Virus record (IMG/VR): IMGVR_UViG_3300041809_003414 | Coordinates: 1-53,276 of that record | DNA: 53,276 nt | Source of the DNA: a virus | Lineage: Duplodnaviria; Caudoviricetes | Strand: one strand, 5' to 3' | Part shown: piece after piece, positions 1 to 53,276 of the stretch | How positions within the stretch are numbered: the stretch's first letter is position 1 | Layout of the letters: every line of letters starts with the position of its first letter | Position numbers and translations under genes: made by a program | The notes under the pieces: generated by a model | Databases searched by the model: none | The model's input: the letters and a program-made list of their open reading frames with translations, nothing else | What the model was told of the DNA's origin: nothing

Positions 1-430
1 GACGGATGGCTATCCGTGGTCGCGAAGATCGAATGGAAGAGGCGTCTGAATTTCCCCTCAAGAACCCATGGCGGGGCGCCCGCCGTTGGGAAATCATGCA
101 CTGTGTTAATTTGCCTATGTTTCAAAAGATCGGTATAACCTATGCTCTATACACTTGGCCATAGTTTGCGCGAAGCCGAGACTCGGAAGGCGAAGGACTG
201 TCTCCTCTCAGTTGCGCATCCGAGCGGTTGGAGTTGCTTTATGCCCCCTCATGGCTGGTTTTGCGTTGAGCCGATCATACTTCTGGCGAGTACGCCCAAG
301 GCGAACGGAATCAGATCTTCCCCTTTGGGCACCTTCAAAGTCCACAATCCTGCGCCAAGCGCGATCAGGAGGAGGCTGACCACAACGTGGCCGGCCTCCC
401 TTTCAAGGAATTCGGCGATTCGTTGCACGA

Positions 431-1021
431 TTACTTAAACCGGTAGTTCAGAGAGAATGCGATTTGCGGTTGAACACCCTGCGAACTGACAGCGGCGATC
501 CGCACCTCGCCCAGCACGCTCACTCCCTTGCCCTTGATGGTCTTCAGGAATGGAAGCAGTCCTGGATCGACTTTGACGGCAAACCCGCCGCCCACTCCTC
601 CGAGGTTGATACTGGTTGGGATTACCGAATTGGCCGCTGTGATGGTCGTCAGGCTTCCACCCGCAATCGCGATGAGCATCGCGCTGCCGTCGGCAGACGT
701 TTTCATTTTGTAGCCGAGATCCTGCCTTACCGTTGCGGACGTGGCGCCGAATTCCATCGTGGTGATCTCGCAGAACGAGGTCCAGCAGCCTCCCACGTGA
801 ACAAACGGCTCGTAAGCCGGCGTGCCGTAGGTTTTGCTGTAAGGATTGAATTCCACACCGGAGCCGATGAACCAGCTCGAAGGGGCTGCCGCGGTCGCTG
901 CAACGTTGGTCGCGGTGCTTCCGGTGGTCGGCGTCGACGCGCCAGCGGTGGTGCCCGTGGTCTGCCCAAATGCGGCCAACGCGCACACGAGGGCGATCAG
1001 GATGATACTAATGCGTTTCAT
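431..1021 (-). CDS. Secreted protein, possible small outer-membrane beta-barrel, last gene of lysis region
   Basis: Signal peptide MKRISIILIALVCALAAFG, T/A-rich linker, alternating beta-strand pattern, C-terminal IAFSLNYRFK resembling a beta-signal. Confidence 0.6.
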   Translation of the reverse strand: MKRISIILIALVCALAAFGQTTGTTAGASTPTTGSTATNVAATAAAPSSWFIGSGVEFNPYSKTYGTPAYEPFVHVGGCWTSFCEITTMEFGATSATVRQDLGYKMKTSADGSAMLIAIAGGSLTTITAANSVIPTSINLGGVGGGFAVKVDPGLLPFLKTIKGKGVSVLGEVRIAAVSSQGVQPQIAFSLNYRFK

Positions 1022-1095
1022 TTGGTTATTTCGCTTTCTGCCCGGGAGAACCCGCCGGGCGTGGGCTTGTGTTTGGAAAAGCTGTGGATGAAGAG

Positions 1096-1824
1096 CTACT
1101 TCCCAGTCAGTGCGAGAGTGGTCATGATAGTGGCGCCGGTCTGCACGACCGGCGGCGCGACCGCCAACACCACGCGGGCCCAGGCGGGCAGCGGCTTGGT
1201 GGCTTTGGCGAAGTTCGCCATCACCTGGGCTGTGTTTCTTGATGCCTCGGTGCTGGCTTCCGTCGTGGCCTTGATGTTCGCCACTATTTCCGGCGTGGCC
1301 CGCTGGATATCGCGCATCGTCTCTGCCGTCTGCCCGAGCGTCACCTTGGCGGCAGCGGTCAACCCGAGCAGTTGTGCCGGCAGCGCGTCGCGCCGAAAGA
1401 GAATCGACGAGGCATCTTTGGCCTGCGCCGTGATGGCGGCGGCATTTTCCAGAGTCGGTTTCAGGTCGTCATGAAGAGCATTCACAGTCGCGAGGGCGGT
1501 GTCCACCCGCCCGAGCGTATCGCTGACCCGTCCGTCGGCCGCTACTCTGATCTCGGTGACTTCACCCATTACATCACCACGCAGGGCCGCCACCTGGCGC
1601 TCCGTACGGCTGAGCAAGTCCTCTCGTGCCGACTGAACTTGCCCAGTGAGATCGTTGCGCGTTGCTTGGATCTCGGACACGAGTGCGGCCCGGGTCGCCT
1701 GGATCTCGCCCGGCAACGCGGCCACCACTGCCGTGGTCGTGCGCACCAACAGGAGTGTGGATACCCCTATGGCAGAGAGAACCGCCAACAACACACACGT
1801 AAGAGTGGTCTTAAGCGTTTGCAC
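1096..1824 (-). CDS. Membrane-anchored long amphipathic-helical protein (possible spanin-like lysis accessory)
   Basis: GTG start at 1824 with GGAG upstream, overlapping the endolysin end; N-terminal TM (CVLLAVLSAIGVSTLLLV), long helical region, hydrophobic C-terminus. Confidence 0.6.
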   Translation of the reverse strand: MQTLKTTLTCVLLAVLSAIGVSTLLLVRTTTAVVAALPGEIQATRAALVSEIQATRNDLTGQVQSAREDLLSRTERQVAALRGDVMGEVTEIRVAADGRVSDTLGRVDTALATVNALHDDLKPTLENAAAITAQAKDASSILFRRDALPAQLLGLTAAAKVTLGQTAETMRDIQRATPEIVANIKATTEASTEASRNTAQVMANFAKATKPLPAWARVVLAVAPPVVQTGATIMTTLALTGK

Positions 1825-2314
1825 TGGGCGCTCCGTTCTGGCGGGCGGCGGCAATGGCATGCGTCACATTCGACTGGCCGGCGATGACCGTCACCATCGC
1901 GGTGTATTTCGGATCGGTTGCATAGGTGGTGGCGACCGCAGCAATCAGGGTGTGAAGATTGTGGTCGGCCTGATATCTCTGCCATGCGGCACGGTACGGC
2001 GCGCCCTGCGTGATCAGCCAGGCGTAATCGCGGCAAGCGTCCTCAAGCGAGGGGTAATCGGCGAACTCCAAGTCCTCAATCACCGACTTGCCGTTGACAA
2101 CCTCGCGCGTCTCCTCCGTGCAACACCCTTTGTCGCGGTTGTTCTTTTTCACGCCGAAGTAATTGGCGTGGCCGACGGGCTTGGCGCCCCACTGTGATTC
2201 AACGGCCCACTGCGCGATAAGCATCGGCGCAGGCAAGCCCGTTTGCGCTTCCAGCGCAACTGCGATCCGCGCGACTTCAGCAAGTCGGGCGTCACGATCA
2301 ATGTTCGGGGACAT
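1811..2314 (-). CDS. Endolysin, glucosaminidase (GH73/FlgJ-like)
   Basis: Motifs IAQWAVESQWG, NYFGVK, FADYPSLED, YATDPKY; AAGGAG SD; position after tail genes. Confidence 0.9.
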   Translation of the reverse strand: MSPNIDRDARLAEVARIAVALEAQTGLPAPMLIAQWAVESQWGAKPVGHANYFGVKKNNRDKGCCTEETREVVNGKSVIEDLEFADYPSLEDACRDYAWLITQGAPYRAAWQRYQADHNLHTLIAAVATTYATDPKYTAMVTVIAGQSNVTHAIAAARQNGAPSANA

Positions 2315-2578
2315 GTGGTTCTCCTTGGACTGTTTGGCCGACCGATTCCAGAGTGTTGCTGCCGCTCTCTCGGAGTTGTCGGCCAGTCGATCGAGCGTGT
2401 TAAGAGTGTGGTTTATGCAGCCGTAGCGACCAATCGCGAGGTGTGGGCGAGCGCGCCCGAGATGGGCTTCGATCGCCGGCTCTTAGCTGAGACAAGCGTT
2501 TTGCCCCATTGGCTCCGGCACCCTGGATCAGTCCGGAAAGGTAGCAACGGGGCTGTCCTCCGTCGCGTCTGGCCGGAG

Positions 2579-5500
2579 TTACACCGCCAGCAACGTTGGC
2601 GTTCCGGCAAGAACGCCTCTCCCGCGAACGAGGGCGCCGATTTGCCCCGGTCCGTAATTCGCGGTGCCCCTTGCGTTGGACGCCATGGTCGGATTGCACT
2701 CGCCGACCGCGTGAAACAAGCCGCCCGCCATGCCGAGCGCTTCAGACTCACCGCCGACCGTTTCAGCATCGTAAAGCGCGATGCTCAAGTATTCGGCGGT
2801 GCTCTCACCCTTGCAGTCTCCGGACGCGACCTTAGGAGAATATACCTGTGCAGCTGCGAGGCTCGCCCCACGGAGGGTGGCGATCAAGTGCAGGAGCGCA
2901 TAGGTGGCGACTGCCACAGCCGATCCGGGCGTATTGGGCATGGTTTTTCCATCGGCGCTGAAGATGCACTGCGTATCGCAGTCCATTTCCGGCGATGCGC
3001 CGTCGGCCTCGCCAGTCGGAGCGGTCCAGAGCGATGTGTCTGATCTAATGCTGCCGTCGCCCTCGGTCGAGCCGGTGGCCACCTTCAGACGCGCGCCCTC
3101 GATGCCGGTGACAGAGGAGGCGCCGGAGGCCGCCCCGGTGTCCGTGAATTCCTGCCCAGCGAGCCCCGCGAGCAGACTCGCGCCCTTGAGCAGGGCCGCG
3201 ACCAGGAACGAGATACTGATTCTCGCCGCCGCATAGCCATGGCCGGTCGCGGCGGCGTACACCCAGGCCGCGACGAAAGCTGAGGCGGTCGAGGAGCCCA
3301 GGAGCGAGCCGGTGGCGTAGACGAGGAGTGCGCCGCTCCCGGTGCTGGTCTTGAGGAAGGCCTCCAGGATCGTGATCACGTCGAGGAAGCTTTCACGATA
3401 GGTGTGGACCGCGCTCAGTGCGTGCAGCAGCGTGATCACATCCGCGAGAGAGGCGAACTGCTCATGCGACGCGCCGAATATTTCGCTGAGAGTGATCGAG
3501 TCCGTCCAGGCCTGCTGCTGCTGATAACTCAAGCTCGAAATGTCGCTAACCGAAAGCGAATCAAGGACTGCCTGCCAGTGGGTTAGGAGTGTGCCGGTCG
3601 AGTCCAGCACCGGCAGGGTATCGATAAGTGCCACCGGTTCGTGCCCGCGACTGGTCGAAAGGGTCTCCGCAAGCAAGACGACATCTGATACCGCGCCGCG
3701 CGCAAGTGCCTTCTGACTCGCATCCGACAGCGTGAAGGTGTCCGAATAAATGCCGGGCACGTAGGTGTGCGAAGTGGTGAAAGATTCGATCAGAGAGAAC
3801 AGATCCTTCGGCAGCTTACCGGGATTCTTGAAGAACACCTCGGCGAAGGTGCTGGTGAATGAATCAGTCAAAGTGCCGGCACCGCGCATACGATGCTCAA
3901 CAAATACGTCGGCAAAAACGGAATGGATCCCGGCCTCAGTCGCCAGCACGCGCGCGGTCTGCTTCGACACCTGTTCTGCCACCGTAAACTGATCCGAGAG
4001 GGTCATCGGAACGCTGAACGGAGTGATTGTGGGCATGACGTAGCAAACCATGGCCGTATAGGTCGCTGTAGGAGAGAAATTGGTGGTGTCCACATGAACA
4101 CCGGGGTTACCGACATTGACGTTGTAATCGAAGATGCCGCCAGACTCTGTGCTTCGAGCGTTAAATGAGGCGTGTCCTCCGTTACCGAACGGAAGCGTTG
4201 CTGTAGTCAACGACGACGCCGTGGAAACGCAGAACAGTTCCAATTCGTTCGAATTCGTCGGCGCTGACGCGGTGACGAACCCGGTCCCTACGGCGGACGA
4301 ATTATAATTCGTGGAGCTTACCGAATCGAACGGGTTTCCAGCAGCGGCGCCGGAAACAATAAAGTACCCAATGAGGTAATTGATGGCGCTTGAGAACGTG
4401 AAAGAAACGCTGGTTCCTGTGGTGCCGGTTGCTTGCCCTGCGTAAAAGAAGACCTGATATCCTCCGCTCGGAAAATAACTCGGACCTGCGTAAAACGTCA
4501 CGTTGGTGCAGCTTATGGAGGCAAAAGAGTGGGCTGAATTAGTGGCCACCATAATGATAAGAGTCTGGCCGGCAGACATCGCGGGAATCGTAAATCCAGC
4601 ACCGCTAGCAGAACCATCGCTGATCGTAAGCGTGGTCAGAACCGTGATCGTCCCCACGGCGGGCGCGTTCAGTGAACTCGTGTACGACTCCACCATGGCA
4701 AAGGCGTCGAGAACCGTGGAGCGGCTGGTCGCCTTCGAAATGCGCTCAGTCAGGCTGTAGGGATCTAAAAATGTCTTGGCGTTGATCGTCTGTGTTGCCA
4801 GGAACGATTCCGTAACGGTGAACGGATCTTTCGGATTCTTGCCGAACGCCCGCAAGATGCCCGAATCCGCCAAAGTGAACGTGTCTGCCACGTTTACCGG
4901 GGGTTGCCCACGATGCTGAACAAAGTTTTCCGTGATGGTCAACTGGTCGGAGTTGGTTCGCGATGTGCCCTTTCCAATGGTCTCTACCAACGAGAACGGG
5001 TCTGAAAGGCTTTTCGTCCAGAGGTTCCCTCCCAAATTGCCTTTGATGATGAAGATGATTCCGAAATAGGCTTGGCCTGAAAGAGCGCCATTGATGTCCT
5101 CAATCCTCGCGCTTAAGCCGGTCTCGTTGGTGTTGACGGGGCACGCGCACCATCCCATATTGGTTTGGGCTGGCGACCACGCGGTGAAGGTCTGCGAATA
5201 GTAAGTACCGAAACCGGTAGCGCTCAAATTACTGGACATGATGGCCGAGGTGTTCCACCAGAAGCATCCCACCAGCGCATCGCCGGCGTTGACGTTGATT
5301 CCGGTGACGACCGTCTGATTGGTGTTTTGGGGAAACGTGCCGGGAAGGTTTCCGCTCCCGGTGTATTGCGCCCGCAGCATGACGGGCTGGTTTGGAATTC
5401 CTTGCCATCTCTGCACATAGCCCGTCAGGTAACACGAGACGTTGTTGGTACACGTCAGGGTAGTGCCCGGAGTGCCGGTGGCAAATCCGATCCACAATTC

Positions 5501-5722
5501 CACCTCAGCGTTATCGGCCGAGAAAACGAAATCCGACACATATGCCCACGTTACGTTCGTTTGGGAGAGCGCTGTAAAATCGCTGCTCGTCGACCAACCG
5601 GTGAGAATGGCGATGAAGACGTCCGAGCTGGTGAGAGTTCCCGCAAGCGAAATCGAAAGGGTGGTCGAGCTTGATGCGTTGGATTGGTCCCCAATATTGC
5701 CGCTTTCGTAAACGACGGCCAT
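2579..5722 (-). CDS. Long tail fibre / receptor-binding protein with repeats
   Basis: 1047 aa, S/T/G/A-rich; about 19-20 aa repeats (LSDPFSLVE, VADTFTLAD, YSDTFTLSD) and two related beta-rich globular domains. Confidence 0.7.
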   Translation of the reverse strand: MAVVYESGNIGDQSNASSSTTLSISLAGTLTSSDVFIAILTGWSTSSDFTALSQTNVTWAYVSDFVFSADNAEVELWIGFATGTPGTTLTCTNNVSCYLTGYVQRWQGIPNQPVMLRAQYTGSGNLPGTFPQNTNQTVVTGINVNAGDALVGCFWWNTSAIMSSNLSATGFGTYYSQTFTAWSPAQTNMGWCACPVNTNETGLSARIEDINGALSGQAYFGIIFIIKGNLGGNLWTKSLSDPFSLVETIGKGTSRTNSDQLTITENFVQHRGQPPVNVADTFTLADSGILRAFGKNPKDPFTVTESFLATQTINAKTFLDPYSLTERISKATSRSTVLDAFAMVESYTSSLNAPAVGTITVLTTLTISDGSASGAGFTIPAMSAGQTLIIMVATNSAHSFASISCTNVTFYAGPSYFPSGGYQVFFYAGQATGTTGTSVSFTFSSAINYLIGYFIVSGAAAGNPFDSVSSTNYNSSAVGTGFVTASAPTNSNELELFCVSTASSLTTATLPFGNGGHASFNARSTESGGIFDYNVNVGNPGVHVDTTNFSPTATYTAMVCYVMPTITPFSVPMTLSDQFTVAEQVSKQTARVLATEAGIHSVFADVFVEHRMRGAGTLTDSFTSTFAEVFFKNPGKLPKDLFSLIESFTTSHTYVPGIYSDTFTLSDASQKALARGAVSDVVLLAETLSTSRGHEPVALIDTLPVLDSTGTLLTHWQAVLDSLSVSDISSLSYQQQQAWTDSITLSEIFGASHEQFASLADVITLLHALSAVHTYRESFLDVITILEAFLKTSTGSGALLVYATGSLLGSSTASAFVAAWVYAAATGHGYAAARISISFLVAALLKGASLLAGLAGQEFTDTGAASGASSVTGIEGARLKVATGSTEGDGSIRSDTSLWTAPTGEADGASPEMDCDTQCIFSADGKTMPNTPGSAVAVATYALLHLIATLRGASLAAAQVYSPKVASGDCKGESTAEYLSIALYDAETVGGESEALGMAGGLFHAVGECNPTMASNARGTANYGPGQIGALVRGRGVLAGTPTLLAV

Positions 5723-5732
5723 TCAACGACTC

Positions 5733-6293
5733 CTATGTCTGGTATTTGTGAGTGACGGTGAGCTGGTCGGTCGAAACCACGTTGACGGCGGAGAACGACT
5801 GATAGGCCATCATATTGCCGCCCGAGGTCGCCGAGTCGATGATGCACTCTTCGGTGACGGCGAACGAACCAGTGAACGTCCACGTCTTCACAAGCTGCGC
5901 CGTATCGTTGGCCACCGTGGTGGTCACCTGCGTCGCAGTCGCGGCCCCGCGCGCCCCACCGTTGGTCGTGATCTCAGCCGCAAGTGCGGTCGCGGTCGCG
6001 GGAGTACCCTGGATACCGGTGCCGATAGCGAGGTTCACCATGGCGTTATAGCTGCCCTGGTTGCTGATACGCCCGTTGCCAGCAGCGTGACCGACGTTGG
6101 TGATCGTGTTGGCGCGTACCAGTCGGTCCGTCCAGCTTCCCAGAAGGAAACATCCCTGGAGGTCTGCTCCAAAGTGGCGCCGAATATAGCGACCGAGCGT
6201 GTTCTCGGCCCACAGCCTCTTGCGGCGGCCATTCGCCTCGAGCACGGCGACCTCGGTCCAGCCGTACAGCCGCATCTTAGTTTTTAGCGTCAT
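5733..6293 (-). CDS. Tail fibre-associated structural protein
   Basis: ATG 6293 with GAGGAGG; NTITNVG...LAIGTG...TALAAE pattern typical of fibre attachment proteins. Confidence 0.6.
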   Translation of the reverse strand: MTLKTKMRLYGWTEVAVLEANGRRKRLWAENTLGRYIRRHFGADLQGCFLLGSWTDRLVRANTITNVGHAAGNGRISNQGSYNAMVNLAIGTGIQGTPATATALAAEITTNGGARGAATATQVTTTVANDTAQLVKTWTFTGSFAVTEECIIDSATSGGNMMAYQSFSAVNVVSTDQLTVTHKYQT

Positions 6294-6618
6294 GAATTGG
6301 CACCTCCTCATGGAATTCCAGCTTGTGGTGCTGGCGGATTTTTTCAATCGCAGCGTCTGCAGGCGCTTCTTCTGCAGCCTTCTGCGCCACTTCTTTAGCC
6401 CACCGCTCGGTCAGGTCGAGATCGTTCTGCATCACATCGGCCTGACGCTGGTAATACTCGGGATCTGCGTCTGCTGGCAGGTGGGCGTACTCCTGCGAAT
6501 GAACGACCGTACCGGCGTCGTCCAGGAAGTCAACTTCCGCCGCGACGTGCAGCGCGAGCTCGCCTGAAAGCGGATGCGGTAGTCTCTTCTTAGTAAGCGC
6601 GCGAATGACAGCTTTCAT
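6277..6618 (-). CDS. Hypothetical protein (possible fibre assembly chaperone)
   Basis: ATG 6618 just after the upstream stop; charged helical 113 aa within the fibre cluster. Confidence 0.6.
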   Translation of the reverse strand: MKAVIRALTKKRLPHPLSGELALHVAAEVDFLDDAGTVVHSQEYAHLPADADPEYYQRQADVMQNDLDLTERWAKEVAQKAAEEAPADAAIEKIRQHHKLEFHEEVPIHDAKN

Positions 6619-6620
6619 AG

Positions 6621-7004
6621 TTAGGTCTCCGTGACCGTCAAGCCACCGGCGGCGAATGTGAGCTGGTCGCCGGTGTTGATGGTCTTCGATGCCGTGAGGT
6701 TGCCGTACCACAACATGTTGCCCAGCTGATCGAACAGCGCGAACGCCACGATGGTTCCCCAAGGAGCGGCAGCCTGCGGAAAGGTCACGGAGGCGTTGTT
6801 GCTGACCGTCCCGTTGGCGGGTGAACTGAACGTGCCGGCGGTGCGTGCGTAGCCGCTTGATCCGTTACTGACTTCAACACCACCACCGCCGGGCCCGGGC
6901 GACGAGGTGTAGAGCGCGACCAGGATCTGGGTCGGTGACGTGTACGCGACGCCATTGAGGACCGCACTGAGAAACGCGTTGTCGAGATAGTAGCTTTTTG
7001 CCAT
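6621..7004 (-). CDS. Small phage tail fibre-family structural protein
   Basis: VALYTSSP...EVS...GYAR...FP.A...WGTIVAFALFD...GNMLWYG motif; GAGGAG SD. Confidence 0.75.
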   Translation of the reverse strand: MAKSYYLDNAFLSAVLNGVAYTSPTQILVALYTSSPGPGGGGVEVSNGSSGYARTAGTFSSPANGTVSNNASVTFPQAAAPWGTIVAFALFDQLGNMLWYGNLTASKTINTGDQLTFAAGGLTVTET

Positions 7005-7013
7005 GAATACTCC

Positions 7014-7682
7014 TCAGAAAGCCAAGGCATTCAGTCCGGCGACGGTGAAACCCGCTGTCGTTCCGCGCGTGGCGTCGATGACGTTGAAATACAGATAACT
7101 GCCCAACGTTTGATCCGGCATCGCGTTCAGGAACAGCGCGAGGCCCGCGTCGCGCGGGTTTGCATTTGGGCCGGACGGAAGAGGCAAACTGGGCATGCCC
7201 TCGATGTCAGTCGCCCACGCCATGTAGTTCATGAACGAGATCGCAGCCGGGTTGTCGATGGGATTAATCCCCACTTGCGGGCCCCAGTTGGCCGCAGCGC
7301 CCATCGCCGGGTTCGTCCAGTCGACCAGCAGAGCGCCAGCCCGGATTGTGGGCGAGTTGCCCGCCTGACCGGTCAGGAACCCGCTGCCGGGCAGCGCCCC
7401 CCAGTAGATCAAGTCGCCGGTCGAGGCGAGGAAGATCCCGAAGAAGAGCGCCGTCGCCCAGTTGCCGGTCGCGGTCCATGAGATCGCGCTGGTGTTCGAC
7501 GCGCACATATTGAGGACCGGAGAGAGAGTGATTGACTGACGCGCGTAGCCGGGCGCATTCACGCCGCTCAGCTCAACCCCGACGCCATTGCCCGCAGGAC
7601 TCTGGCTGAAGAGTCCGATCTCGAGCGAGCTTGCGAGCACGCTGAGGAGATTCCCGTTCTGGTAAAGGTACGCCTGGGGCAT
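7014..7682 (-). CDS. Tail structural protein, N-terminal half paralogous to 6621..7004
   Basis: IGLFSQSP...ELSG...GYARQ...W.ATGNW...FGIF...GDLIYWG matches the neighbour's motif order. Confidence 0.7.
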   Translation of the reverse strand: MPQAYLYQNGNLLSVLASSLEIGLFSQSPAGNGVGVELSGVNAPGYARQSITLSPVLNMCASNTSAISWTATGNWATALFFGIFLASTGDLIYWGALPGSGFLTGQAGNSPTIRAGALLVDWTNPAMGAAANWGPQVGINPIDNPAAISFMNYMAWATDIEGMPSLPLPSGPNANPRDAGLALFLNAMPDQTLGSYLYFNVIDATRGTTAGFTVAGLNALAF

Positions 7683-7684
7683 GG

Positions 7685-8566
7685 CTATGCGATCTTGATC
7701 AGCAAAGTGGGCGTGGTGTTCTCCGAGATGGCGAGCCACGTTCCGCTGTCATACGAGATCGTAGTGCCGCGGGGCAGCGCCTGATTCAAAACGAGCGCAT
7801 CCCACATGTAGCCGCACGCGCGCTGGTTGCCGGTCTGCCCGCCGGTGGAGCTGGTCTGGTAGGCCATCACCCGCGGCTCGTAGAACTCGACGGAGCCGTC
7901 GAACCAGGTCGCGGCAACCGGCGTGTAGCCTCCACTGCCGCTCGCGAACTGCACGATTCCCCAGAGGTTCCACGCGCTGGACCCGGTGTGGCCCGCTCCG
8001 TTTAAATAACTGAACGAGCCGCTCATTCCGGGCAGTCCGGAGGCCGAACCAAAAAGCCCGGTGCTGCCCAGGGTGTCGTTGCCGCCCGTCGAGCCGTAAG
8101 CGATCAGGAACGAGCTGATCAGGCCGGTGAGATTTGACGGCAAGTACGGCGCGCACCAGAAGTAGCTGCTCTGCGACGGACACGGGATCGTCGTGCGAAC
8201 GAGGTAGAAATAAAAGCCGGTGGCGATCAGCTGGTAGGTGAAGCCCGCACCGCACGCGATGCTCACCGGCGACTGGTTCTGGTAGCCGGAGGTGCCGACG
8301 TTCGTCGTGGAGAGCATGCTCGCGGCCATCAGGACAGCGGGGGCCGTGCCGGAAGTGGCGGTGCCATTGTAGAGCCATAGGTCGCCCTGCAGGCCCTGCG
8401 GAGTGGCCGCGCTGCGCACCCGCCAAATGCCGTTCGACGAGCCGGACTGCACGAGCGACCAGCCAGCAGAGATCAGCGCGTTCACCAGCGCTTGGTTGAA
8501 GTTCGTTTGCGTGCTGCCATCGAGGGTCGTGTTCAGAATCGTCTGGCCGGAATAGATAACGCTCAT
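7685..8566 (-). CDS. Putative tail structural protein
   Basis: 293 aa, G/S/T/aromatic-rich, coupled to neighbours in the tail cluster. Confidence 0.65.
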   Translation of the reverse strand: MSVIYSGQTILNTTLDGSTQTNFNQALVNALISAGWSLVQSGSSNGIWRVRSAATPQGLQGDLWLYNGTATSGTAPAVLMAASMLSTTNVGTSGYQNQSPVSIACGAGFTYQLIATGFYFYLVRTTIPCPSQSSYFWCAPYLPSNLTGLISSFLIAYGSTGGNDTLGSTGLFGSASGLPGMSGSFSYLNGAGHTGSSAWNLWGIVQFASGSGGYTPVAATWFDGSVEFYEPRVMAYQTSSTGGQTGNQRACGYMWDALVLNQALPRGTTISYDSGTWLAISENTTPTLLIKIA

Positions 8567-9408
8567 TGGACCTCCATGTCGAGAACCACGCTGTAGCCGG
8601 TACCGGTGCTGGATGCTGACGGGCCGCTGAGAATGTAGGGCCGCAGCAGGTCACCCGGCTTAAATGAAAGGCCGGGCGCGAAAGTCTGGCTCGCCAGCGT
8701 GCCGTTGATCGTCGGCTCGATTACCGGCTGCCCACCCGCCGGGAAGATTGACGTCCAGGTTGCGACGCCGGGGCGCAGCACCTGGATGTCGAGCGTGACG
8801 TTCGCGAGAGGCGGCTGCTTGACCTGGACATAAATCGAGCTCGGCTGATTCTTGCGGACAACCAGATAATAACCGCCAAAATCGCGCCCTGGTGGCGGCG
8901 CTGAGATCAAGCCGAAGTTCATGGTGGCCCGGTCAAACGAGGGCGGCGTCACACTCGCCAGGGCCAGCACACACTGGAAGCCGTTCGCGAAGCCCGGTCC
9001 CACGCCGGTCGAGAGGATGTCGAGGCGCAGGAGGTTGGTCACCGCAAAGCCGCTGGTGGGCGCGAAGTCGTTCGATGTGGTCGGCCCGGAGGCGGTCATG
9101 CTGATGGGGTTATTCAAAATCGAGTTCCACGTGTTGCCGCCATCCTGGCTGAGCAGGATGTCGAATGTGAAAGAGCCCGCCGCCGGTGGCTGCGCCAGAA
9201 ACGCATATAAGGCCGATGGCGTCGCCGCCTGGGAGATGATGTGGCGCGTGCCCTTGTCGACGCCCGGCAGGATCGGATTGCCGAAGCCCGAGAAGAACGT
9301 GGCCTTGTTCCCGAGCGCGTCGCTCGCGGCGAGCGCGCCGCCCACACCGCCCAGCGAGGTCGCGCCGGGACCGTTGATCTGAATCCAGTCCGATGGTGTC
9401 GGCGTCAT
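8563..9408 (-). CDS. Putative tail protein with two tandem beta domains
   Basis: ATGA overlap with tail tip gene; repeated QPP...T.DI...TW.SI...LLR..ILS pattern. Confidence 0.7.
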   Translation of the reverse strand: MTPTPSDWIQINGPGATSLGGVGGALAASDALGNKATFFSGFGNPILPGVDKGTRHIISQAATPSALYAFLAQPPAAGSFTFDILLSQDGGNTWNSILNNPISMTASGPTTSNDFAPTSGFAVTNLLRLDILSTGVGPGFANGFQCVLALASVTPPSFDRATMNFGLISAPPPGRDFGGYYLVVRKNQPSSIYVQVKQPPLANVTLDIQVLRPGVATWTSIFPAGGQPVIEPTINGTLASQTFAPGLSFKPGDLLRPYILSGPSASSTGTGYSVVLDMEVQ

Positions 9409-12400
9409 TGTGCGGGCGCTTTCAGATAGAGCGTTCCTCGCGCCGGACTCATATCGCTGAGCAGCCAGTATGCGCCGGAGGGGCTGATGACCTTCACGTA
9501 ATTGATATCGGGTGAATTTTTGTGGCCGTAGAAGTTTTGATTGGGCACCTGCCCGGGCTGCTGGAGCGTGTACACGAGGCACCCGGGCATTGAGACGGTC
9601 GCATTCGCGGCGTGCTGGGCCTGCGCGGTGCCCAGTTGCCCGGGCATGACGGTAAGGTTCGGGGTGCCGGTGCCCGCCGTCACCAGGAACGACTCGCTGT
9701 CAATCGTAAGGTAGGTGCCGTTCGGTTCCGTGTAGTTGGAATTCAGTATCATCGCTGTCGCACCCGCCGCGATACCGGCGCTCAGCTGGCTCGTGGTGCC
9801 GGTGACTTGCGAAGTGTCGAACTGCACGGTGCAGTGTTTCGCCAGCTGCGTCGTGCTTTGGGTAACGGTAACCGTCCCGAGCGTGCCGTAGATCCAGTCC
9901 TCGCGGACCGGGGCGCTTCCGTCGTCGGGCGATTCATTGCCGTTCACGTCTACCGTGAAGCCCGCGATCAGCATGGGCTGCAGGATGAAATTCTGGGTCG
10001 GGAGCGAAAGTGTGGTGGGCGTGGCTGGCGAGGCGTTGCCCGCCGCGCTCGAATCGGCTTGATTGGCCCAACTCGGCCCCTCGACGATCCAGACGGTCGT
10101 GATATCCATCAGCAGAGGCGGCTGGAAGGTAAGCTGGGTCCCCGTGTTCGCGGTGATAGTGGAGGGCGGCTGGTTGCGCCCGGTGCCCTGGATAATCCGG
10201 ATCAGATTCCCGACCTCGGCCCCCGGCTTCATGCCACCGTAGCCGTTGGTGATGTTCTGACAGCCGGTATCGGTTACCTGGGTTACTAGTGTTGGGTTCG
10301 CTGTTAAGGAGGTGCCGACGAACCGGATAACTACCGCATCGCCAATGAGCAGGATGCCTGTCGGGTCGCGGTCGACCGTCATGGCGCCGGTAGTCTTATT
10401 AAACGCCGTGATATTGAAGCTCGCGAACGGCGTCTTTCCATTAGGTCGTCCTATCGCGGAGAGGATGCGGCCGGTAGGATCGAAGGTTCCGGCCGGGTCC
10501 ACCATCCAGGCACAGATGACCGTGTTAGCCGACAAGCCGGTCACCCCAATTCCGGCCACGCCGGAGTGCACCAGCAGCTTTGCCTTCACTCGCACCCGGC
10601 TCACGTACGGCGTCGGCATCGCCCAGGTAGATCGCGCCACTGGCCCGGCAAACGAGATGGAAGCCGGGCCGTACGTCGTGCCACCGCCGGCCGGTGTGAG
10701 CGTGCCCGTGATCTGCTCGCAGATCAGATCGTCTTCGACGCCGATGAAAAGCACGAAGCTCGCCAGGCCGGTGACCGCCGGCCACGTGATGTTGTTCAAC
10801 GTGAAGCTGTCGGTACCGAGGATGCCGGTGCCGAGAACCGCGATGTTCGAGGGCACTGATGGCAGGCCGTTGGCGTCGAGCGCGCAGATCGACAGGTAAA
10901 GCGTCGCGCAGGGCGGAACCGATCCGCCCGCCGAGGACTGCGCAACAGGTCCGATGGCCGGAGCGCCCGCGCCGGTGGGGCTGAACTGCGTTACCGGGAG
11001 CTTGCCGGTAATCAGCATCACAGCCTGCTGGCTGCCGTCCGAAAGGGTGTTGTACTCCTGGTCAGAATCGAAGGTCCACTCGCCGGGGAACAGCGCGTCG
11101 TTCACAGCCGCCTGGATCTGGTACGGAGCCCACGCCGGGCCGAACGGGATCGGGTAGAAGATCGGTGGCGGTGGCGCGGGCGCGACGTCGGTTGGCTTCG
11201 GGCCGATATCGAGGTCGTACATCGATTGGGTGACTGTCTGGCCTTCGATCTGGACCGACCAGTCTTTCTTCAGCGTCCACCGCTGGATGCGGAAGCACAT
11301 CGTGATGACCTGGAAACTAAGGCCGGTCCCGCTCGGCGGCGCCGGGTTCGTCGTGATGGTGGTGCCGTCGCTTGCGACGGCCGTAATCATTACCTGCTCG
11401 CCGCCGATAAGGACTTCCTTGTCGATCAGTTCGGTGTCGCCGTTGGCTGTGCCCGCGTATGTCCAAGGGTCCCCGCTCACCCAGGTCGCGGTGGCGTCGG
11501 TCACATTGCACGTGCCGCGTGCGCCGGGGATATCGGGATGCGTCATCGAGACGACCTGCCCGATCTCGTTGTTGAGCCCGAGCAGCGTCGTCTGCCACAC
11601 GGCGTTCCGTGCGTTCCGCCACTCCATCGGCGTGACACCGCCGCACTCCTCGCGCGTGCGGGTGGCTGCGATCCGCAGCCCTTGGCTCAACGTCGAAATG
11701 CCGACCGAGTGCATTTGGCTCGTAAGAGGCGAGCCCGAGCGCCCGTAGTAAGCCGCGTGGCTCTTGTCGGAGTACTCGGCGGTGTTGGCCTGATATTGAT
11801 AGGCCACGTCCGCGTAGGAGATCACGAGATGCTCGAAGGCTGCGGTGATCGGCGTGAGCCGGAGAGACTGGAACAGGATGTTCGCGATGGTGTACGCGTC
11901 AACCGCGCTCGCGTTGATGCGGATACCGAGCTTGAGCTGGCCGAACTCCCACGCGTAGAAGCCGAGGCAGCAGTTCAAGACCTCCGTTAGCCAATCGCGG
12001 AAAGGCTTTTGGCTTGAAATCACGCCTTGGAATTGGAACTGCGTCTCGTTGCCGGTGCCGAGGATCGCTGGCACTTGAGTGGCGGCGATATCGGCAGCGC
12101 CCGTTCCCTGGCTATTCGTGAGCGATGACAGCACGAACATACTCAACTGCTCGGTGGGATTGTCGAGCGTGGGCATGCTGTTGCCCGGCAACGGGCCGTT
12201 CTGGATGGGGTCGAGGTAGTAAGCGAACCAATCGTATTTGCCCTTGCCCGTAAAGGTCATGCTGCCGACCGTCAACGTGGCACCGGGCCTCATCCGGTCC
12301 TCGACGGACGCGACCAGCGCCTTCTCGGCGTTACCGGTCGGATTATTGCCGGCGATCACCACGCACGCCTGCACGTACGCGTTCCAAACTGTGTTGAAGT

Positions 12401-14528
12401 TTGCGATGAACGTCACCTGGTTGGCGGTCGTCTGATAAATCGGCGCGAGCGCCTGCCAGGCGGAAAGGCTCTGCTGCAGCAGTGTTTCTGCCTGATTCGC
12501 TGCGTTGCTCATCGGGACGCTGAATTCGTTCCCGACGAACGCGCTGCCGATCAAGGCGACAAGTCCTGCGACCAGCATCATCCCGTCCATCAATGCCCAA
12601 CCGGAGATAAGCAGCCCAAGCGAAACCCACGTGCCCACCGTGGAACCTACGAAGCTGAAGAAACTACTCGGCGGAAGGGTGACCACGATGGACTGCGTGG
12701 TGATCGGTGGCGCGATGCCGTGCGAGAGGCCGGTGGCGCGCAGCAGCATGTTGACGCAAATCCAGAACGGGTTGATCAGGCCCATGACCGACGAGCGGTC
12801 GCCCTTCGCGTCCCAGATGTATCCAGTGAGCCCGTAATCGATGGGCACAGTCATGCTGTGCTGATCCGGCGTCGACGGCTGGATGGTGCTCGACTTGGTG
12901 ATACGCAACTCGCACAGCGCCACTCCCGCCGCGTAGTTGTTCGGCTCCCAAACCTGGGGAGTACCCTGTCCGAGCGAGAAGTAATCCGTCGCCGGGTTCA
13001 CTGGATCGTTGCCGAGGACCTGCCGCAAGCCCATGCCGGGCTGGTTCTTCGTGATATTGAGGTTTCCGTTGACCTTGAAGCCCTGCCACGTGTATCCGTC
13101 GACCATCGGCGAAACCACATAGCGGTAGCCATCGGCGTTCTGCACCACGCACGACTGCGTATAGCCGCCAATCGGCCCGGCTCCCACGATGCCCAGCGAA
13201 TCGGCATACGTCGATTCGTCGCGATATGACACCATCAGAGCGTTCGCCATGAACGCATAAAGCGGGTTCCCGCCGCTGTTGCACCAGATTTCCGGCAGGG
13301 CCATGCCCCAGATCGTTTCCGAGATGATCGAGGTCGCGGTGACCACGTTGCGCCCGAACCCGATAAAGCCGGTAGAGTCGTCCAGGATCGTGACGCCCTG
13401 CGGATCGGCCTGCTGCCCGCCGAAGTAAGCCATCATGCCGTGGACCTGGCAGCCGTTCGCCGATTCGAGGTAATAGTCGCAACTGGTCGGATCGCCGCCC
13501 GCCGCCGTGACTGCCGCCGCGCTCGCGCCCCGCGTCGCCCAAGGGCACCAGACGCCGTCGTTGTAGTTCTTCCAGCACATCCGGCTCGCCTGCCGCTCCG
13601 GGTACTGGTTCATGATCTGGAAGAACCCGTCCGAGCACGACAGGCTGAAGGTCGGTGTTCCATCGCTAACAAAGCTCTGGATAACGCCCTTCCAGATTTG
13701 GATGATGGTGCCCGAGTTGACGTGGTAAGCGCAGAAATCGATGGCGGCGTATTTGAGGTCGGTATCGTTCCCGAGCGCGGTCATCACGCGGTCCGCGTTG
13801 CCGAATTCGAAGCGCACGTTGTCGGAGGACCCCTTGATGTCCTGCGAGATCAGGGTGTCGGAGCCCCGCTCGCCGATCCCGATCAACCGGGGAATGTAAA
13901 GTTGGGAGCTTGCGTGCCAGCCAAGTGCGGCGGCGCTCGCTCCACCGGCTGCGTCCGTGAGCGTCAACCGTCGGTCGGACAACCAGATGTCCGGCACGGC
14001 AGTTTCACGCACGCGGATGTGCACGAGCGGGATGATTTCCTGAACTTCCGAAAGCAGCGCCGCGGAGAGCGCACTCGAGGGAAAGCGCAGACAGGTGGAA
14101 TTGACCGGATAGGTTGGCGCCTCGGTCGGATCAACGACTTCGATGAAGTTCAATCCGACTTGGCAGGCGTTGCGGAGGTACTGAAAGGAGATGGGCGTCT
14201 GCTCAAACGTCACCAGAACTGCGCTAGTAGTCCCATCGGGGTTGGGGACAGTGTAGGTAAACGCCTCCCAGGGCCCTTGCATCGACTCCCAGAAATCGCG
14301 GAGTGCGTGCAACTCGGTCCAGCCGAGGTTGGGGCGCGCGAATTGAAACTTGCGGGGTCCGATGCCGGCGTAATATCGCTGCTCCTGCTTGGCGTCCACG
14401 CTGCCGAAGCGATGGACGATCACCTGGCGATCGACGGAGAATCCGAGGGGGTACTGCGTGGTGAGTGGAAAAGTCTGGCCGGAGTTGATCACCGTGGAGA
14501 CGGGAATACGGCCGATGGTGTCGGACAT
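9405..14528 (-). CDS. Large tail tip / hub protein (gpM/gpL/gpJ-like fusion)
   Basis: 1707 aa downstream of tape measure; N-terminal distal-tail-like domain, Cys motif (CWK..CPW..CD..C) as in gpL-type proteins, NPFWIC and phage-tail_3-like segment. Confidence 0.8.
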   Translation of the reverse strand: MSDTIGRIPVSTVINSGQTFPLTTQYPLGFSVDRQVIVHRFGSVDAKQEQRYYAGIGPRKFQFARPNLGWTELHALRDFWESMQGPWEAFTYTVPNPDGTTSAVLVTFEQTPISFQYLRNACQVGLNFIEVVDPTEAPTYPVNSTCLRFPSSALSAALLSEVQEIIPLVHIRVRETAVPDIWLSDRRLTLTDAAGGASAAALGWHASSQLYIPRLIGIGERGSDTLISQDIKGSSDNVRFEFGNADRVMTALGNDTDLKYAAIDFCAYHVNSGTIIQIWKGVIQSFVSDGTPTFSLSCSDGFFQIMNQYPERQASRMCWKNYNDGVWCPWATRGASAAAVTAAGGDPTSCDYYLESANGCQVHGMMAYFGGQQADPQGVTILDDSTGFIGFGRNVVTATSIISETIWGMALPEIWCNSGGNPLYAFMANALMVSYRDESTYADSLGIVGAGPIGGYTQSCVVQNADGYRYVVSPMVDGYTWQGFKVNGNLNITKNQPGMGLRQVLGNDPVNPATDYFSLGQGTPQVWEPNNYAAGVALCELRITKSSTIQPSTPDQHSMTVPIDYGLTGYIWDAKGDRSSVMGLINPFWICVNMLLRATGLSHGIAPPITTQSIVVTLPPSSFFSFVGSTVGTWVSLGLLISGWALMDGMMLVAGLVALIGSAFVGNEFSVPMSNAANQAETLLQQSLSAWQALAPIYQTTANQVTFIANFNTVWNAYVQACVVIAGNNPTGNAEKALVASVEDRMRPGATLTVGSMTFTGKGKYDWFAYYLDPIQNGPLPGNSMPTLDNPTEQLSMFVLSSLTNSQGTGAADIAATQVPAILGTGNETQFQFQGVISSQKPFRDWLTEVLNCCLGFYAWEFGQLKLGIRINASAVDAYTIANILFQSLRLTPITAAFEHLVISYADVAYQYQANTAEYSDKSHAAYYGRSGSPLTSQMHSVGISTLSQGLRIAATRTREECGGVTPMEWRNARNAVWQTTLLGLNNEIGQVVSMTHPDIPGARGTCNVTDATATWVSGDPWTYAGTANGDTELIDKEVLIGGEQVMITAVASDGTTITTNPAPPSGTGLSFQVITMCFRIQRWTLKKDWSVQIEGQTVTQSMYDLDIGPKPTDVAPAPPPPIFYPIPFGPAWAPYQIQAAVNDALFPGEWTFDSDQEYNTLSDGSQQAVMLITGKLPVTQFSPTGAGAPAIGPVAQSSAGGSVPPCATLYLSICALDANGLPSVPSNIAVLGTGILGTDSFTLNNITWPAVTGLASFVLFIGVEDDLICEQITGTLTPAGGGTTYGPASISFAGPVARSTWAMPTPYVSRVRVKAKLLVHSGVAGIGVTGLSANTVICAWMVDPAGTFDPTGRILSAIGRPNGKTPFASFNITAFNKTTGAMTVDRDPTGILLIGDAVVIRFVGTSLTANPTLVTQVTDTGCQNITNGYGGMKPGAEVGNLIRIIQGTGRNQPPSTITANTGTQLTFQPPLLMDITTVWIVEGPSWANQADSSAAGNASPATPTTLSLPTQNFILQPMLIAGFTVDVNGNESPDDGSAPVREDWIYGTLGTVTVTQSTTQLAKHCTVQFDTSQVTGTTSQLSAGIAAGATAMILNSNYTEPNGTYLTIDSESFLVTAGTGTPNLTVMPGQLGTAQAQHAANATVSMPGCLVYTLQQPGQVPNQNFYGHKNSPDINYVKVISPSGAYWLLSDMSPARGTLYLKAPAQ

Positions 14529-14783
14529 GGGGTTCGGGAGAGAGGTCCGCGAACAAGCGCGGGGCCGGTTCTAACGAATGCTTCACCCGCAACTGAGGGT
14601 TGCTGCCGGTGTGCCGGTATTTCTTTTCAGGGGCGACTCACCCGCGAGCGCCAATAGCGGGTGTGCCGAAACCAATCTGCCGATGCGCGGATTGCAGATT
14701 GCAATAAACTTGGCGAGCCTTCGTTCCATTCCTTCAGTGGTGACAAGCCGGGCTGTTTTGGTACGATCTTCGTTTCAAACCGA

Positions 14784-14981
14784 ATGGAGTGTGAAGAGAA
14801 GGCCAGACTCATTGAGGAGCATAGCCGGGTCGCACTGGCCTACTCCCGCGCCGCAAGGGCGCTGAGAGGCAAAACAGGAACACGGTCTGCCGAAGATCAA
14901 CAAGCGCTTGATGAAGCGCGGATTAAATCCCAGGACGCGCGTGCGGCCGTCAAGCGCCACATCGCCGAGCACGGCTGTTAG
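14784..14981 (+). CDS. Small helical hypothetical protein (moron), CEEK...EHGC type
   Basis: ATG 14784, 65 aa, opposite strand inside tail operon; similar to 34394..34663. Confidence 0.65.
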   Translation: MECEEKARLIEEHSRVALAYSRAARALRGKTGTRSAEDQQALDEARIKSQDARAAVKRHIAEHGC

Positions 14982-15072
14982 CCGCGCTTCTTCGTCGCGA
15001 TCCGCTTAGCCTCCCTCTCCCGGTGGCACTGTTCCCCAACTGGTTTGGCGAGTGCTACGATTGCTACGGTAC

Positions 15073-15345
15073 ATGAAAATGGCACATGCGATGCCAAGTT
15101 GGTTTGGATTCCTGACATTAGAAGCTGATCTCGCGATGACCTTTATCGACTGCGCAAGACTTCACACCAACCCCGGAGAATCCGCCAACTCTGTCGAAAA
15201 TGCGCGCAAGGCTCTTGCGGAAATACAGCGCAGCCTGGTGAAGCCTAGCGCGCGTGGGCTCAGCATGAATGAAGTATCGTATTTGGAGCAAAGGTCTGGG
15301 GAAATTGAATCGGCATTGGTAGCGCTGACAAGAAATCAAAACTGA
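15073..15345 (+). CDS. Small helical hypothetical protein (moron)
   Basis: ORF in a lower-GC insert on the opposite strand; helical bundle pattern FLTLEADLAMTF...ARKALAEI; start uncertain. Confidence 0.55.
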   Translation: MKMAHAMPSWFGFLTLEADLAMTFIDCARLHTNPGESANSVENARKALAEIQRSLVKPSARGLSMNEVSYLEQRSGEIESALVALTRNQN

Positions 15346-15476
15346 CCCACCACCAGAAATGATAATAAAGACCCGTGGCTTGGCGTTTTGTAGTCCCACG
15401 GCGCACGATGCAAATCCCCCACAACCCTCCACCTGGTAGAGCAACCCTGCCGATTCGGAAAAAACTGGAGCATTCC

Positions 15477-15893
15477 TTATGCCACCTCGATCAACTCCAA
15501 TCCCTGCAGGTTTGTCCTTGCGAGATCGGTCGATTGTGCCCAGTTGCCACGGAACACCACCGTTACCCGTCCCTGCGTGTTGGCGCCAGTCGGATCGTAA
15601 TTACTACCGATCTGCTGGCCGACGCCAACGTCGAAGGGATCGTAGAACGAAAACGGCGTCAGCCCGCCATCTTGCGACACCCAAAAGTTGTATAGCGCAG
15701 AGAGCGCCGATGCGTTCAGGCGCTTGTTGAGCCGGAACGAGCGGCGCGAGGTCTGCGCGAGCTGCGACCGCTGGACCGTGCCATCGTGAAACTGGTTCTG
15801 AAGTTGGGCATACTCGCGCAACTCCGTAAAGGCGGTACACAACGAGGCGGGCATCACTCCGTTCGGTTCGGCCTGTACGAGATTACCTGGCAT
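15477..15893 (-). CDS. Minor tail protein (distal tail, lambda gpM-like)
   Basis: Directly after tape measure; F.DG..QR...LYNFW...G..PFSFYDP...V.F motif. Confidence 0.75.
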   Translation of the reverse strand: MPGNLVQAEPNGVMPASLCTAFTELREYAQLQNQFHDGTVQRSQLAQTSRRSFRLNKRLNASALSALYNFWVSQDGGLTPFSFYDPFDVGVGQQIGSNYDPTGANTQGRVTVVFRGNWAQSTDLARTNLQGLELIEVA

Positions 15894-15897
15894 CAGA

Positions 15898-18800
15898 TTA
15901 GGCCACCATTAGACCCGGCACCTGCAGGTTGGCGGATTGCTGGGTCCGTCCGTAGCTCGCATTTTGGGCAGCCAGCGATTGGTCAGCGACGAAGTCCGCT
16001 GTGATCGGCTGCCCGTTGATGTTGAGCGACAGGTACGTCGAGCCCGTGCCGCTCGAAGTGTTGGGACCCGGAGTGGTCGGATACGCTGAGCCTCCAAGCC
16101 CGCCGAGCACCGGAAGATCCGACTGGTAACTGTGCCAGGCGTTGTTCTGGAAACTTGCCTGCTGGTAGAGGTTCCCGCCCGACTCCACGAGGCTCCCGGC
16201 GTATGGTGTCGAAGCCGAAAGCGGCATCTTCTGACCGGTGGCTTCCGAATAGAGCATCACCAGTTGCCGGACCTTGGGCGACCGAACCGCCACGGCGATA
16301 TCGTTACCGAACTCGGACTGCGCGATGCTGACTACCTGCTTGATGGTCCCGCTGTTTTGCGGGATGTCGACGCCATAGATGCTCTTGATGTCGTCGTGAG
16401 CTTTCTTCTGCGGCGACTCGATACCGGCGAGTTTCTCGCCAATGCCGATGCCGGCGCCAGCCACGCCGCCGATCAGCGCTCCAATCGGCCCGCCCATCTG
16501 GAAGCCTATGGCAGCACCTCCCACGGCGCCCATCCCGACTCCAGCCCAAGTACCTTGATGCGAACCTAGCAGGCCGCTCTCCGCCAGCATCATCCCAGCG
16601 GCACCGACCGCCGGAGACTTGGCCACCGCACCCAACCCGCTCACGAAGTCGCTGTTGCCCGAGTCCTGAAGTGAGGTGAATTCCTTCTGGCTCCAGACCG
16701 AGCTTTTGAGGTTCGCGAGGATCTGCGAGCCGCCGCCAGGACCCTGGAGCTTGCCCCCTGCCGCCATCTGAATCATCTGCGACAGGCTGTCCTGGTTCAT
16801 CGGCAGATTGGCCATCGCCGCCATACCGAACGAGCCGTTCGGTCCGGTCTGGCTGATCGGCGCACTCATAGCGAGCATCTGCGCGAGGCGGTCGTGGTTC
16901 AGGGGCAGGTTAGCAAGGTCGGAGAAACTAGGCCCAGCCGCCACCGCGACGCTCCCCGCGCCACCGCCACCAACGCTGCCGCCCCCACCGGTCCGCGTCG
17001 GGATCGAGACGGCGGGCGCGGAGATGCTGGGCAGGGAGACGCCGGGCAAGCCGGTGGCCGAGGGAACCGGTGGAGCCGACACGCCCATTGCGCCAGCGAG
17101 CACGGCGGTCATCGCCGCGATATGCGCCGTGTTCTGTATGGTCGCGGCCGTATTCTGGTCGGTCGAGACCTTGACCGGATCGCTCGGCTTGCCTCCGCCA
17201 AATAGGCCCTTGAAAATGCCGGCGATGCCGCCCTTCCCGTCGTCGCCGTAGATCACTGGATGGAGGACGTTCGCGGTAATACCGCTCACGCCTTCAACCA
17301 CCGGCTTGAGTACTTCCTGGTGAATCGTTTTCGCGAGATCTTTACCGAAATCCTTAGGCTTTGTGAACAGCGTGTTGTACAGCTTTTCCGCGACCTTCTC
17401 GATGGACTTCTCCTGCTGGTCGAGCATCTGCTGCGCTTCCTGGTCCGCTTTCTTCCGGACCTCGGCCACCTTCTCTTCCCACTGGTATCGGAGCTCGCCG
17501 ACAGCGTTCGCCGCTTGCTTCTCTGCGACTGCCCGTTCCTCGATGGCCTCGAGCGGGTTGGTCGACAGATTGCTGAAACTCGCCTGACGCTTCTGCTGAA
17601 TCTCCGTAAGATCCAACGCCTGCTGCGCTTTGAGGATCGCGAGCGGATCATCCCCGGTAATCGTGATCATCCGCTTCTGGTGCGCAATGGCTTGGCTCTC
17701 ACCAGTATCCCGGAGCTTCACCCATTCGGCTGCAAGCTTGGCCACCGCTTTGCTCTGCTCTTCCAGCTTCCTGGTGCCCTCGGCGATATCTTCGCGGAAC
17801 GCCGCGCCTGACGCTTTCGCGGATTTGTCCTTCAGTTCCTCCCATCGCCGCGATTGCTCGTTGAGTTCTTTCGATGTCCGCTCCTGCTCTGAGTTGTATT
17901 CCTTCAGCCACTTTGCGTCGTAAACCTGCTTGAGCAGTTCGACCAGCGGACCAGCCTTTCCTTTGAATTTCTCCAGTGCTTCGTTGATGGCTTCCTGCCG
18001 CTCCGCCGTAATTACTGCAAAGCGATCGTTAGAGGTCCCGGCCAGTTCACGCCGGGCCTGGCGCATGGCCGCCTCGAAACCGCTATCGCCGGTGCTGGTG
18101 GGTGGTTCTCCCAGCGGCGGATGCGGCTGTGGCTTGTTGGTGACAGCGTCGAGCGCCTCCTTCACGTACTGAAGTTGCGACGCAGCTTGGCCGTACTGCT
18201 GAGCATTGGAGCTCAACTTCCCATACGGAAGATTGAGCCCGAAATATGCTCCGACCCCCGCCACCCCCACCTTCAGCCAATCTGTTACGCCGGGCTTGTA
18301 CTGGTTCATCTGCGCTTGTAGGCTGGCCATCTGCGCCTGAAGCGCGGGCACGCCCTGGGCCTCGAGCGAGGAAACGCGCGCGGCGTGCTGCTGTTGCTCG
18401 GCTTGAGACGCCTTGGTGGGCGCCGGCGGTCGCGACGCGATCTTATCCAGGACCCATCCAAACGCGCTGGCCAGATCGACGAGCATCGCTTTCACGGACC
18501 GAACCGCGGACTCCCACTTCATTTCGAACTCGACAGCCTTCTGGTTGAGTTCTTCGTACTTCTTGACGTCGGCCTCGGTGATGCCAAAGCCCAGTTGCTT
18601 AGCGCGGTCGACGCGCTCGCGCAAACCATCCATCACGGGGATGGCTTCGATGCCGGCGCGTTTGAAGAAGTCCATCGCGACCCGTGTCCGGTCAAATCCG
18701 GGCGGCAGTCCTTCCAGGCCCTTGGCCACCTGCAGGAGCACCTGCGAGGTGGGCTCCGTGCCAGTACGTACCGCACGGATGTCCACGCCAAAGCGAGTAA

Positions 18801-19524
18801 GCCACTGGCGGGCCTTCTCGCCTTCTTTCCCGTTGTCCTCAACGGCGCCCGTCAATCCACGCATCAACCGCTCGAAGATGGAAACGTCCTCGCCCACCGC
18901 GCGGGCGGCAAATCCGAATTGCCCGACCTCTTTCGCAGTCAATCCGGTGCGGAGTTCTGCATCCTTCACCCGGACGCCGTATTCGCCGAGGCTCTTGACC
19001 GCATCCCAAGTAGCGACGGCGAAGCCGGCAATCGCGGTGGCGCCGGCTGCCAGCCCCACTCCGAGAGGGCCAATCTTCGTGAGCAACGATCCCACGGCGC
19101 TGCCAGCGCCTTGGACAGGGCTCTCAATCGATTGTGCGACGCGCTCACCGAAGGTTTGGACGGACCGGGCCTGCTTTTCCAGTACCGCCTCGACATCGAC
19201 TCTTTTTTGAGTTTCGATCATCCGCTCGTAAGAGCGAGTGATGGCATCGATGGCCGCCGGCTCCTTGGCGTACCGCTGAAGGAGGCTGTCCCGCTGCGCG
19301 ATCAGACGGTCGACACCGCTCTTACCGTAGGTCTCAGCCTGCTTTTCCAGCGAGGCGATCAGCCGTTGGATCGACGATCGGGTCTGGTCGGTGATCCGGA
19401 TGACCTTGCCGTGGGACGACTCCGCTTTCTTCTCGAAGGAATCAAGACCAGCGTTGGCCTTGTTCACTACCGGAGTGACTTCGTCCTCGGCTTCGAGAAT
19501 TACGCGTTCTGCTTGATCGCCCAT
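15898..19524 (-). CDS. Tail tape measure protein
   Basis: About 1208 aa helical, A/G-rich, with hydrophobic GAxIG repeats; position after tail chaperones. Confidence 0.88.
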   Translation of the reverse strand: MGDQAERVILEAEDEVTPVVNKANAGLDSFEKKAESSHGKVIRITDQTRSSIQRLIASLEKQAETYGKSGVDRLIAQRDSLLQRYAKEPAAIDAITRSYERMIETQKRVDVEAVLEKQARSVQTFGERVAQSIESPVQGAGSAVGSLLTKIGPLGVGLAAGATAIAGFAVATWDAVKSLGEYGVRVKDAELRTGLTAKEVGQFGFAARAVGEDVSIFERLMRGLTGAVEDNGKEGEKARQWLTRFGVDIRAVRTGTEPTSQVLLQVAKGLEGLPPGFDRTRVAMDFFKRAGIEAIPVMDGLRERVDRAKQLGFGITEADVKKYEELNQKAVEFEMKWESAVRSVKAMLVDLASAFGWVLDKIASRPPAPTKASQAEQQQHAARVSSLEAQGVPALQAQMASLQAQMNQYKPGVTDWLKVGVAGVGAYFGLNLPYGKLSSNAQQYGQAASQLQYVKEALDAVTNKPQPHPPLGEPPTSTGDSGFEAAMRQARRELAGTSNDRFAVITAERQEAINEALEKFKGKAGPLVELLKQVYDAKWLKEYNSEQERTSKELNEQSRRWEELKDKSAKASGAAFREDIAEGTRKLEEQSKAVAKLAAEWVKLRDTGESQAIAHQKRMITITGDDPLAILKAQQALDLTEIQQKRQASFSNLSTNPLEAIEERAVAEKQAANAVGELRYQWEEKVAEVRKKADQEAQQMLDQQEKSIEKVAEKLYNTLFTKPKDFGKDLAKTIHQEVLKPVVEGVSGITANVLHPVIYGDDGKGGIAGIFKGLFGGGKPSDPVKVSTDQNTAATIQNTAHIAAMTAVLAGAMGVSAPPVPSATGLPGVSLPSISAPAVSIPTRTGGGGSVGGGGAGSVAVAAGPSFSDLANLPLNHDRLAQMLAMSAPISQTGPNGSFGMAAMANLPMNQDSLSQMIQMAAGGKLQGPGGGSQILANLKSSVWSQKEFTSLQDSGNSDFVSGLGAVAKSPAVGAAGMMLAESGLLGSHQGTWAGVGMGAVGGAAIGFQMGGPIGALIGGVAGAGIGIGEKLAGIESPQKKAHDDIKSIYGVDIPQNSGTIKQVVSIAQSEFGNDIAVAVRSPKVRQLVMLYSEATGQKMPLSASTPYAGSLVESGGNLYQQASFQNNAWHSYQSDLPVLGGLGGSAYPTTPGPNTSSGTGSTYLSLNINGQPITADFVADQSLAAQNASYGRTQQSANLQVPGLMVA

Positions 19525-19525
19525 A

Positions 19526-20053
19526 TCACGCTGCCCGTCTGAGCCCCGAGAAATACAACGCCGCGCCATACTGCCGATAGGCGGTCAACTCCGTGCCTCC
19601 GGCCAGAACCACGAGAGGCCTGTAGTTGATCATTGCCGCGACGACCACGGCGCGATCGCGCGGCGACACTCCCCACTGGTGCTCGCGCTGATTGTTGTAA
19701 AAGGCGATCTGCGAGGCTGTTTGGCTCCGGCCAGGAAATGCCTCATCGAGGAAGCCGATGACGGCACGGTTCTCGTTTACGGTAAGCACCTTGAGGCACC
19801 GCAGAGTGTGACCGCTCCAGGTCCAGTCGCGAATGGGCTGGAGCCCGCGCGCCGCCTTGAAGTCGGGATAACCGCGCCGGCCAGGGAGTCCAGGCTTCAG
19901 TGGCGCCGCCGCCTGGTCGTAGATGTTCTGGCCGCTCTGGATACGGGCTCGAATGACCTCGGCCAGCAAATCACCGAAGCCAAGCATCTCATCGGAGGTG
20001 TAGGGCGAATAGACAAAGCGGGCGTGGCGGATGACAGTTTGGAAGCGTGACAT
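19526..20053 (-). CDS. Hypothetical phage protein (possible tail completion / morphogenesis)
   Basis: Basic 175 aa ORF ending 1 nt before the tape measure start. Confidence 0.6.
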   Translation of the reverse strand: MSRFQTVIRHARFVYSPYTSDEMLGFGDLLAEVIRARIQSGQNIYDQAAAPLKPGLPGRRGYPDFKAARGLQPIRDWTWSGHTLRCLKVLTVNENRAVIGFLDEAFPGRSQTASQIAFYNNQREHQWGVSPRDRAVVVAAMINYRPLVVLAGGTELTAYRQYGAALYFSGLRRAA

Positions 20054-20118
20054 TCTGGCAACTCAGGCGGCTGGTGAAGTTGTGGTGATCACAGAGGTCC
20101 GGTTACGATGGATCATTC

Positions 20119-20448
20119 ATGAGACTGCCCAATGGCGAACACGCCATTGTTGATATCCGAAAGCTGCTGGAATACTGCCTGAATACGCAGCACCCGCGTG
20201 GCCGCAACAAGGCACGCGTATTTGCAGCCGTTGGGATCCGAGATACTGATGCGGCGGAACTCAGCGCGGCTCTAAGCGCGGCTGCGCGCGATTCTGAGGC
20301 GTGGCTCGGCTCTGCAAATCCGTATGGCCAGCGATATGTCGTGGATTTTGATTTCATTCGCCAAGACAGAACCATAAGAATACGGAGCACTTGGATCGTG
20401 CGAACCGGTGAAGAGTTGCCGCGGCTGACGAGTTGTTATGTACTGTAA
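20119..20448 (+). CDS. DUF6883-like protein (putative toxin / nuclease domain)
   Basis: LPN.EHAIVDIRKL..YCLN..HPRG.NKARVF...YGQRY...W...PRLTSCY motif. Confidence 0.75.
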   Translation: MRLPNGEHAIVDIRKLLEYCLNTQHPRGRNKARVFAAVGIRDTDAAELSAALSAAARDSEAWLGSANPYGQRYVVDFDFIRQDRTIRIRSTWIVRTGEELPRLTSCYVL

Positions 20449-20462
20449 GAGGAAGGTTTGCG

Positions 20463-20681
20463 ATGTCGGAAATTGAGATGCATTCCGTGGTAGCGCTGGT
20501 CGAGGACCTGCCCAAGGAGGGCTTGGTACGCGGCCAGGTCGGAACCGTGGTCGAGACCTGGGCTCCGGGCGTTTACGAGGTTGAGTTCAGCGATGGCGAT
20601 GGCAGAACCTATGCCATGGTCGCGTTGAAGGCTGAGCAACTGATGCGGTTGCATCACGAACCCGTACACCAGGCGGCTTAG
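20463..20681 (+). CDS. DUF4926 family protein (putative immunity / antitoxin)
   Basis: VVAL.EDLP..GL.RGQVGTVVE...YEVEFSD..G.TYA motif; GAGGAAGG upstream. Confidence 0.8.
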   Translation: MSEIEMHSVVALVEDLPKEGLVRGQVGTVVETWAPGVYEVEFSDGDGRTYAMVALKAEQLMRLHHEPVHQAA

Positions 20682-20711
20682 GGTCACTGAAATCTCCGAA
20701 TCTGGGAACCA

Positions 20712-21167
20712 CTACCGGCGCGACAGCTTCCGGATCAGCAACTCCTGGAAGCTCTTTGCATCGCGGTCCTCGGCCGCTATGTGTTCCTTCTGCTCGACGT
20801 CGATCACTTCCATCACGCGGAATTCTTCTTCGGTGATATCGTCGAGCGTGATCGAGAGGCCAATCGCCTTGGCGTTGAACAGCCTGAAGGAACGCCGCAC
20901 CAGGATGCCGTTTGGCGTGTCCATCGCCTCGTCGAGCAGGTTCCTCGGGCAAGCAGGCCCATGGCTCACGTCGATTGCCTTCCAGCCGGCGCCGCAGGCG
21001 GGACAGCCGTCAAGTTCAGTGCTCGCGGAGTAGCCGCATTGCCGGCACCGGAAAACGCGGTCAGGACAGTCTTCCTCTTTCCCGCAGAGCGAGCCCTGCC
21101 GTATGGAGGAACGAATGAGGAATCGCACGCCCGGACCCTCCGGGGAGTCGGGCGTCGCTATTCCGGG
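20712..21167 (-). CDS. Frameshifted extension of tail assembly chaperone (gpGT-like)
   Basis: Open -1 frame relative to 21158..21766, entered at CCCGGAA just before the stop; no good own start. Confidence 0.7.
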   Translation of the reverse strand, partial: PGIATPDSPEGPGVRFLIRSSIRQGSLCGKEEDCPDRVFRCRQCGYSASTELDGCPACGAGWKAIDVSHGPACPRNLLDEAMDTPNGILVRRSFRLFNAKAIGLSITLDDITEEEFRVMEVIDVEQKEHIAAEDRDAKSFQELLIRKLSRR

Positions 21168-21766
21168 TCGTCGTCGCCCTCGATTGCCAGTTGCGCGATC
21201 ACTTCGGACACGGCAGCGGACTTGTGGATGATAGGCACCGCGGCGACATAGCCGTCGTGTGACACATGCAGCTTGTCGTAGAGCAGGCCGCTCGGCTCCA
21301 GGAACGCTCGCGTCTCGATGGAACGCCGCGCCGCCACCACACTCGTGGAGGCCCGTTCGTGGTCCTGCATCTCCTTGGCGGTCGGCATACGCAATACATG
21401 CGCCACCCGCGCGCCCGGAACCTTCATGTCGATCCGGTAATTGTTTCCCTCGCGGTCGATGCCGGTCACCGCGCACCGCTCGATGCGGCCAATCACCACA
21501 CCAGCCTCGGCGTCGTCGAACTCCGGTCCGTCCTTGTCGGTCCGAACCTTGGCGAACAACTCCGCGTTGATCTTGGGCAGGTCGAGGTCTTCGCTCTGCG
21601 ACTTGCCGCGTCCCAGGAAGTGGCGCACCGTGCGCTGGGCTCGGGCCCAGGCACTCCACTCGTCGTCGGTCGGGAATCTCACCTCGCACCGCTTCTCGCC
21701 GCCCGACAGGATCGGCACCACGATGGGCTTCGTCGCGTCAAATACCGCCTTACTCGTCTGTTCCAT
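21158..21766 (-). CDS. Tail assembly chaperone (gpG-like)
   Basis: Between tail tube and tape measure; GAGAGG SD; acidic C-terminus before the slippery site. Confidence 0.75.
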   Translation of the reverse strand: MEQTSKAVFDATKPIVVPILSGGEKRCEVRFPTDDEWSAWARAQRTVRHFLGRGKSQSEDLDLPKINAELFAKVRTDKDGPEFDDAEAGVVIGRIERCAVTGIDREGNNYRIDMKVPGARVAHVLRMPTAKEMQDHERASTSVVAARRSIETRAFLEPSGLLYDKLHVSHDGYVAAVPIIHKSAAVSEVIAQLAIEGDDDPE

Positions 21767-21803
21767 AGTGACCTCTCAAAATCGGTAGAATTCACCTCGG
21801 GAC

Positions 21804-22841
21804 CTACGCCGCCGCCTGGCATATGCCGGACTGGGGCGTCGTGATCGACATGGTCACCAAGCCATTGGTCGGATCGTAAAGTTGCGTGCCGGTGACCTGC
21901 ATTGTCGCAATGCCATCGGTGTTGGAAAGCTCGGCCGTAGCGAAAGCCATCTTTTGAATCGCCATGGAAAAGCTGTTGTTTGCATCCCGAGTAAACGTGA
22001 TCGTGGCCGGCCCGGTCGTCTGGTTGATCAAGTTGGTGTATTCCAACGAGCCCGACTGGACACGCACCACAAACTGGACGGCGAACGAACGGTCGCCCCA
22101 CTCGAAGCGTCCCTGGATTTGATAGCCATCCTGCGCCCCCGATCCGGGGAAGAAGCCGGGCCGAAAATTGTTTTCCCAGGAAGCGTCGAGGGAAACGAAC
22201 TGCTTTCCGCTTCCGCCGGTGAGGTAGTTGATGCCATTGATCGTCAACGCGCTCACCATGCTGGCGTTGAACTCATGCGTCGTCGCCACCGCTGGCAACG
22301 TCACGCCACTGGGTGTGGTGTACTGGCCGGTGGCAACGCACTCGCACGAGCACGTCGCGCTGGAGCGACCGGGCGAATTCTTGATGGCCAGCTTCCATCC
22401 TTTGATCGCGCAGCCCACCAGAATTTCATCGAGCACCGCCGAGCCGCCGGGCCGAATCTGCTGAACAAACGAGAAGTACGGCAACTCCAGGCCGGTGGGA
22501 TTGGTGGCGCCCAACGCCGGCACAACGATGTAGCTGTACGGCGAGGCGCTACCGGCGACGGTCACGTTCCCGAGCGAAAACGCCATCACCCATGCCAGGA
22601 ACTCCGACGAGCAGTACTTCGAAATCTCGTAGGTCGGCATGTTGTAGTGCGATTTGAACAGTTGCGTCGGGAATTCGTGTCCCTTGCCGACTTCCGCCCG
22701 ATCGTCTTCATTCACAGGGACCTTGGCCCAAGGTTTCGTGTTCAGATTTGTGTGCCGCCAGATGGCCGTCGTGTTCGGCGTAATGATATTGGTCTGCTGG
22801 CCATAGCTCCAGCCATCCATCAGTTCGTTGATGTTAGCCAC
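21804..22841 (-). CDS. Major tail (tube) protein
   Basis: 345 aa beta-rich, GAGGAGG SD, GTG start, canonical position. Confidence 0.8.
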   Translation of the reverse strand: MANINELMDGWSYGQQTNIITPNTTAIWRHTNLNTKPWAKVPVNEDDRAEVGKGHEFPTQLFKSHYNMPTYEISKYCSSEFLAWVMAFSLGNVTVAGSASPYSYIVVPALGATNPTGLELPYFSFVQQIRPGGSAVLDEILVGCAIKGWKLAIKNSPGRSSATCSCECVATGQYTTPSGVTLPAVATTHEFNASMVSALTINGINYLTGGSGKQFVSLDASWENNFRPGFFPGSGAQDGYQIQGRFEWGDRSFAVQFVVRVQSGSLEYTNLINQTTGPATITFTRDANNSFSMAIQKMAFATAELSNTDGIATMQVTGTQLYDPTNGLVTMSITTPQSGICQAAA

Positions 22842-22876
22842 TTAACCGGCCCTCCTCGTCGAGATCAATGCCATGA

Positions 22877-23041
22877 CTATTTCGCCTCCTTGAGAGCAGC
22901 TACGGGTTTCGCCGGCGAGGACGGCGGCGGCACCTGGTGCCACCCCGCCGCCAAATATGGCGTCAGAATTGCGGCAGTTGCCTGGACCTCCTTAATCTCG
23001 TCGCCTTGTGGGGATTCTAAATAGATCACGGGAGCGCTCAT
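22877..23041 (-). CDS. Small hypothetical protein, 54 aa (not in ORF track)
   Basis: ATG 23041 with GAGGA upstream; MSAPVIYLESPQGDEIKEVQATAAILTPYLAAGWHQVPPP...; fills the gap before the tail tube gene. Confidence 0.6.
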   Translation of the reverse strand: MSAPVIYLESPQGDEIKEVQATAAILTPYLAAGWHQVPPPSSPAKPVAALKEAK

Positions 23042-23069
23042 CTCTGTCCTCGATCCGGCAGCAACCGGC

Positions 23070-23567
23070 TTATGGGTTGTAGGATTCGATCAGCCGCACC
23101 GGAACCTCGAAGTATTCGAAGGTCGCGCCGTCCGCGCTGATCACGATGGTGTTGCGCCTGGCCGACGGCAAGTAAAAGTCCATCGGTTCGCAGTTCGGGT
23201 CCACCTGGGTATGCAGCATCCTGAGAGTTCCGCCCTGCGGAATGTCGTTCACGATCCAATTGAAAATGTCCTCGTAGCCGACGCTCGGGGTTTCGGGCGC
23301 GCGAAGGTAGAGCGCGAAGTCGTGAACGAAAACCAGGGCGTTACCGAGTCTGCCCGGTGCGGTGCCATGCCACGCGATCAGAATCGATCCAGGCGGCATC
23401 GAAAGGATGGCCAATCGGACGTTGTTCTGCGTGGGCTGGCAGAAGACGGTGGTGTTCTCCGAGTAGAACTGAATCGAGCCGGCGTTGCCGCCCAGTGCTT
23501 CCATCAGATTGGGCAACGCCTGAAGCGCGGTCACCCACTCCGCGAGGATGGTTTTGGGGTTGATCAC
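23070..23567 (-). CDS. Putative tail terminator / neck protein
   Basis: GTGA overlap with upstream gene; size and position before tail tube. Confidence 0.6.
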   Translation of the reverse strand: MINPKTILAEWVTALQALPNLMEALGGNAGSIQFYSENTTVFCQPTQNNVRLAILSMPPGSILIAWHGTAPGRLGNALVFVHDFALYLRAPETPSVGYEDIFNWIVNDIPQGGTLRMLHTQVDPNCEPMDFYLPSARRNTIVISADGATFEYFEVPVRLIESYNP

Positions 23568-23893
23568 TGCTGTGGCTGGAGGGTCAGGGTTACGTGGACC
23601 ATCCCATACGGATCGGGCTGGCGGACCGTGCTCACCACAAATTGCGATTCCCACGCGGTAACGGCATCACCGCGTAGTGGCGTGTTCGGAAGGTCGGCCG
23701 GGTTAATTTCGACCTCCTCCATGCTGGCCACCGCGCCCGCCTCCATCCGCTCGCGGAGACGGCGAACTACCGTGATCGTCAGCGGAGAGCCGACTGGCTT
23801 ACCCGCCTGCATCGGCTGGTATACCACCGGCTCGCCGAAGGCGTTTTGCAGGATGCTGTTCACATCCGCGCTGATCGCAAACCAGTCAGACAT
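23564..23893 (-). CDS. Head-tail joining protein (gpFII-like)
   Basis: FGEPVVY...P.RGD.V...F.V..V..D..G pattern; position after capsid genes. Confidence 0.75.
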   Translation of the reverse strand: MSDWFAISADVNSILQNAFGEPVVYQPMQAGKPVGSPLTITVVRRLRERMEAGAVASMEEVEINPADLPNTPLRGDAVTAWESQFVVSTVRQPDPYGMVHVTLTLQPQQ

Positions 23894-23964
23894 GGGTTTC
23901 CGGGAGAAAAAAGTGGCGGAATGGCAGCCGCCCCGAAGGCAGATACAAGGAGCAATCGGCGAAA

Positions 23965-24759
23965 CTACTGCAGCGTCACGACGGAATAGAACACGGTCAC
24001 GACCATGATGCCGTTGCCAGCAGTGAACGGCGCGGTGCCGTTGGTGATATTCAATCCGGCGGCAACCGGCGGCTGCACGACAGCGGACGGAACCGGCAGA
24101 ACGTTGAGACTCTGCGCCGCCGCAGTGACGGTCGCGGCGGGAATATTGGAGGAGTGCGGCGTAACCCCACCACCCTGATACGGGAGGCTGACCGCGCCGC
24201 CCCCGGCGAACTGAACGGTGCCCGGCTTGACCTCAACCGCAATCTGGTCGATGACCAACGCTTGGCCGGCAGCCGGCGCCGGCAGGATATTGACCGGTGC
24301 GGCGTTCATCCCCATGATCTGGGCAGCAGTGAGGGCGACGACCGCCTTTTGAAGCACAGACGGATCGAGATCGGCCGAGCCCACCGGGGTGAATCCGGTC
24401 GGGACCAGACGCACGCGCACGGTAAAATCGGTGGTCGCCCCACCAGGCGCCGCAGTTCCGCTGGCCTGGTCCAGCACCGCGAACCCGATTTCCTTGGTCG
24501 ACCCGCCCGTCGCCGTTAGCGTGTTGGCGGTGGTCAACTGCTGGTTGTTGTCCCAGTAGACCTTGGCGCCCGACACAAACGTACTGCCGTCCTTCGCCAA
24601 GTCGAAGACGCCCTCGACTACCAGTTCGCTGGAATCGCCGGGGTTCTGATTGTTGACCGAAACGCCGAAGACGTTGCCCACCTGGCAGCCGCCCCCACTC
24701 AGCAGAGCATAGGGCGCGGTCACAGTCAGGGTGTTACCTTTCTGAACGTAATTCTGCAT
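23965..24759 (-). CDS. DUF2190 family capsid cement / decoration protein with C-terminal extension
   Basis: MQNYVQKG.TLTVTAP...SG...VG..FGV...EGVFDLAK...G.KVYWD motif; AAGGGAG SD. Confidence 0.85.
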   Translation of the reverse strand: MQNYVQKGNTLTVTAPYALLSGGGCQVGNVFGVSVNNQNPGDSSELVVEGVFDLAKDGSTFVSGAKVYWDNNQQLTTANTLTATGGSTKEIGFAVLDQASGTAAPGGATTDFTVRVRLVPTGFTPVGSADLDPSVLQKAVVALTAAQIMGMNAAPVNILPAPAAGQALVIDQIAVEVKPGTVQFAGGGAVSLPYQGGGVTPHSSNIPAATVTAAAQSLNVLPVPSAVVQPPVAAGLNITNGTAPFTAGNGIMVVTVFYSVVTLQ

Positions 24760-24831
24760 TTTGGAATCTCCCTTGAGTTGTGGGGAGGGCGGTGTGTGCC
24801 GCCCCACCGGTTGTTTCGTCTCAGTGCTGCT

Positions 24832-27066
24832 CTACTCGCCGGCGTTTCGCTGCATGCCGCGATAGTCGATTCCGGCCGCACCGAAGTCCATGCGGGCCTT
24901 GATCTCAATACCGTCGATCTCGAAGCCCTGCTTGGTTTCGACGAATACGCCCTGCTGGCCCTCGAGGTAGCAGTACTCCACTGTGTCGATCTGCGCGGGA
25001 TCGGCGATCAGATACCAGCCACTCGCGCTCGCCGCATCCAAACGCGGCTCGACGATGGGCACCAAGCTGCGCACCCACTCCGGAACCACAGCTGTCGCGG
25101 TAGCGGAAGCGATGTTAATGGGATACACGAGCTGGAGCGCATAAGTTTCGAGCGCGGTCGGCACCGCGAGAAACCGCGGAACCAGATTGAGCGGGGTGCC
25201 CTGCGGTCCCTTCTGCTGCCGCATCGATTTGCGACCTTCGCCCAAAGCGAACAGCGGTCCCGTGCCAGCCGGAGTGCCGCCGTTTACGGTGGGATCGATG
25301 CTGCTGCCGGTACCGCTGAGCAGGTTGTTGTGAGCAACGGCGAAGAGCGCCGTGGCGATCTTGTCCCCGGCATAGATAGCCGCCGGATTGGAGGTGATGA
25401 TGCCCCACACCGTATCTGACTCCAGCCGCGCGGCAGCGACGCCCAGCAGAGCGGGGACGCGGGTGAACGCCTGCAGGTCGTCGTTGATGATGACCTTGCG
25501 AGTCAGCGCCACGATCTCGCCGTAAGTGGCGAGTGCGTAGCTGATGTTGTTGTCAGTGAGCAGCGCACGATGGTACTCGCCCTTTTCATTCAGCTTCTGT
25601 AGAGACGGTGCATCGGCCAGCATCACCCGATTGATAGGCTTGAAGTCGGCCGCCGTCATCTGCCGGCAGAACGGCTGGAAGGTGCGGGGATAGGCTTCGT
25701 ATCCCTGACGCAGGGTCTTGTTGGCAACATTCGCGAGAATTGCCGGGAAGTCGGAGGTCGACTCGGCGCCATCAAAGAACTCCACGCCGCGCGACGGGGC
25801 GCGGAGCGCCAGTTCCGCGATACGGCGCGCGTCCATTCCCCTGGGATCGATGCCCTTGAGTTGCAGAAACTCTTTGGCCATCTCGATGAGTTTGAAGTTG
25901 CGGTATTCCCGCCCCATCTCCTCGGCCTGCGCTTGCTGTTTCTCTCCACATCCGCCCAGGAATTGGCCGCTTACCGGGTGGCGATTTAAGAAGAAACGGC
26001 TATCGGCCCTCAGGAGCAACGACATCTGCATGCAACCGAGCCGCTTCTCCACGGCGTCGCCGCCGCGGCCGCTGCTCGCGGCGCCGACGGGGGTAATCGG
26101 CGGCTCCGCGCCCTTCTTCGCGAGCTTGTTGAGAATCTCCTTGCCCGCCACGTCGGCCGAGACGCCCTTCGCGATGAACTGGCTAATGAGAGTCTTGTCG
26201 ACGCCCTGGATGGTGCCCAGCGCCTCGATATCGGCGACGCGCTTGCGTTCGGCTTGGACCGCCTCTTCCCGCGCGGCGGCCAAAGCCTGTTCGTCTATTA
26301 CACGGGCTTCCGTGCCCGTCTCCTGCGCCGTCTCAGGCATTGCAGGTTTCTCCTTTCGCGGGCTAATTGCCCGAAGTGCATCCAACACGCCGGAGTCCGG
26401 CGTGCCGAAAACCGCGATTTCCCCGGTGGGTTGGGCACTGAGAAAACACGTATTGAAATCGGCCGGCACCGTGCAGGGGGAGATCTCGAACGGCTCCCAA
26501 TCAGTGGCCGTAAACATGCCGACTTCCTGGTTGTTCAGGTACGGCGGCTTTCCCTCCGGCAGGCCCTCGGTCTGCATGTCGGTCTTTTCCCGCTTATAAA
26601 TAAAGGTGCCGAAGCTGAGGTTCTGAAGGATGCCGGTGCTGGCCTTCCGGAACATCTCGGTCGCGTCCGGATCACCCATGTCGAACTGCAGCGTGGCCAT
26701 CCCCTTGTCGCCGTTCGGCCAGGCCCGCCGCACCACGCCCACCTGGGCCCGCGTGCCAACCTTGCCGGCTACCAGCGATTTGAAATCGTCGCCGGTAAAA
26801 TGGGTATCGAAGACCGGCGCACCGTTGTTCAGCCGGTCGAAGCGACAGCCGTCCATCGAGAGCTTCAGCATGTACGGCTCGCCGGTGGAGCGATCGATCC
26901 TGGGTACGAATGCCCCGCTGTACCAGACGACGTCGATGGTTCCATCCTTGGCATTCGCGGTCGACGGTAGCACCTGCGCATCGGCAGCGAACACTTCCGA
27001 GTTCGGCGCGGCGGGCGGTGGCGCGCCCGTGTCCCTGTGCAAGTATTCGGTTGTGAGAAGCGGCAT
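24832..27066 (-). CDS. Prohead protease / major capsid protein fusion
   Basis: N-terminal protease (DTH...LSFG...WEPFEIS..VPAD), helical scaffold linker, C-terminal HK97-fold capsid (STSDFP.IL.NVANK.L, IINDDL.AF, D.GAA.ID.RG). Confidence 0.92.
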   Translation of the reverse strand: MPLLTTEYLHRDTGAPPPAAPNSEVFAADAQVLPSTANAKDGTIDVVWYSGAFVPRIDRSTGEPYMLKLSMDGCRFDRLNNGAPVFDTHFTGDDFKSLVAGKVGTRAQVGVVRRAWPNGDKGMATLQFDMGDPDATEMFRKASTGILQNLSFGTFIYKREKTDMQTEGLPEGKPPYLNNQEVGMFTATDWEPFEISPCTVPADFNTCFLSAQPTGEIAVFGTPDSGVLDALRAISPRKEKPAMPETAQETGTEARVIDEQALAAAREEAVQAERKRVADIEALGTIQGVDKTLISQFIAKGVSADVAGKEILNKLAKKGAEPPITPVGAASSGRGGDAVEKRLGCMQMSLLLRADSRFFLNRHPVSGQFLGGCGEKQQAQAEEMGREYRNFKLIEMAKEFLQLKGIDPRGMDARRIAELALRAPSRGVEFFDGAESTSDFPAILANVANKTLRQGYEAYPRTFQPFCRQMTAADFKPINRVMLADAPSLQKLNEKGEYHRALLTDNNISYALATYGEIVALTRKVIINDDLQAFTRVPALLGVAAARLESDTVWGIITSNPAAIYAGDKIATALFAVAHNNLLSGTGSSIDPTVNGGTPAGTGPLFALGEGRKSMRQQKGPQGTPLNLVPRFLAVPTALETYALQLVYPINIASATATAVVPEWVRSLVPIVEPRLDAASASGWYLIADPAQIDTVEYCYLEGQQGVFVETKQGFEIDGIEIKARMDFGAAGIDYRGMQRNAGE

Positions 27067-27075
27067 AGTTTGCGC

Positions 27076-27564
27076 CTATTCCTTCACCGCGTTGACCGCG
27101 ATGTAGTCGTTCTCGCCCAGCTTCTTCAGCTGGAAGATCTGTTTCTGGAGCCAGCAGATGTGACCTTTGAACTTGTCGTCGCCCTCGCGATGCCACTTTG
27201 AAAGGTGCTGGTAGAAGTGGAAGTTCGACATGTCGCCGGCCTCGTAGCACTGCTTACAGAGTTCGGCGAAGCGAGAAGCGGCGGCCTGCTCGGCGTCGAA
27301 CGCGCCGTTCAGCATGTCGCCAATGCTGTCGTGGGTCGTCGCCGGCTTCGGATTGAGCGTCGGCGCCCCCTCGAGAAACAACAGCCGGCTCGTGAGGCAC
27401 TTCATATGGTCTTCGCACTGCTCGTGCAGCAGTTTGAAGCCATCGGCCAAGTCGAGTCCAAGCCGTTTCAGGTCCCGCTGGTCGAGAAGGTATTGCAGCA
27501 TCAGTGTTGCCTCGACGGTGACGGCTTCCTGAAGGCCGGCCATTACCTCCGAATTTCCCTTCAT
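27076..27564 (-). CDS. Bacterioferritin-like (ferritin-fold) protein
   Basis: MKG..V...L....E.....QY, H....RLLFLEG.P, EML/DML.....E and GHI.WL..Q..L...LG..DY align with bacterioferritin; AAGGGGGAG SD. Confidence 0.85.
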   Translation of the reverse strand: MKGNSEVMAGLQEAVTVEATLMLQYLLDQRDLKRLGLDLADGFKLLHEQCEDHMKCLTSRLLFLEGAPTLNPKPATTHDSIGDMLNGAFDAEQAAASRFAELCKQCYEAGDMSNFHFYQHLSKWHREGDDKFKGHICWLQKQIFQLKKLGENDYIAVNAVKE

Positions 27565-27593
27565 GGGTTTCTCCCCCTTTTCTTGAGATGGAT

Positions 27594-29303
27594 TTATCCC
27601 CGGTAGAGCCGGGTTGTGGATTGCCAACTCGTTGTCTCGCGGGTGATGCCAGCTACCAGGAGTTCCTTCACCATCGCTAGATCGTCCTCGGAAAGCGCGA
27701 GGCCCTGGCTGCCGGATGTTCCGCCAACAGGTTTGCTGGTCGGCGTTCGCTCCTCGGTATTCGCCGGTTGCTCCTGACCGCGCAGCGTAACGTTACGCGG
27801 ATCAACATCGAGGATGATTTCGAACTTATCCACCAGCTTGTTAAAGAGCGCGATCTGCTGAAGCTGCGTGGTCGGGTCGTACCCGTTCTCCAGCACTGCC
27901 TCAAACCAGGTCTTCCGGCCCATACGAACGTCCTTCAACACCGCCTCGGCATCTTTGACCGGATCCACGGACTCGAACCGCGGCGCCGTCCATTGCACGC
28001 TCCGAAGATGGACCTTCGGATCGTTCAACGCCGCGCGCGGAATCTTGCCCTGCAGAATGAGCACGTCGATGAATCGGCGCCACACCGGCATGCAGAAAAG
28101 TGGCATTAGAGTGAGCCAACGGTAATTTTCGACCGTGTTCCGGAAGCCCAACATGCCGCCGCGCCACGACGAATAATTCACCTGCGACATATCGCCGGTG
28201 CCGAGCTCGTAGGGTAGACCAATGCCGGCCATGATCCCTTGCAACTCGGTCATCTTATATTCGCGGTAGCCGCCGGCCGGAGGCGGGTTATTGAACTTGA
28301 TCTCCTGACCGGGCTTCAGATACTCCACCTGGCCGGGTTGGAACGTCTCGACAGCAAGCCCGCTCGAGGGATCGGTACCGGCGATGCCTACTGGATCGCC
28401 CTCGACACCTTCCGGTTGCGTCACGAATGCCGTAACGCAGGCCTCCACTTTTTTACGGACCCGTTCTGCGTCGCAGTAATCATCCAGATCGCGGATGGCC
28501 ATCATCACGGGCGCCAGCCACGGTACACCGCGCACCTGGCCGGGACGAAGCACGCGATAGGTGTGGAGGATCTGGTCCGCGGGCACCGGCTGGCTCACGA
28601 TGCCGCCGCGCGGATTGAGAATCAATACGCCACCCGGGTGATAGCTGAAAAGCCAGTACGCCACCCGGTGGCCGTCCTCATCGAACTGGACGCCTTCCAT
28701 CACATGGCCGTTCACGAGGCCCATCGTACGGGTCTGGTCCAGGAAGTCGGCTTCCAGCATCTGAAGCTGCAGCGGAACGCGAAGACCGGAATCTACCAGG
28801 CGCGGCCGGAATCGCGCGAGTGCCTCGCCGCTTTCGGCCATCGTCCGGACAGTCAACGTCTGCATGCCGTAGAAATCGAGGCGCTGCGGTTCGTCGCAGG
28901 CCTCGGCAAAATACGGCCATTCGTTATCAATGATCTGATCAATGGCAGTGGCCCCGGTTTTGGCTTTCGGCACGATGCCGGTTCCCACCACGTTGCCGGC
29001 CAGTTCCTCGACGGCGTGCGAGGCATACGGGTTATTCCGGATCAGATCCCGGCTGCGGTCGCGTAGCCAAATCAGTGCGCCCATCAACTCGACGTTGGCG
29101 TCGGTTGAACCGGCGTACCACCCGTAAGCGCGCCGGCCGGCAGTGGCGCCCTCGTAACGGAAGCGCTCCGCGTGACGGCGCCGATAGCCGTCGACGATCT
29201 CTCCGACCGCACGCTGCACAGCGTAGCGGCCCGAAGATGCGGATCGCGCGTTCCAGTCCCGGCGAAGCAGTGGTATGGGGCGCCTGATCAAATCAGAAGT
29301 CAT
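27594..29303 (-). CDS. Portal protein, lambda gpB family
   Basis: LRDRSRDLIRNNPYA, LQMLEADFL, RPGQVRGVPWLAPV, GDMSQVNYSS.R motifs. Confidence 0.95.
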   Translation of the reverse strand: MTSDLIRRPIPLLRRDWNARSASSGRYAVQRAVGEIVDGYRRRHAERFRYEGATAGRRAYGWYAGSTDANVELMGALIWLRDRSRDLIRNNPYASHAVEELAGNVVGTGIVPKAKTGATAIDQIIDNEWPYFAEACDEPQRLDFYGMQTLTVRTMAESGEALARFRPRLVDSGLRVPLQLQMLEADFLDQTRTMGLVNGHVMEGVQFDEDGHRVAYWLFSYHPGGVLILNPRGGIVSQPVPADQILHTYRVLRPGQVRGVPWLAPVMMAIRDLDDYCDAERVRKKVEACVTAFVTQPEGVEGDPVGIAGTDPSSGLAVETFQPGQVEYLKPGQEIKFNNPPPAGGYREYKMTELQGIMAGIGLPYELGTGDMSQVNYSSWRGGMLGFRNTVENYRWLTLMPLFCMPVWRRFIDVLILQGKIPRAALNDPKVHLRSVQWTAPRFESVDPVKDAEAVLKDVRMGRKTWFEAVLENGYDPTTQLQQIALFNKLVDKFEIILDVDPRNVTLRGQEQPANTEERTPTSKPVGGTSGSQGLALSEDDLAMVKELLVAGITRETTSWQSTTRLYRG

Positions 29304-29559
29304 CGAATCGCTTGAGCTTGAATCCCGGTTCCAAAATCATGAACTCGAGACCGAACTTCGCCCTCACCTCATCAAGCATTGCCTGCAGATTGTTGTAGGC
29401 GTCGGGAGACACTTCGAAGTCAGTCTCAATTACGTAGAGCTTCGAGGTGGGGAGTGTGGATTGTGGCCGAGGCTCCTTGGCCAGTTCCAGAAGGCTCTTC
29501 GGCCCGTTACCGCGCCAAGGGGTGCAAAGAAACCGAAGTATGACGCCTGCGATTCTCAT
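29293..29559 (-). CDS. Hypothetical protein
   Basis: 88 aa ORF overlapping the portal start. Confidence 0.5.
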   Translation of the reverse strand: MRIAGVILRFLCTPWRGNGPKSLLELAKEPRPQSTLPTSKLYVIETDFEVSPDAYNNLQAMLDEVRAKFGLEFMILEPGFKLKRFDDF

Positions 29560-29593
29560 TTCTCGAAGCGCCCCCGAATTTCCGCGAACGCGC

Positions 29594-29881
29594 TCATCGC
29601 TTGATCCTTTCCACGACGACAGCGGCGAACACCGTCACGGTTGCGGTCCAAAGAAGGCCCAGCACGGCGAGCGCGCCAGTGAGCCAAGCCCGCCATCGCT
29701 CCAACCGGGCGATGCGGTCCGAGTGTTGTGCACACAGGCCGGGCTGCCCATTACCGAGCAGCGTCTTCTGCATGGTTTCCATCACCGCCCGGGTCGCGGA
29801 CATCTCTGCGACAAGGTGCTCCACCGTCGTCCGCACGTCTTTGATTTCCGTAACCAAGTTCTCGCAATGCTCGCAGTGCAT
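29594..29881 (-). CDS. Coiled-coil plus C-terminal TM protein (XhlA/holin-like)
   Basis: LLGNGQPGL...RIARLERWR followed by a single TM helix. Confidence 0.6.
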   Translation of the reverse strand: MHCEHCENLVTEIKDVRTTVEHLVAEMSATRAVMETMQKTLLGNGQPGLCAQHSDRIARLERWRAWLTGALAVLGLLWTATVTVFAAVVVERIKR

Positions 29882-29886
29882 AGTCG

Positions 29887-30141
29887 TCACCACCTGTCAT
29901 AGAGCGTCGGTCCCGTGGGACCATCGCCACGCTTGTGCTGCGCGAACCGCACGCGGCTGCCGGTCTGGCCGCTAAGCTCGCGGATGTCCTCTTCGATCTC
30001 GGCCTTCGCTTTGCGCAGTTCGTCGACGGAGCGATACGTCACTTCACGGCCGTCCGGAAACCGCGCTTTCAAAGTCGGGTTGCCAAGCGCCTGATTAATG
30101 GCGTCGAGGTTCGCCTGCAGCTGCTGAAGCGTCAGTGCCAT
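29887..30141 (-). CDS. Head-tail joining protein gpW-like
   Basis: DGREVTYRSVDELRKA motif; before portal. Confidence 0.85.
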   Translation of the reverse strand: MALTLQQLQANLDAINQALGNPTLKARFPDGREVTYRSVDELRKAKAEIEEDIRELSGQTGSRVRFAQHKRGDGPTGPTLYDRW

Positions 30142-30252
30142 GTCAGGACCGCCCTATTCGCCTTTCCATCGGGTTTGCCGATTGATTTTTCGCGAGAAGT
30201 GCGCACATTTCCCTTGAGCTTTCCCGCGAACAGAGTGATGAATCGAGGTGCC

Positions 30253-30435
30253 ATGAAAAAGGCCGATATACAGGTCGGATTGACTTACATCGCCAAGGTT
30301 AGCGGTGTGCTGGCTAAGGTTCGCATCACCGGCGAATCGCCGTACGGCGGCTGGCGCGGAACCAATTTGGCAACCGGACGCGAGATTCGTATCCGGTCGG
30401 CGGCTCGCCTGCGCCGCACCGTAAACGAGCAGTAG
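30253..30435 (+). CDS. Small basic hypothetical protein (60 aa)
   Basis: GAGGTG SD; MKKADIQVG.TYIAKVSG...GGW.GTNLATGREIRIRSA.RLR. Confidence 0.7.
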   Translation: MKKADIQVGLTYIAKVSGVLAKVRITGESPYGGWRGTNLATGREIRIRSAARLRRTVNEQ

Positions 30436-30451
30436 AGAGGAGACCACCACA

Positions 30452-31093
30452 ATGACGCTTTTTGCAATCGACGCAGACAACAACATCACCACGTACCCTG
30501 CAGCCGAGAAGATCCCGGAAGGCCAGGAACGGTTCACCAACGAAAAGGAACTCGCCGCACTCGCCGGTAACTGGCCGGCGGATCGCTTGATCAGCGTTTG
30601 GAATAGCTTCGCCGGCGTGGCCGGCTTTGGTGCAGACCTCAAGCCGGTCAAAAAGTTCACGAACCGCAAAACGGCGATCGCCCGCATCTGGAAGGCCATC
30701 CAGAAACTCGACGGCGCATCCGAAGCCGGAACCACCGCCACAGCCGAAGCCGCCGCAGCAACGCCTGCGAAAGCCACCCCCAAAACGCCGAAGGGCACGC
30801 GGAAAGCCGCCAAGGGCGCGCCCACGAAGGCGAAGGCTACCAAGACTACCAAGTCCGCCAAGAAAGCCACCGGGGCGCCCGTACCGCGCGAGTTTTCGAA
30901 GAAGGCCGCCGTCATCGACATGCTGCGCCGCAAGGGCGGCGCGACCCTGGAGGAGATTGCCAAGGCTACCGACTGGCAAAACCACACCATTCGGGGCTTC
31001 GTGTCCGGCACGCTCACCAAGAAAATGGGCCTGAACGTCGAGAGCGCCAAGAACGCCGACGGCGCGCGTTACTACCGGATCACCAGCAAATAG
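30452..31093 (+). CDS. DUF3489 domain protein (C-terminal winged HTH)
   Basis: SKKAAVIDMLRRKGGATLEEIAKATDWQNHTIRGFVSG motif; K/A-rich linker; GAGGAG SD. Confidence 0.85.
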   Translation: MTLFAIDADNNITTYPAAEKIPEGQERFTNEKELAALAGNWPADRLISVWNSFAGVAGFGADLKPVKKFTNRKTAIARIWKAIQKLDGASEAGTTATAEAAAATPAKATPKTPKGTRKAAKGAPTKAKATKTTKSAKKATGAPVPREFSKKAAVIDMLRRKGGATLEEIAKATDWQNHTIRGFVSGTLTKKMGLNVESAKNADGARYYRITSK

Positions 31094-31119
31094 CCCGGTC
31101 CCAATGCTTGGGCTTCCCG

Positions 31120-31143
31120 CCGCCGCCCGGAAACGGGCGGCGG
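31120..31143 (+). terminator. GC-rich hairpin between convergent genes
   Basis: CCGCCGCCCG-GAAA-CGGGCGGCGG 10-bp stem followed by TTGTCGTTT. Confidence 0.65.
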
Positions 31144-31174
31144 TTGTCGTTTATGCAGCGTCCTTCGCCATGCC

Positions 31175-32413
31175 TTAAGCCACTTCGTCAAACGTCCGGC
31201 CGGACCCCTCGTGCCGCGCCTGTTTCCCGGTCCATTGCTGCCAGCGACGGATCACAACGTCGCAGTACTTCGGGTCCAACTCAATCAGTCGCGCCTGGCG
31301 GCCGGCCTTTTCGCAGGCGATAGCGGTTGTGCCACTGCCGGCAAAGGGATCGAGGATCGTGTCGCGCGTTTTGCTGCTGTTGCGGATCGCACGCTCGACC
31401 AGCTCGACCGGTTTCATAGTCGGATGTTCCTGGTTGCTCGCAGGACGTTTGATGAACCAGATGTCGCCCTGGTCGCGGGCCCCACACCAGAAGTGGTCCA
31501 CACCGTCGCGCCAGCCGTACAGAATCGGTTCGTACTGACGCTGATAATCAGATCGACCCAGCGTGAAGTGATGCTTGGCCCAGATCACAAACGTCGACCA
31601 ATGCCCGCCGGCATCCGTGAATGCCTGGTGGAGCGTGTGCAGTTCCGACGAGGACATGCAGATGTAGATGGCGCCTTTGCAGACCGTCAACATGTTTGTC
31701 GACGCGTCGCGCAGGAAGTCGTAGAACTGCTCGCCCAGTTTGTCGTTCTGGATCTTGAGTTTCTTTGCCGTCTTCCCTTCGTAGGCGACGCCATACGGTG
31801 GATCGCTGAAGACCATATCGGCCAACCCGCCAGCCATGACCTTCTCCACGTCTGCGAGCACCGTAGCATCGCCGCAAAGCAGGCGGTGCTCGCCCATCAC
31901 CCAAACGTCGCCGGTAACCGTGACGACAGTTTCCTGGGCCTCCGGTGCCGCTTCGTCCTCGCTCAGGCCCGAAGTGCTCTCTTCTGGATCTACCAGGATC
32001 TCGTCAAGTTCCTCGGGGCTGAATCCCACCAGTTCCAGGTCGTACTCGACGGCCTTCAGCGACTCCAGTTCGACGCGCAACATCTCGTCGTCCCACCCGG
32101 CATTGGTCGCAATCTTATTGTCGGCCAGCACCAGCGCGCGCCGATCGTCCTCGCTGAGATGGTCGAGGACGATGACTGGAACCTCGGCAAGACCGAGCTT
32201 ACGCGCAGCCGCCAGGCGGGCGTGGCCTGCGATGATGATGTTGTCGCTGCCGACGAGGATCGGATTGGTCCAGCCAAACTGGCGCATGCTCGCGGCGACC
32301 TGGGCTACCTGCTCGTCGGTATGGGTCCGTGCGTTCCGGATGTACGGCAGCAGTCGGTCCACCGGCCAGATTTGGATGTGGAGATTGCGAAGGCGCTCAA
32401 TGATGTCCAACAT
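31175..32413 (-). CDS. ParB-like domain / DNA methyltransferase (DPPY, likely N6-adenine)
   Basis: NARTH...IIAGHARL ParB-N; FSDPPY, HPTMKPVELV, DPFAGSGTT. Confidence 0.92.
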   Translation of the reverse strand: MLDIIERLRNLHIQIWPVDRLLPYIRNARTHTDEQVAQVAASMRQFGWTNPILVGSDNIIIAGHARLAAARKLGLAEVPVIVLDHLSEDDRRALVLADNKIATNAGWDDEMLRVELESLKAVEYDLELVGFSPEELDEILVDPEESTSGLSEDEAAPEAQETVVTVTGDVWVMGEHRLLCGDATVLADVEKVMAGGLADMVFSDPPYGVAYEGKTAKKLKIQNDKLGEQFYDFLRDASTNMLTVCKGAIYICMSSSELHTLHQAFTDAGGHWSTFVIWAKHHFTLGRSDYQRQYEPILYGWRDGVDHFWCGARDQGDIWFIKRPASNQEHPTMKPVELVERAIRNSSKTRDTILDPFAGSGTTAIACEKAGRQARLIELDPKYCDVVIRRWQQWTGKQARHEGSGRTFDEVA

Positions 32414-32414
32414 C

Positions 32415-33947
32415 TCAGAGGTTTCCCTTTTGTCGTGTCCGGAGATCCGGTTCGTTACCAGCGTCAGCGGGCAGATCGCGCGCCTCCGCAACGTCACTGA
32501 ACGTCTGACCGGACTCCGCCCGCACCGGAGTCTCGCCAGCCAGATTGACTATGCGCCGCAGGATGACATCGCAGTAGGCCGGCGACAACTCGCAGCCATA
32601 CGCGATGCGATCCAGCAGGTGCGCCGCCGCCATCGTCGTCCCGGAACCCATGAACGGGTCATAGACGATGTCCCCCGGATCGCTGAACGCAAACAGGAAG
32701 AACTCCACCAGCGCCCGCGGAAACGGTGCGCTGTGGGATCCCTGGCTCGACTCGGACTTCACCTCGATGACGTTCGACGGTCGCGCCACGCCGGTGTAGC
32801 GGCCTTCCGTGTTCGGCGCCGCGTTCAGATCGCGGTGCGATCTCTGCCAGGCGCTCTGGTTCCTGCCGGGATCGGCGGCGGCGCCGCGCGGCCCCGTGCC
32901 CAGTAGCCCGCTGCCCGATGTGGACTTTGGGTTGTTGGGCGAATATTCGAAACAGTCCTCCGACTCATGCCCGACGCGCTTGGGCCGGAATTTAATTTCC
33001 TGCTGGCGGCAAAAATGGAAGACAGGTTCCCAGGCGTTTTTGAAACGGTTGTTCCAACCGCCAGGCACGCCATTGTCCGTTTTGCGCCAGCAGAACTCGT
33101 CCACAAAACGCCAACCCCACAGGCGGCGGTGGGCGATCACTAAATCTTTCACATAAAGGCTGCGCTCGCCGTTGTCGGCATGCTCCTTGATGTTCAGGAA
33201 GTAGGAGGCATCGTCTGCAAGGATCGCGGCGATGTTGGCGGCCACATCGCGATACCAGTCTGCATACTGGTCCGGCGGGATCGGGCGGAAGCCGCTCGAA
33301 GAGTCGTACTCCCGCTGCGAGGCGTACGGCGGTGATGTGATCGCGACGTTCGCGTGCGCTTCCTCGAATAGTTTGCGAATAACACTCGCGTCACGGCAAT
33401 CGCCGCATATCAGACGGTGCTTGCCGATCACCCAGACATCGCCTGGCCGGGTGACAGCCTGGACGGGAGTCTCCGGAACCTCCTCCTCTGCCTCGGGAGC
33501 AGCTTCCGGTTCCTCGGGCACAGCCAGCAGCGCATCGAGCTCGTCGGTAGAGAAACCCACGAGCGCCAGGTCGAGGCCATCCGTTTGGAGGTCCTTCAAC
33601 TCGTCGGCAAGGAGAGTATCGTCCCATCCGGCGTTGAGCGCGATCTTGTTGTCGGCGATGATGTAGGCGCGCCGCTGGGTTTCGCTGAGGTGATCCAGCA
33701 CAACCACCGGCACCTCGCCAAGGCCCAGCTTCCGGGCAGCCAGGAGGCGACCATGGCCGGCTATTACGCCAGCATCGGATGCCACCAGAATTGGGGAGTT
33801 GAAGCCGAATTCCTTGATGGACGCTGCGATTTGAGCCACCTGCTCTTCGGAATGGGTCCGAGCGTTCCTCTGGTAGGGGAGCAGTCGCTCCACAGGCCAA
33901 ATCTCGATCCGTTGAGCCATCGCAGGAGTGAATGTCTTCGTGCTCAT
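32415..33947 (-). CDS. ParB-like domain / DNA methyltransferase (SPPY, likely N4-cytosine)
   Basis: NARTHS...VIAGHGRL ParB-N; ITSPPY, HSAPFP, DPFMGSGTT. Confidence 0.92.
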   Translation of the reverse strand: MSTKTFTPAMAQRIEIWPVERLLPYQRNARTHSEEQVAQIAASIKEFGFNSPILVASDAGVIAGHGRLLAARKLGLGEVPVVVLDHLSETQRRAYIIADNKIALNAGWDDTLLADELKDLQTDGLDLALVGFSTDELDALLAVPEEPEAAPEAEEEVPETPVQAVTRPGDVWVIGKHRLICGDCRDASVIRKLFEEAHANVAITSPPYASQREYDSSSGFRPIPPDQYADWYRDVAANIAAILADDASYFLNIKEHADNGERSLYVKDLVIAHRRLWGWRFVDEFCWRKTDNGVPGGWNNRFKNAWEPVFHFCRQQEIKFRPKRVGHESEDCFEYSPNNPKSTSGSGLLGTGPRGAAADPGRNQSAWQRSHRDLNAAPNTEGRYTGVARPSNVIEVKSESSQGSHSAPFPRALVEFFLFAFSDPGDIVYDPFMGSGTTMAAAHLLDRIAYGCELSPAYCDVILRRIVNLAGETPVRAESGQTFSDVAEARDLPADAGNEPDLRTRQKGNL

Positions 33948-34022
33948 ACTATTTGCGGGGGGCGGGGACTTCCGGATTGGTTATCCCCGCCTGAGGTTGA
34001 TTCGCGTGAGGAGATTGGCAGC

Positions 34023-34316
34023 CTAAGAACCGGTACTGGAACTGGAACCGGAGTCGGTGGTCGGAATCATGGCAGCCTGGGCCGCCGCGATGAGCGTGGT
34101 GAGCGCGGTGTTGAAGCCGGTGGCGGCGGCCGCCTGATTCTGCTGGTCGGTCGCGACGGTAGCGTTCGCAGCGTCCAGTTTCGCCTGGATCGCGGCGGCC
34201 GCACTTTGGTCATTCGCCGTGGTCGTGACGGCGGTTTGGTATGCGGTGCCAGCCTGCTCGGCGGCAGTAATGGCATCGCTCAACGTGGGAGTAGGAGTGG
34301 GGGGTGTGGTGCTCAT
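34023..34316 (-). CDS. Ala/Thr-rich helical hypothetical protein
   Basis: 97 aa ORF in operon orientation. Confidence 0.55.
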   Translation of the reverse strand: MSTTPPTPTPTLSDAITAAEQAGTAYQTAVTTTANDQSAAAAIQAKLDAANATVATDQQNQAAAATGFNTALTTLIAAAQAAMIPTTDSGSSSSTGS

Positions 34317-34393
34317 AACTTTTGAGGGCGATGAATAGTTTGGCTAACCAATTGTGTGTTAGCTCACTCGCAAGGTTTGACCGGGATGATCCT

Positions 34394-34663
34394 GTGAAAT
34401 CCACCAGCCGCCGTGATCCGCGTTTTACGCTACCTTTAAGTAGCGTGCCCATCGATCCGGCGTCCTCAGAAGAACAAAGGTTGGTTGCCGAGTACCACAT
34501 TGCCACCGAACGGTATACCGCCGCTGTCGGCGAATTGACGCAGCACAGGGCAACAATGGGCCAAGAGGATTATACGAAGCTCTTGCATATCGTGGAGGAT
34601 GCTCGGAATGAATGTGAGCGCGTCCGCAACGCTCTGTCCAGCCTTCACGAAAAGCAGCCTTAA
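34394..34663 (+). CDS. Small helical hypothetical protein (moron), similar to 14784..14981
   Basis: EEQRLVAEY...YTAAVGEL...EDY...EDAR; opposite strand; start uncertain. Confidence 0.55.
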   Translation: MKSTSRRDPRFTLPLSSVPIDPASSEEQRLVAEYHIATERYTAAVGELTQHRATMGQEDYTKLLHIVEDARNECERVRNALSSLHEKQP

Positions 34664-34698
34664 AAATCCCGGCCATGCAACGTGGTGTCCGAGCTCTT

Positions 34699-35034
34699 CT
34701 AGTGGAACCAATGCGGTCGACGCGGCAGCCATCGTGAGCGAGGCTGGTGCCGTTGGCGGTCGTGGTAGAACGGATCATCCGCGCGCGGCCCCCAACCGTC
34801 GTCTTTCCACTGCGTCGCGCCTCGCGCGGTTATTCCGGCGGGCGATTGTTTAGCCATGCCCATGTTCGAAGCCGTCGCGACGGAGGCGGCCGATGCAGCC
34901 TTCGGCGCACAGACCACGCAACATCGGGGGCAGAATATCCCCCGATGGAACATTGGCTGGTGCATCTTCTCAGCCCGCCCGCCACACATGAGGCAAGCGC
35001 CAGTGATGTTCGCGGACTGGATGCACGGCTCCAT
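34699..35034 (-). CDS. Cys-rich hypothetical protein
   Basis: CLMC and CPRCCVVC motifs; starts 3 nt after the terL stop. Confidence 0.5.
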   Translation of the reverse strand: MEPCIQSANITGACLMCGGRAEKMHQPMFHRGIFCPRCCVVCAPKAASAASVATASNMGMAKQSPAGITARGATQWKDDGWGPRADDPFYHDRQRHQPRSRWLPRRPHWFH

Positions 35035-35037
35035 GGA

Positions 35038-36984
35038 TTAAGAATTGGACCGGCGCTCAAGCCAATCCTGCCGCTCGATCCACGGTCGCCGCTCCTGGCG
35101 GCCAGCGGATTGGGCCGCCGATTGTCCGTGCCCTTCCTCGCCGGCGGATTTCGCCGCCATCAGCGCCTCAATATGCTGCGCCTGTTTATTCAGTCGGAAC
35201 CGACCGGCAATTAATGATTGCAGCGCGGCGTACGCATAGCATCTGGCGTCAATCGCCTCGTTGCGGGCGCCGGCCTTCTTCGTCCACTCTCGACTGGCGA
35301 AACCTTTGGTGTACCGCACCCGGCAAGTCTCGGCCGTGAGTTGCTCGAAGTATCCCTGATCGTATTGGTCGCTGATGGGAAAGTGGCAGAAACCCGGCCC
35401 CGGCTCGGTAATCTTGAGACGCGCATAGAGCGCTTCTTTGGCCGCGTCGACACCGATGACCCATAAGGGGCGATTGTCTTTGGCCTTACTGTGCATCCGA
35501 GGCCAAATCGGACGCTGTCCAGCCGCACCCTTGATCGGGTACATCTTCGGTAACGCCCTTCGGCGCCCCCGGTCACTACAAAACTGCTGCACGATCGGTT
35601 GGTGAAACCCGGAGTCCACGCACGCCGCGGCGATCTCCATTTCCTGGCCGCACGGGTGTTCGAATGTCAGCGACAGCACCTGATCGAACCCGTCCCACAG
35701 GTCGCGTTGCGCCGGATCTCCCGGAAGAACGATGTACGCCAGGGACCAAGACTCCTCGTCGCGCCCCCAACCCACGATCTCCATTTCAATTCGATCGGCC
35801 TGTAAATCCGCACCCACGGTAATCAGCACCACACCGGCTGGAAGCATGACTTCCGCACGGTATGGTTGTCGCCGGCCCAGTAGCTCGCTAGCGTCGGTTT
35901 TTGTCGCACCGGCCTGCTGGAACGTCTCCGCCAGGATCGTATTCGTGAAGGTCTGCATCCTCTCGGGGGACTTGCGGGCGCGCAAGAAGTCCTTCGCGAG
36001 CTGCGACCAGATGGTCCACGGCGAATACAACGCGTTGAGCCAGAACCCGGCTGTTTCGCCATCACCCGCCGCCTCCGCCCGCCACTCGCCGCGCTCCAGC
36101 ATCGCGGCTTTCTGGTGGTCTGCAATATGCCCTTGGCAGCGTTCGCACTCATACCACGCGTCGGCGGGTTTGCGGTCGGGCCACTTCACTCCGCTCCAGC
36201 GCAGGATCTGGAAGACTCCGCAGTGCGGGCAGGGCACGTAATACTTCCGCTGGTCGGACTCCAGGTACGCCTGCTCGATGCGGCTGGCCTCCGCAATCGT
36301 CGGCGTCGATACCATCGCGATCTGGCGGTTGGCGAACGTTGCGGTGCGCCGGATCGCGAGATCCACGGGGTCGCCTTCCTCCGTGCCCGCCGCACCGGAC
36401 GATGCCGACGGCGGATACGCGTCCACCTCATCCATCAGCAGGAACCGCGCCGGCATGGACCGCAGGCCCACGGAGCTATTAGCGCCCGTGACCACGAGGA
36501 CTCCGCCCGGAAATTCCTTCGCCAGGATTGTGTTGCCGGAATCGCGTTCGCGCGGGTCTGATACCCGTTGAGCCAGCACAGACGTGTTATCAATCAGCGA
36601 AGCAATCCTTTGGCGGGAAAACCGTTTCGCAAGCTCGACCGTCGGCTCCACCAGCATCGTCGGGCCGGGCGCATAGTGGATGATGTAGCCCAGCATGTTT
36701 AGCAGGACTTCGGACCCGCCAATCTGGGCCGGCTTCATGTAGACTACGCGCGAGAACGGCGACGACGGACTGAGGCAATCCATGATCTCGCGTAGGAACG
36801 GCGTGCGAGACGTGCGCCAGCGGCCAGGTTCGCCCGCCGACACACGAGAGAGCACGCGGTACTGATCGCTCCATTCGCCGATCGTGAGTTCCGGGTCCGG
36901 CCGCAGCGCGCCGGCGAACGCCTCGCGAATGCCGGCGAGGATTATCTCCGGCGTCACTGCGTGCTCAGAGGGTGCTGATGGCAT
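35038..36984 (-). CDS. terL: Terminase large subunit, lambda GpA family
   Basis: G.WRTSRTPFLREIMD, KPAQIGGSE, LMDEVDAY, STPT, CPHC/CERC, GADLQADRIE, RNEAID. Confidence 0.96.
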   Translation of the reverse strand: MPSAPSEHAVTPEIILAGIREAFAGALRPDPELTIGEWSDQYRVLSRVSAGEPGRWRTSRTPFLREIMDCLSPSSPFSRVVYMKPAQIGGSEVLLNMLGYIIHYAPGPTMLVEPTVELAKRFSRQRIASLIDNTSVLAQRVSDPRERDSGNTILAKEFPGGVLVVTGANSSVGLRSMPARFLLMDEVDAYPPSASSGAAGTEEGDPVDLAIRRTATFANRQIAMVSTPTIAEASRIEQAYLESDQRKYYVPCPHCGVFQILRWSGVKWPDRKPADAWYECERCQGHIADHQKAAMLERGEWRAEAAGDGETAGFWLNALYSPWTIWSQLAKDFLRARKSPERMQTFTNTILAETFQQAGATKTDASELLGRRQPYRAEVMLPAGVVLITVGADLQADRIEMEIVGWGRDEESWSLAYIVLPGDPAQRDLWDGFDQVLSLTFEHPCGQEMEIAAACVDSGFHQPIVQQFCSDRGRRRALPKMYPIKGAAGQRPIWPRMHSKAKDNRPLWVIGVDAAKEALYARLKITEPGPGFCHFPISDQYDQGYFEQLTAETCRVRYTKGFASREWTKKAGARNEAIDARCYAYAALQSLIAGRFRLNKQAQHIEALMAAKSAGEEGHGQSAAQSAGRQERRPWIERQDWLERRSNS

Positions 36985-37513
36985 TCGCTAATGCCTCCAG
37001 TTCCCGCGAGAGTTCGGCCTTCAGGGTTACGTGGACCTTCTTTGAGTCGGGTTCCGCGGCCAGGACCGTCGCCAGGCGATCGGGAAGACCGAGGATGCCG
37101 TCACGGAGACTCCGCACGGCTTCGGCAATCGTTTTGCGAACCGCCTCGGCCTCGATTAGCCGGCCCTGCTTCGTTTCGAACTCGAGCCGGCGAAGCTTTG
37201 CACGGAATACCATCTCGATCGTTCGTGCCTGTCCGAAGCTGGCACCGCCAGCCTGGGGCAAGGAGTCCGCTGTGCGGGACGGAGCCGCCATTGACGGCCC
37301 AGCCGGCGACTCGTTCACCTCATCGACCGGCTTGTCGTCGAGGACCGTGTCGGAGGCGCGGACATCAATTTTGCCGCCACGCATCACGAGTACACCGGCT
37401 TTGGCCAGTTGCGAAATGTATTGGCGGGATTTTCGGCGGTGCCGCGCGTATTCCGCCTGGCTCATCACCGCTGGTTTGGCTTCGGAAGGCGCTTCCGCTC
37501 GTCGACTTGACAT
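36965..37513 (-). CDS. terS: Terminase small subunit (Nu1-like)
   Basis: N-terminal wHTH MSQAEYARHR..SRQYIS; C-terminal helical region; overlaps terL. Confidence 0.85.
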   Translation of the reverse strand: MSSRRAEAPSEAKPAVMSQAEYARHRRKSRQYISQLAKAGVLVMRGGKIDVRASDTVLDDKPVDEVNESPAGPSMAAPSRTADSLPQAGGASFGQARTIEMVFRAKLRRLEFETKQGRLIEAEAVRKTIAEAVRSLRDGILGLPDRLATVLAAEPDSKKVHVTLKAELSRELEALANAISTL

Positions 37514-37671
37514 GTCAAGTAGCTCGGTTGCGTTTATCTTGCGTTACTTCAGAGGATTAGGCGGCGTCGCGTCAAGTAGTGTCAAGCGACTGTCAAGTAG
37601 TTTTTCGGGCCTGACGGTGCGTGAATTGCGCACAAGGGCTACCCGCGGTTTTCGCCCGCGTTTCAGGTCCC
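37505..37671 (-). other. Candidate cos / packaging site
   Basis: cosQ-like GGGACCT (37671..37665), GCGGGTAGCCC segment, three GTCAAG repeats at 37571/37581/37592 and a 16-bp palindrome at the terS start. Confidence 0.5.
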
Positions 37672-37706
37672 AAGAAACGCCGGCGGACCCCTTGGCCCGG
37701 TCTTCT

Positions 37707-38027
37707 TCACGAATTTGCCAGGCAGTCGGTGACCACTTGGCGGAAGATCGGTCGTAGCTTGTCTCCCTTGCCCAGTCGCCGCAATGTCCAAACGAACTTC
37801 CCACTATCCAGCCGCTCCTGGAAGCTATAGCGCGTGCCAAGGTAATCGGCGATGCACATTGGCGTCGGATCATCGGCGCGACGCCGGAGCACGAGGCGCC
37901 GGATATCGCCCTTGCGCGAGCGCACGGCCATGACCAGTTCAGCGGCCAGTAACCGTTCCACCCGTTTACTTCCGATCCAATCGATGAGTTCCCCGTCTGG
38001 GGAGTACAGAGGGATTTCGTTTTGCAT
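37707..38027 (-). CDS. Hypothetical protein, first gene of late operon
   Basis: About 106 aa basic ORF between putative late promoter and cos region. Confidence 0.6.
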   Translation of the reverse strand: MQNEIPLYSPDGELIDWIGSKRVERLLAAELVMAVRSRKGDIRRLVLRRRADDPTPMCIADYLGTRYSFQERLDSGKFVWTLRRLGKGDKLRPIFRQVVTDCLANS

Positions 38028-38155
38028 ACGCGAAGACACTTCGGGCATCAAAGGCTGCGGGAGATGGATTAACGAGCGTCCCGGCGCTCACATGAATATG
38101 GGGAAGGTTCGTCGGAAGGTGCGCTTTGCGCTGGCTTACGAACTTGGCCTCTATA

Positions 38156-38207
38156 GTTATATACCCCGCGTACCCCCGATTTTTGAAATGGAAAACGAAA
38201 AATATTT
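38156..38207 (-). promoter_or_regulatory. Putative late promoter (phage sigma factor-dependent), copy 1
   Basis: 52-bp element closely matching 52167..52218; intergenic, upstream of packaging genes. Confidence 0.65.
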
Positions 38208-38221
38208 GTGGAAAAGATCCC

Positions 38222-38935
38222 TCATGCTCTGTGGCGCTCCCACGGCTGTTCGAAATTGGGGTTATAGAAGTGCGAGCGGAAGCCCTGCGGCGGTGGCCCA
38301 ATGATCTCGATGGAATCAGCAGCGACGGTGCCGATGCGATCGTCCGCATCGAGAAAGCAAACCAGACCGTAATCGCCGCCAAATGGAAAGCGTAGACGGC
38401 CGCGCGCCTGGTACAGAGCTTCGTGCGTCCATCCAAGTGCCAATGCTCGCTCACGGATCGCGTTGACGCATTCTAGGGCTTGGTCTGAGACTGGCTGAGT
38501 GAAGAAACCTTTGTCATTGCCTGAGGGAGTTGCAACGGGCCATGGCCGAAGTTCTGTCCACGGTTCGGCAACGGGCGGCGCATACCTCCGGGCATCGAGA
38601 GTGCGAATTGCTTCGAATAACCGTGGTTCGCCGAAGTTGGCCGTGGCCCAATCCTGCATTGCATTGAACCTCGCCCGAAGATCGTCAAATTGGCTGGCGG
38701 AGAGTTTACCGGCGGCAACGGCGCTCTTTGCGATCGTCATTTTCGAGCGCAACCAGGCGTAATACTCCGGGTCAAGGCGCCGATAAGCAGTGTCGTCGAT
38801 CTGGAGATCGCGCGCGAAAAAAGCCGGCTCGTTCGTAATCCATTGCTCCAGAGACGTGGAGACGTACATCGCGGCAGAGGGCGTGCCGCGGCGGACTACC
38901 TTTTCCTCATTCCCGTTTTCGAGTAACGCGGTCAT
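38222..38935 (-). CDS. Hypothetical protein downstream of primase
   Basis: 237 aa ORF with GAGG SD in early-operon orientation. Confidence 0.65.
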   Translation of the reverse strand: MTALLENGNEEKVVRRGTPSAAMYVSTSLEQWITNEPAFFARDLQIDDTAYRRLDPEYYAWLRSKMTIAKSAVAAGKLSASQFDDLRARFNAMQDWATANFGEPRLFEAIRTLDARRYAPPVAEPWTELRPWPVATPSGNDKGFFTQPVSDQALECVNAIRERALALGWTHEALYQARGRLRFPFGGDYGLVCFLDADDRIGTVAADSIEIIGPPPQGFRSHFYNPNFEQPWERHRA

Positions 38936-38946
38936 TCAAGTGCCTC

Positions 38947-39243
38947 GCGTCCCAGTCTGGCCGTGGCGACTGAAAGAGGACTGGGACGCCGTAATCCAAT
39001 GACAGGAACAAAGTTACGAGACGGCGTCCACGCGTCCCAGTCTGTCCCAGTGTTTTGCGCAAACTCTCCATAGGAGTTTCTCAATACATTCCCTCCTATG
39101 TTCCCGGCATATATATTTTTTCCTCTTACGTGTGCGCGCATATGAATATACTGGGACGCTGGGACACGGCCATGAAAACACACGGGTTGAGACTGGGACG
39201 CGGACTGGGACGCAGACTGGGACGCGGCCCGAGACGTGGACGC
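38947..39243. repeat. Iteron cluster / putative replication origin
   Basis: GACTGGGACGC-type units in both orientations (three at 12-bp period: 39191, 39203, 39215) around an AT-rich core, directly after the primase-helicase gene. Confidence 0.75.
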
Positions 39244-39269
39244 CAACGTCGGAACCCCAGCGCCACGAG

Positions 39270-42095
39270 TCACTCCGCCCTCCGATAAAGCCAGTCACGT
39301 GAGCCCCTCCGACCGATCCGGAACCGTGCCCATCCCAGGGCTCGCAGACATCGTGCCACGCGGATCTTATCCATCTGGGTCCACTGATCCTTCTTCTTCT
39401 CCAAGCACAAGGAAAGTACGTCTGCAATGGAGACCGAGTCCCGTCCTTCGAGCCAAGGGATGATCAATTCATCCCAGGGGTCATTCTCGTAACGATCCGC
39501 CTGTTCCTCGGCGGCATCCCGTGTAAGCTCCACGGAATCGAGCCACCAAGGTTTTCCGTCGAAGTACAACTGCGCCGCTTCGGCCCAGAGCTGGTCGCGC
39601 GCCTCGGCCAAGGCATCGACGTCGATCACAAGCGCTTTACACTCCACAGGCCAGAATCGCCGCGCGCCAGTTTCGTCGCGGAGATACGTGCCATGGTTGA
39701 CGCTGCCGGCGAACACGCACTGGCGCGGAGAGTCTATGGGCCGTTTACCGTATGGTGGCCGGAAGCGGTCCGATCCCCGGCTCATGAACGCCTTGATACG
39801 CCCGACGTCGGAACGAGCCATGGAATCAAGCTCGGCGATTTCGATAACCCACACGCCGCGGGTCTGCAGTGCGGCATCCTTCGATCCAAGGTCGGCGATC
39901 TCGTCCGTGAACCACGGCTGAGCCAGTACGCGAAGCGCGGTCGATTTCCGAATGCCCTGCTCGCCTTCGAGAATCAGGCAGCAATCGGCTTTGCATCCGG
40001 GCATGAATACCCGGGCGACGGCGGAGATCATCCACCGCGAACCCACAGCTGCCGCATAGGGAGACGGATCAACACCGAGGAAATCAGCCAGCCAGGATTG
40101 CAGCCGTGGCGTGTGGTCCCACTGTAGATCCTGGAGGTATTTCCGCACGGGATGAAAGGAACGATCACGGGCGACCGCTTCAACGGCCTGGCCGGTTGTC
40201 TCGACCGACACGAAGATGCCCTGGCGATGCAGCCAGTCGGTGGCCAGGATGTCTTCTTGCTGACTCCATTCCCCGGGGACCTCGCGTTCTGGCTTCATCC
40301 ACGGAGTCGGGCGTTCGAAAACCGTGCAATGGGCGAACTCGTTATGCGCAAGAACACCGGTCCACTCCGGTGCGTAACGGAACGCGGCCATTGCGTTGGC
40401 CAGCACGGGTCTAATCGTATTGTTCAGGTTCAGCAGCAGGGCGTCACGCCAATTGGGAGGCTGGTCGTTTGTAGCGGCAAACGCGAATGTGGATTGTTCC
40501 CCCGACCCGCGTTTGCCAGCGGAGCGGCCCTTGCCACTCGATCGAGAATCGATGCGAACCACCTTCATCTGTTCCCGCAATGCCGCGAGCGGAAGCCGAT
40601 CCTTGCCGCACTGATTTTGAATCAAGCGCAGATGGCGCGGTTGGTCGATCGGATCGAGCCGCCGGACTTCAGCCAGAATCGGCTCGATTAACCGCGCGAG
40701 GTCCGTTTCCGGCGTCGCGGTAGACAGCCTCGAGATCGCCAGTTCCAGCGGTGTCTGCGCGCCGGAAAGGATGGCTTCGAAATCGGCCGCAGTTCTGCCC
40801 GATGCGAAGTATTCGTTTACGTCGATTTTGGCATCGGCTAGCAACGACTCCGCGCGGCGAATTTCCTCCTCGCCGCGGCCTTCCAGTTGCTTGGCGAGGT
40901 CTTTTGGCGTGATACCGGGATGCGCGTCGAATCGATCACGCAGCTCCTGGCGTGCTTTCTGCTGCTTTTCACCGAGCGGCAGAACCGCTACGCGCGTCAG
41001 AATCCCGTGTGCGCCCAGGACGCCGGCGGTGCGGAGCGCGCCATTCAATCCGGCCTCGGACACCTCGTTGTCCTGGCAGATGTGGACCGTCTTCACACCG
41101 GCCAACTTCGGCAGGAGGCGGTCCCAATCGGCTTCGCGAATCCGTACCGTCACCGGTGACAGGACCGGAAAGCCGCGTTCCATGAGCGAAATGCAGTCCG
41201 TCACGCCTTCGGTGATAATGGCGCGCTCGGGGCGGGTTAGAAGGACATCTTCGTTGTAGAGAACGTCATTCCGGATGCATGGAGCGACGTGTTCATTGTT
41301 GCGCCCGTTTCGGACGGCGAGTTTCTTGTATTTCGATTTCTCCCAGGCCTGATCGGGTGTCCAAGGCGTCTGGCGTCCGATCATGAAAACAACGTGGCCG
41401 CGGCTCCAGTACGGGAAGACGATTCGGCCCTCGAAAAATGGGATCAAGCCATCCTGCGCTGTGGGCCGGAACGCGGACGTGGCCGTTAATTCCGCCTTCG
41501 TAAACGCATTTGAGCCGTCCATCAACGTTTGGAAGACGCTGGGATTGTCGTTCTGGGCGAAGCCGATCTTCAGCCGAGCAGCCATCTCATCGCCGATGCC
41601 GTATTTTTCACGGAACCAAGTGAGGACGTCGGGGTTGGCGAGCAGTCGCTGATGGTAGAATTCCGCAATCTCCGTCAGTGCCTCATGCACGCGAAGACTG
41701 AGCGCATGGGCTTCTTCGGCCCCCTGCGCATCTGGTGACAGACCTGATAGCGGTGGCAAACCGGCGCGTCCGGCCAAGTAGTCCCGCGCCTGGCGATGCG
41801 ATTCCGGCATCCGCCCGGACTGGCCGCGAGTCACCTGTCCCGACTGAACGAATTCCACCAATTGCAGCACATCGCCGCCCACACCGCAGCCGAAGCAATA
41901 CCAGCCTTGCTTGTCGAGCATAATGTGCAGCGAGCGATGCGACTGGCTCCGGTGATTGGGACAGTCGCACTGCAGTGTCCGCTGGGATTCCTGAGTGATT
42001 CTGCCGGCGAACACGTCGCGCGCGACCTCACCGATATCCACATCCGTGACTTGGCGGTAATAACTTTGGACGTCTGTGGAAGACTGAGCTGTCAT
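39270..42095 (-). CDS. Primase-helicase: CHC2 zinc finger + TOPRIM + VapE-like ATPase
   Basis: CPNH...CFGC...GD, EG..D...QDN TOPRIM, GEQGIRKST Walker A, FRPPYG, DETGARRFWPV; ATGA overlap with recD2. Confidence 0.92.
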   Translation of the reverse strand: MTAQSSTDVQSYYRQVTDVDIGEVARDVFAGRITQESQRTLQCDCPNHRSQSHRSLHIMLDKQGWYCFGCGVGGDVLQLVEFVQSGQVTRGQSGRMPESHRQARDYLAGRAGLPPLSGLSPDAQGAEEAHALSLRVHEALTEIAEFYHQRLLANPDVLTWFREKYGIGDEMAARLKIGFAQNDNPSVFQTLMDGSNAFTKAELTATSAFRPTAQDGLIPFFEGRIVFPYWSRGHVVFMIGRQTPWTPDQAWEKSKYKKLAVRNGRNNEHVAPCIRNDVLYNEDVLLTRPERAIITEGVTDCISLMERGFPVLSPVTVRIREADWDRLLPKLAGVKTVHICQDNEVSEAGLNGALRTAGVLGAHGILTRVAVLPLGEKQQKARQELRDRFDAHPGITPKDLAKQLEGRGEEEIRRAESLLADAKIDVNEYFASGRTAADFEAILSGAQTPLELAISRLSTATPETDLARLIEPILAEVRRLDPIDQPRHLRLIQNQCGKDRLPLAALREQMKVVRIDSRSSGKGRSAGKRGSGEQSTFAFAATNDQPPNWRDALLLNLNNTIRPVLANAMAAFRYAPEWTGVLAHNEFAHCTVFERPTPWMKPEREVPGEWSQQEDILATDWLHRQGIFVSVETTGQAVEAVARDRSFHPVRKYLQDLQWDHTPRLQSWLADFLGVDPSPYAAAVGSRWMISAVARVFMPGCKADCCLILEGEQGIRKSTALRVLAQPWFTDEIADLGSKDAALQTRGVWVIEIAELDSMARSDVGRIKAFMSRGSDRFRPPYGKRPIDSPRQCVFAGSVNHGTYLRDETGARRFWPVECKALVIDVDALAEARDQLWAEAAQLYFDGKPWWLDSVELTRDAAEEQADRYENDPWDELIIPWLEGRDSVSIADVLSLCLEKKKDQWTQMDKIRVARCLRALGWARFRIGRRGSRDWLYRRAE

Positions 42096-44290
42096 ACGCT
42101 GGCCCCCTGTGGCAGCAGAAAGGAAAGGAATGTGTTTCTGCGGTCGACCTGGCGCTTCTTCACGCAGTTTTCGATACCCCAGGTATCGCCAACGAGGATC
42201 ACCGACCCCTTTGCACGCGTCACCGCCGTATAAAGAAGGTTGCGGTGGTGCATGAACGAATGCGACTTGTGGACCACCACCACAGCGCATGGGAACTCGG
42301 ATCCCTGCATTTTGTGAATGGACGTGGCGTACGCGAGTTGAACATTGTTCAGGTCCGGCGAGTCGCCTGCAATCTCGACGAGATTGCCTTCGAAGTTGAT
42401 CGTCATGGCGCCGTCACTCCCGACAGCAGCAACAATGCCGACCGCACCGTTCATAACCTGGCGGTCGTAATCATTCTTCGTCTGGATGACCTTGTCGTTG
42501 GCATAGAACGTAGGCCGGCGGCCCGGTTCCACGTCGGGGATGTCGACTCCGAAGAGCTTCAGCTGCAGCAGCCGTTGCAGCGCAATGTTCAACTCGACGG
42601 TGCCAAGTGGACCCTTGTGGGTGGGTGTAAGCAATTGGACATCGCGCAGGAGATCATAACCGAGACGCTCCTGCAGGACTTCCTCAAACAGCAACAGGAG
42701 CATCCCGGATACGTCGTCCCGGTCGCTGAATTTATCGATGACATACCAGGGCCGTCGACCGCCGGCCTGGGTTTCGGATGTGGGCCTAACCTCGCCGGCC
42801 AGAATCGCGGTGGAGTTTTCTTTCAGTTCGCCGGCCTGCCGAATTACACGAGTCAGCACTGTAGTGGGGATGGCGCACGACTGGACAAGATCGCGGAGGA
42901 GGTTGCCCGGACCGACCGGCGGTAGCTGGTTGTGATCACCCACCAGAACAACTGCAGTCCGGCTGGAATCCACGGCATGCAAAAGGCGCCACGCGAGCGC
43001 CACATCCACCATGGAAACTTCGTCGACGACGAGGATGTCGGCTTCAATCGGATTGCCGGCACCCCGCAAATACGTCTGGCCGTTGAACCCGAGGAGCCGG
43101 TGGATAGTGCAAGCCGGATGCCCAACCACCTCCTCCATGCGTTTCGCGGCCTTGCCGGTGGGCGCGGCCAGAACAACGCTCAGTTCCAGCCGGTCGGCAA
43201 TGCTGGTGATAGTAGAAATCGCATACGTCTTACCGCTTCCCGCTCCGCCGGCGATGAGAGAGACCGCACTTGTGAGCGCGTTTGCCACGGCGCGCCGCTG
43301 TTCCGGATTCAATTCCGCGCCCTCAGCATTGAGTAGCGGGTCGACGTCGCCGATGACTTTGGCATGAGGGTTCTTCTCGTGCGAGCCCGCGAATCGCTCC
43401 GCCAGTTCCTGCTCCATTCGATGGATCTCCGGATCGGCGACAACGAGCCGTTCAAAGGGAGCCGAGATCAGGAGGCCTTCGCCAATGAGCGATTCGAGAT
43501 GCCCTTCGATGATGTCGCGACTGTCCAGCGAGTCCATTACCAGCAGAGTGTTCGCCCGATCCAACAGGTCCTCGTACTCGACCCAACAATCGCCGTCGTC
43601 GAGGGCGTCCGCGACGCAATACTGAATCCCGGCACGAATCCGCGAAGGCAGCTCCTTCGGGGTGCCCATCTTGCGGGCGATTTTGTCGACACGCTTGAAG
43701 CCGTAACCCGAAATCTCACGCATGAGAAGGTAGGGGTCGCGCTCAAGCATCGGCACAACCTGGCTGCCGAAGCGCTCGACAAGGGTGGTCACCTGGTGAT
43801 GGGTCAACCCGAAACGCGAGAGATAAGCCATCGCGGCGTTGAAATCCCCATTCGCGATCCACGTACGTTGCAGCCCGAGGATAGTTTCGAGCGGCGCTTT
43901 CGCCACGGTCGCCACTGCCTCCGGTTGAGCGCGGATCGCAGCATCAAATCCCGCGCCGAAGTGATCGGCAATCAAGCGCGCTTTGGCCGGCCCGATGCCC
44001 TTTACGTCGGGGTTATTACCCAGAAAGTTGGCGAGGCCATCGGCGTCCATCTCCAGGTCATACCCCAGGAATTCCACGGAGAATTGCCGCCCGTACTTCG
44101 GATGTCGGGCCCAGCAGCCATCCAGACGAACGGAATCATTCGGCCTGGCGAAGACTTTCCCGGCGAAGGTCACCAGGCTGCCGTCTGGAGTGCGGAGGCG
44201 CCCGGCGGTGAACGCCGGGCCCGAGTAGAAAACCGTCTCGACGATGCCGCGGATCGAGGAGCGGACCTCCGCGTCTCTCGTTTTCGTCAT
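42092..44290 (-). CDS. recD2: RecD2-like SF1B helicase
   Basis: HPKYGRQF, KGIGP HhH, GGAGSGKT, VDEVSMVD, GDHNQLPPVGPG, YATSIHKMQGSEF, YTAVTRAK. Confidence 0.92.
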   Translation of the reverse strand: MTKTRDAEVRSSIRGIVETVFYSGPAFTAGRLRTPDGSLVTFAGKVFARPNDSVRLDGCWARHPKYGRQFSVEFLGYDLEMDADGLANFLGNNPDVKGIGPAKARLIADHFGAGFDAAIRAQPEAVATVAKAPLETILGLQRTWIANGDFNAAMAYLSRFGLTHHQVTTLVERFGSQVVPMLERDPYLLMREISGYGFKRVDKIARKMGTPKELPSRIRAGIQYCVADALDDGDCWVEYEDLLDRANTLLVMDSLDSRDIIEGHLESLIGEGLLISAPFERLVVADPEIHRMEQELAERFAGSHEKNPHAKVIGDVDPLLNAEGAELNPEQRRAVANALTSAVSLIAGGAGSGKTYAISTITSIADRLELSVVLAAPTGKAAKRMEEVVGHPACTIHRLLGFNGQTYLRGAGNPIEADILVVDEVSMVDVALAWRLLHAVDSSRTAVVLVGDHNQLPPVGPGNLLRDLVQSCAIPTTVLTRVIRQAGELKENSTAILAGEVRPTSETQAGGRRPWYVIDKFSDRDDVSGMLLLLFEEVLQERLGYDLLRDVQLLTPTHKGPLGTVELNIALQRLLQLKLFGVDIPDVEPGRRPTFYANDKVIQTKNDYDRQVMNGAVGIVAAVGSDGAMTINFEGNLVEIAGDSPDLNNVQLAYATSIHKMQGSEFPCAVVVVHKSHSFMHHRNLLYTAVTRAKGSVILVGDTWGIENCVKKRQVDRRNTFLSFLLPQGASV

Positions 44291-44736
44291 GAACCCCACC
44301 TCGCGTGTGCGGCCAACAGGTAAGCCTGCACAAACTGGCAGGCCGCCTGCCGGTTCGAACAGAAGAAGACGGGAAGTTTGTAGTCGAGAATAATCGACAG
44401 CGCGCTCCCGAGCACGGCATTGGGGTGAGCGCCACCCCGGTAGCGCCCCAGCAGAATATCGGGGACGCTGGCCTCAACCACGACACACGCGTTCCGGTAC
44501 GATGCGAGCTTCCGAAGCTCATTCCGGAACCGCGCGCGATCGTGGATTACCGTGGAGACGAAATCGTCGAGGCTCTTCCGCTCCACGGCGACGGTGTTTT
44601 CCAGGCCAACGACGGAGTAATCCCCGGCTGGTAGCGCGCGGCGCTCCACCGCCACCAGCTGGGAGTCGAACGAATAGCCTTCCTGCTCTCGCGTGTCGAC
44701 GATGAAAGTGACAGGCCCAGAATTAGAACGGCACAA
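44287..44736 (-). CDS. ERCC4-domain nuclease
   Basis: VDTREQ, L..GDY, VERKSLDDF motifs. Confidence 0.9.
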   Translation of the reverse strand: MCRSNSGPVTFIVDTREQEGYSFDSQLVAVERRALPAGDYSVVGLENTVAVERKSLDDFVSTVIHDRARFRNELRKLASYRNACVVVEASVPDILLGRYRGGAHPNAVLGSALSIILDYKLPVFFCSNRQAACQFVQAYLLAAHARWGS

Positions 44737-45181
44737 GAGCGTCGCCCGCCTCCTGACGGAACGTCTTGGGCGTCCGGGCGGTCGTCTCGATGCGGCGGTT
44801 GAAGAAGATGTTCTCGTTTTCGCCCCTGGTCTTCTTGGTGACCTCGAGCTTCACGTCAAGCAACTTCTTCAAGTGCTTGGGCAGATCGGAGATTTTTTCG
44901 ATGTCGAGGCCGCACAGATGCAGGTCGGTTTTCAGGTACTTCAGGGTGTTGTGGGTGATGACGCTGTTGCGCCACATCAGCCGATTTACGAATTTCGGCG
45001 CAATCACGCGGAGCGTCCACTTCAGCATCGGGTTGCCGGTGGTCTGAGCTTCGGCCAGCTCGACCTTCTCCACTGCAACCTGGTACTTGCCGTCGGGAAC
45101 GCTCTCGAAATCGGCCTTCTCTTCGGGTTGCTCGGCGCGGAACTCCGCGTCGAATTTCGACAGGTCAATCGATTTACTCAT
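44723..45181 (-). CDS. DUF669 family protein (putative ssDNA-binding)
   Basis: VPDGKYQV.VEKVEL...GNPMLKW motif, C-terminal VPF tail, follows Sak4-like ATPase. Confidence 0.8.
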   Translation of the reverse strand: MSKSIDLSKFDAEFRAEQPEEKADFESVPDGKYQVAVEKVELAEAQTTGNPMLKWTLRVIAPKFVNRLMWRNSVITHNTLKYLKTDLHLCGLDIEKISDLPKHLKKLLDVKLEVTKKTRGENENIFFNRRIETTARTPKTFRQEAGDALVPF

Positions 45182-45208
45182 AGAATCGTCTCCTTTCCTT
45201 GGGTGGGA

Positions 45209-45964
45209 CTATTTCGCCGCAGTTGCCGGCGTTTTCGCGGCCGCCTGCGGCTTCGGCGGCGCGACTGCCGCGGTGAATGCCGTAATGAAGCTTTTGAAAT
45301 CGAGGTCGATGGTCTCTGGCAGCCGCCCGGTGCGGTCGCCGGCTTCGTAGTACAGACTGGGCTTGGTGCGGATCACGCGCCGCATGTTCTGTTGGCCCTC
45401 CTCGCCGGTGGTCAGTTCCAGGTCGCAGAACAGGACCATGTCCACCATGCCCAGCACGATCTTGCGGGCCTTGTCGGGCAGCGTGGGCACGATGCGGGTG
45501 TATTTCCCGGTGCGCGTCTCAACCTCGATCTCCTTGGCGTGGGAAACGAGGAATAGCCCATAGGGCATGAACGCCAGCTTGGTAAGCACCCGCTGGAATT
45601 CGTTGTTGACGATGGCGTACCCTTTCCCGTATCCGAGATCGGACTCGTGGTCGATTTTGAATTTCTTCAGGATGTAATCGGTGCAGAACTTGTAGGCGTT
45701 GTCGATGGTGTCGATGATGAGGGTTTTGAAAGGGTGCTCACCTTTCTCAATCTCGGCGCAAGCGGCTAGCAAGTCGTCCCAGGACTGGATGGGCACTTGG
45801 TACACGTCCAGGGAATTCAGGCCGGGTTCGGTGGCGAGGAACACGGCTCCATCCGCCTGCGAACAAAGCGTGGACTTCCCTATCTTTGTGGGGCCGTAGA
45901 CTAGAACCGTCAGGTCGGCCAGGTTCGGCTTGGGCTGCGTTTTTGCGGTTGGCAGTAACGACAT
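45209..45964 (-). CDS. AAA_24 / Sak4-like ATPase
   Basis: YGPTKIGKST Walker A, LIIDT Walker B, GYGKGY, SH motif. Confidence 0.88.
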   Translation of the reverse strand: MSLLPTAKTQPKPNLADLTVLVYGPTKIGKSTLCSQADGAVFLATEPGLNSLDVYQVPIQSWDDLLAACAEIEKGEHPFKTLIIDTIDNAYKFCTDYILKKFKIDHESDLGYGKGYAIVNNEFQRVLTKLAFMPYGLFLVSHAKEIEVETRTGKYTRIVPTLPDKARKIVLGMVDMVLFCDLELTTGEEGQQNMRRVIRTKPSLYYEAGDRTGRLPETIDLDFKSFITAFTAAVAPPKPQAAAKTPATAAK

Positions 45965-45982
45965 AATTCCGTTGATCTCCTT

Positions 45983-47002
45983 TTAGAAAACTGGCTCTGG
46001 GGTTTCGTTGGGCAGCACGCGCAATTCTTCGTTGGGCGGCACGCGCTGGAAGAAGTTATCGATCAAGTTGGGATTGCCGTTCGAACGGCACAACGCGAAA
46101 TAAGAGCAGGGCCGTTGGTAGTTGAAGCAGAAAGCGGTGTTCTGGTAGAACACGCCGCGGCGCCGCGCATCCAGGAACGCCTGCGTCAGCTCCCACAGCT
46201 CACTGCGCAAAATATCGAAGCGGTCCCGCGAGAGATAGAGCATTTCCCGGTGAAGCATCGTGGGTTCGGAATACTTTTCCGCCAGCCGCTGCTGAAACTC
46301 TTCATCCGTCTCCGGCATGCGGCGCTTCGCCGATGACTTGCCGGTTTTCGATTTTGCCAGCAGTTCGGCCCGGCGGGCCTGAAATTCCTCCTCGGTCTCG
46401 CCTTTGCTCTGCTGCAGCTTCGCCTTCACCAGGACGTTGTAGAGAATCCCGGTGATGGGGATCCCCATAGTCTGCTCGACATAGTGGGCATAGATGGTGA
46501 TCTGGAAATCCGTCCAAAGGCGTTCCAGGTAATCGGAATCCATTTGTCCGGCGGTTTTGTGTTCGAGGACGAAGTAATTCTCGCCAATGCAAGCGATGCC
46601 ATCCACCTTGCCGGCAAGCTGGAAGCTACGTGAAGCCGCGCCGGTGGCTGGATTGACGATCGGACCTTCGAATGTCTTCTCCAGGGCGACAATCTCGAAT
46701 TCCTCGGTTGCATATCGCGCGGCATAAGCTTTCATCATTGCCGCGGCGAGGTGCCAGTCCCGAAGTTGGTTCTCATCCTGGACCCGATTGGGACAAAGAC
46801 GGTCGATCAAGGCCAGTACTTCGCCGAGATCGCGGCGCTGGTGCCAGGTCTGCAGACACTCGTGGATGAGAGTGCCGAAATGCAGGTTCCGGTCGCGCTG
46901 GATGGGAACGAGTTGCTGGAGGTATCGCCACTCAACCGCCTTGCGGCAGTTGCGGAACAGCGACCACATCGAATAAGTGGAGACCATCGGCCCAGGACTC
47001 AT
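45983..47002 (-). CDS. PD-(D/E)XK exonuclease (RecB/Cas4-like, four Cys)
   Basis: FGTLIHE, GKVDG, EHKT, Q..IY; one N-terminal Cys and C-terminal CxxxxxxCxxxxxC. Confidence 0.88.
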   Translation of the reverse strand: MSPGPMVSTYSMWSLFRNCRKAVEWRYLQQLVPIQRDRNLHFGTLIHECLQTWHQRRDLGEVLALIDRLCPNRVQDENQLRDWHLAAAMMKAYAARYATEEFEIVALEKTFEGPIVNPATGAASRSFQLAGKVDGIACIGENYFVLEHKTAGQMDSDYLERLWTDFQITIYAHYVEQTMGIPITGILYNVLVKAKLQQSKGETEEEFQARRAELLAKSKTGKSSAKRRMPETDEEFQQRLAEKYSEPTMLHREMLYLSRDRFDILRSELWELTQAFLDARRRGVFYQNTAFCFNYQRPCSYFALCRSNGNPNLIDNFFQRVPPNEELRVLPNETPEPVF

Positions 47003-47574
47003 CTCGCGCCTTGCCATGTCGGCGCCAGGCCAGACGTACGAAACGCGGCGCGCAACTCCTCCCGGAACTGATAGGTCCTCCGGCTGGTGAGGCCCAGTTT
47101 CGTGCCCATTTTGGCGGCGATTTCGCCAAAATCCGTCGTACGGATCTCCTCCGCTAGAAGCTGTACGCGGGGGGCCACCGACGAGAGCACCTTTTCGACG
47201 TCGATCCTGGCCTGAACCGCTTCGGCAGTCGAACTCCGGGAGGCATCGTCTAGGCCGGCGGAAGCTTCAACCGGGCATTCGGTTTCGTCGTCATCCGTCA
47301 GAGAGGCGATTCTGCCCATTCCCGACCGGATGGCCTTCAGTGCCAGCGATGCCGCCCGGTTACGGATCAAACGGTTGATGAAAGTCTTGTAGGTGCCCCG
47401 TTCGCGCTTGAATCCGCTAATGCGCTTCCAGTACTCCAGGAAGAGCTGCTGCTCAAGGTCTTGGCGATCGTCTTCCCGGAACAACTGACATGCCACCAAT
47501 TCGTGGACCCGGCACCGAATGCTGTCGAGCGCGTATCGATCCATTTCCGATAAATCACTGCTTGCTGTCCTCAT
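46999..47574 (-). CDS. Phage-encoded sigma-70 family (ECF-like) factor
   Basis: Region 2 DRQDLEQQLFL...F...RG..KTFI.RLIRN and region 4 HTH (EIAAKMG...SRRT). Confidence 0.82.
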   Translation of the reverse strand: MRTASSDLSEMDRYALDSIRCRVHELVACQLFREDDRQDLEQQLFLEYWKRISGFKRERGTYKTFINRLIRNRAASLALKAIRSGMGRIASLTDDDETECPVEASAGLDDASRSSTAEAVQARIDVEKVLSSVAPRVQLLAEEIRTTDFGEIAAKMGTKLGLTSRRTYQFREELRAAFRTSGLAPTWQGAR

Positions 47575-47693
47575 GTTTCCTCCCTGCCGGGGAGGTCCTT
47601 GTGGGGGCCAACAAAAAAGCGGAGGTCGGCGGGCGCGTGCTTTTCACGCGACTCACAAGGACCTCCGCTTCGCGGTCAGTCGTTTATCTGGTG
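47575..47693 (-). promoter_or_regulatory. Structured RNA leader: terminator / antiterminator / SD-sequester switch
   Basis: AAGCGGAGGTC pairs with GACCTCCGCTT running into a T6 tract; alternative 13-bp pairing with CACAAGGACCTCC; CCTCCC/GGGAGG hairpin over the SD. Confidence 0.7.
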
Positions 47694-47713
47694 TGTCTCT
47701 GGCTGCAGCTACA

Positions 47714-48040
47714 TCATGTGCGCGACAGAGCCTCCAGCCGCATCCTGAAGGGGATGCCATGTTTCACTTCGAGGCGCCCGATGGTGCCGTCCCCGATGGT
47801 GGTCAGGGAGTTCAGCAACTCGGTGACCTGTGTTTTGGCGGCCAAGTCTTTCGACGCAGCCTCCGGCCGGGGATCGACCTCCCCTCCGAACTTGATTTCC
47901 CGCACCACGCGCGGCGCCGGATCGAATACCGGCTCGCCGCCACGGATCTCCAGCTCTTCAATCGAGCCGAAGTGAAGCTCCCGCATCAGGCGAAGCAGGC
48001 GCCGGCGCCCGTCCGAAAGCTCCGCGATCTGTGCCGGCAT
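47714..48040 (-). CDS. Small tandem-domain protein, candidate RNA-binding antiterminator
   Basis: Two related halves LMRELHFGSIEELEIRGGEP / LTTIGDGTIGRLEVKHGIP; GAGGAG SD; function inferred only from context. Confidence 0.65.
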   Translation of the reverse strand: MPAQIAELSDGRRRLLRLMRELHFGSIEELEIRGGEPVFDPAPRVVREIKFGGEVDPRPEAASKDLAAKTQVTELLNSLTTIGDGTIGRLEVKHGIPFRMRLEALSRT

Positions 48041-48042
48041 GA

Positions 48043-48258
48043 TTAACTCTCCTCCCTTCCGACAGCCTGCTCGGCCCGCATGAGTTTGCGTTCCGATTCA
48101 AGCGCCAACTGGACAGCGCGCGACTTCACCCGTCCGTTCTTTACCATCGAAACCAGAGCTTTGCTCTTACCGAGCCGCTTCGCCACCCTAGTAACCAACC
48201 CGAAGTAACGTGTGACCGGCCTTTTTATGATTTCTGTAATGCAATCTGAATTTTGCAT
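48043..48258 (-). CDS. Cro-like HTH protein
   Basis: VTRVAKRLGKSKALVSMVKNG HTH; first gene after a consensus promoter; start 48258 or 48291. Confidence 0.7.
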   Translation of the reverse strand: MQNSDCITEIIKRPVTRYFGLVTRVAKRLGKSKALVSMVKNGRVKSRAVQLALESERKLMRAEQAVGREES

Positions 48259-48316
48259 GACCCGATTGAAGACCCTGAATTTACGTCCCATTACTGCTGT
48301 TACTTCACAGTTACAA

Positions 48317-48344
48317 ATTATAAGCATTGCAGTCATGATGTCAA
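48317..48344 (-). promoter_or_regulatory. Sigma-70 consensus early promoter
   Basis: TTGACA-16 nt-TATAAT on the minus strand. Confidence 0.8.
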
Positions 48345-48355
48345 CCTGTTAAGCT
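48327..48355 (+). promoter_or_regulatory. Divergent repressor promoter
   Basis: TTGCAG-17 nt-TAAGCT with extended TGn, 10 nt before ATG 48366. Confidence 0.55.
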
Positions 48356-48365
48356 GAACACTTGC

Positions 48366-48758
48366 ATGCAAGTGATTGAACCAAAGATCAAAAATGTTGT
48401 CGTTCGAATTCCCGAAGATCTGCATCTGCCGCTTCGCAAAAAGATCGCCGAGATTGATACCTCTTTCCAGGAGGTAATTCTGGAGTCCCTGGTTGGCTGG
48501 CTGCACGCCAAAGATTCGACAGCGACCAAGAGGTGGCTTGCAAGAGTGGAGGAGACCGCCCGCAACGCCTGCCAGTTGCCGCCCGAGTTGACGCCCGAGA
48601 ACCGCGAGGAAAAGGAGTTTGTTGCTGGTCTGCTGGCGTTCCTTCGCGATCCCGAGCGACCCTTCCGGAAAGAGATGCAAAGGTTGCTGAAAAGCATGTT
48701 CGAGATCGATTCCAAGCGAGCCTTCCCGAATACGAAAAAAAGACGAAAAATCATTTGA
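48366..48758 (+). CDS. Putative repressor with N-terminal ribbon-helix-helix domain
   Basis: KNVVVRIPEDLHLPLRKKIAE..TSFQEVI RHH pattern; divergent from the Cro-like gene. Confidence 0.7.
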   Translation: MQVIEPKIKNVVVRIPEDLHLPLRKKIAEIDTSFQEVILESLVGWLHAKDSTATKRWLARVEETARNACQLPPELTPENREEKEFVAGLLAFLRDPERPFRKEMQRLLKSMFEIDSKRAFPNTKKRRKII

Positions 48759-48809
48759 TCTATAATTTGTTTTGGGATATTCTAGTCCGGTATTCCTAAA
48801 ACGACTTCG

Positions 48810-49247
48810 ATGCTGTCTGTCCCGGTTCTCCCCGCTCGTGACCCCCGTCCGATCACAGACGAGCGCCTCGCTCAGGCTTACGCTGCCGAGGAACTCCTCG
48901 AAACACTCCTGGACGACCTGCACCAGGACATGCAAAATGGAGCTGCGATGCTGGCATGCGACTACCAGATCCCGGAGCGCCTTCGTCCACACAGTTCGCT
49001 GCCGCGCGCCGGAGGACGTGACCGGCGCCGCAAGATCTTGCAGTTTCCGCGTATTCGCGATCCGGAGCCGATCACAGACGCGCGCCTGGAGCAGGCGTTC
49101 GCAGCGGAGAGGCTGCTGGATGCCATCCTGGAGGATCTGTTCCAGGACCTCGTCTTGGGCGCAGCAGTGGTCTCGCGCAGTTACCAGCTCCGGTGGCTGC
49201 ACAAACGACCCAGTGCGATCCGTCTCGCGCGATGTGCGACTGGTTAG
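48810..49247 (+). CDS. Hypothetical protein with internal duplication
   Basis: Two ~45 aa repeats beginning RDPRPITDERL / RDPEPITDARL. Confidence 0.6.
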   Translation: MLSVPVLPARDPRPITDERLAQAYAAEELLETLLDDLHQDMQNGAAMLACDYQIPERLRPHSSLPRAGGRDRRRKILQFPRIRDPEPITDARLEQAFAAERLLDAILEDLFQDLVLGAAVVSRSYQLRWLHKRPSAIRLARCATG

Positions 49248-49654
49248 CATCGGCATTCCTGGCGTAATTTTCGCCACTCAAGCCGCTGCCGGTCCCATAG
49301 CGGCTGGCAGGCGATCTTTCGTAATTTGGTTTCCGTGAGCGGGAATCTGCCGGGTGAAGCCTTCGGCAGGAATAGAATCTCCTCCTGAATATCGGGCGCG
49401 AGGTTGGCAAGGTTCATGATCTGACTCATGCGCGCCCGGGTAATATATCCGGCCCTCGCAAGTTCGGCGTAGTCCCGCACCTCGCCGCTTTCAACTAGAT
49501 CGAGGCACTTGATGGCAAGTGCCATTAGGCGGGCCAAGTGGGGTATGCAACCGGAGGACGGCAGGAGTTGGGAAGCGATCGGCGCGCCCGAGCGCAACGG
49601 AGTGTCGAGTTCGAATTCCACGTCGATCGTGCCGGCAAATTCGCTGCGATTCAT
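49244..49654 (-). CDS. Recombinase-associated HTH protein
   Basis: ARLMALA...ESGEVRDYAELAR...TRARMSQIMNL.NLAPDIQE motif; abuts the recombinase stop. Confidence 0.75.
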   Translation of the reverse strand: MNRSEFAGTIDVEFELDTPLRSGAPIASQLLPSSGCIPHLARLMALAIKCLDLVESGEVRDYAELARAGYITRARMSQIMNLANLAPDIQEEILFLPKASPGRFPLTETKLRKIACQPLWDRQRLEWRKLRQECRC

Positions 49655-51241
49655 CTACCCCTCCATCTCCGCGCCTCGGCAAATACGCCGAATGCCCGCG
49701 CTCCGGAAGCTGACGGTAACTTTGTTCGTTTTGCCGTCGTAGGCGACACACTCGATCAGGCCGTGGACGATTCGCGCCTGTTCGCGCGATGTTAGCGACT
49801 CCCAGACCGGACCGAATTCGACCAGGGCTGCCCGGAAGTCATCCTCGTTGACGGCCTTGGATTCGAGGCCAGTAAGTTCCTGCTGAATCTCGCTCAACCG
49901 CCGCTCCGTCTGGCCGATCCGTTCCTGAAGATCTGCCATGCGGTCCGTTACCATCTGGTCGCGGCGGCCCACCAAGGGGACCAGTTTGCGCAGTTCAGCG
50001 CCCATTCCCGCTAGTTCCTTTTGCGTAAGCTGGCGCTCAGAGGTGAGGTCCGTGACCTGTCCGCGCCTCTGCTCCTCGGCCTTCGCAATCGCGCGGGCCG
50101 CGATTTGGGGATCGGAGCCGATCCGCCGGATCTGCTGCACAACCGCCGACTCGATTGCAGGCGCGGAGACCGACTTGGTCTCGCAGTTTTCCCATCCCCT
50201 TTGTTGGGCCTGCTCGCAAACGTAATATCGGTAGCGCCGCGAGCCCTTCGCCGTGTAGGTGTGAACCATTCCCGCATCACACGATGCGCACCGCAGGAGT
50301 CCTTTCAGGAGAGCACCGTAATTATTGCGAACCTCGACTCCGCCGCTGCGCCCGTTGCTCTGCAGGATCTTTTGCACCTTCTCCCAGGTCTCCGCGGCAA
50401 CGATGGCCTCGTGCTCACCGCCATACATCTGGCCCTTGTATTCCACCCTCCCGGTGTAAATTGGGTTCGTGAGCACCCGGTACAGCAGCCCCTTCGTGAA
50501 TGGCTTCCCGCCCTCGGTTTCGCCCCTTTTCGTAATCCACTGCTTGGTGCGCCAACCGCGGCGGTCGATTTCACGGACGACGGGCAGCATAGCGCGGTAA
50601 TCAAGGTAGAGGTTGTATATCGCCCTGACTTGGTGGGCTTCGTCCCCATTGATGGCAAGGCGGCCACCGCGAGGATCGATGTCATAGCCCAGCACGGGGT
50701 GTCCGCCAGTCCACTTGCCCTTTCGCCTGGCCGCCGACATCTTATCGCGGGTACGCTCGGCGATGATCTCGCGTTCGAACTGCGCGAAGGAGAGGAGGAT
50801 ATTGAGGGTGAGGCGCCCGAGCGAGTTAGTGGTGTTGAACTGCTGCGTGACGGATACGAAGCTGACATTATTCTTTTCGAATGTCTCAACGATGCGAGCG
50901 AAGTCGATCAATGACCGGCTCAGGCGATCCACCTTGTAGACCACCACGCAGTCGACCCCACCGGCGCGAATCTCCGTTAGGAGCCGCTGCAGCGCCGGCC
51001 GCTCCAAATTGCCGCCGCTGAATCCACCGTCGTCGTAGTGCTCGGGCAGGGTGACGAGGCCTTCCCCGCGCTGGCTAAGGATGTAGGCCTCCCCGGCTTC
51101 GCGCTGCGCATCCAGGGAATTGAAGTCCTGATCCAGACCCTCGTCGGTGGACTTTCGGGTGTAGATGGCGCAGCGGACTGTCTTGGCGGCGGCCGGCGCC
51201 GGCGCGTTGGTCGCGACCACTGCATTTCTACCGTTGCGCAA
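49655..51241 (-). CDS. Large serine recombinase (integrase)
   Basis: CAIYTRKS catalytic Ser, DGGFSGG.LERPAL, VYKVDRLSRS, recombinase domain, CxxC...RYYVC zinc ribbon, coiled coil. Confidence 0.96.
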   Translation of the reverse strand: MRNGRNAVVATNAPAPAAAKTVRCAIYTRKSTDEGLDQDFNSLDAQREAGEAYILSQRGEGLVTLPEHYDDGGFSGGNLERPALQRLLTEIRAGGVDCVVVYKVDRLSRSLIDFARIVETFEKNNVSFVSVTQQFNTTNSLGRLTLNILLSFAQFEREIIAERTRDKMSAARRKGKWTGGHPVLGYDIDPRGGRLAINGDEAHQVRAIYNLYLDYRAMLPVVREIDRRGWRTKQWITKRGETEGGKPFTKGLLYRVLTNPIYTGRVEYKGQMYGGEHEAIVAAETWEKVQKILQSNGRSGGVEVRNNYGALLKGLLRCASCDAGMVHTYTAKGSRRYRYYVCEQAQQRGWENCETKSVSAPAIESAVVQQIRRIGSDPQIAARAIAKAEEQRRGQVTDLTSERQLTQKELAGMGAELRKLVPLVGRRDQMVTDRMADLQERIGQTERRLSEIQQELTGLESKAVNEDDFRAALVEFGPVWESLTSREQARIVHGLIECVAYDGKTNKVTVSFRSAGIRRICRGAEMEG

Positions 51242-51740
51242 CGGAGGCCTCCTTGGATTGGGTTAAGCCCCAGAAGAGGAAGCCATTCCACTTCGTGCCA
51301 GTCACCGCCTGGGCGACAGCGCTGAGCGATTTGTAAAGCTTACCGTCGTAGTCGAAACCGTTCTCGCGGACCTCGACACTGATCCGACGGCCTTTGTAAT
51401 CCCGGCTGAGCATCGTGCCCGGCATCGGAAGCCGGGCGTCGATGCCCACCGACGCGGTCGCGGAATGACCGTGTTGACAGGCCGGTCTATCCTCCAGTGC
51501 ATCCTTTGGTGGGTGGATGCGAAGATCCGCATCGTTGGCCAGCTCCATCGCCCTGCGGTGGGCGCGCTCGCTCAATCCACCCTCGGCGAGGGTTTGTAGG
51601 CGCCAGGCGATGCGCTTGAAGAGGGCTTCCTTATGTTTCGAGCGAACCTCCTCGCCAAAGAGTTCCAGGTGTTTCCGCTGGAGCTGGGCGACGGTCATTT
51701 GCCGGAGGCCATCGATTTCGTTTTTCAGTGCGCGATTCAA
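51228..51740 (-). CDS. DUF2924 domain protein
   Basis: IAWRLQ..AEGGLS, PGT.L.R.YKG, Y.SLSAVA.AVTGTKWNGFLFWGL. Confidence 0.9.
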   Translation of the reverse strand: MNRALKNEIDGLRQMTVAQLQRKHLELFGEEVRSKHKEALFKRIAWRLQTLAEGGLSERAHRRAMELANDADLRIHPPKDALEDRPACQHGHSATASVGIDARLPMPGTMLSRDYKGRRISVEVRENGFDYDGKLYKSLSAVAQAVTGTKWNGFLFWGLTQSKEASVAQR

Positions 51741-51766
51741 GATCTATCTCCCTTTCTCGGGTGGCG

Positions 51767-51964
51767 CTAACTTACAGCACCATGAGGGCTCAATTCGGAC
51801 GCACTATCAAGTCCATCTCCGGTGTCCGGATGCGGCTCCGGCAGGGGAGTGACGCCGCCGGCATCTTGCAGGGTTCGGGCATTCCGCAGCCGCAAATATC
51901 CGGTAGCAAGAAGAGAAGCGATCTCGTCAATGACCGAGTCGGGCGGATCCTGTCGATACTCCAT
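51767..51964 (-). CDS. Small hypothetical protein preceding DUF2924
   Basis: EIASLLATGYLRL motif typical of this cassette; GGAG upstream. Confidence 0.5.
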   Translation of the reverse strand: MEYRQDPPDSVIDEIASLLATGYLRLRNARTLQDAGGVTPLPEPHPDTGDGLDSASELSPHGAVS

Positions 51965-51992
51965 TCCAATCTCCAATCGTGGAAGAACGGAA

Positions 51993-52162
51993 ACGGATTA
52001 TCGTTGGGGGAGCGGAGAGGAGGGAGGATTGGCGGCGCGGCTGCAGTGCGGGTTTACCTCTAACCGTCGCCTGGATTCCAGGCTCTCCGGCACCCACAAC
52101 GAAGTCCGCTTCGCGGTCGTCCAGTTGTCTGGTGGTCAGTGGAGCAGACTGTTAACTGCTCC
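51993..52162 (-). promoter_or_regulatory. Structured leader of integrase cassette with second copy of the RNA motif
   Basis: CACCAGA-N9-GACCGCGAAGCGGA shared with 47664..47693; 5' hairpin GGAGCAG/CTGCTCC; long-range pairing to 51993..52010. Confidence 0.65.
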
Positions 52163-52166
52163 TAAT

Positions 52167-52218
52167 GTTATATACCCCGCGAGGGGCCGAATTTTGAAAC
52201 GGTTTTCGAAAAATATTT
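52167..52218 (-). promoter_or_regulatory. Putative phage sigma factor-dependent promoter, copy 2
   Basis: 52-bp element closely matching 38156..38207. Confidence 0.65.
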
Positions 52219-52310
52219 TGAAAAGAGTTTCCTGTCCCCGCCGGGCCGCTTCCGTGTATTGAGATCGGAGGGAGATCAGAATTCTGCCGCGCTGTGCGGT
52301 GTCGAGTGAT

Positions 52311-53276
52311 ATGCTGAGCGGGTTGACGTTCGAATTCTACAGGTTCCGATTTCATTTCCGCTCCGCAGGAGCGCTGCATTTCCCTCCTTATAAATCCGGT
52401 AATATCGTGCGCGGCGCGTTCGGAGATCTATTTCGCAAAATCGTTTGCATGCCAAGCTGTCATGACGCCAAGACATGCGAGGTTCGCGCAACCTGCCCGT
52501 ACGCTCGCGTTTTTGAGCCGCAGGCGGCGCGGGGTGAAGGCCCAAGTGGGCTGGTGGACTGGCCGCGGCCGTTCGTGTTCCGCGCCGCTCACTTGGACGG
52601 GCGCACGATTCTGAATGGCGAAGCGTTCCACTTCGATGCCCATATCTTCGACGTGCGAGACCCGGCCCTGCCGTATTTCGTGCTTGCGTTTGCTCAATTA
52701 GCGCGGGACGGGCTAGGGCCGGGCAGAGGGCGCGCGGACCTCACCGCCGTGGATCAACTGGACCTGAATGGGGCAACTGCAGCGCGCGTTTTCAACGGCG
52801 AGCGCTTCCAAACGGCCAGTCTGTCAGGCCCCAGCGCCGTCGATCTCAGCGAGGCGACAGAGCACATAGGCAACATTAGAGTGCAATTCCTAACCCCGAC
52901 AGAACTGAAGAGCGGGCGCCAGGTGGCAGATCGTCCGGAATTCGGAATTCTGTTCGGTCGTTTGCGAGACCGAATCAGCGCGCTGCGGGCGCTATACGGC
53001 ACCGGACCTTTGGAGATCGACTTTCGCGCCCTGGGTGAGCGTGCGGCAAGGGTCCAGATGTTGCGGTGCGAGTTGAAGCGGATGGAAGTGGACCGGCGCT
53101 CTTCCAGGACGCAACAGCGCCATCCGCTGGGCGGCTTTGTGGGCGAGGCGGAGTACGAGGGAGATCTGGGTGAGTTCCTGCCCTATTTGTGGCTGGGACA
53201 GTGGGTGGGGGTCGGAAGGCAAACGGTCTGGGGTAAGGGGCATTTGGAGATCATCACGCCCATGGATGCGTCTTGA
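52311..53276 (+). CDS. cas6: CRISPR-associated endoribonuclease Cas6 (solitary in this window)
   Basis: VRGAFG, Cys cluster C...C..C...CPY..VFE, PRPFV, F.TP..L, GFVG...Y.G and C-terminal G-rich loop GVGRQTVWGKG. Confidence 0.9.
   Translation: MLSGLTFEFYRFRFHFRSAGALHFPPYKSGNIVRGAFGDLFRKIVCMPSCHDAKTCEVRATCPYARVFEPQAARGEGPSGLVDWPRPFVFRAAHLDGRTILNGEAFHFDAHIFDVRDPALPYFVLAFAQLARDGLGPGRGRADLTAVDQLDLNGATAARVFNGERFQTASLSGPSAVDLSEATEHIGNIRVQFLTPTELKSGRQVADRPEFGILFGRLRDRISALRALYGTGPLEIDFRALGERAARVQMLRCELKRMEVDRRSSRTQQRHPLGGFVGEAEYEGDLGEFLPYLWLGQWVGVGRQTVWGKGHLEIITPMDAS

Follow-up and report, generated by a model that had tools for sequence, protein, structure and literature searches.

A bacterioferritin-fold protein encoded between the portal and protease–capsid genes of phage head operons

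The late head operon of a tailed phage contains, between the genes for the portal and for a protease–capsid fusion, a gene for a 162-aa protein with a predicted bacterioferritin (Bfr) fold. Its relatives appear to form a phage-borne clade of their own and occupy the same genomic slot. We are highly confident in these points of identity and context, i.e. fold, clade and slot. The best overall explanation, namely a Bfr-clade accessory protein of the head operon with a late, head-linked role in metal handling and possibly an association with the virion, is advanced tentatively, as a reading that falls a little short of probable.

A ferritin-like gene in a phage head operon

The window, i.e. the whole stretch of 53,276 nt that was analysed, represents the genome of a complete tailed phage, in which terminase, portal, adaptor and decoration genes are all present, and the carrier of the ferritin-like gene is a prophage of peat-soil Acidobacteria. 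The ORF lies on the same strand as the head operon (minus), running from its ATG at 27564 to 27076, and is flanked by the portal gene (29303 to 27594) and the gene for the capsid fusion (27066 to 24832). The features of this region are as follows.

35038..36984, minus strand: terminase large subunit, start of the packaging/head module (phrog_15)
29887..30141, minus strand: small head-tail adaptor (Ad1, gpW-like) upstream of the portal, head-module context
27594..29303, minus strand: portal protein of the lambda family, directly upstream of the ferritin-like gene (PF05136, 2e-102)
27565..27593, minus strand: 29-nt spacer between portal stop and ferritin ATG, with a purine-rich Shine-Dalgarno (SD)-like run and no promoter-like site
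27076..27564, stop codon included, minus strand: 162-aa protein of predicted Bfr fold, phage-type clade (ORF, Pfam, AlphaFold2, alignment)
27067..27075, minus strand: 9-nt spacer between ferritin TAG and protease–capsid ATG, the capsid SD-like run lying within the final ferritin codons
24832..27066, minus strand: 744-aa fusion of head-maturation protease, scaffold-like linker and major capsid protein (phrog_4523, 8e-163; PF25209)
23965..24807, minus strand: head decoration protein, head-module context (phrog_122)

A first-pass annotation, made by reading the DNA, had noted a ferritin-fold ORF of 162 aa that starts 29 nt past the portal stop, ends 9 nt ahead of the capsid ATG and has its own SD. 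The ORF coordinates and the purine-rich run ahead of the ATG agree with this description, and the observation as a whole was confirmed with one correction at the residue level (see below).

The protein is predicted to adopt a complete bacterioferritin fold

Residues 9–135 matched the Pfam Ferritin family (PF00210) with an E-value of 6.7e-11 and 42.7 bits against a cut-off of 24.5 bits, while the NCBIfam bfr equivalog TIGR00754 scored 33.9 bits, i.e. far under its cut-off of 125.55 bits. The AlphaFold2 model (pLDDT 96, pTM 0.91) contains helices at residues 5–34, 39–63, 81–108, 112–126/135–149 and 151–159, and reproduces the Bfr fold with its four-helix bundle, long B–C loop and short C-terminal helix E. 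The top Foldseek matches in the PDB were all Bfrs (TM 0.90–0.92, rmsd 1.1–1.5 Å), as were the best PDB matches by sequence, with an identity of only 22–27%. The profile search proposed in the first-pass annotation thus placed the protein in the ferritin superfamily and the structure prediction favored Bfr, and the gene is predicted to encode the complete fold including the C-terminal fifth helix. Compared with characterized Bfrs (8sqr of Brucella abortus, 1bcf of E. coli and the heteromeric 9iig and 9h1u), bundle and fifth helix are shared over the full length, as is the N-terminal start, and the equivalents of Glu18, Tyr25, Glu94, His130 and Trp133 are kept. The window protein is less acidic than these homologs, however, and is encoded within a phage head operon, whereas Bfr is a cellular iron-storage gene.

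Other phage-encoded members of the ferritin superfamily are of the Dps type, as in the Lactobacillus phage Semele group, N4-like coliphages and Bacillus megaphage G (gp346). These represent a different branch. Among Dps chains, 2chp_A came out best against the PDB (E=1, 13 bits), and the window protein, with its Bfr-type helix E and a pI of 5.6 (clade median 5.66), has neither a terminal extension nor a basic tail; its acidic pI and lack of such a tail do not suggest Dps-like DNA binding. Phage Dps-type proteins were the weaker structural matches in the viral structure library. Long proteins annotated as 'Prohead protease' or 'Dps' in the same library also matched the model weakly (E 0.01–0.14).

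A phage-borne sister clade of canonical bacterioferritins

A tree was built with IQ-TREE from 131 rows, comprising 58 phage-type and 73 canonical sequences, the latter including the Bfr of one host metagenome-assembled genome (MAG). The split between phage-type and canonical sequences was supported at SH-aLRT 99, with the host MAG's own Bfr deep inside the canonical side. In this comparison with host bfr, which the first-pass annotation had called for, the homologs formed a separate clade rather than nesting among host genes; its view of a diverged, repurposed ferritin fits both this clade and the altered metal sites described below. By this tree, the protein is a member of a separate clade that is carried by phages and is sister to canonical Bfr.

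Members of this clade were found on more than 100 viral contigs. Within the host phylum, it was present in one of 301 sampled genomes, which is the MAG bearing the prophage and which also encodes a canonical Bfr, a ferritin-like protein and Dps. A tblastn search of 50,697 phage records with the window protein returned only two canonical bfr genes, 27% identical and located on large contigs, so that no cultured phage among these records has a member of the clade, and none of the PHROG families covers the clade (0/10 representatives). JGI's automatic names for the relatives read 'bacterioferritin (cytochrome b1)', and ESM Atlas, the results of which serve as leads only, returned ferritin/Bfr clusters and two mostly viral ferritin/Dps-like clusters. 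All 15 DNA sequencing runs containing at least 0.76 of the sampled words are labelled as wetland or peat metagenomes, one of them maybe the source sample.

Remodelling of the metal and heme sites

Residue equivalences were established by alignment to a canonical host Bfr. This upheld the by-eye assignment of E18, Y25, H54 (H53 of the window protein), E94 (E92) and H130 (H135), and likewise the replacement of E51 by Cys (Cys50) and of M52 by Glu (Glu51). By contrast, the residue at position 127, previously read as Phe, is His125, as indicated by the alignment and by relatives without the insertion, in which a His sits three residues ahead of the His130 equivalent. An insertion is indeed present here, though it measures nine residues (126–134, between His125 and His135) rather than the roughly seven (HREGDDK) originally given; it splits helix D and is an additional departure of the window protein from Bfr. 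The protein also carries a new conserved His, H120, at Bfr position 122. Consequently, the full di-iron ligand set (Glu18, Glu51, His54, Glu94, Glu127, His130) is incomplete, with Cys and His among its substitutes. Since Met52, the heme ligand, is missing and Glu51 occupies its place, a Bfr-type heme site is not expected.

The same changes recur throughout the clade when the 58 phage-type rows are compared with the 73 canonical ones. At position 51, Glu is found in 68/73 canonical and 0/58 phage-type sequences, which have Cys (25), Ser (15) or Ala (12) instead, and Met at position 52 drops from 32/73 to 0/58. His54, present in 68 of the 73 canonical sequences, is retained in only 10 phage-type ones and is mostly swapped for an aromatic residue. 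Position 127 is Glu in 65/73 canonical and His in 53/58 phage-type sequences; position 122, variable in canonical Bfr, is His in 55/58, followed by Lys at position 125 (47/58) and Trp at position 126 (41/58). Other sites are largely preserved, namely Glu18 (71/73 canonical, 50/58 phage-type), Glu94 (72/73 and 53/58) and, to a lesser degree, His130 (67/73 and 42/58). The lowest sequence entropy in the clade falls in the first half of helix D (1.90 bits, against 2.21 bits in canonical Bfr), whereas helix E (2.19 versus 2.14 bits) and the B–C loop (2.70 versus 2.60 bits) vary about as much as in canonical Bfr. The alignment thus shows that the di-iron ferroxidase centre has been rebuilt systematically across the phage clade, with Glu18, Tyr25, Glu94 and mostly His130 kept.

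A nearly fixed slot across head modules

Among 66 viral loci of the gene's own family, a portal gene lies upstream in 65 and a protease–capsid gene downstream in 65, both misses being at contig ends. Farther loci keep this gene order with portals 66–75% and capsids 38–52% identical. At one locus (L084), the gene overlaps the stop codon of a PF04860 portal, and downstream of it a ClpP-type protease and a PF05065 capsid are encoded separately. A scan of viral contigs with a 10-row alignment recovered a second subgroup, in which 30 of 36 loci have a portal directly upstream (21 PF04860, 9 PF05136) and one more has a MuF-like minor head protein there, while 21 of 32 downstream ORFs fall into a single BLAST cluster of head proteases and protease–capsid fusions. 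At L129, a MuF-like protein is encoded between the portal region and the ferritin-like gene. The spacer to the portal is mostly 23–37 nt long in related loci, and the gap to the capsid gene mostly 4–18 nt. In short, the synteny suggested for a survey recurs, also with another portal family and with protease and capsid as separate genes: the slot is nearly fixed with two unrelated families of portal, whether protease and capsid are fused or not.

In phages T4 (gp67/gp68) and SPP1 (gp7), the genes for prohead-core or minor head proteins lie between that of the portal and that of the protease or scaffold. The ferritin-like gene has this genomic slot in common with them and with Mu F and other SPP1 gp7-like proteins, but there is no kinship in sequence or fold, and those proteins are not metalloprotein folds.

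An integrated, exchangeable accessory gene

Scanning positions 24500–31500 for the sigma-70 consensus yielded no promoter-like site (1.2 expected), and no terminator-like site flanks the ferritin-like gene in that interval, in line with the earlier reading that neither element is visible. Its GC content is 0.585 and its GC3 0.816, as compared to 0.61–0.64 and 0.74–0.79 for the neighbours. All close relatives carry the gene as far as their contigs allow this to be seen, and the gene's median dN/dS of 0.119 (n=79) lies between those of the portal (0.090, n=80) and the capsid fusion (0.154, n=79). Along with the tight junctions, these features agree with the earlier view that the gene is not a moron, for which an opposite-strand insertion at a related locus (L037) provides an example in this very region. 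We conclude that the gene is fully integrated into the late head operon and under strong purifying selection.

That it is a core head gene, as also claimed, is not supported. In both cultured phages examined with this portal and protease–capsid fusion, RcMamaDuck and LPPA33, the slot is empty and the portal runs straight into the fusion. Since the same capsid module occurs there without it, the gene is accessory. Furthermore, lysogens tolerate its loss, given that a nonsense codon interrupts one integrated copy and a second is truncated.

Comparison of loci shows exchange between phages. The same portal and capsid genes occur with ferritin alleles only 54–57% identical to each other, and alleles ~58% identical serve wholly different head modules; at three loci (L107, L108 and L110), ferritin dN is 0.33–0.35 versus a portal dN of 0.09–0.10. 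The gene has thus been swapped as a cassette while its slot is kept, and the interchange of alleles argues against a tight, co-evolving interface with portal or capsid.

RNA contigs from four libraries, inspected over positions 24500–30200, give a weak hint of expression. Contigs of one run (X16) are identical to the window within the capsid, ferritin (27409–27559) and portal genes at a depth of ~2, DNA carry-over being possible, and a diverged contig spans the ferritin/capsid junction; such contigs cannot show one transcript, and stretches that they leave bare carry no information.

A putative head-linked metal function and its alternatives

In the mechanism we propose, the protein would be made late, together with portal and prohead protease, and would bind metal through His and Glu residues at a site that has ceased to be a di-iron ferroxidase with a carboxylate bridge. 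As a minor or internal component working on or inside the head while it assembles, and loaded without an encapsulin-style targeting peptide, it may sequester iron or another redox-active metal and thereby protect the particle or the DNA packaged in it in wetland and peat settings that are acidic and rich in iron. We regard this virion-linked metal protection as plausible yet somewhat doubtful. Its most specific form, a Bfr-derived virion ferritin that enters the capsid along with the DNA and whose di-iron ferroxidase became a His-rich metal trap, in phages of wetland Acidobacteria and in relatives with other head-module types, seems improbable to us. If the protein still formed a 24-subunit cage, this could not exit via the tail, which counts against a place in the virion. 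The loss tolerated by lysogens, the interchange of alleles, the acidic pI with no basic tail and the lack of natural fusions (see below) also weigh against the proposed mechanism. Co-folding of the ferritin-like protein with the whole protease–capsid fusion scored 0.00 in two runs without controls, which speaks neither for nor against binding. As for precedent, a ferritin-like protein of Bacillus megaphage G was found by particle proteomics and is discussed in terms of DNA protection (PMC12484599). Conversely, host Bfr has been seen to accompany virions through CsCl purification (PMC9206674).

Alternatively, the protein might be a late auxiliary factor that is free in the cytoplasm and never enters the particle, a soluble oligomer buffering iron or reactive oxygen late in infection, e.g. 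when numerous genomes are being copied and packaged, with the portal–protease junction being merely a tolerated, well-expressed place to which module shuffling has spread the gene. This is unlikely in our estimation, albeit a contender to be weighed seriously. The whole Bfr architecture, helix E included, is about as conserved as in canonical Bfr, which fits a self-contained oligomer, and the retention of E18, Y25, E94 and H130, the interchangeable alleles in unrelated head modules, the absence of a targeting extension and the dispensability of the gene for this capsid type all agree with it. Free-standing Dps-type genes are, moreover, common in cultured phages (152 records). Yet those genes sit elsewhere, near replication genes where described, rather than between portal and protease (PMC6669764, and annotations among the matches listed). 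A cytoplasmic role leaves unexplained why the clade keeps almost exclusively to this slot with either portal family and with protease and capsid either fused or separate. The di-iron centre needed for classical iron storage has been dismantled, and a host MAG with such a prophage already possesses canonical Bfr, a ferritin-like protein and Dps.

The location between portal and protease, the tight coupling with both the end of the portal gene and the beginning of the protease gene, and the strong conservation of the first half of helix D would also suit an assembly helper for which the ferritin fold is only a scaffold, e.g. a chaperone for portal incorporation or protease regulation, with the His/Lys/Trp stripe at 122/125/126 as a protein-binding surface. 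We consider this quite improbable, as phages with the same module assemble without the gene, the stripe stays constant while partner families vary among loci, and the retention of the buried metal ligands E18, E94 and H130, as well as Tyr25, is difficult to account for unless the protein has a role involving metal or redox chemistry.

In encapsulin operons, a ferritin-superfamily gene lies directly upstream of the gene for an HK97-fold shell. The present gene, ending 9 nt before the protease–capsid fusion, has the same position, and the first-pass annotation had raised the idea of a phage counterpart to encapsulin cargo, which could be loaded via a terminal targeting peptide or a translational fusion to the capsid. 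In the window, ferritin TAG and capsid ATG are in frame, and a single database fragment (P0083) apparently reads from the ferritin into the capsid N-terminus. However, encapsulin cargo has a targeting peptide or linker, whereas sequence and AlphaFold2 model of the phage protein reveal neither: its chain opens with helix A and stops just past helix E, and neither terminus extends beyond the Bfr fold. Across loci, most gaps to the capsid gene measure 8 nt (35 loci) or 10 nt (11 loci), lengths not divisible by three; fusion by read-through is thus not a conserved feature and was ruled out as a conserved mechanism. Two relatives of the window protein appeared longer, but both contain frameshifted portal or capsid stretches and are therefore assembly artefacts, while the second-subgroup representative P0105 had no longer relatives. 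No natural fusion to portal, protease or capsid was found in a search that is weak as evidence, nor did a tblastn search of phage records with a host Dps reveal protease fusions among the matches listed (60 of 152). Finally, this shell is part of a complete tailed phage that has terminase, portal, protease, adaptor and decoration genes. Cargo loading of the encapsulin kind is thus largely refuted for targeting-peptide and fusion mechanisms, and we hold it to be very improbable.

Least credible is a recently captured host bfr, or a moron that benefits the lysogen through host iron storage, which, despite the JGI names and the Bfrs among the best PDB sequence matches, is refuted by tree and site table and further opposed by the score far beneath the bfr equivalog cut-off, a branch separated from canonical and host Bfr at support 99, the loss of the heme ligand and of two to three di-iron ligands, the neighbour-like composition without a promoter or terminator of its own, and the occurrence in one of 301 host-phylum genomes, that one being the prophage MAG.

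Discussion

Ferritins and phage head operons are both among the best-studied systems, yet their combination appears to be new: full-text searches of the literature gave no description of a Bfr-fold gene in a phage head operon, and the clade appears previously undescribed. It constitutes a natural experiment in rebuilding a di-iron centre, with Glu exchanged for His or for Cys, Ser or Ala, His for an aromatic residue, and a new His gained. Returning to our preferred reading of a head-operon accessory protein with a head-linked metal role, the family offers a concrete candidate for a metal or redox function that is encoded by phages and linked to the assembly of their capsids. Should the protein reside in the particle, this would bear on virion survival in iron-rich, acidic soils, on the proposed role of phages as iron carriers and on the evolutionary link between phage capsids and encapsulins. 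A virion ferritin, if true, would represent a living link between phage heads of the HK97 type and encapsulin compartments filled with ferritin, and phage particles would then bring their own metal or redox defence. If the protein is not in the particle, it would still define a new, widespread and strongly conserved phage accessory family with a fixed genomic address.

Gene layout of the late head operon

The ferritin-like gene belongs to the minus-strand late operon of a provirus record in IMG/VR (53,276 bases, completeness estimate 84%), in which the terminase large subunit is followed by two ParB-methyltransferase genes, a small adaptor, the portal, the ferritin-like gene, the protease-capsid gene, a decoration protein and a head-closure protein.

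Features of the ferritin-like locus (window coordinates)
33947-32415, minus strand: fusion of ParB-like nuclease domain and DNA methyltransferase, 510 aa (phrog_498, 3e-110)
32497-31175, minus strand: fusion of ParB-like nuclease domain and DNA methyltransferase, 440 aa (phrog_498, 2e-159)
29303-27594, minus strand: upstream portal, lambda family (PF05136, 2e-102)
27564-27076, minus strand: ferritin-like ORF, 162 aa
27066-24832, minus strand: downstream fusion of protease, scaffold-like linker and major capsid protein, 744 aa (phrog_4523, 8e-163; PF25209)

The window sequence agrees with the first-pass annotation in containing a real 162-aa minus-strand ORF, separated from the portal by 29 nt and from the capsid gene by 9 nt. 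The same holds for the proposed lack of a visible promoter or terminator of its own: a consensus scan of positions 24500-31500, covering sigma-70-type promoters only, returned no promoter-like site (1.2 expected by shuffling), and none of the region's terminator-like hairpins (8 versus 6.4 expected) flanked the ferritin gene. Elsewhere in the operon, the two ParB-methyltransferase genes are consecutive and overlap slightly, occupying positions 31175-33947 with the terminase on one side and the portal region on the other. A lone plus-strand gene (30452-31144; 213 aa; phrog_10315, function unknown) followed by the region's strongest terminator-like hairpin (31119-31144; 11 pairs, 10 of them G-C) is a candidate moron.

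A bacterioferritin fold in a phage-type clade

The window protein matched the Pfam Ferritin model above threshold and scored below the cut-off of the curated bacterioferritin (Bfr) equivalog model (33.9 versus 125.55 bits), while its closest solved relatives by sequence were all Bfrs (E about 1e-7 to 1e-5). An AlphaFold2 model built with 34 relatives (pLDDT 96, pTM 0.91) displayed the Bfr architecture with a short fifth helix and a helix D broken at residues 127-134, and the top-ranking PDB matches from Foldseek were without exception Bfrs or close ferritins (TM 0.90-0.92, rmsd 1.1-1.5 Å, 22-27% identity), supporting the proposed family and fold. Credible PHROG family matches were found for none of 10 clade representatives, the window protein's sole match (0.038) being to a family of unknown function. 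Helix C carries a Cys-x-x-Cys motif (residues 103-106) that is kept among closer relatives, many others retaining only the second Cys; the window protein has five cysteines, compared with a median of 2 in the phage-type clade and 1 in canonical Bfr.

The 76 protein clusters retrieved by a word-indexed search (41-94% identity) are almost all metagenomic; one takes its name from a MAG of Bryobacteraceae. When 1.84 billion representatives were searched exhaustively by profile, 744 matched at E≤1e-3, of which 100 reached E≤1e-10 and 9 reached E≤1e-30, and among them a second subgroup could be recognised from its sequences (152-159 aa, a related helix-D motif, the insertion usually absent). For phylogeny, a selection of 26 proteins from the subgroup to which the window protein belongs, all other fetched representatives of 140-175 aa (P0086 onward) and the Bfr of a host MAG, G001, were combined into a 131-row tree (quick IQ-TREE search, LG+G4; midpoint root for drawing only), leaving out shorter or longer rows and two artefactual long proteins. 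A branch with SH-aLRT 99 split 58 phage-type rows (25 and 20 from the two subgroups by motif, 13 unclassified) from 73 canonical-side rows (63 with canonical motifs, 10 unclassified). The host Bfr fell on the latter side, apart from the phage-type clade.

G001, which carries such a prophage, encodes its own canonical Bfr, in which Met52 and the full set of six di-iron ligands are present, as well as a second ferritin-like protein and Dps. Among 301 sampled genomes of its phylum, family-level matches, of 273 and 106 bits, were confined to G001; matches in 18 further genomes stayed at canonical-Bfr level (≤75 bits). All seven loci on genome contigs came from Acidobacteriota MAGs (Bryobacteraceae, Bryobacterales or Terriglobia).

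The metal centre is rebuilt

We compared metal-site residues between the two sides of the tree, numbering them by the host Bfr, which carries E18, Y25, E51, M52, H54, E94, E127 and H130 at those positions.

Residues at Bfr positions: canonical side (n=73); phage-type side (n=58); window protein
18: Glu 71; Glu 50; E18
25: Tyr 70; Tyr 53; Y25
51: Glu 68; Cys 25, Ser 15, Ala 12, Glu 0; C50
52: Met 32; Met 0; E51
54: His 68; His 10, Phe 17, Tyr 13, Trp 9; H53
94: Glu 72; Glu 53; E92
122: variable; His 55; H120
125: Lys 14; Lys 47; K123
126: Asp 44; Trp 41; W124
127: Glu 65; His 53; H125
130: His 67; His 42; H135

Aligned to the host Bfr, the window protein has equivalents of E18, Y25, H54, E94 and H130, with Cys for E51 and Glu for M52, all as first read by eye; the one correction concerns Glu127, which had been read as Phe and is in fact His125, the insertion coming after this residue. 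Two residues separate the 127 and 130 equivalents in 72/73 canonical rows, compared with 2-3 (28/58) or 9-15 (30/58) in phage-type rows. Judging from these alignments, both bridging carboxylates appear to have been lost from the phage-type site, which would therefore no longer be a carboxylate-bridged di-iron ferroxidase. E18, E92, H125 and H135, perhaps with H120, may instead build a putative His/Glu site, and a Bfr-type bis-Met heme is impossible in the window protein. As the evidence shows, this conserved late-operon gene, which is under selection, encodes a protein that retains a buried cluster of His and Glu residues where the metal site used to be.

The gene keeps its slot across different head modules

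Close relatives (70-92% identical) were present on 66 viral contigs, some of them near-duplicates. In 65 of these the gene next upstream was a portal homologue, and in 65 the gene next downstream was a protease-capsid homologue; the one exception on each side is a contig end. The order was also kept in five distant loci (L083, L099, L106, L109 and L111), with identities of 46-61% for ferritin, 66-75% for portal and 38-52% for capsid. L084 and L079 both lack portals and capsids homologous to those of the window; in L084, a 58%-identical ferritin gene follows a terminase and a PF04860 portal, overlapping that portal's stop codon, and is itself followed by a ClpP-type protease, encoded separately, and a PF05065 capsid gene.

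Our search for the second subgroup recovered 37 viral loci. Their upstream ORFs were portals in 30 of 36 cases (21 PF04860, 9 PF05136), the others being a MuF-like minor head protein, a capsid-like protein, one ORF without match, an 814-aa protein and two fragments, one of which joins the lambda-type portal BLAST cluster. Downstream, 21/32 ORFs fell into a single BLAST cluster that comprises head-maturation proteases as well as protease-capsid fusions (family tallies: phrog_133 16, phrog_53 11, phrog_4523 10); others, one each, encoded a protease, a capsid protein and an unknown protein of 1,517 aa, and three of the 32 were small ORFs outside these tallies. No PHROG match was obtained for the downstream ORF of L139, L147 or the L142/L145/L146 cluster (scanned via L142). 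Thus, the portal-ferritin-head protease/capsid order recurs both in close loci and with different head modules. In one second-subgroup locus (L119, 3555-11036), the gene sits between the 814-aa protein, which has a lytic-transglycosylase-like segment (phrog_873/7182), and the 1,517-aa ORF, a neighbourhood reminiscent of internal or ejected virion proteins more than of portal and protease.

An accessory gene with exchangeable alleles

Median pairwise dN/dS against the window (Nei-Gojobori) was lowest for portal (0.090, n=80), intermediate for ferritin (0.119, n=79) and highest for the capsid fusion (0.154, n=79); ferritin values of 0.085-0.133 were obtained from the five loci closest to the window, in which dS (0.38-0.57) is not saturated. 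The composition of the ferritin gene agrees with that of its neighbours. In L107, L108 and L110, ferritin dN (0.33-0.35) exceeded that of the flanking portal about threefold (0.09-0.10) and capsid about twofold (0.14-0.16); the allele has thus been exchanged without any change of slot.

Described initially as a core head gene, the gene is rather accessory and dispensable for this capsid type. A tblastn search of 50,697 phage records with the capsid fusion yielded 124 records, all below 60% identity, and in the two examined (Rhodobacter phage RcMamaDuck and Pseudomonas phage LPPA33) the portal and protease-capsid ORFs overlap, with no intervening gene. With the ferritin as query, the matches in these 50,697 records were limited to two canonical bfr genes (27% identity) located on large contigs that bear the label Acinetobacter phage.

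Locus L037 provides a contrast to the integrated ferritin gene at the same junction: a 1.26-kb insertion with the look of a true moron splits portal from ferritin and carries an opposite-strand 239-aa ORF (4746-5465, minus strand of the locus) with a signal-peptide-like N-terminus. Both ferritin copies in G001 are broken, one because the Gln49 codon, invariant elsewhere, has become an in-frame TAG (L068, 6001-6489), the other being a 5′-truncated, frameshifted remnant that adjoins ParB/methyltransferase fragments, with the portal deleted (L073, 5763-6585); this suggests decaying prophages in that host.

Possible roles of the ferritin-like protein

Prohead-core and minor head proteins occupy the portal-adjacent slot in T4 and SPP1-like phages. 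By analogy with that slot, a head-linked role appears plausible for the ferritin-like protein, and it is further favoured by the fixed position across unrelated modules and by translational proximity to portal and protease. In addition, proteomics of phage G particles detected a ferritin-like protein (PMC12484599). Against a tight structural role stand the interchangeability of alleles between modules, the dispensability of the gene, the acidic protein without basic tail, and the absence of a targeting extension and of genuine fusions. Taking both sets of points together, we therefore rank a head-associated metal-binding role first, followed by a free cytoplasmic late iron/redox buffer and, third, a non-metal assembly helper. 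As the leading reading from sequence, the product of this late head operon would act as a candidate head-associated metal-binding accessory protein; the fifth helix and B-C loop, about as conserved as in canonical Bfr, are compatible with a retained oligomer. The encapsulin-like cargo loading that had been proposed is essentially excluded, with neither targeting extension nor genuine fusion found, and so is recent capture from the host. The first-pass interpretation is thus supported in part, its observations standing apart from position 127.

A 278-aa database fragment (P0083) joins the ferritin-like C-terminal 99 residues through four extra residues to an intact protease-capsid N-terminus; this single case, unsupported by frame statistics across loci, reflects loss of the stop codon or else faulty assembly. 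In a viral structure library, long proteins of uncultured Caudovirales matched the ferritin model weakly (E 0.01-0.14); these are annotated 'Prohead protease' (333, 432 and 763 aa), 'DNA-binding protein Dps' (290-622 aa) and 'Ferritin/DPS protein domain containing protein' (679 aa), and may be ferritin-domain fusions to head proteins. Among cultured phages, 152 records contained Dps-type genes (89 from Escherichia phages, many about 75-78 kb); among the matches listed, several are annotated 'integrase', which looks like mis-annotation. In Lactobacillus phages, a Dps-type gene is described near replication genes (PMC6669764). In full texts outside subscription journals, our literature search turned up no account of a phage head module containing a Bfr-like gene.

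Fifteen DNA runs containing at least 0.76 of the sampled words were labelled wetland (9) or peat (6) metagenomes, from 15 coded studies; one of these runs may be the source sample. RNA-library contigs were identical to the window in the portal, ferritin and capsid genes, weak evidence of expression given a depth of about 2 and possible DNA carry-over. For virion proteomics, the co-purification of host Bfr with CsCl-purified virions, as reported in PMC9206674, is a caveat. By its sequence and setting, the gene is a new phage-specific variant of the Bfr family that combines a rebuilt metal centre with a fixed head-operon address.

Follow-up and report, generated by a model that had tools for sequence, protein, structure and literature searches.

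A widespread phage leader RNA in which one segment has three mutually exclusive partners ahead of a sigma-like gene

The decision circuits of temperate phages are known in detail for a few model phages only, and a short intergenic stretch ahead of a phage sigma-like gene raises the question of what a strongly self-complementary leader RNA might be deciding there. The window, by which we mean the whole 53,276-nucleotide stretch that was analysed, is an IMG/VR provirus record (IMGVR_UViG_3300041809_003414). On its minus strand, between the stop codon of a 108-aa ORF (47714–48040) and the ATG of a sigma-like ORF (46999–47574), lies a leader of about 125 nt (47697–47572), the core of which is the stretch first described (47693–47575). 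A preliminary description, made from the letters alone, had seen in this leader a switch of three states, with a terminator, an antiterminator and a sequestered ribosome-binding site, that couples transcriptional readthrough to translation of the sigma factor. What of this holds among homologous leaders, and how could such an RNA work? The answer that we favour, with somewhat better than even confidence, is that the leader is a conserved cis-acting RNA that gates the sigma-like gene together with the genes for recombination and replication that follow, and that it is OFF by default.

The genes around the leader give it a telling position. Reading along the minus strand, a TTGACA-16-TATAAT promoter (48344–48317; a consensus match only, with 12 of 12 positions) is followed by a 97-aa regulator-like ORF, the 108-aa ORF, the leader and the sigma-like gene, and, judging by its sequence, the unit probably transcribed from this promoter comprises the 97-aa gene, the 108-aa gene and the leader. 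Behind the sigma-like gene come genes for a PD-(D/E)XK exonuclease, a Sak4-like ATPase, a DUF669 SSB-like protein, an ERCC4 nuclease and a RecD-like helicase. Ahead of this promoter, a second minus-strand series consists of a further copy of the leader's 5' module, a 69-aa ORF (51767–51976), a DUF2924 gene, a serine integrase gene and a 136-aa gene, after which a divergent 130-aa ORF stands on the plus strand. By this gene order, the leader sits where lambdoid phages keep their early terminator/antitermination checkpoint. The regulated gene itself is sigma-like, of the ECF/sigma-24 type: its product matches PHROG 1740 (sigma factor; E 1.4e-7) and Pfam Sigma70_r2 (E 1.8e-4, below the family cut-off), and its homologues bear PF04542. 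The conserved 108-aa protein encoded directly upstream of the leader matches nothing in Pfam or PHROG, and its AF2 model (pLDDT 81.6) has no structural relative by Foldseek (best E 0.059) or VIA (best Z 3.9). The top rows for this model were OB folds resembling enterotoxin B subunits, with E values of at least 0.059 and a TM of about 0.3, which is not evidence of a relationship.

Every element of the leader that had been named at the outset was confirmed base for base on the minus strand. Towards its 5' end, the leader has a conserved single-stranded box, CACCAGAUAAA (47693–47683), with the family consensus CACCNGACAAC; its columns are at least 90% conserved in alignments A4, a sequence-only MAFFT alignment of 113 leaders in 107 distinct rows, and A5. 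The 3' end of the box serves as the 5' strand of helix C1, the outer helix of the 5' hairpin HP1 (47687–47655). C1 pairs 47687–47683 with 47659–47655, through four pairs and one mismatch in the window, and is followed inwards by an internal loop and by helix P0 (CCGC at 47675–47672, a GAA loop, GCGG at 47668–47665). This small CCGC-GAA-GCGG hairpin, present in the preliminary description as an element overlapping the terminator arm, is real; it is no weak accessory, but the invariant core of HP1 and the true upstream competitor of the terminator arm. The segment over which the competition runs is E1, AAGCGGAGGUCCUUGUGAG (47670–47652; in summary form GCGGAGGUCCUUGUG), which has invariant columns, holds an SD-like GGAGG and an invariant GUG.G, and has three mutually exclusive, conserved and covarying partners, namely the upstream strand (C1/P0, forming HP1), E2 and E3. 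HP1 takes up the GCGG and UUGU of E1 and so overlaps the 5' arm of the terminator, which provides an upstream alternative helix of the attenuator type.

The other two partners lie downstream. E2, the 3' arm GACCUCCGC(UU) (47627–47613), enters a T6 tract (47618–47613) directly, the U-tract feature of an intrinsic terminator; the arm AAGCGGAGGTC (47670–47660) is the perfect complement of GACCTCCGCTT (47627–47617), and the two enclose an inner hairpin, CGCGUG-AAAAG-CACGCG (47650–47634), with 47650–47645 paired to 47639–47634 and an inner helix that is 85.6% paired in A4. E3, CCCACAAGGACCUCC (47605–47591), lies beyond the U tract. Here, GGAGGTCCTTGTG (47666–47654) is the perfect 13-bp complement of CACAAGGACCTCC (47603–47591), or, in RNA form, GGAGGUCCUUGUG of CACAAGGACCUCC, and the duplex reaches 15 bp in the related locus L003. 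The 5' part of E3 pairs with GUG(G/A)G of E1 (helix B2), and its 3' part pairs either with GGAGG of E1 (helix B1) or with the SD of the sigma-like gene. This SD, GGGAGG (47584–47579), stands 4 nt ahead of the ATG at 47574 and pairs locally with CCTCCC (47595–47590) in an anti-SD:SD hairpin, CCUCCC-CGGCA-GGGAGG (47595–47579), with a local fold of −11.5 kcal/mol. We propose three states on this basis. In state C, E1 would pair with the upstream strand as HP1; in state A, it would pair with E2 in a long GC-rich hairpin, which the U6 behind it would here make an intrinsic terminator; and in state B, it would pair with the downstream E3, which is also the strand that would hide the sigma SD.

Which of these folds would prevail if the RNA were left to itself? 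RNAfold assigns −59.4 kcal/mol to the 161-nt leader, while its shuffles average −45.3 (z = −3.67; 1 of 200 shuffles as stable), and the longest perfect stem of the leader, 13 bp, is reached by none of 1000 dinucleotide shuffles, a stem of 11 bp by one in 1000. The predicted structure joins a compound hairpin, whose arms AAGCGGAGGUC and GACCUCCGCUU enclose the inner CGCGUG/CACGCG and which is followed by U6, to the CCUCCC/GGGAGG hairpin over the SD. The former (47675–47612; −34.9 kcal/mol, with a 12-bp basal stem) is a stable GC-rich hairpin, and together with U6 it makes the canonical intrinsic terminator that had been claimed. A simple terminator scan of the window made no call at the leader because it admits loops of 3–8 nt only and the hairpin here is compound. 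The minimum-energy fold of the window leader combines the terminator and the SD hairpin, and forcing the 13-bp alternative costs +8.5 kcal/mol in the 161-nt RNA and +6.3 kcal/mol in a 140-nt one. The same tendency runs through the family: 93 of 102 members have state A as their minimum-energy fold, with a median ΔΔG(B−A) of +7.2 kcal/mol and, for most members, a state B that is predicted to be the less stable of the two. The default fold is thus predicted to be the terminator with a hidden SD, i.e. OFF. Metatranscriptome contigs from wetland and peat, in four studies, cover the 108-aa gene; in two studies their ends fall at 47679 and 47675, shortly before the terminator hairpin on its 5' side, none covers 47450–47675, and one run has contigs within the sigma gene. 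These ends, from contigs that carry no strand or level information, possibly include DNA and stop about 60 nt short of the expected U-tract end, are a weak hint compatible with a transcript boundary at the leader.

How far does the leader reach beyond this provirus? Protein-pattern scans with the window sigma protein alone gave no relative in genome contigs or viral contigs, and relatives were found via an alignment-based metagenome scan and via the 108-aa protein. Close relatives of the sigma protein (70–98% identity) are present in metagenomes, and the leader was seen in three metagenome loci and in two more distant ones, an IMG/VR contig and an Acidobacteria MAG. In one more distant metagenome locus (L005), the inner hairpin is swapped for a GGCGCC/GGCGCC palindrome, and three changes in the downstream segment all still pair to E1 as G.U. 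A search with the 108-aa protein added 32 loci from many phyla, nearly all of which have the leader; the first set comprised 26 unique leaders from 32 loci. A degenerate DNA pattern then matched at least 120 IMG/VR contigs. Applied to genome contigs, this pattern matched 119 times; the gene ahead of the match is the 108-aa one in 84 cases, a sigma gene follows in 78 and both flank it in 75, and the leader occurs in about 87 genome contigs of many phyla. The 32 matches that have neither flanking gene are mostly chance-like, and the examples inspected (from Streptomyces, Halosimplex and Elioraea) are GC-rich sequence with no recognisable element; two loci matched by a two-arm DNA pattern (L009 and L010) were unrelated terminators and were dropped as chance. 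In the unique viral contexts, the leader follows a homologue of the 108-aa gene in 107 of 117 cases and precedes a sigma-like ORF in 108 of 108. All told, the leader stands ahead of a sigma-factor gene in hundreds of prophages. The host phyla include Acidobacteriota, Planctomycetota, Desulfobacterota, Nitrospirota and other little-studied phyla. Some cultured strains also have the leader (Desulfosarcina widdelii PP31, D. alkanivorans PL12 and Stieleria bergensis SV_7m_r), which makes experiments possible.

No Rfam 15 family matched anywhere in the window at the gathering score, and at E values of up to 10 both window copies of the module and a distant member (L049) gave chance-level matches only. 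A 2023 catalogue of structured RNAs from IMG/VR ('DNAVirus_X') likewise draws on intergenic regions of IMG/VR and describes RNAs of the same kind; its main text reports 8495 candidates that include terminators and upstream cis-regulatory motifs (PMC10690425). The word 'sigma' has 0 occurrences in that main text, to which the comparison is confined (PMC10690425); part of the leader may already stand in the supplement without a name or function.

The 5' module of the leader recurs within the same provirus. A second copy (52138–52047, minus strand) lies in the 5' UTR of the integrase operon, ahead of the 69-aa ORF, the DUF2924 gene and the serine integrase gene (domain matches to DUF2924 and recombinase), where C1 (CAAC:GUUG) and P0 (CCGC-GAA-GCGG) are followed by UGGGUGCC, a central hairpin and ACCCGCA. 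CM R1, a covariance model of HP1 with 56 positions whose training set contained both window copies, finds exactly two strong matches in the window, at the sigma leader (49.9 bits) and at 52138–52083 (53.9 bits), the next best scoring 11.8 bits. Second copies escaped a strict regular expression in every locus, but the covariance model detected untrained, diverged ones in 14 of 100 loci searched, each on the strand of the first copy and 2.4–6.8 kb from it, and with two later ones (L151 and L161) the total is at least 16 related loci. Across loci, the second copies precede an operon of a small ORF, DUF2924 and a serine recombinase. Their changes keep the pairing, with P0 turning into UCGC/GCGA or CGGC/GCCG and C1 into CAGC:GCUG; in alignment A7, to which the second copies were added and which was fitted to the structure of the model, HP1 is 95.5% paired and 7 of 9 pairs have changed on both sides. 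We folded 13 of these RNAs (ten second copies and three variants that have the 5' module only): the predicted structures place the module across part of a hairpin close to the SD and AUG, and most of the 13 have both the SD and the AUG paired within this hairpin. In the integrase-operon copies, HP1 shares its 3' strand with the base of a stable hairpin beside the ribosome site. On these models, formation of HP1 competes with the OFF structure at both the sigma and the integrase leaders.

A repeated module in two operon leaders also invites a different explanation. HP1 and the adjacent UGGGYG...CRCCCA stem could form a put- or nut-like site for processive antitermination in both operons, where the folded RNA, alone or with a phage protein, would ride on RNA polymerase and make it resist downstream terminators, the hiding of the SD being secondary. 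That each phage has two copies, in different operon leaders but on one strand, would suit such a site, as would the two adjacent stem-loops of the module and the terminator directly downstream in the window clade. There is also a precedent in phage HK022, whose putL and putR are described as two RNAs of about 70 nt with two stem-loops each, located downstream of early promoters and causing processive antitermination independently of protein, via the zinc-binding domain of the RNA polymerase β' subunit (PMC9378689). In the sigma leader, however, the second stem closes only after the terminator has been transcribed and therefore cannot protect against it. The position of the second stem at the SD and start codon in the 13 folded RNAs, in most of which it pairs both, points to translation control instead, and the P0 loop of 3 nt is unlike the boxB pentaloop. 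We consider a put- or nut-like site unlikely, though it is the best placed of the alternatives to the gating leader that we favour.

For the gating leader, one may ask whether the competing helices are all maintained. In A4, state A has 77.5% of its cells paired against 43–59% in slid controls, with 90.5% for the E1:E2 helix; state B has 85.3% against 35–55%; and HP1 has 95.2% against 21–71%. P0 keeps the family form CCRC-NNN-GYGG, with a middle pair that is GC in 61 leaders and AU in 45 and a 3-nt loop that reads GAA, AGA, AAA or others, and C1 keeps CAAC:GUUG. On a tree of the sigma proteins (FastTree), which may not share the history of the RNA, the minimum number of Watson-Crick switches is 8 for P0, 3 for C1, and 5, 3 and 4 for E1:E2. 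The cognate E1:E2 duplex is stronger than the mean non-cognate one in 92 of 107 leaders; the shuffle controls ignore relatedness. G.U pairs far outnumber A.C mismatches in E1:E2 (283 against 29), in B2 (53 against 6) and in the inner hairpin (96 against 26), which indicates RNA with the sequence of the minus strand, as against duplex DNA. The SD lies within a local hairpin in 103 of 106 members, and the best E1:E3 duplex uses at least three anti-SD bases in 81 of 103, which makes it mutually exclusive with the SD hairpin in silico; a locally paired SD with an alternative partner for its anti-SD strand is what an SD-sequestering riboregulator presents. Across the aligned leaders, all four helices exist, are conserved and change by compensatory substitution on the minus strand. 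The mutually exclusive folds proposed for this leader are conserved and covarying in more than 100 homologous leaders, and covariation, one of the checks that the preliminary description had set, appears in the A4 pair counts as well as in the tree switches.

Could the leader nevertheless be an ordinary terminator that ends the early 97-aa/108-aa unit, next to an unrelated hairpin that masks the SD, with E1:E3 an idle by-product of CCUCC strands? The prevalence of the terminator and SD hairpin as the minimum-energy fold agrees with this, and so does helix B1, which as GGAGG:CCUCC is matched by any anti-SD strand: its complementarity is partly forced by the SD itself, it aligns poorly and it is only 63% paired in MAFFT columns. 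Helix B2 (GUGGGYGN with N'CRCCCAC) is another matter. It lies outside the SD motif and is, at 94.5% paired in A4, the best-kept helix, with four pair types at one position (CG34/AU26/UA21/UG9) and UA68/CG28 at another; the tree requires at least 8 and 3 Watson-Crick switches for two B2 pairs; RNAalifold, run blind on A4, returned P0 and B2; and the cognate E1:E3 duplex exceeds the mean non-cognate one in 94 of 107 leaders. A plain terminator also cannot explain the conservation of the hairpin in members that have hardly any U tract: while 37 of 113 have at least five T in the 8 nt after E2, 31 of 113 have two or fewer. From these counts, termination is a feature of some clades, whereas SD sequestration is general. 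We give this explanation slightly less credit than the put- or nut-like site. As to the claim that readthrough is coupled to translation, linked control is a fair reading given the SD hairpin in nearly all members and the capture of the anti-SD strand by E1 in most; the part of the claim that concerns termination is limited to certain clades.

For the gating leader, these findings leave the question of what could set the switch. The 13-bp downstream partner had been cast as the antiterminator, and its position beyond the U tract rules this out: it is made after the termination decision and can only re-pair transcripts that have read through. HP1 alone can keep E1 off E2 before the U tract is made, from which we infer that HP1 is the antiterminator. 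The three-state switch is thus supported in part: E1 has three partners, with HP1 rather than the downstream 13-mer as the plausible antiterminator. During transcription, HP1 would be the first to fold. If nothing held it, E2 would displace it and polymerase would terminate at the U tract, and any readthrough RNA that leaked past would, without the factor, keep its SD hidden and be untranslatable, a double lock. If HP1 were held while E2 and the U tract were made, polymerase would read on; E3 would then zip onto E1, through B2 and then B1, the anti-SD strand would be stripped from the SD and the sigma factor could be translated. The ON state should rest on B1, as B2 alone seldom frees the SD: with only B2 forced, every base of the SD 4-mer was paired in 30 of 101 members, and in only 5 were all of them free. 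This dependence on a poorly aligned helix speaks against the gating leader, as does the lower predicted stability of state B.

HP1 is weak in the window, given its C1 with a mismatch and its P0 of 4 bp, so that a factor probably holds it, and the likeliest holder would be a trans-acting phage factor that recognises the conserved loops. The 108-aa protein, in whose model no RNA-binding fold was recognised, is a candidate for this factor, as its gene is linked to the leader. Because the same HP1 precedes the integrase operon and competes there with the SD/AUG hairpin, it is suggested that one factor switches both operons. A bolder version of this holds that HP1 is the RNA operator of an unrecognised phage system, in which a phage protein of novel fold binds it in two leaders and activates the integrase and sigma operons via antitermination and SD release. 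We put this forward tentatively, as clearly less probable than the gating function itself, with the linked 108-aa protein or a small protein encoded behind the integrase-type copy as candidates. If it were true, the RNA would serve a lysis-lysogeny or early-to-middle checkpoint common to temperate phages of more than ten phyla.

Other triggers were considered. A search for an attenuator sensor gave no leader-peptide signal and no T-box or riboswitch match in Rfam. A leader peptide starting from GGAGG-N5-GUG in E1 was rejected: its frame relative to the sigma gene varies among 0, 1 and 2, and it is open to the sigma start in 88 of 107 leaders against 83 and 66 in the other frames, which is no signal. 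Ribosome-coupled control from the upstream stop codon is unlikely, as that codon lies 28 nt from HP1 here but at very different distances in other leaders, and many members have an additional hairpin inserted. Some forced folds also paired GGCC of the upstream strand with GGCC in the loop of the SD hairpin, a contact that fails in the window clade.

HP1 and its junction could also be a riboswitch, binding a small molecule or ion that reports the state of the host and shifts the balance between states A and B. The strongly conserved unpaired bases (CACCNGAC, the ACCGG internal loop and the GAA-type loops) are what one might look for in such an RNA, as are alternative expression platforms at the levels of both transcription and translation, and for hosts from so diverse phyla a universal metabolite would be a convenient signal. 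However, no Rfam family matches, HP1 is small (9 pairs) and has no evident pocket-forming junction, and the tight linkage of the 108-aa gene (107 of 117 viral contexts) better suits a protein ligand; a riboswitch thus appears improbable to us. That the repeats act as DNA, as operator half-sites, a recombinase site or an origin element, is very improbable indeed: although inverted repeats occur near the immunity and integrase region, and the integrase and repressor-like genes lie between two direct copies of the 5' module, the excess of G.U over A.C is that expected of RNA, the helices take in the SD and start codon, and the long-range partners lie 50–100 nt apart with variable spacers.

Finally, we would like to place the leader among known regulatory RNAs. 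With lambda N/nut and HK022 put it shares a phage early region, two RNA copies in two operon leaders and a terminator immediately downstream. The lambda nut site has a boxB hairpin with a GNRA-like pentaloop and a boxA consensus. The leader has a 3-nt P0 loop and the upstream box CACCNGACAAC in place of boxB and boxA, and the linked 108-aa protein, unlike N, has no conserved Arg-rich motif, the stretch GRRRLLRL of the window protein not being conserved across 77 representatives. Of the N/nut-style checkpoint that had been proposed, the two copies per phage stand, while the 5-nt loop and the Arg-rich protein do not. Compared with put, there are two copies in two leaders here too, but the second stem of the sigma leader encloses the terminator; more generally, the leader's second stem closes around the terminator arm or around the SD and AUG, an arrangement that misfits an RNA that has to fold before the terminator.

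A second comparison concerns translation. In ermC-type leaders, 1:2/3:4 pairing alternates with 2:3 pairing, and in phage Mu, Com acts on the stem that inhibits mom translation. As in our leader, the SD in these systems is held in a local hairpin and is freed when the anti-SD strand is captured by another segment of the leader, and in the Mu case a phage factor acts on the upstream hairpin. Unlike in either, the capturing segment here is the 5' arm of the terminator itself, and capture consequently requires that the terminator does not form; unlike ermC-type leaders, this one has no conserved leader peptide.

A third likeness is to the 'RAT' type of BglG, SacY and LicT, protein-dependent antiterminator/terminator leaders. 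There, too, the terminator shares its 5' arm with an imperfect hairpin upstream, which contains internal loops and is by itself far weaker than the terminator, so that a bound factor would be needed against termination. There is no relation in sequence or protein family: no CAT/PRD protein is involved, and the linked 108-aa protein is without a known fold. Beyond the RAT type, the leader adds a third partner on the far side of the terminator that would control the SD, and its hairpin module is reused before a second operon. By analogy, it would act as a protein-dependent antiterminator/terminator leader does, with an SD-sequestering switch attached. It is a widespread phage leader RNA, absent from Rfam 15, that combines a three-way partner exchange with a reusable, operator-like 5' hairpin, and as such would gate a phage sigma factor and, via the shared module, an integrase operon. 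Its design, in which one segment has three conserved partners and one of these lies beyond the terminator, is unusual, and it offers a testable link between transcription and translation within a single leader.

The 5' hairpin module of the sigma-gene leader (helix C1 with the P0 hairpin) is present a second time in the window, on the minus strand at 52047-52138, where it forms part of the integrase operon's 5' UTR and is followed by a UGGGUGCC...ACCCGCA stem. A promoter-like TTCAAA...TATATAAC stretch (~52205-52165) sits just upstream of this copy, and the operon comprises a 69-aa ORF, a DUF2924 gene and a serine integrase. Folding of integrase-type copies from homologous loci (for example L062 32-110, L099 78-150, L104 1144-1215 and similar) places a hairpin of about -30 kcal/mol after the module. 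In most of the copies folded, this hairpin has the anti-SD paired with the SD and also takes in the AUG of a conserved 61-69-aa ORF with the pattern M..DDP...ERL.E.A.ILA.G.LRLR. On the far side of the integrase-operon leader, an ORF with a CRISPR Cas6 domain (52299-53276, plus strand; Pfam PF10040, E 2.6e-16) adjoins it and extends, incomplete, past the window end; the ORF belongs either to the host sequence that borders the provirus or to the phage itself.

Next to the sigma-gene leader, over window positions 47675-48209, wetland and peat metatranscriptome contigs from four studies cover the gene of the 108-aa protein, and in two of these studies the contigs end at 47679 and 47675, no more than 4 nt apart, at the 5' boundary of P0 and the terminator. 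In many members an additional hairpin of the GGGGGUCGGCUCCCC type separates the 108-aa stop codon from the leader, within the first ~30 nt past the stop in L026, L028, L033, L037, L039 and L040; the window clade is without it. Four loci (L015, L016, L018, L019) and L017, which is cut short, share the same leader letter for letter, and the MAGs of L015-L019 are classified as Blastocatellia, Myxococcota, Hydrogenedentota, Desulfomicrobiaceae and Acidimicrobiaceae, which points to phage contigs binned into the wrong genomes or to an element that spread very recently.

The 108-aa protein (47714-48040, minus strand) yields a confident AF2 model with a helix-3 strands-helix-2 strands topology, for which a comparison with the PDB returned no structural relative (best VIA Z 3.9). 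It represents a conserved phage protein family with no recognised fold. A perfect consensus sigma-70 promoter lies on the minus strand at 48317-48344 (12/12 consensus matches), and opposite it runs a divergent 130-aa ORF (48366-48758, plus strand), which found no match in a family search and recurs in syntenic position in two homologous loci (L008 and L011). This layout of promoter and divergent ORF resembles an immunity region with its repressor and cro-like genes.

Follow-up and report, generated by a model that had tools for sequence, protein, structure and literature searches.

Is a short sequence that occurs twice in a provirus, once in the leader of a recombinase operon and once directly before a sigma factor gene, a functional RNA, and if so, what might it control? 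The provirus record under study (53,276 bases; the whole stretch of DNA analysed, referred to below as the window) leads to the answer that both sites are copies of one family of structured leader RNAs of ~45 nt, carried by acidobacterial temperate phages and by small integrative cassettes. The structured RNA is real, widespread and as yet unannotated, and at the sigma gene its overlap with a terminator provides a clear mechanism. To our knowledge, almost nothing is known of the decision between lysogeny and growth in phages of the Acidobacteria, which are among the most abundant soil phyla; in this family, a single short RNA element is found both at the recombinase operon and at the probable gate before the phage sigma factor.

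Nearly all genes of the window lie on the minus strand. Starting at the high-coordinate end, the features of this strand come in the following order: a promoter-like box, motif copy 2, an ORF of 65 aa, a DUF2924 gene and a large serine recombinase gene, then ORFs of 136, 314, 97 and 108 aa, motif copy 1 and the gene of an ECF-like sigma factor. After the sigma gene come a PD-(D/E)XK nuclease, AAA_24, DUF669, a RecD-like helicase and a primase/VapE protein, and lastly a gpA-type terminase, two ParB-methylases, a lambda-type portal and a capsid protein. The ParB-methylases are two adjoining genes (31175-33947, minus strand), each of which joins a ParB N-terminal domain to an N6/N4 DNA methylase domain.

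The first gene 3′ of copy 2 is the small ORF (51767..51964, minus strand; 65 aa, with ..EIASLLATGYLRLR.. and ..SPH..), followed by the DUF2924 gene (51228..51740, minus strand; Pfam E 1.9e-41) and the large serine recombinase gene (49655..51241, minus strand), which has Resolvase, Recombinase and Zn_ribbon_recom domains. The 108-aa gene (47714..48040, minus strand) belongs to a family always found 5′ of those copies that are called class B below. Downstream of copy 1, the sigma gene (46999..47574, minus strand; 191 aa) matches Pfam Sigma70_r2 (E 1.8e-4), a PHROG sigma factor (1.4e-7) and TIGR02937 (7.8e-8, below its cut-off). At the far end, a Cas6-like ORF (52299-53276, plus strand; Pfam CRISPR_Cas6, E 2.6e-16) diverges from the first promoter; it occurs in no related locus and is therefore probably host flank, and if it is host DNA the prophage end would fall at ~52200-52300.

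Two copies of a covarying hairpin

The earlier note had claimed two copies of one motif with identical spacing, and this is borne out. The window has exactly two instances of CACCAGA-N9-GACCGCGAAGCGGA, at 47664-47693 and 52105-52134, on the minus strand in either case and with a 9-nt spacer, and both copies run on as ..nnTCnTTGTGnGT; dinucleotide shuffles of the window gave a match in 0/100. The motif as a whole is 44 nt long. With the covariance model, run with filters off, copy 2 (class A, i.e. the recombinase leader; 52091..52134, minus strand) scores 71.0 bits and copy 1 (class B, i.e. the sigma leader; 47650..47693, minus strand) 56.3 bits, against 11 bits for the next best site in the window. 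Copy 2 has the helices P1a (CACC/GGTG), an AG/G internal loop, P1b (ACAAC/GTTGT), a junction and P2 (CCGC-GAA-GCGG), and on its own it takes up the predicted shape, at -15.7 kcal/mol. In copy 1, the weaker of the two, the core is kept and the outer helix P1a is degenerate (GAGTC vs GGGTG in the family).

Across the family the fold is a single hairpin, in which P1a (CACC/GGTG) is followed by an internal loop of NG opposite G, by P1b (AC plus three pairs), by a junction and by P2 (CCGC/GCGG), whose loop usually has 3 nt, with loops of 3-5 nt occurring. The alignment of homologues reveals compensatory changes in all three helices. Specifically, the 101 distinct sequences have 96.5% of their cells paired, and both sides change in 9 of the 13 pairs (67 cells), in alignments that are fitted to the model; none of 500 pairing shuffles reaches the observed values, a control that is inflated by kinship among the sequences, and strand-slid controls pair 25-60% of cells. 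P2 reads CCAC/GUGG in 16 sequences and UCCC/GGGA, CAGC/GCUG, UCGC/GCGA, GCUC/GAGC or CCUAA/UUAGG in divergent members, where P1a in turn appears as CGCC/GGCG, UGCC/GGCA or CGUU/AACG. Since the helices are highly conserved in sequence and nearly invariant in the bulk of the family, most of the covariation comes from a few lineages. RNAalifold, given the same alignment, recovers P1b and three of the four P2 pairs, and does not recover P1a.

The most conserved positions are unpaired: of the 101 sequences, 94 keep the 5′ internal-loop G, 96 a G ahead of P2, 97 an A behind P2 and 100 the bulged G. In the P2 loop the sequence varies freely, with G at the first position in 41, A in 28 and C in 27 of the 101. 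A GAA loop closed by C-G, as both window copies have it, recalls an unusually stable mini-hairpin; as a defining feature of the motif it is ruled out by the variation of the loop across the family.

The earlier note had taken the motif for a recurrent cis-acting RNA site, a reading at odds with a DNA operator that works in either orientation and with a site that related elements lack. The site is strand-specific and conserved in related elements, and thus neither orientation-independent nor unconserved. It lies in the leaders of the recombinase cassette and of the sigma gene, as had been stated, and in a sample of 134 distinct loci (enriched for class B by the way it was collected) profile HMMs class the downstream gene as sigma-like in 70, as the small ORF in 47 and as Xis-like in 3, with 14 unclassified; in all 120 classified loci this gene is on the strand of the motif. 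Among 108 distinct cores, G-U pairs number 71 and A-C pairs 21, an excess that points to RNA rather than to a DNA operator. In addition, complements downstream of the motif covary with its 3′ half, which makes sense only in a transcript.

It is accordingly highly improbable that the motif acts as double-stranded DNA, be it as an operator, as an attachment-type site of the serine recombinase or as a promoter read by the phage sigma factor. With its ~45 bp, its imperfect inverted symmetry and its place next to a serine recombinase operon, it would suit such a role, and half-sites bound by a dimer can also covary. However, the motif is intact inside the integrated prophage, with a second copy before the sigma gene and far from the prophage end, and the constant placement on the gene strand, the ratio of G-U to A-C pairs and the covarying complements 13-16 nt and ~60-130 nt downstream all speak against it, as does the -35 position relative to a CGTY box, which falls in a variable segment. 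On inspection, an ECF-type promoter is rejected on that variable -35 segment. An attachment site would be expected once, intact, in each free element, to be split at the ends after integration and to work whichever strand is transcribed; it is rejected on the two intact copies in the provirus, the presence of up to 8 copies per genome, the locked strand and the same pair counts.

Leaders of the sigma gene and of the recombinase operon

At copy 1 the motif shares its sequence with a predicted intrinsic terminator (47610..47671, minus strand; minimum-free-energy folds). The terminator 5′ arm GAAGCGGAGGTC (47671-47660) is made up of the loop, the P2 3′ half and the junction of copy 1, the 3′ arm GACCTCCGC lies at 47627-47619, and a T6 tract follows at 47618-47613; the window copy thus shows what is typical of an attenuator, i.e. 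mutually exclusive pairing, a terminator hairpin and a T tract. Because the 3′ half of the copy 1 hairpin is the 5′ arm of the terminator, folding of the motif and termination exclude each other. In the predicted energies the terminator (-38.5 kcal/mol) is ahead of the fold in which the motif is enforced (-25.9 kcal/mol) by ~12.6, and these models show the terminator as the default fold at copy 1. Since the motif at the sigma gene overlaps the stop signal, it probably gates read-through into the genes of virus growth. A distal complement, CACAAGGACCTCC (47591..47603, minus strand), of GGAGGTCCTTGTG (47666-47654) lies just 5′ of the sigma ribosome-binding site; its analogue in the family is a second complement, of GTGGGTG and its flank, which is followed by an anti-SD/SD hairpin and then by the sigma-like gene.

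The arrangement recurs in class B. A complement of the motif 3′ half, from the P2 3′ side to the P1b 3′ strand, comes 13-16 nt after the motif, covaries with it and, in 35 of 58 distinct loci, pairs more strongly than any of 50 shuffles (mean -20.9 vs -14.1 kcal/mol). T-rich tails with at least 4 T in 10 nt occur in 35/58 loci and with at least 5 in 22/58, and in the other 23 of the 58 T tracts are weak or absent behind the terminator-like hairpin. Metatranscriptome contigs from three runs cover the 97-aa and 108-aa genes best (47641-48209), and their low-coordinate ends at 47679, 47675 and 47641 lie inside the motif/terminator, although contigs of this kind tell nothing about the strand or about where the RNA itself ends; over the sigma gene there is a single small contig, and 51336-52300 (copy 2) has none, an absence that proves nothing. 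These contigs hint, weakly, at transcription of the short operon that stops at the gate.

A perfect sigma-70 consensus promoter (TTGACA-16-TATAAT, 12/12) stands at 48344-48317 (minus strand), at the start of the 97-aa ORF and upstream of the stretch that the RNA contigs cover best, and could drive the 97-aa/108-aa transcript. As a conserved feature ahead of the 108-aa operon, a consensus promoter is rejected, with a site of at least 10/12 at the equivalent place in 0 of 64 related viral loci.

Copy 2 stands behind a promoter-like site (TTTCAA, 19 nt, TATATA; 52169..52199, minus strand) that was read by eye and is absent from a consensus scan, and a 5′ hairpin, GGAGCAG..CTGCTCC (52141..52162, minus strand), lies between its -10-like box and the motif. 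In class A generally, the motif follows a -10-like box by 17-36 nt, and a 5′ hairpin whose sequence differs between loci often lies in front of it; L004, L027 and L013 have hairpins of other sequence at this position. In the short type of leader the next feature, 10-20 nt on, is the ribosome-binding site of either the small ORF or an Xis-like gene, and in the long type a leader of ~100-130 nt contains a distal complement of GTTGTGGGTG and the following bases. The transcription unit of some genomes consists of the small ORF, DUF2924 and the recombinase only, and three class A loci have the Xis-like gene in place of the small ORF.

Upstream of the -10-like box, the promoter spacers of L027, L029-L033, L047 and L052 share a conserved segment, ..ACAnTTTCGAA.., that includes the palindrome TTCGAA; it may be an operator. 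The last ~45 nt of the small ORF (around ..GAGCCCTCATGTGACTGCTGGTTAAC..; 51767-51800 in the window) are conserved as DNA in L027, L016, L030, L031, L033 and similar class A loci, and finish in GTTAAC, which in the same loci also follows the -10-like box (TATAGTTAAC). This segment could be a second regulatory or recombination site.

A switch of Shine-Dalgarno (SD) access in the short class A leaders was considered and dropped, with no effect predicted by folding: in 32 such leaders SD accessibility is 0.46 with the motif enforced and 0.49 with its 5′ strand blocked, the SD being more exposed by enforcing the motif in 3 of them and by blocking the strand in 5. At copy 2 itself, the predicted energy is -71.5 kcal/mol against -68.1 kcal/mol with the motif enforced, a difference of 3.4. 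Any control at copy 2 would, on these models, be steric or act via the distal complement.

The long-range pairing at copy 2 is where the earlier note holds in part. It had placed a pairing partner, CAACGATAATCCGT (52006-51993), downstream of the motif, and this can pair with GCGGACTTCGTTG in two blocks of 4 and 6 bp that flank an internal loop. In the minimum-free-energy fold, GUUGUGGGUGCCGGAGAG is the partner of CUCUCCGCUCCCCCAAC, and CAACGATAATCCGT forms no more than the tail of an extended, imperfectly matching stretch (51993..52019, minus strand) that is complementary to copy 2 in its 3′ half, with 52019-51993 opposite 52109-52083. The named register is not kept in the closest relatives, L003 and L010, where the conserved complement spans GTTGTGGGTG and the following bases, not the GCGGA..TCCGT register, and the copy 2 duplex taken alone (-27.1 kcal/mol) does no better than shuffled sequence, which averages -24.0 and at best reaches -28.0. 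Family-wide, the distal complement of the long leaders is real: downstream pairing beats the upstream control in 36 of 45 loci (Wilcoxon p = 7e-6), is better than all 30 shuffles in 10 of the 45, and reaches 19 perfect base pairs in L003. Short leaders have no distal complement.

Candidate mechanism and rival readings

The reading that we favour, with a probability of roughly 0.55, is that the motif family is an antiterminator or leader switch, stabilised by a putative factor, through which the sigma and recombinase units share one signal. The factor, most likely a protein encoded by the element or by the host, would bind the conserved loops and helices and so stabilise the motif, and the bound motif would let RNA polymerase pass from the 97-aa and 108-aa genes into those for sigma, replication and virion. 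Copy 2 would put this binding site at the head of the recombinase operon (small ORF, DUF2924, serine recombinase), and the two transcription units would then answer the same signal, with copy 2 being turned either up or down. The earlier note had one trans factor co-activate the excision cassette and the sigma/replication operon; this interpretation is partly supported, and the observation behind it, as a whole, partly confirmed.

Known systems offer analogies for both the layout and the logic. In lambda, nutL and nutR, the sites of N, are two related RNA sites per phage, one of which lies in the leader after an early promoter and the other behind an early gene, just before the first terminator; the N protein reads the loop of the nut hairpin, and the hairpin is preceded by a conserved segment. 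The window has the same layout, with copy 2 after a -10-like box and copy 1 directly before and over a terminator, and here too a conserved segment precedes the hairpin. In contrast to nut, the loop of this motif varies freely, the conserved 5′ segment is base-paired and covarying, the motif overlaps the terminator arm itself, and no N-like protein was recognised in the Pfam, PHROG and NCBIfam scans. The putL and putR sites of HK022 are cis-acting structured RNAs with two stem-loops, present twice per phage, that need no phage protein. They resemble the motif in being two structured RNAs per phage at a similar position relative to promoter and terminator, and they differ from it in that the motif is one hairpin of ~45 nt that is also found in three-gene recombinase cassettes.

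RAT sites (bound by BglG, SacY or LicT) and ANTAR targets are protein-dependent antiterminator hairpins that overlap a terminator. They share with the motif a small hairpin whose 3′ side is the terminator 5′ arm, and the likeness extends to the energetics: of the two folds the terminator is the stabler one, and read-through would call for a bound factor. Sequence and shape differ, however, and the host elements here are phages; among the 20 window proteins scanned with Pfam, there is no CAT/PRD or ANTAR protein. In kind, the motif thus appears by analogy to be a terminator/antiterminator leader, closest to nut and put in layout and to protein-dependent antiterminator hairpins in logic.

As for the factor, the 108-aa protein is tightly linked to class B and yet an unlikely universal partner. 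It has no match in Pfam, PHROG or NCBIfam, a profile search of the PDB gave a chance match only, its AlphaFold2 model (pLDDT 47) is too poor for structure search, and a protein atlas holds it in unnamed clusters only. Out of 151 genomes, 36 have a strong 108-aa match and 28 of these also have the motif, and 41 of 69 motif-bearing genomes are without a strong match, absences that are soft since the assemblies are incomplete; moreover, there are class A cassettes that do not carry the protein. On the poor model, the chance PDB match and this incomplete co-occurrence, the protein was set aside as the partner. The Cas6-like ORF was likewise discarded as an RNA-binding partner, tblastn of all fetched loci finding it in the window alone. 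N is an arginine-rich protein encoded next to the first nut site; proteins encoded in 47714-51964 have no N-like family match (Pfam, PHROG, NCBIfam), and the small ORF and the 108-aa protein contain short arginine-bearing stretches. Because three-gene class A cassettes exist and an Xis-like gene can replace the small ORF, no single element-encoded protein goes with every copy, and a host factor, a small ligand or separate partners for the two classes are possible.

A small ligand would be at the heart of a riboswitch, in which the hairpin binds a small molecule or ion that reports the state of the host, and the terminator and the ribosome-binding-site neighbourhood serve as expression platforms. 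Such a switch is a covarying, conserved aptamer joined to varied platforms, and this is what is found: the core and its unpaired nucleotides are conserved and the loop is variable, the helices covary, the platforms range from a terminator (class B) to SD adjacency or a long leader with distal complement (class A), and no partner protein accompanies every copy. It is nevertheless unlikely, since the only strongly conserved unpaired positions, about four, would make a small pocket, the recombinase, sigma and Xis-like genes downstream point to no metabolite, and the conservation of helix sequence beyond the needs of pairing fits protein contacts or multiple pairing partners better. Unlikely, too, is the related idea that the hairpin is the sensor of a new phage switch, in which a host-derived signal (a small molecule or a stress-reporting host protein) couples excision and lytic entry; if this were true, small recombinase cassettes with a class A copy alone would be listening in on the same signal.

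Quite unlikely, in turn, is an RNA that acts in cis with no factor at all, either as a put-type modifier of RNA polymerase or as a kinetic switch set by the speed of transcription or by upstream translation. The placement suits it, with one copy after the first promoter and one before the first terminator of a near-unidirectional genome, and each of the two viral records estimated to be 95% and 100% complete has just one class A copy and one class B copy; it would also agree with the fact that no partner protein was found. Yet three-gene cassettes, which have no known downstream terminator, carry the motif as well, its overlap with the terminator arm suggests local competition over processive modification, and in the window the 108-aa gene ends at a stop codon ~20 nt short of the motif, so that a terminating ribosome would not cover it. 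An element of RNA processing or stability, i.e. a long duplex with the distal complement that is cut by RNase, or a protective 5′ structure, in either case with no sensing, is improbable. Long leaders with a distal complement (perfect over its 19 bp in L003), class A leaders that often start with a 5′ hairpin and RNA contigs that end inside the motif would all agree with it, but the short leaders do not have the distal complement, and a plain RNase III duplex would need neither conserved internal-loop nucleotides nor a fixed overlap with a terminator. The terminator overlap makes the mechanism testable, and bench work has a defined starting point in a 45-nt RNA, its terminator and a small set of candidate partners.

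Place among known RNAs and spread of the motif

For RNA annotation the motif is a new family. Rfam 15 has 0 matches at the gathering score in the whole window, and with E up to 10 the region 47500-52300 gives two unrelated weak matches, neither of them on a motif copy. Acido-1 and Acido-Lenti-1 are structured RNA motifs of Acidobacteria described from comparative analysis (PMC2864571); they are of the same phylum and were found by the same kind of analysis, and this motif has no Rfam match to them. No description of the motif was found in the literature searched, including the consulted parts of PMC2864571, PMC11109978 and PMC8632094, whose supplementary motif lists could hold it. GenBank phages gave no DNA match to the leader of copy 2 and no protein match to the 108-aa protein.

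Exact-pattern scans of viral contigs and genome contigs turned up the motif in a single viral contig and seven contigs from genomes; the latter are labelled Solibacteraceae, Bryobacteraceae, Terriglobia, Acidobacteria and, in one case, a Hydrogenedentota MAG. In that MAG (G004), a class A and a class B copy (L005 and L019) lie 7 kb apart on one contig, which means either a wider host range or a binning error. A first covariance model (R1), built from 12 sequences, matches 38 of the 151 genomes of one order (that of G003), often several times per genome and in clusters. A second model (R2) matches 69 of 151 genomes of one acidobacterial family (that of G001), and 6 of 151 in a phylum-wide sample, G003 itself included; two phylum-wide matches (L057, L059) were judged false because they lie inside coding sequence.

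The association can also be approached from the protein. Ten homologues of the 108-aa protein were aligned, and 80 viral loci were fetched solely for encoding it; R2 finds the motif in 65 of these, in every case on the strand of the protein and in 64 directly 3′ of the gene. Among the other 15, seven have weak matches at the same place (E 0.0015-0.041, filters off). One locus (L158) ends short and is left out of the 79 intact ones, of which seven (L099, L102, L121, L144, L147, L154 and L157) are without the leader: the sigma-like gene directly follows the 108-aa gene, with neither motif nor terminator in between.

Within the order of G003, genomes carry up to 8 copies. One genome (G140:C1, at 2.43-2.62 Mb and at 8.96 Mb) has eight matches, six of them within ~180 kb, which suggests several related elements side by side.
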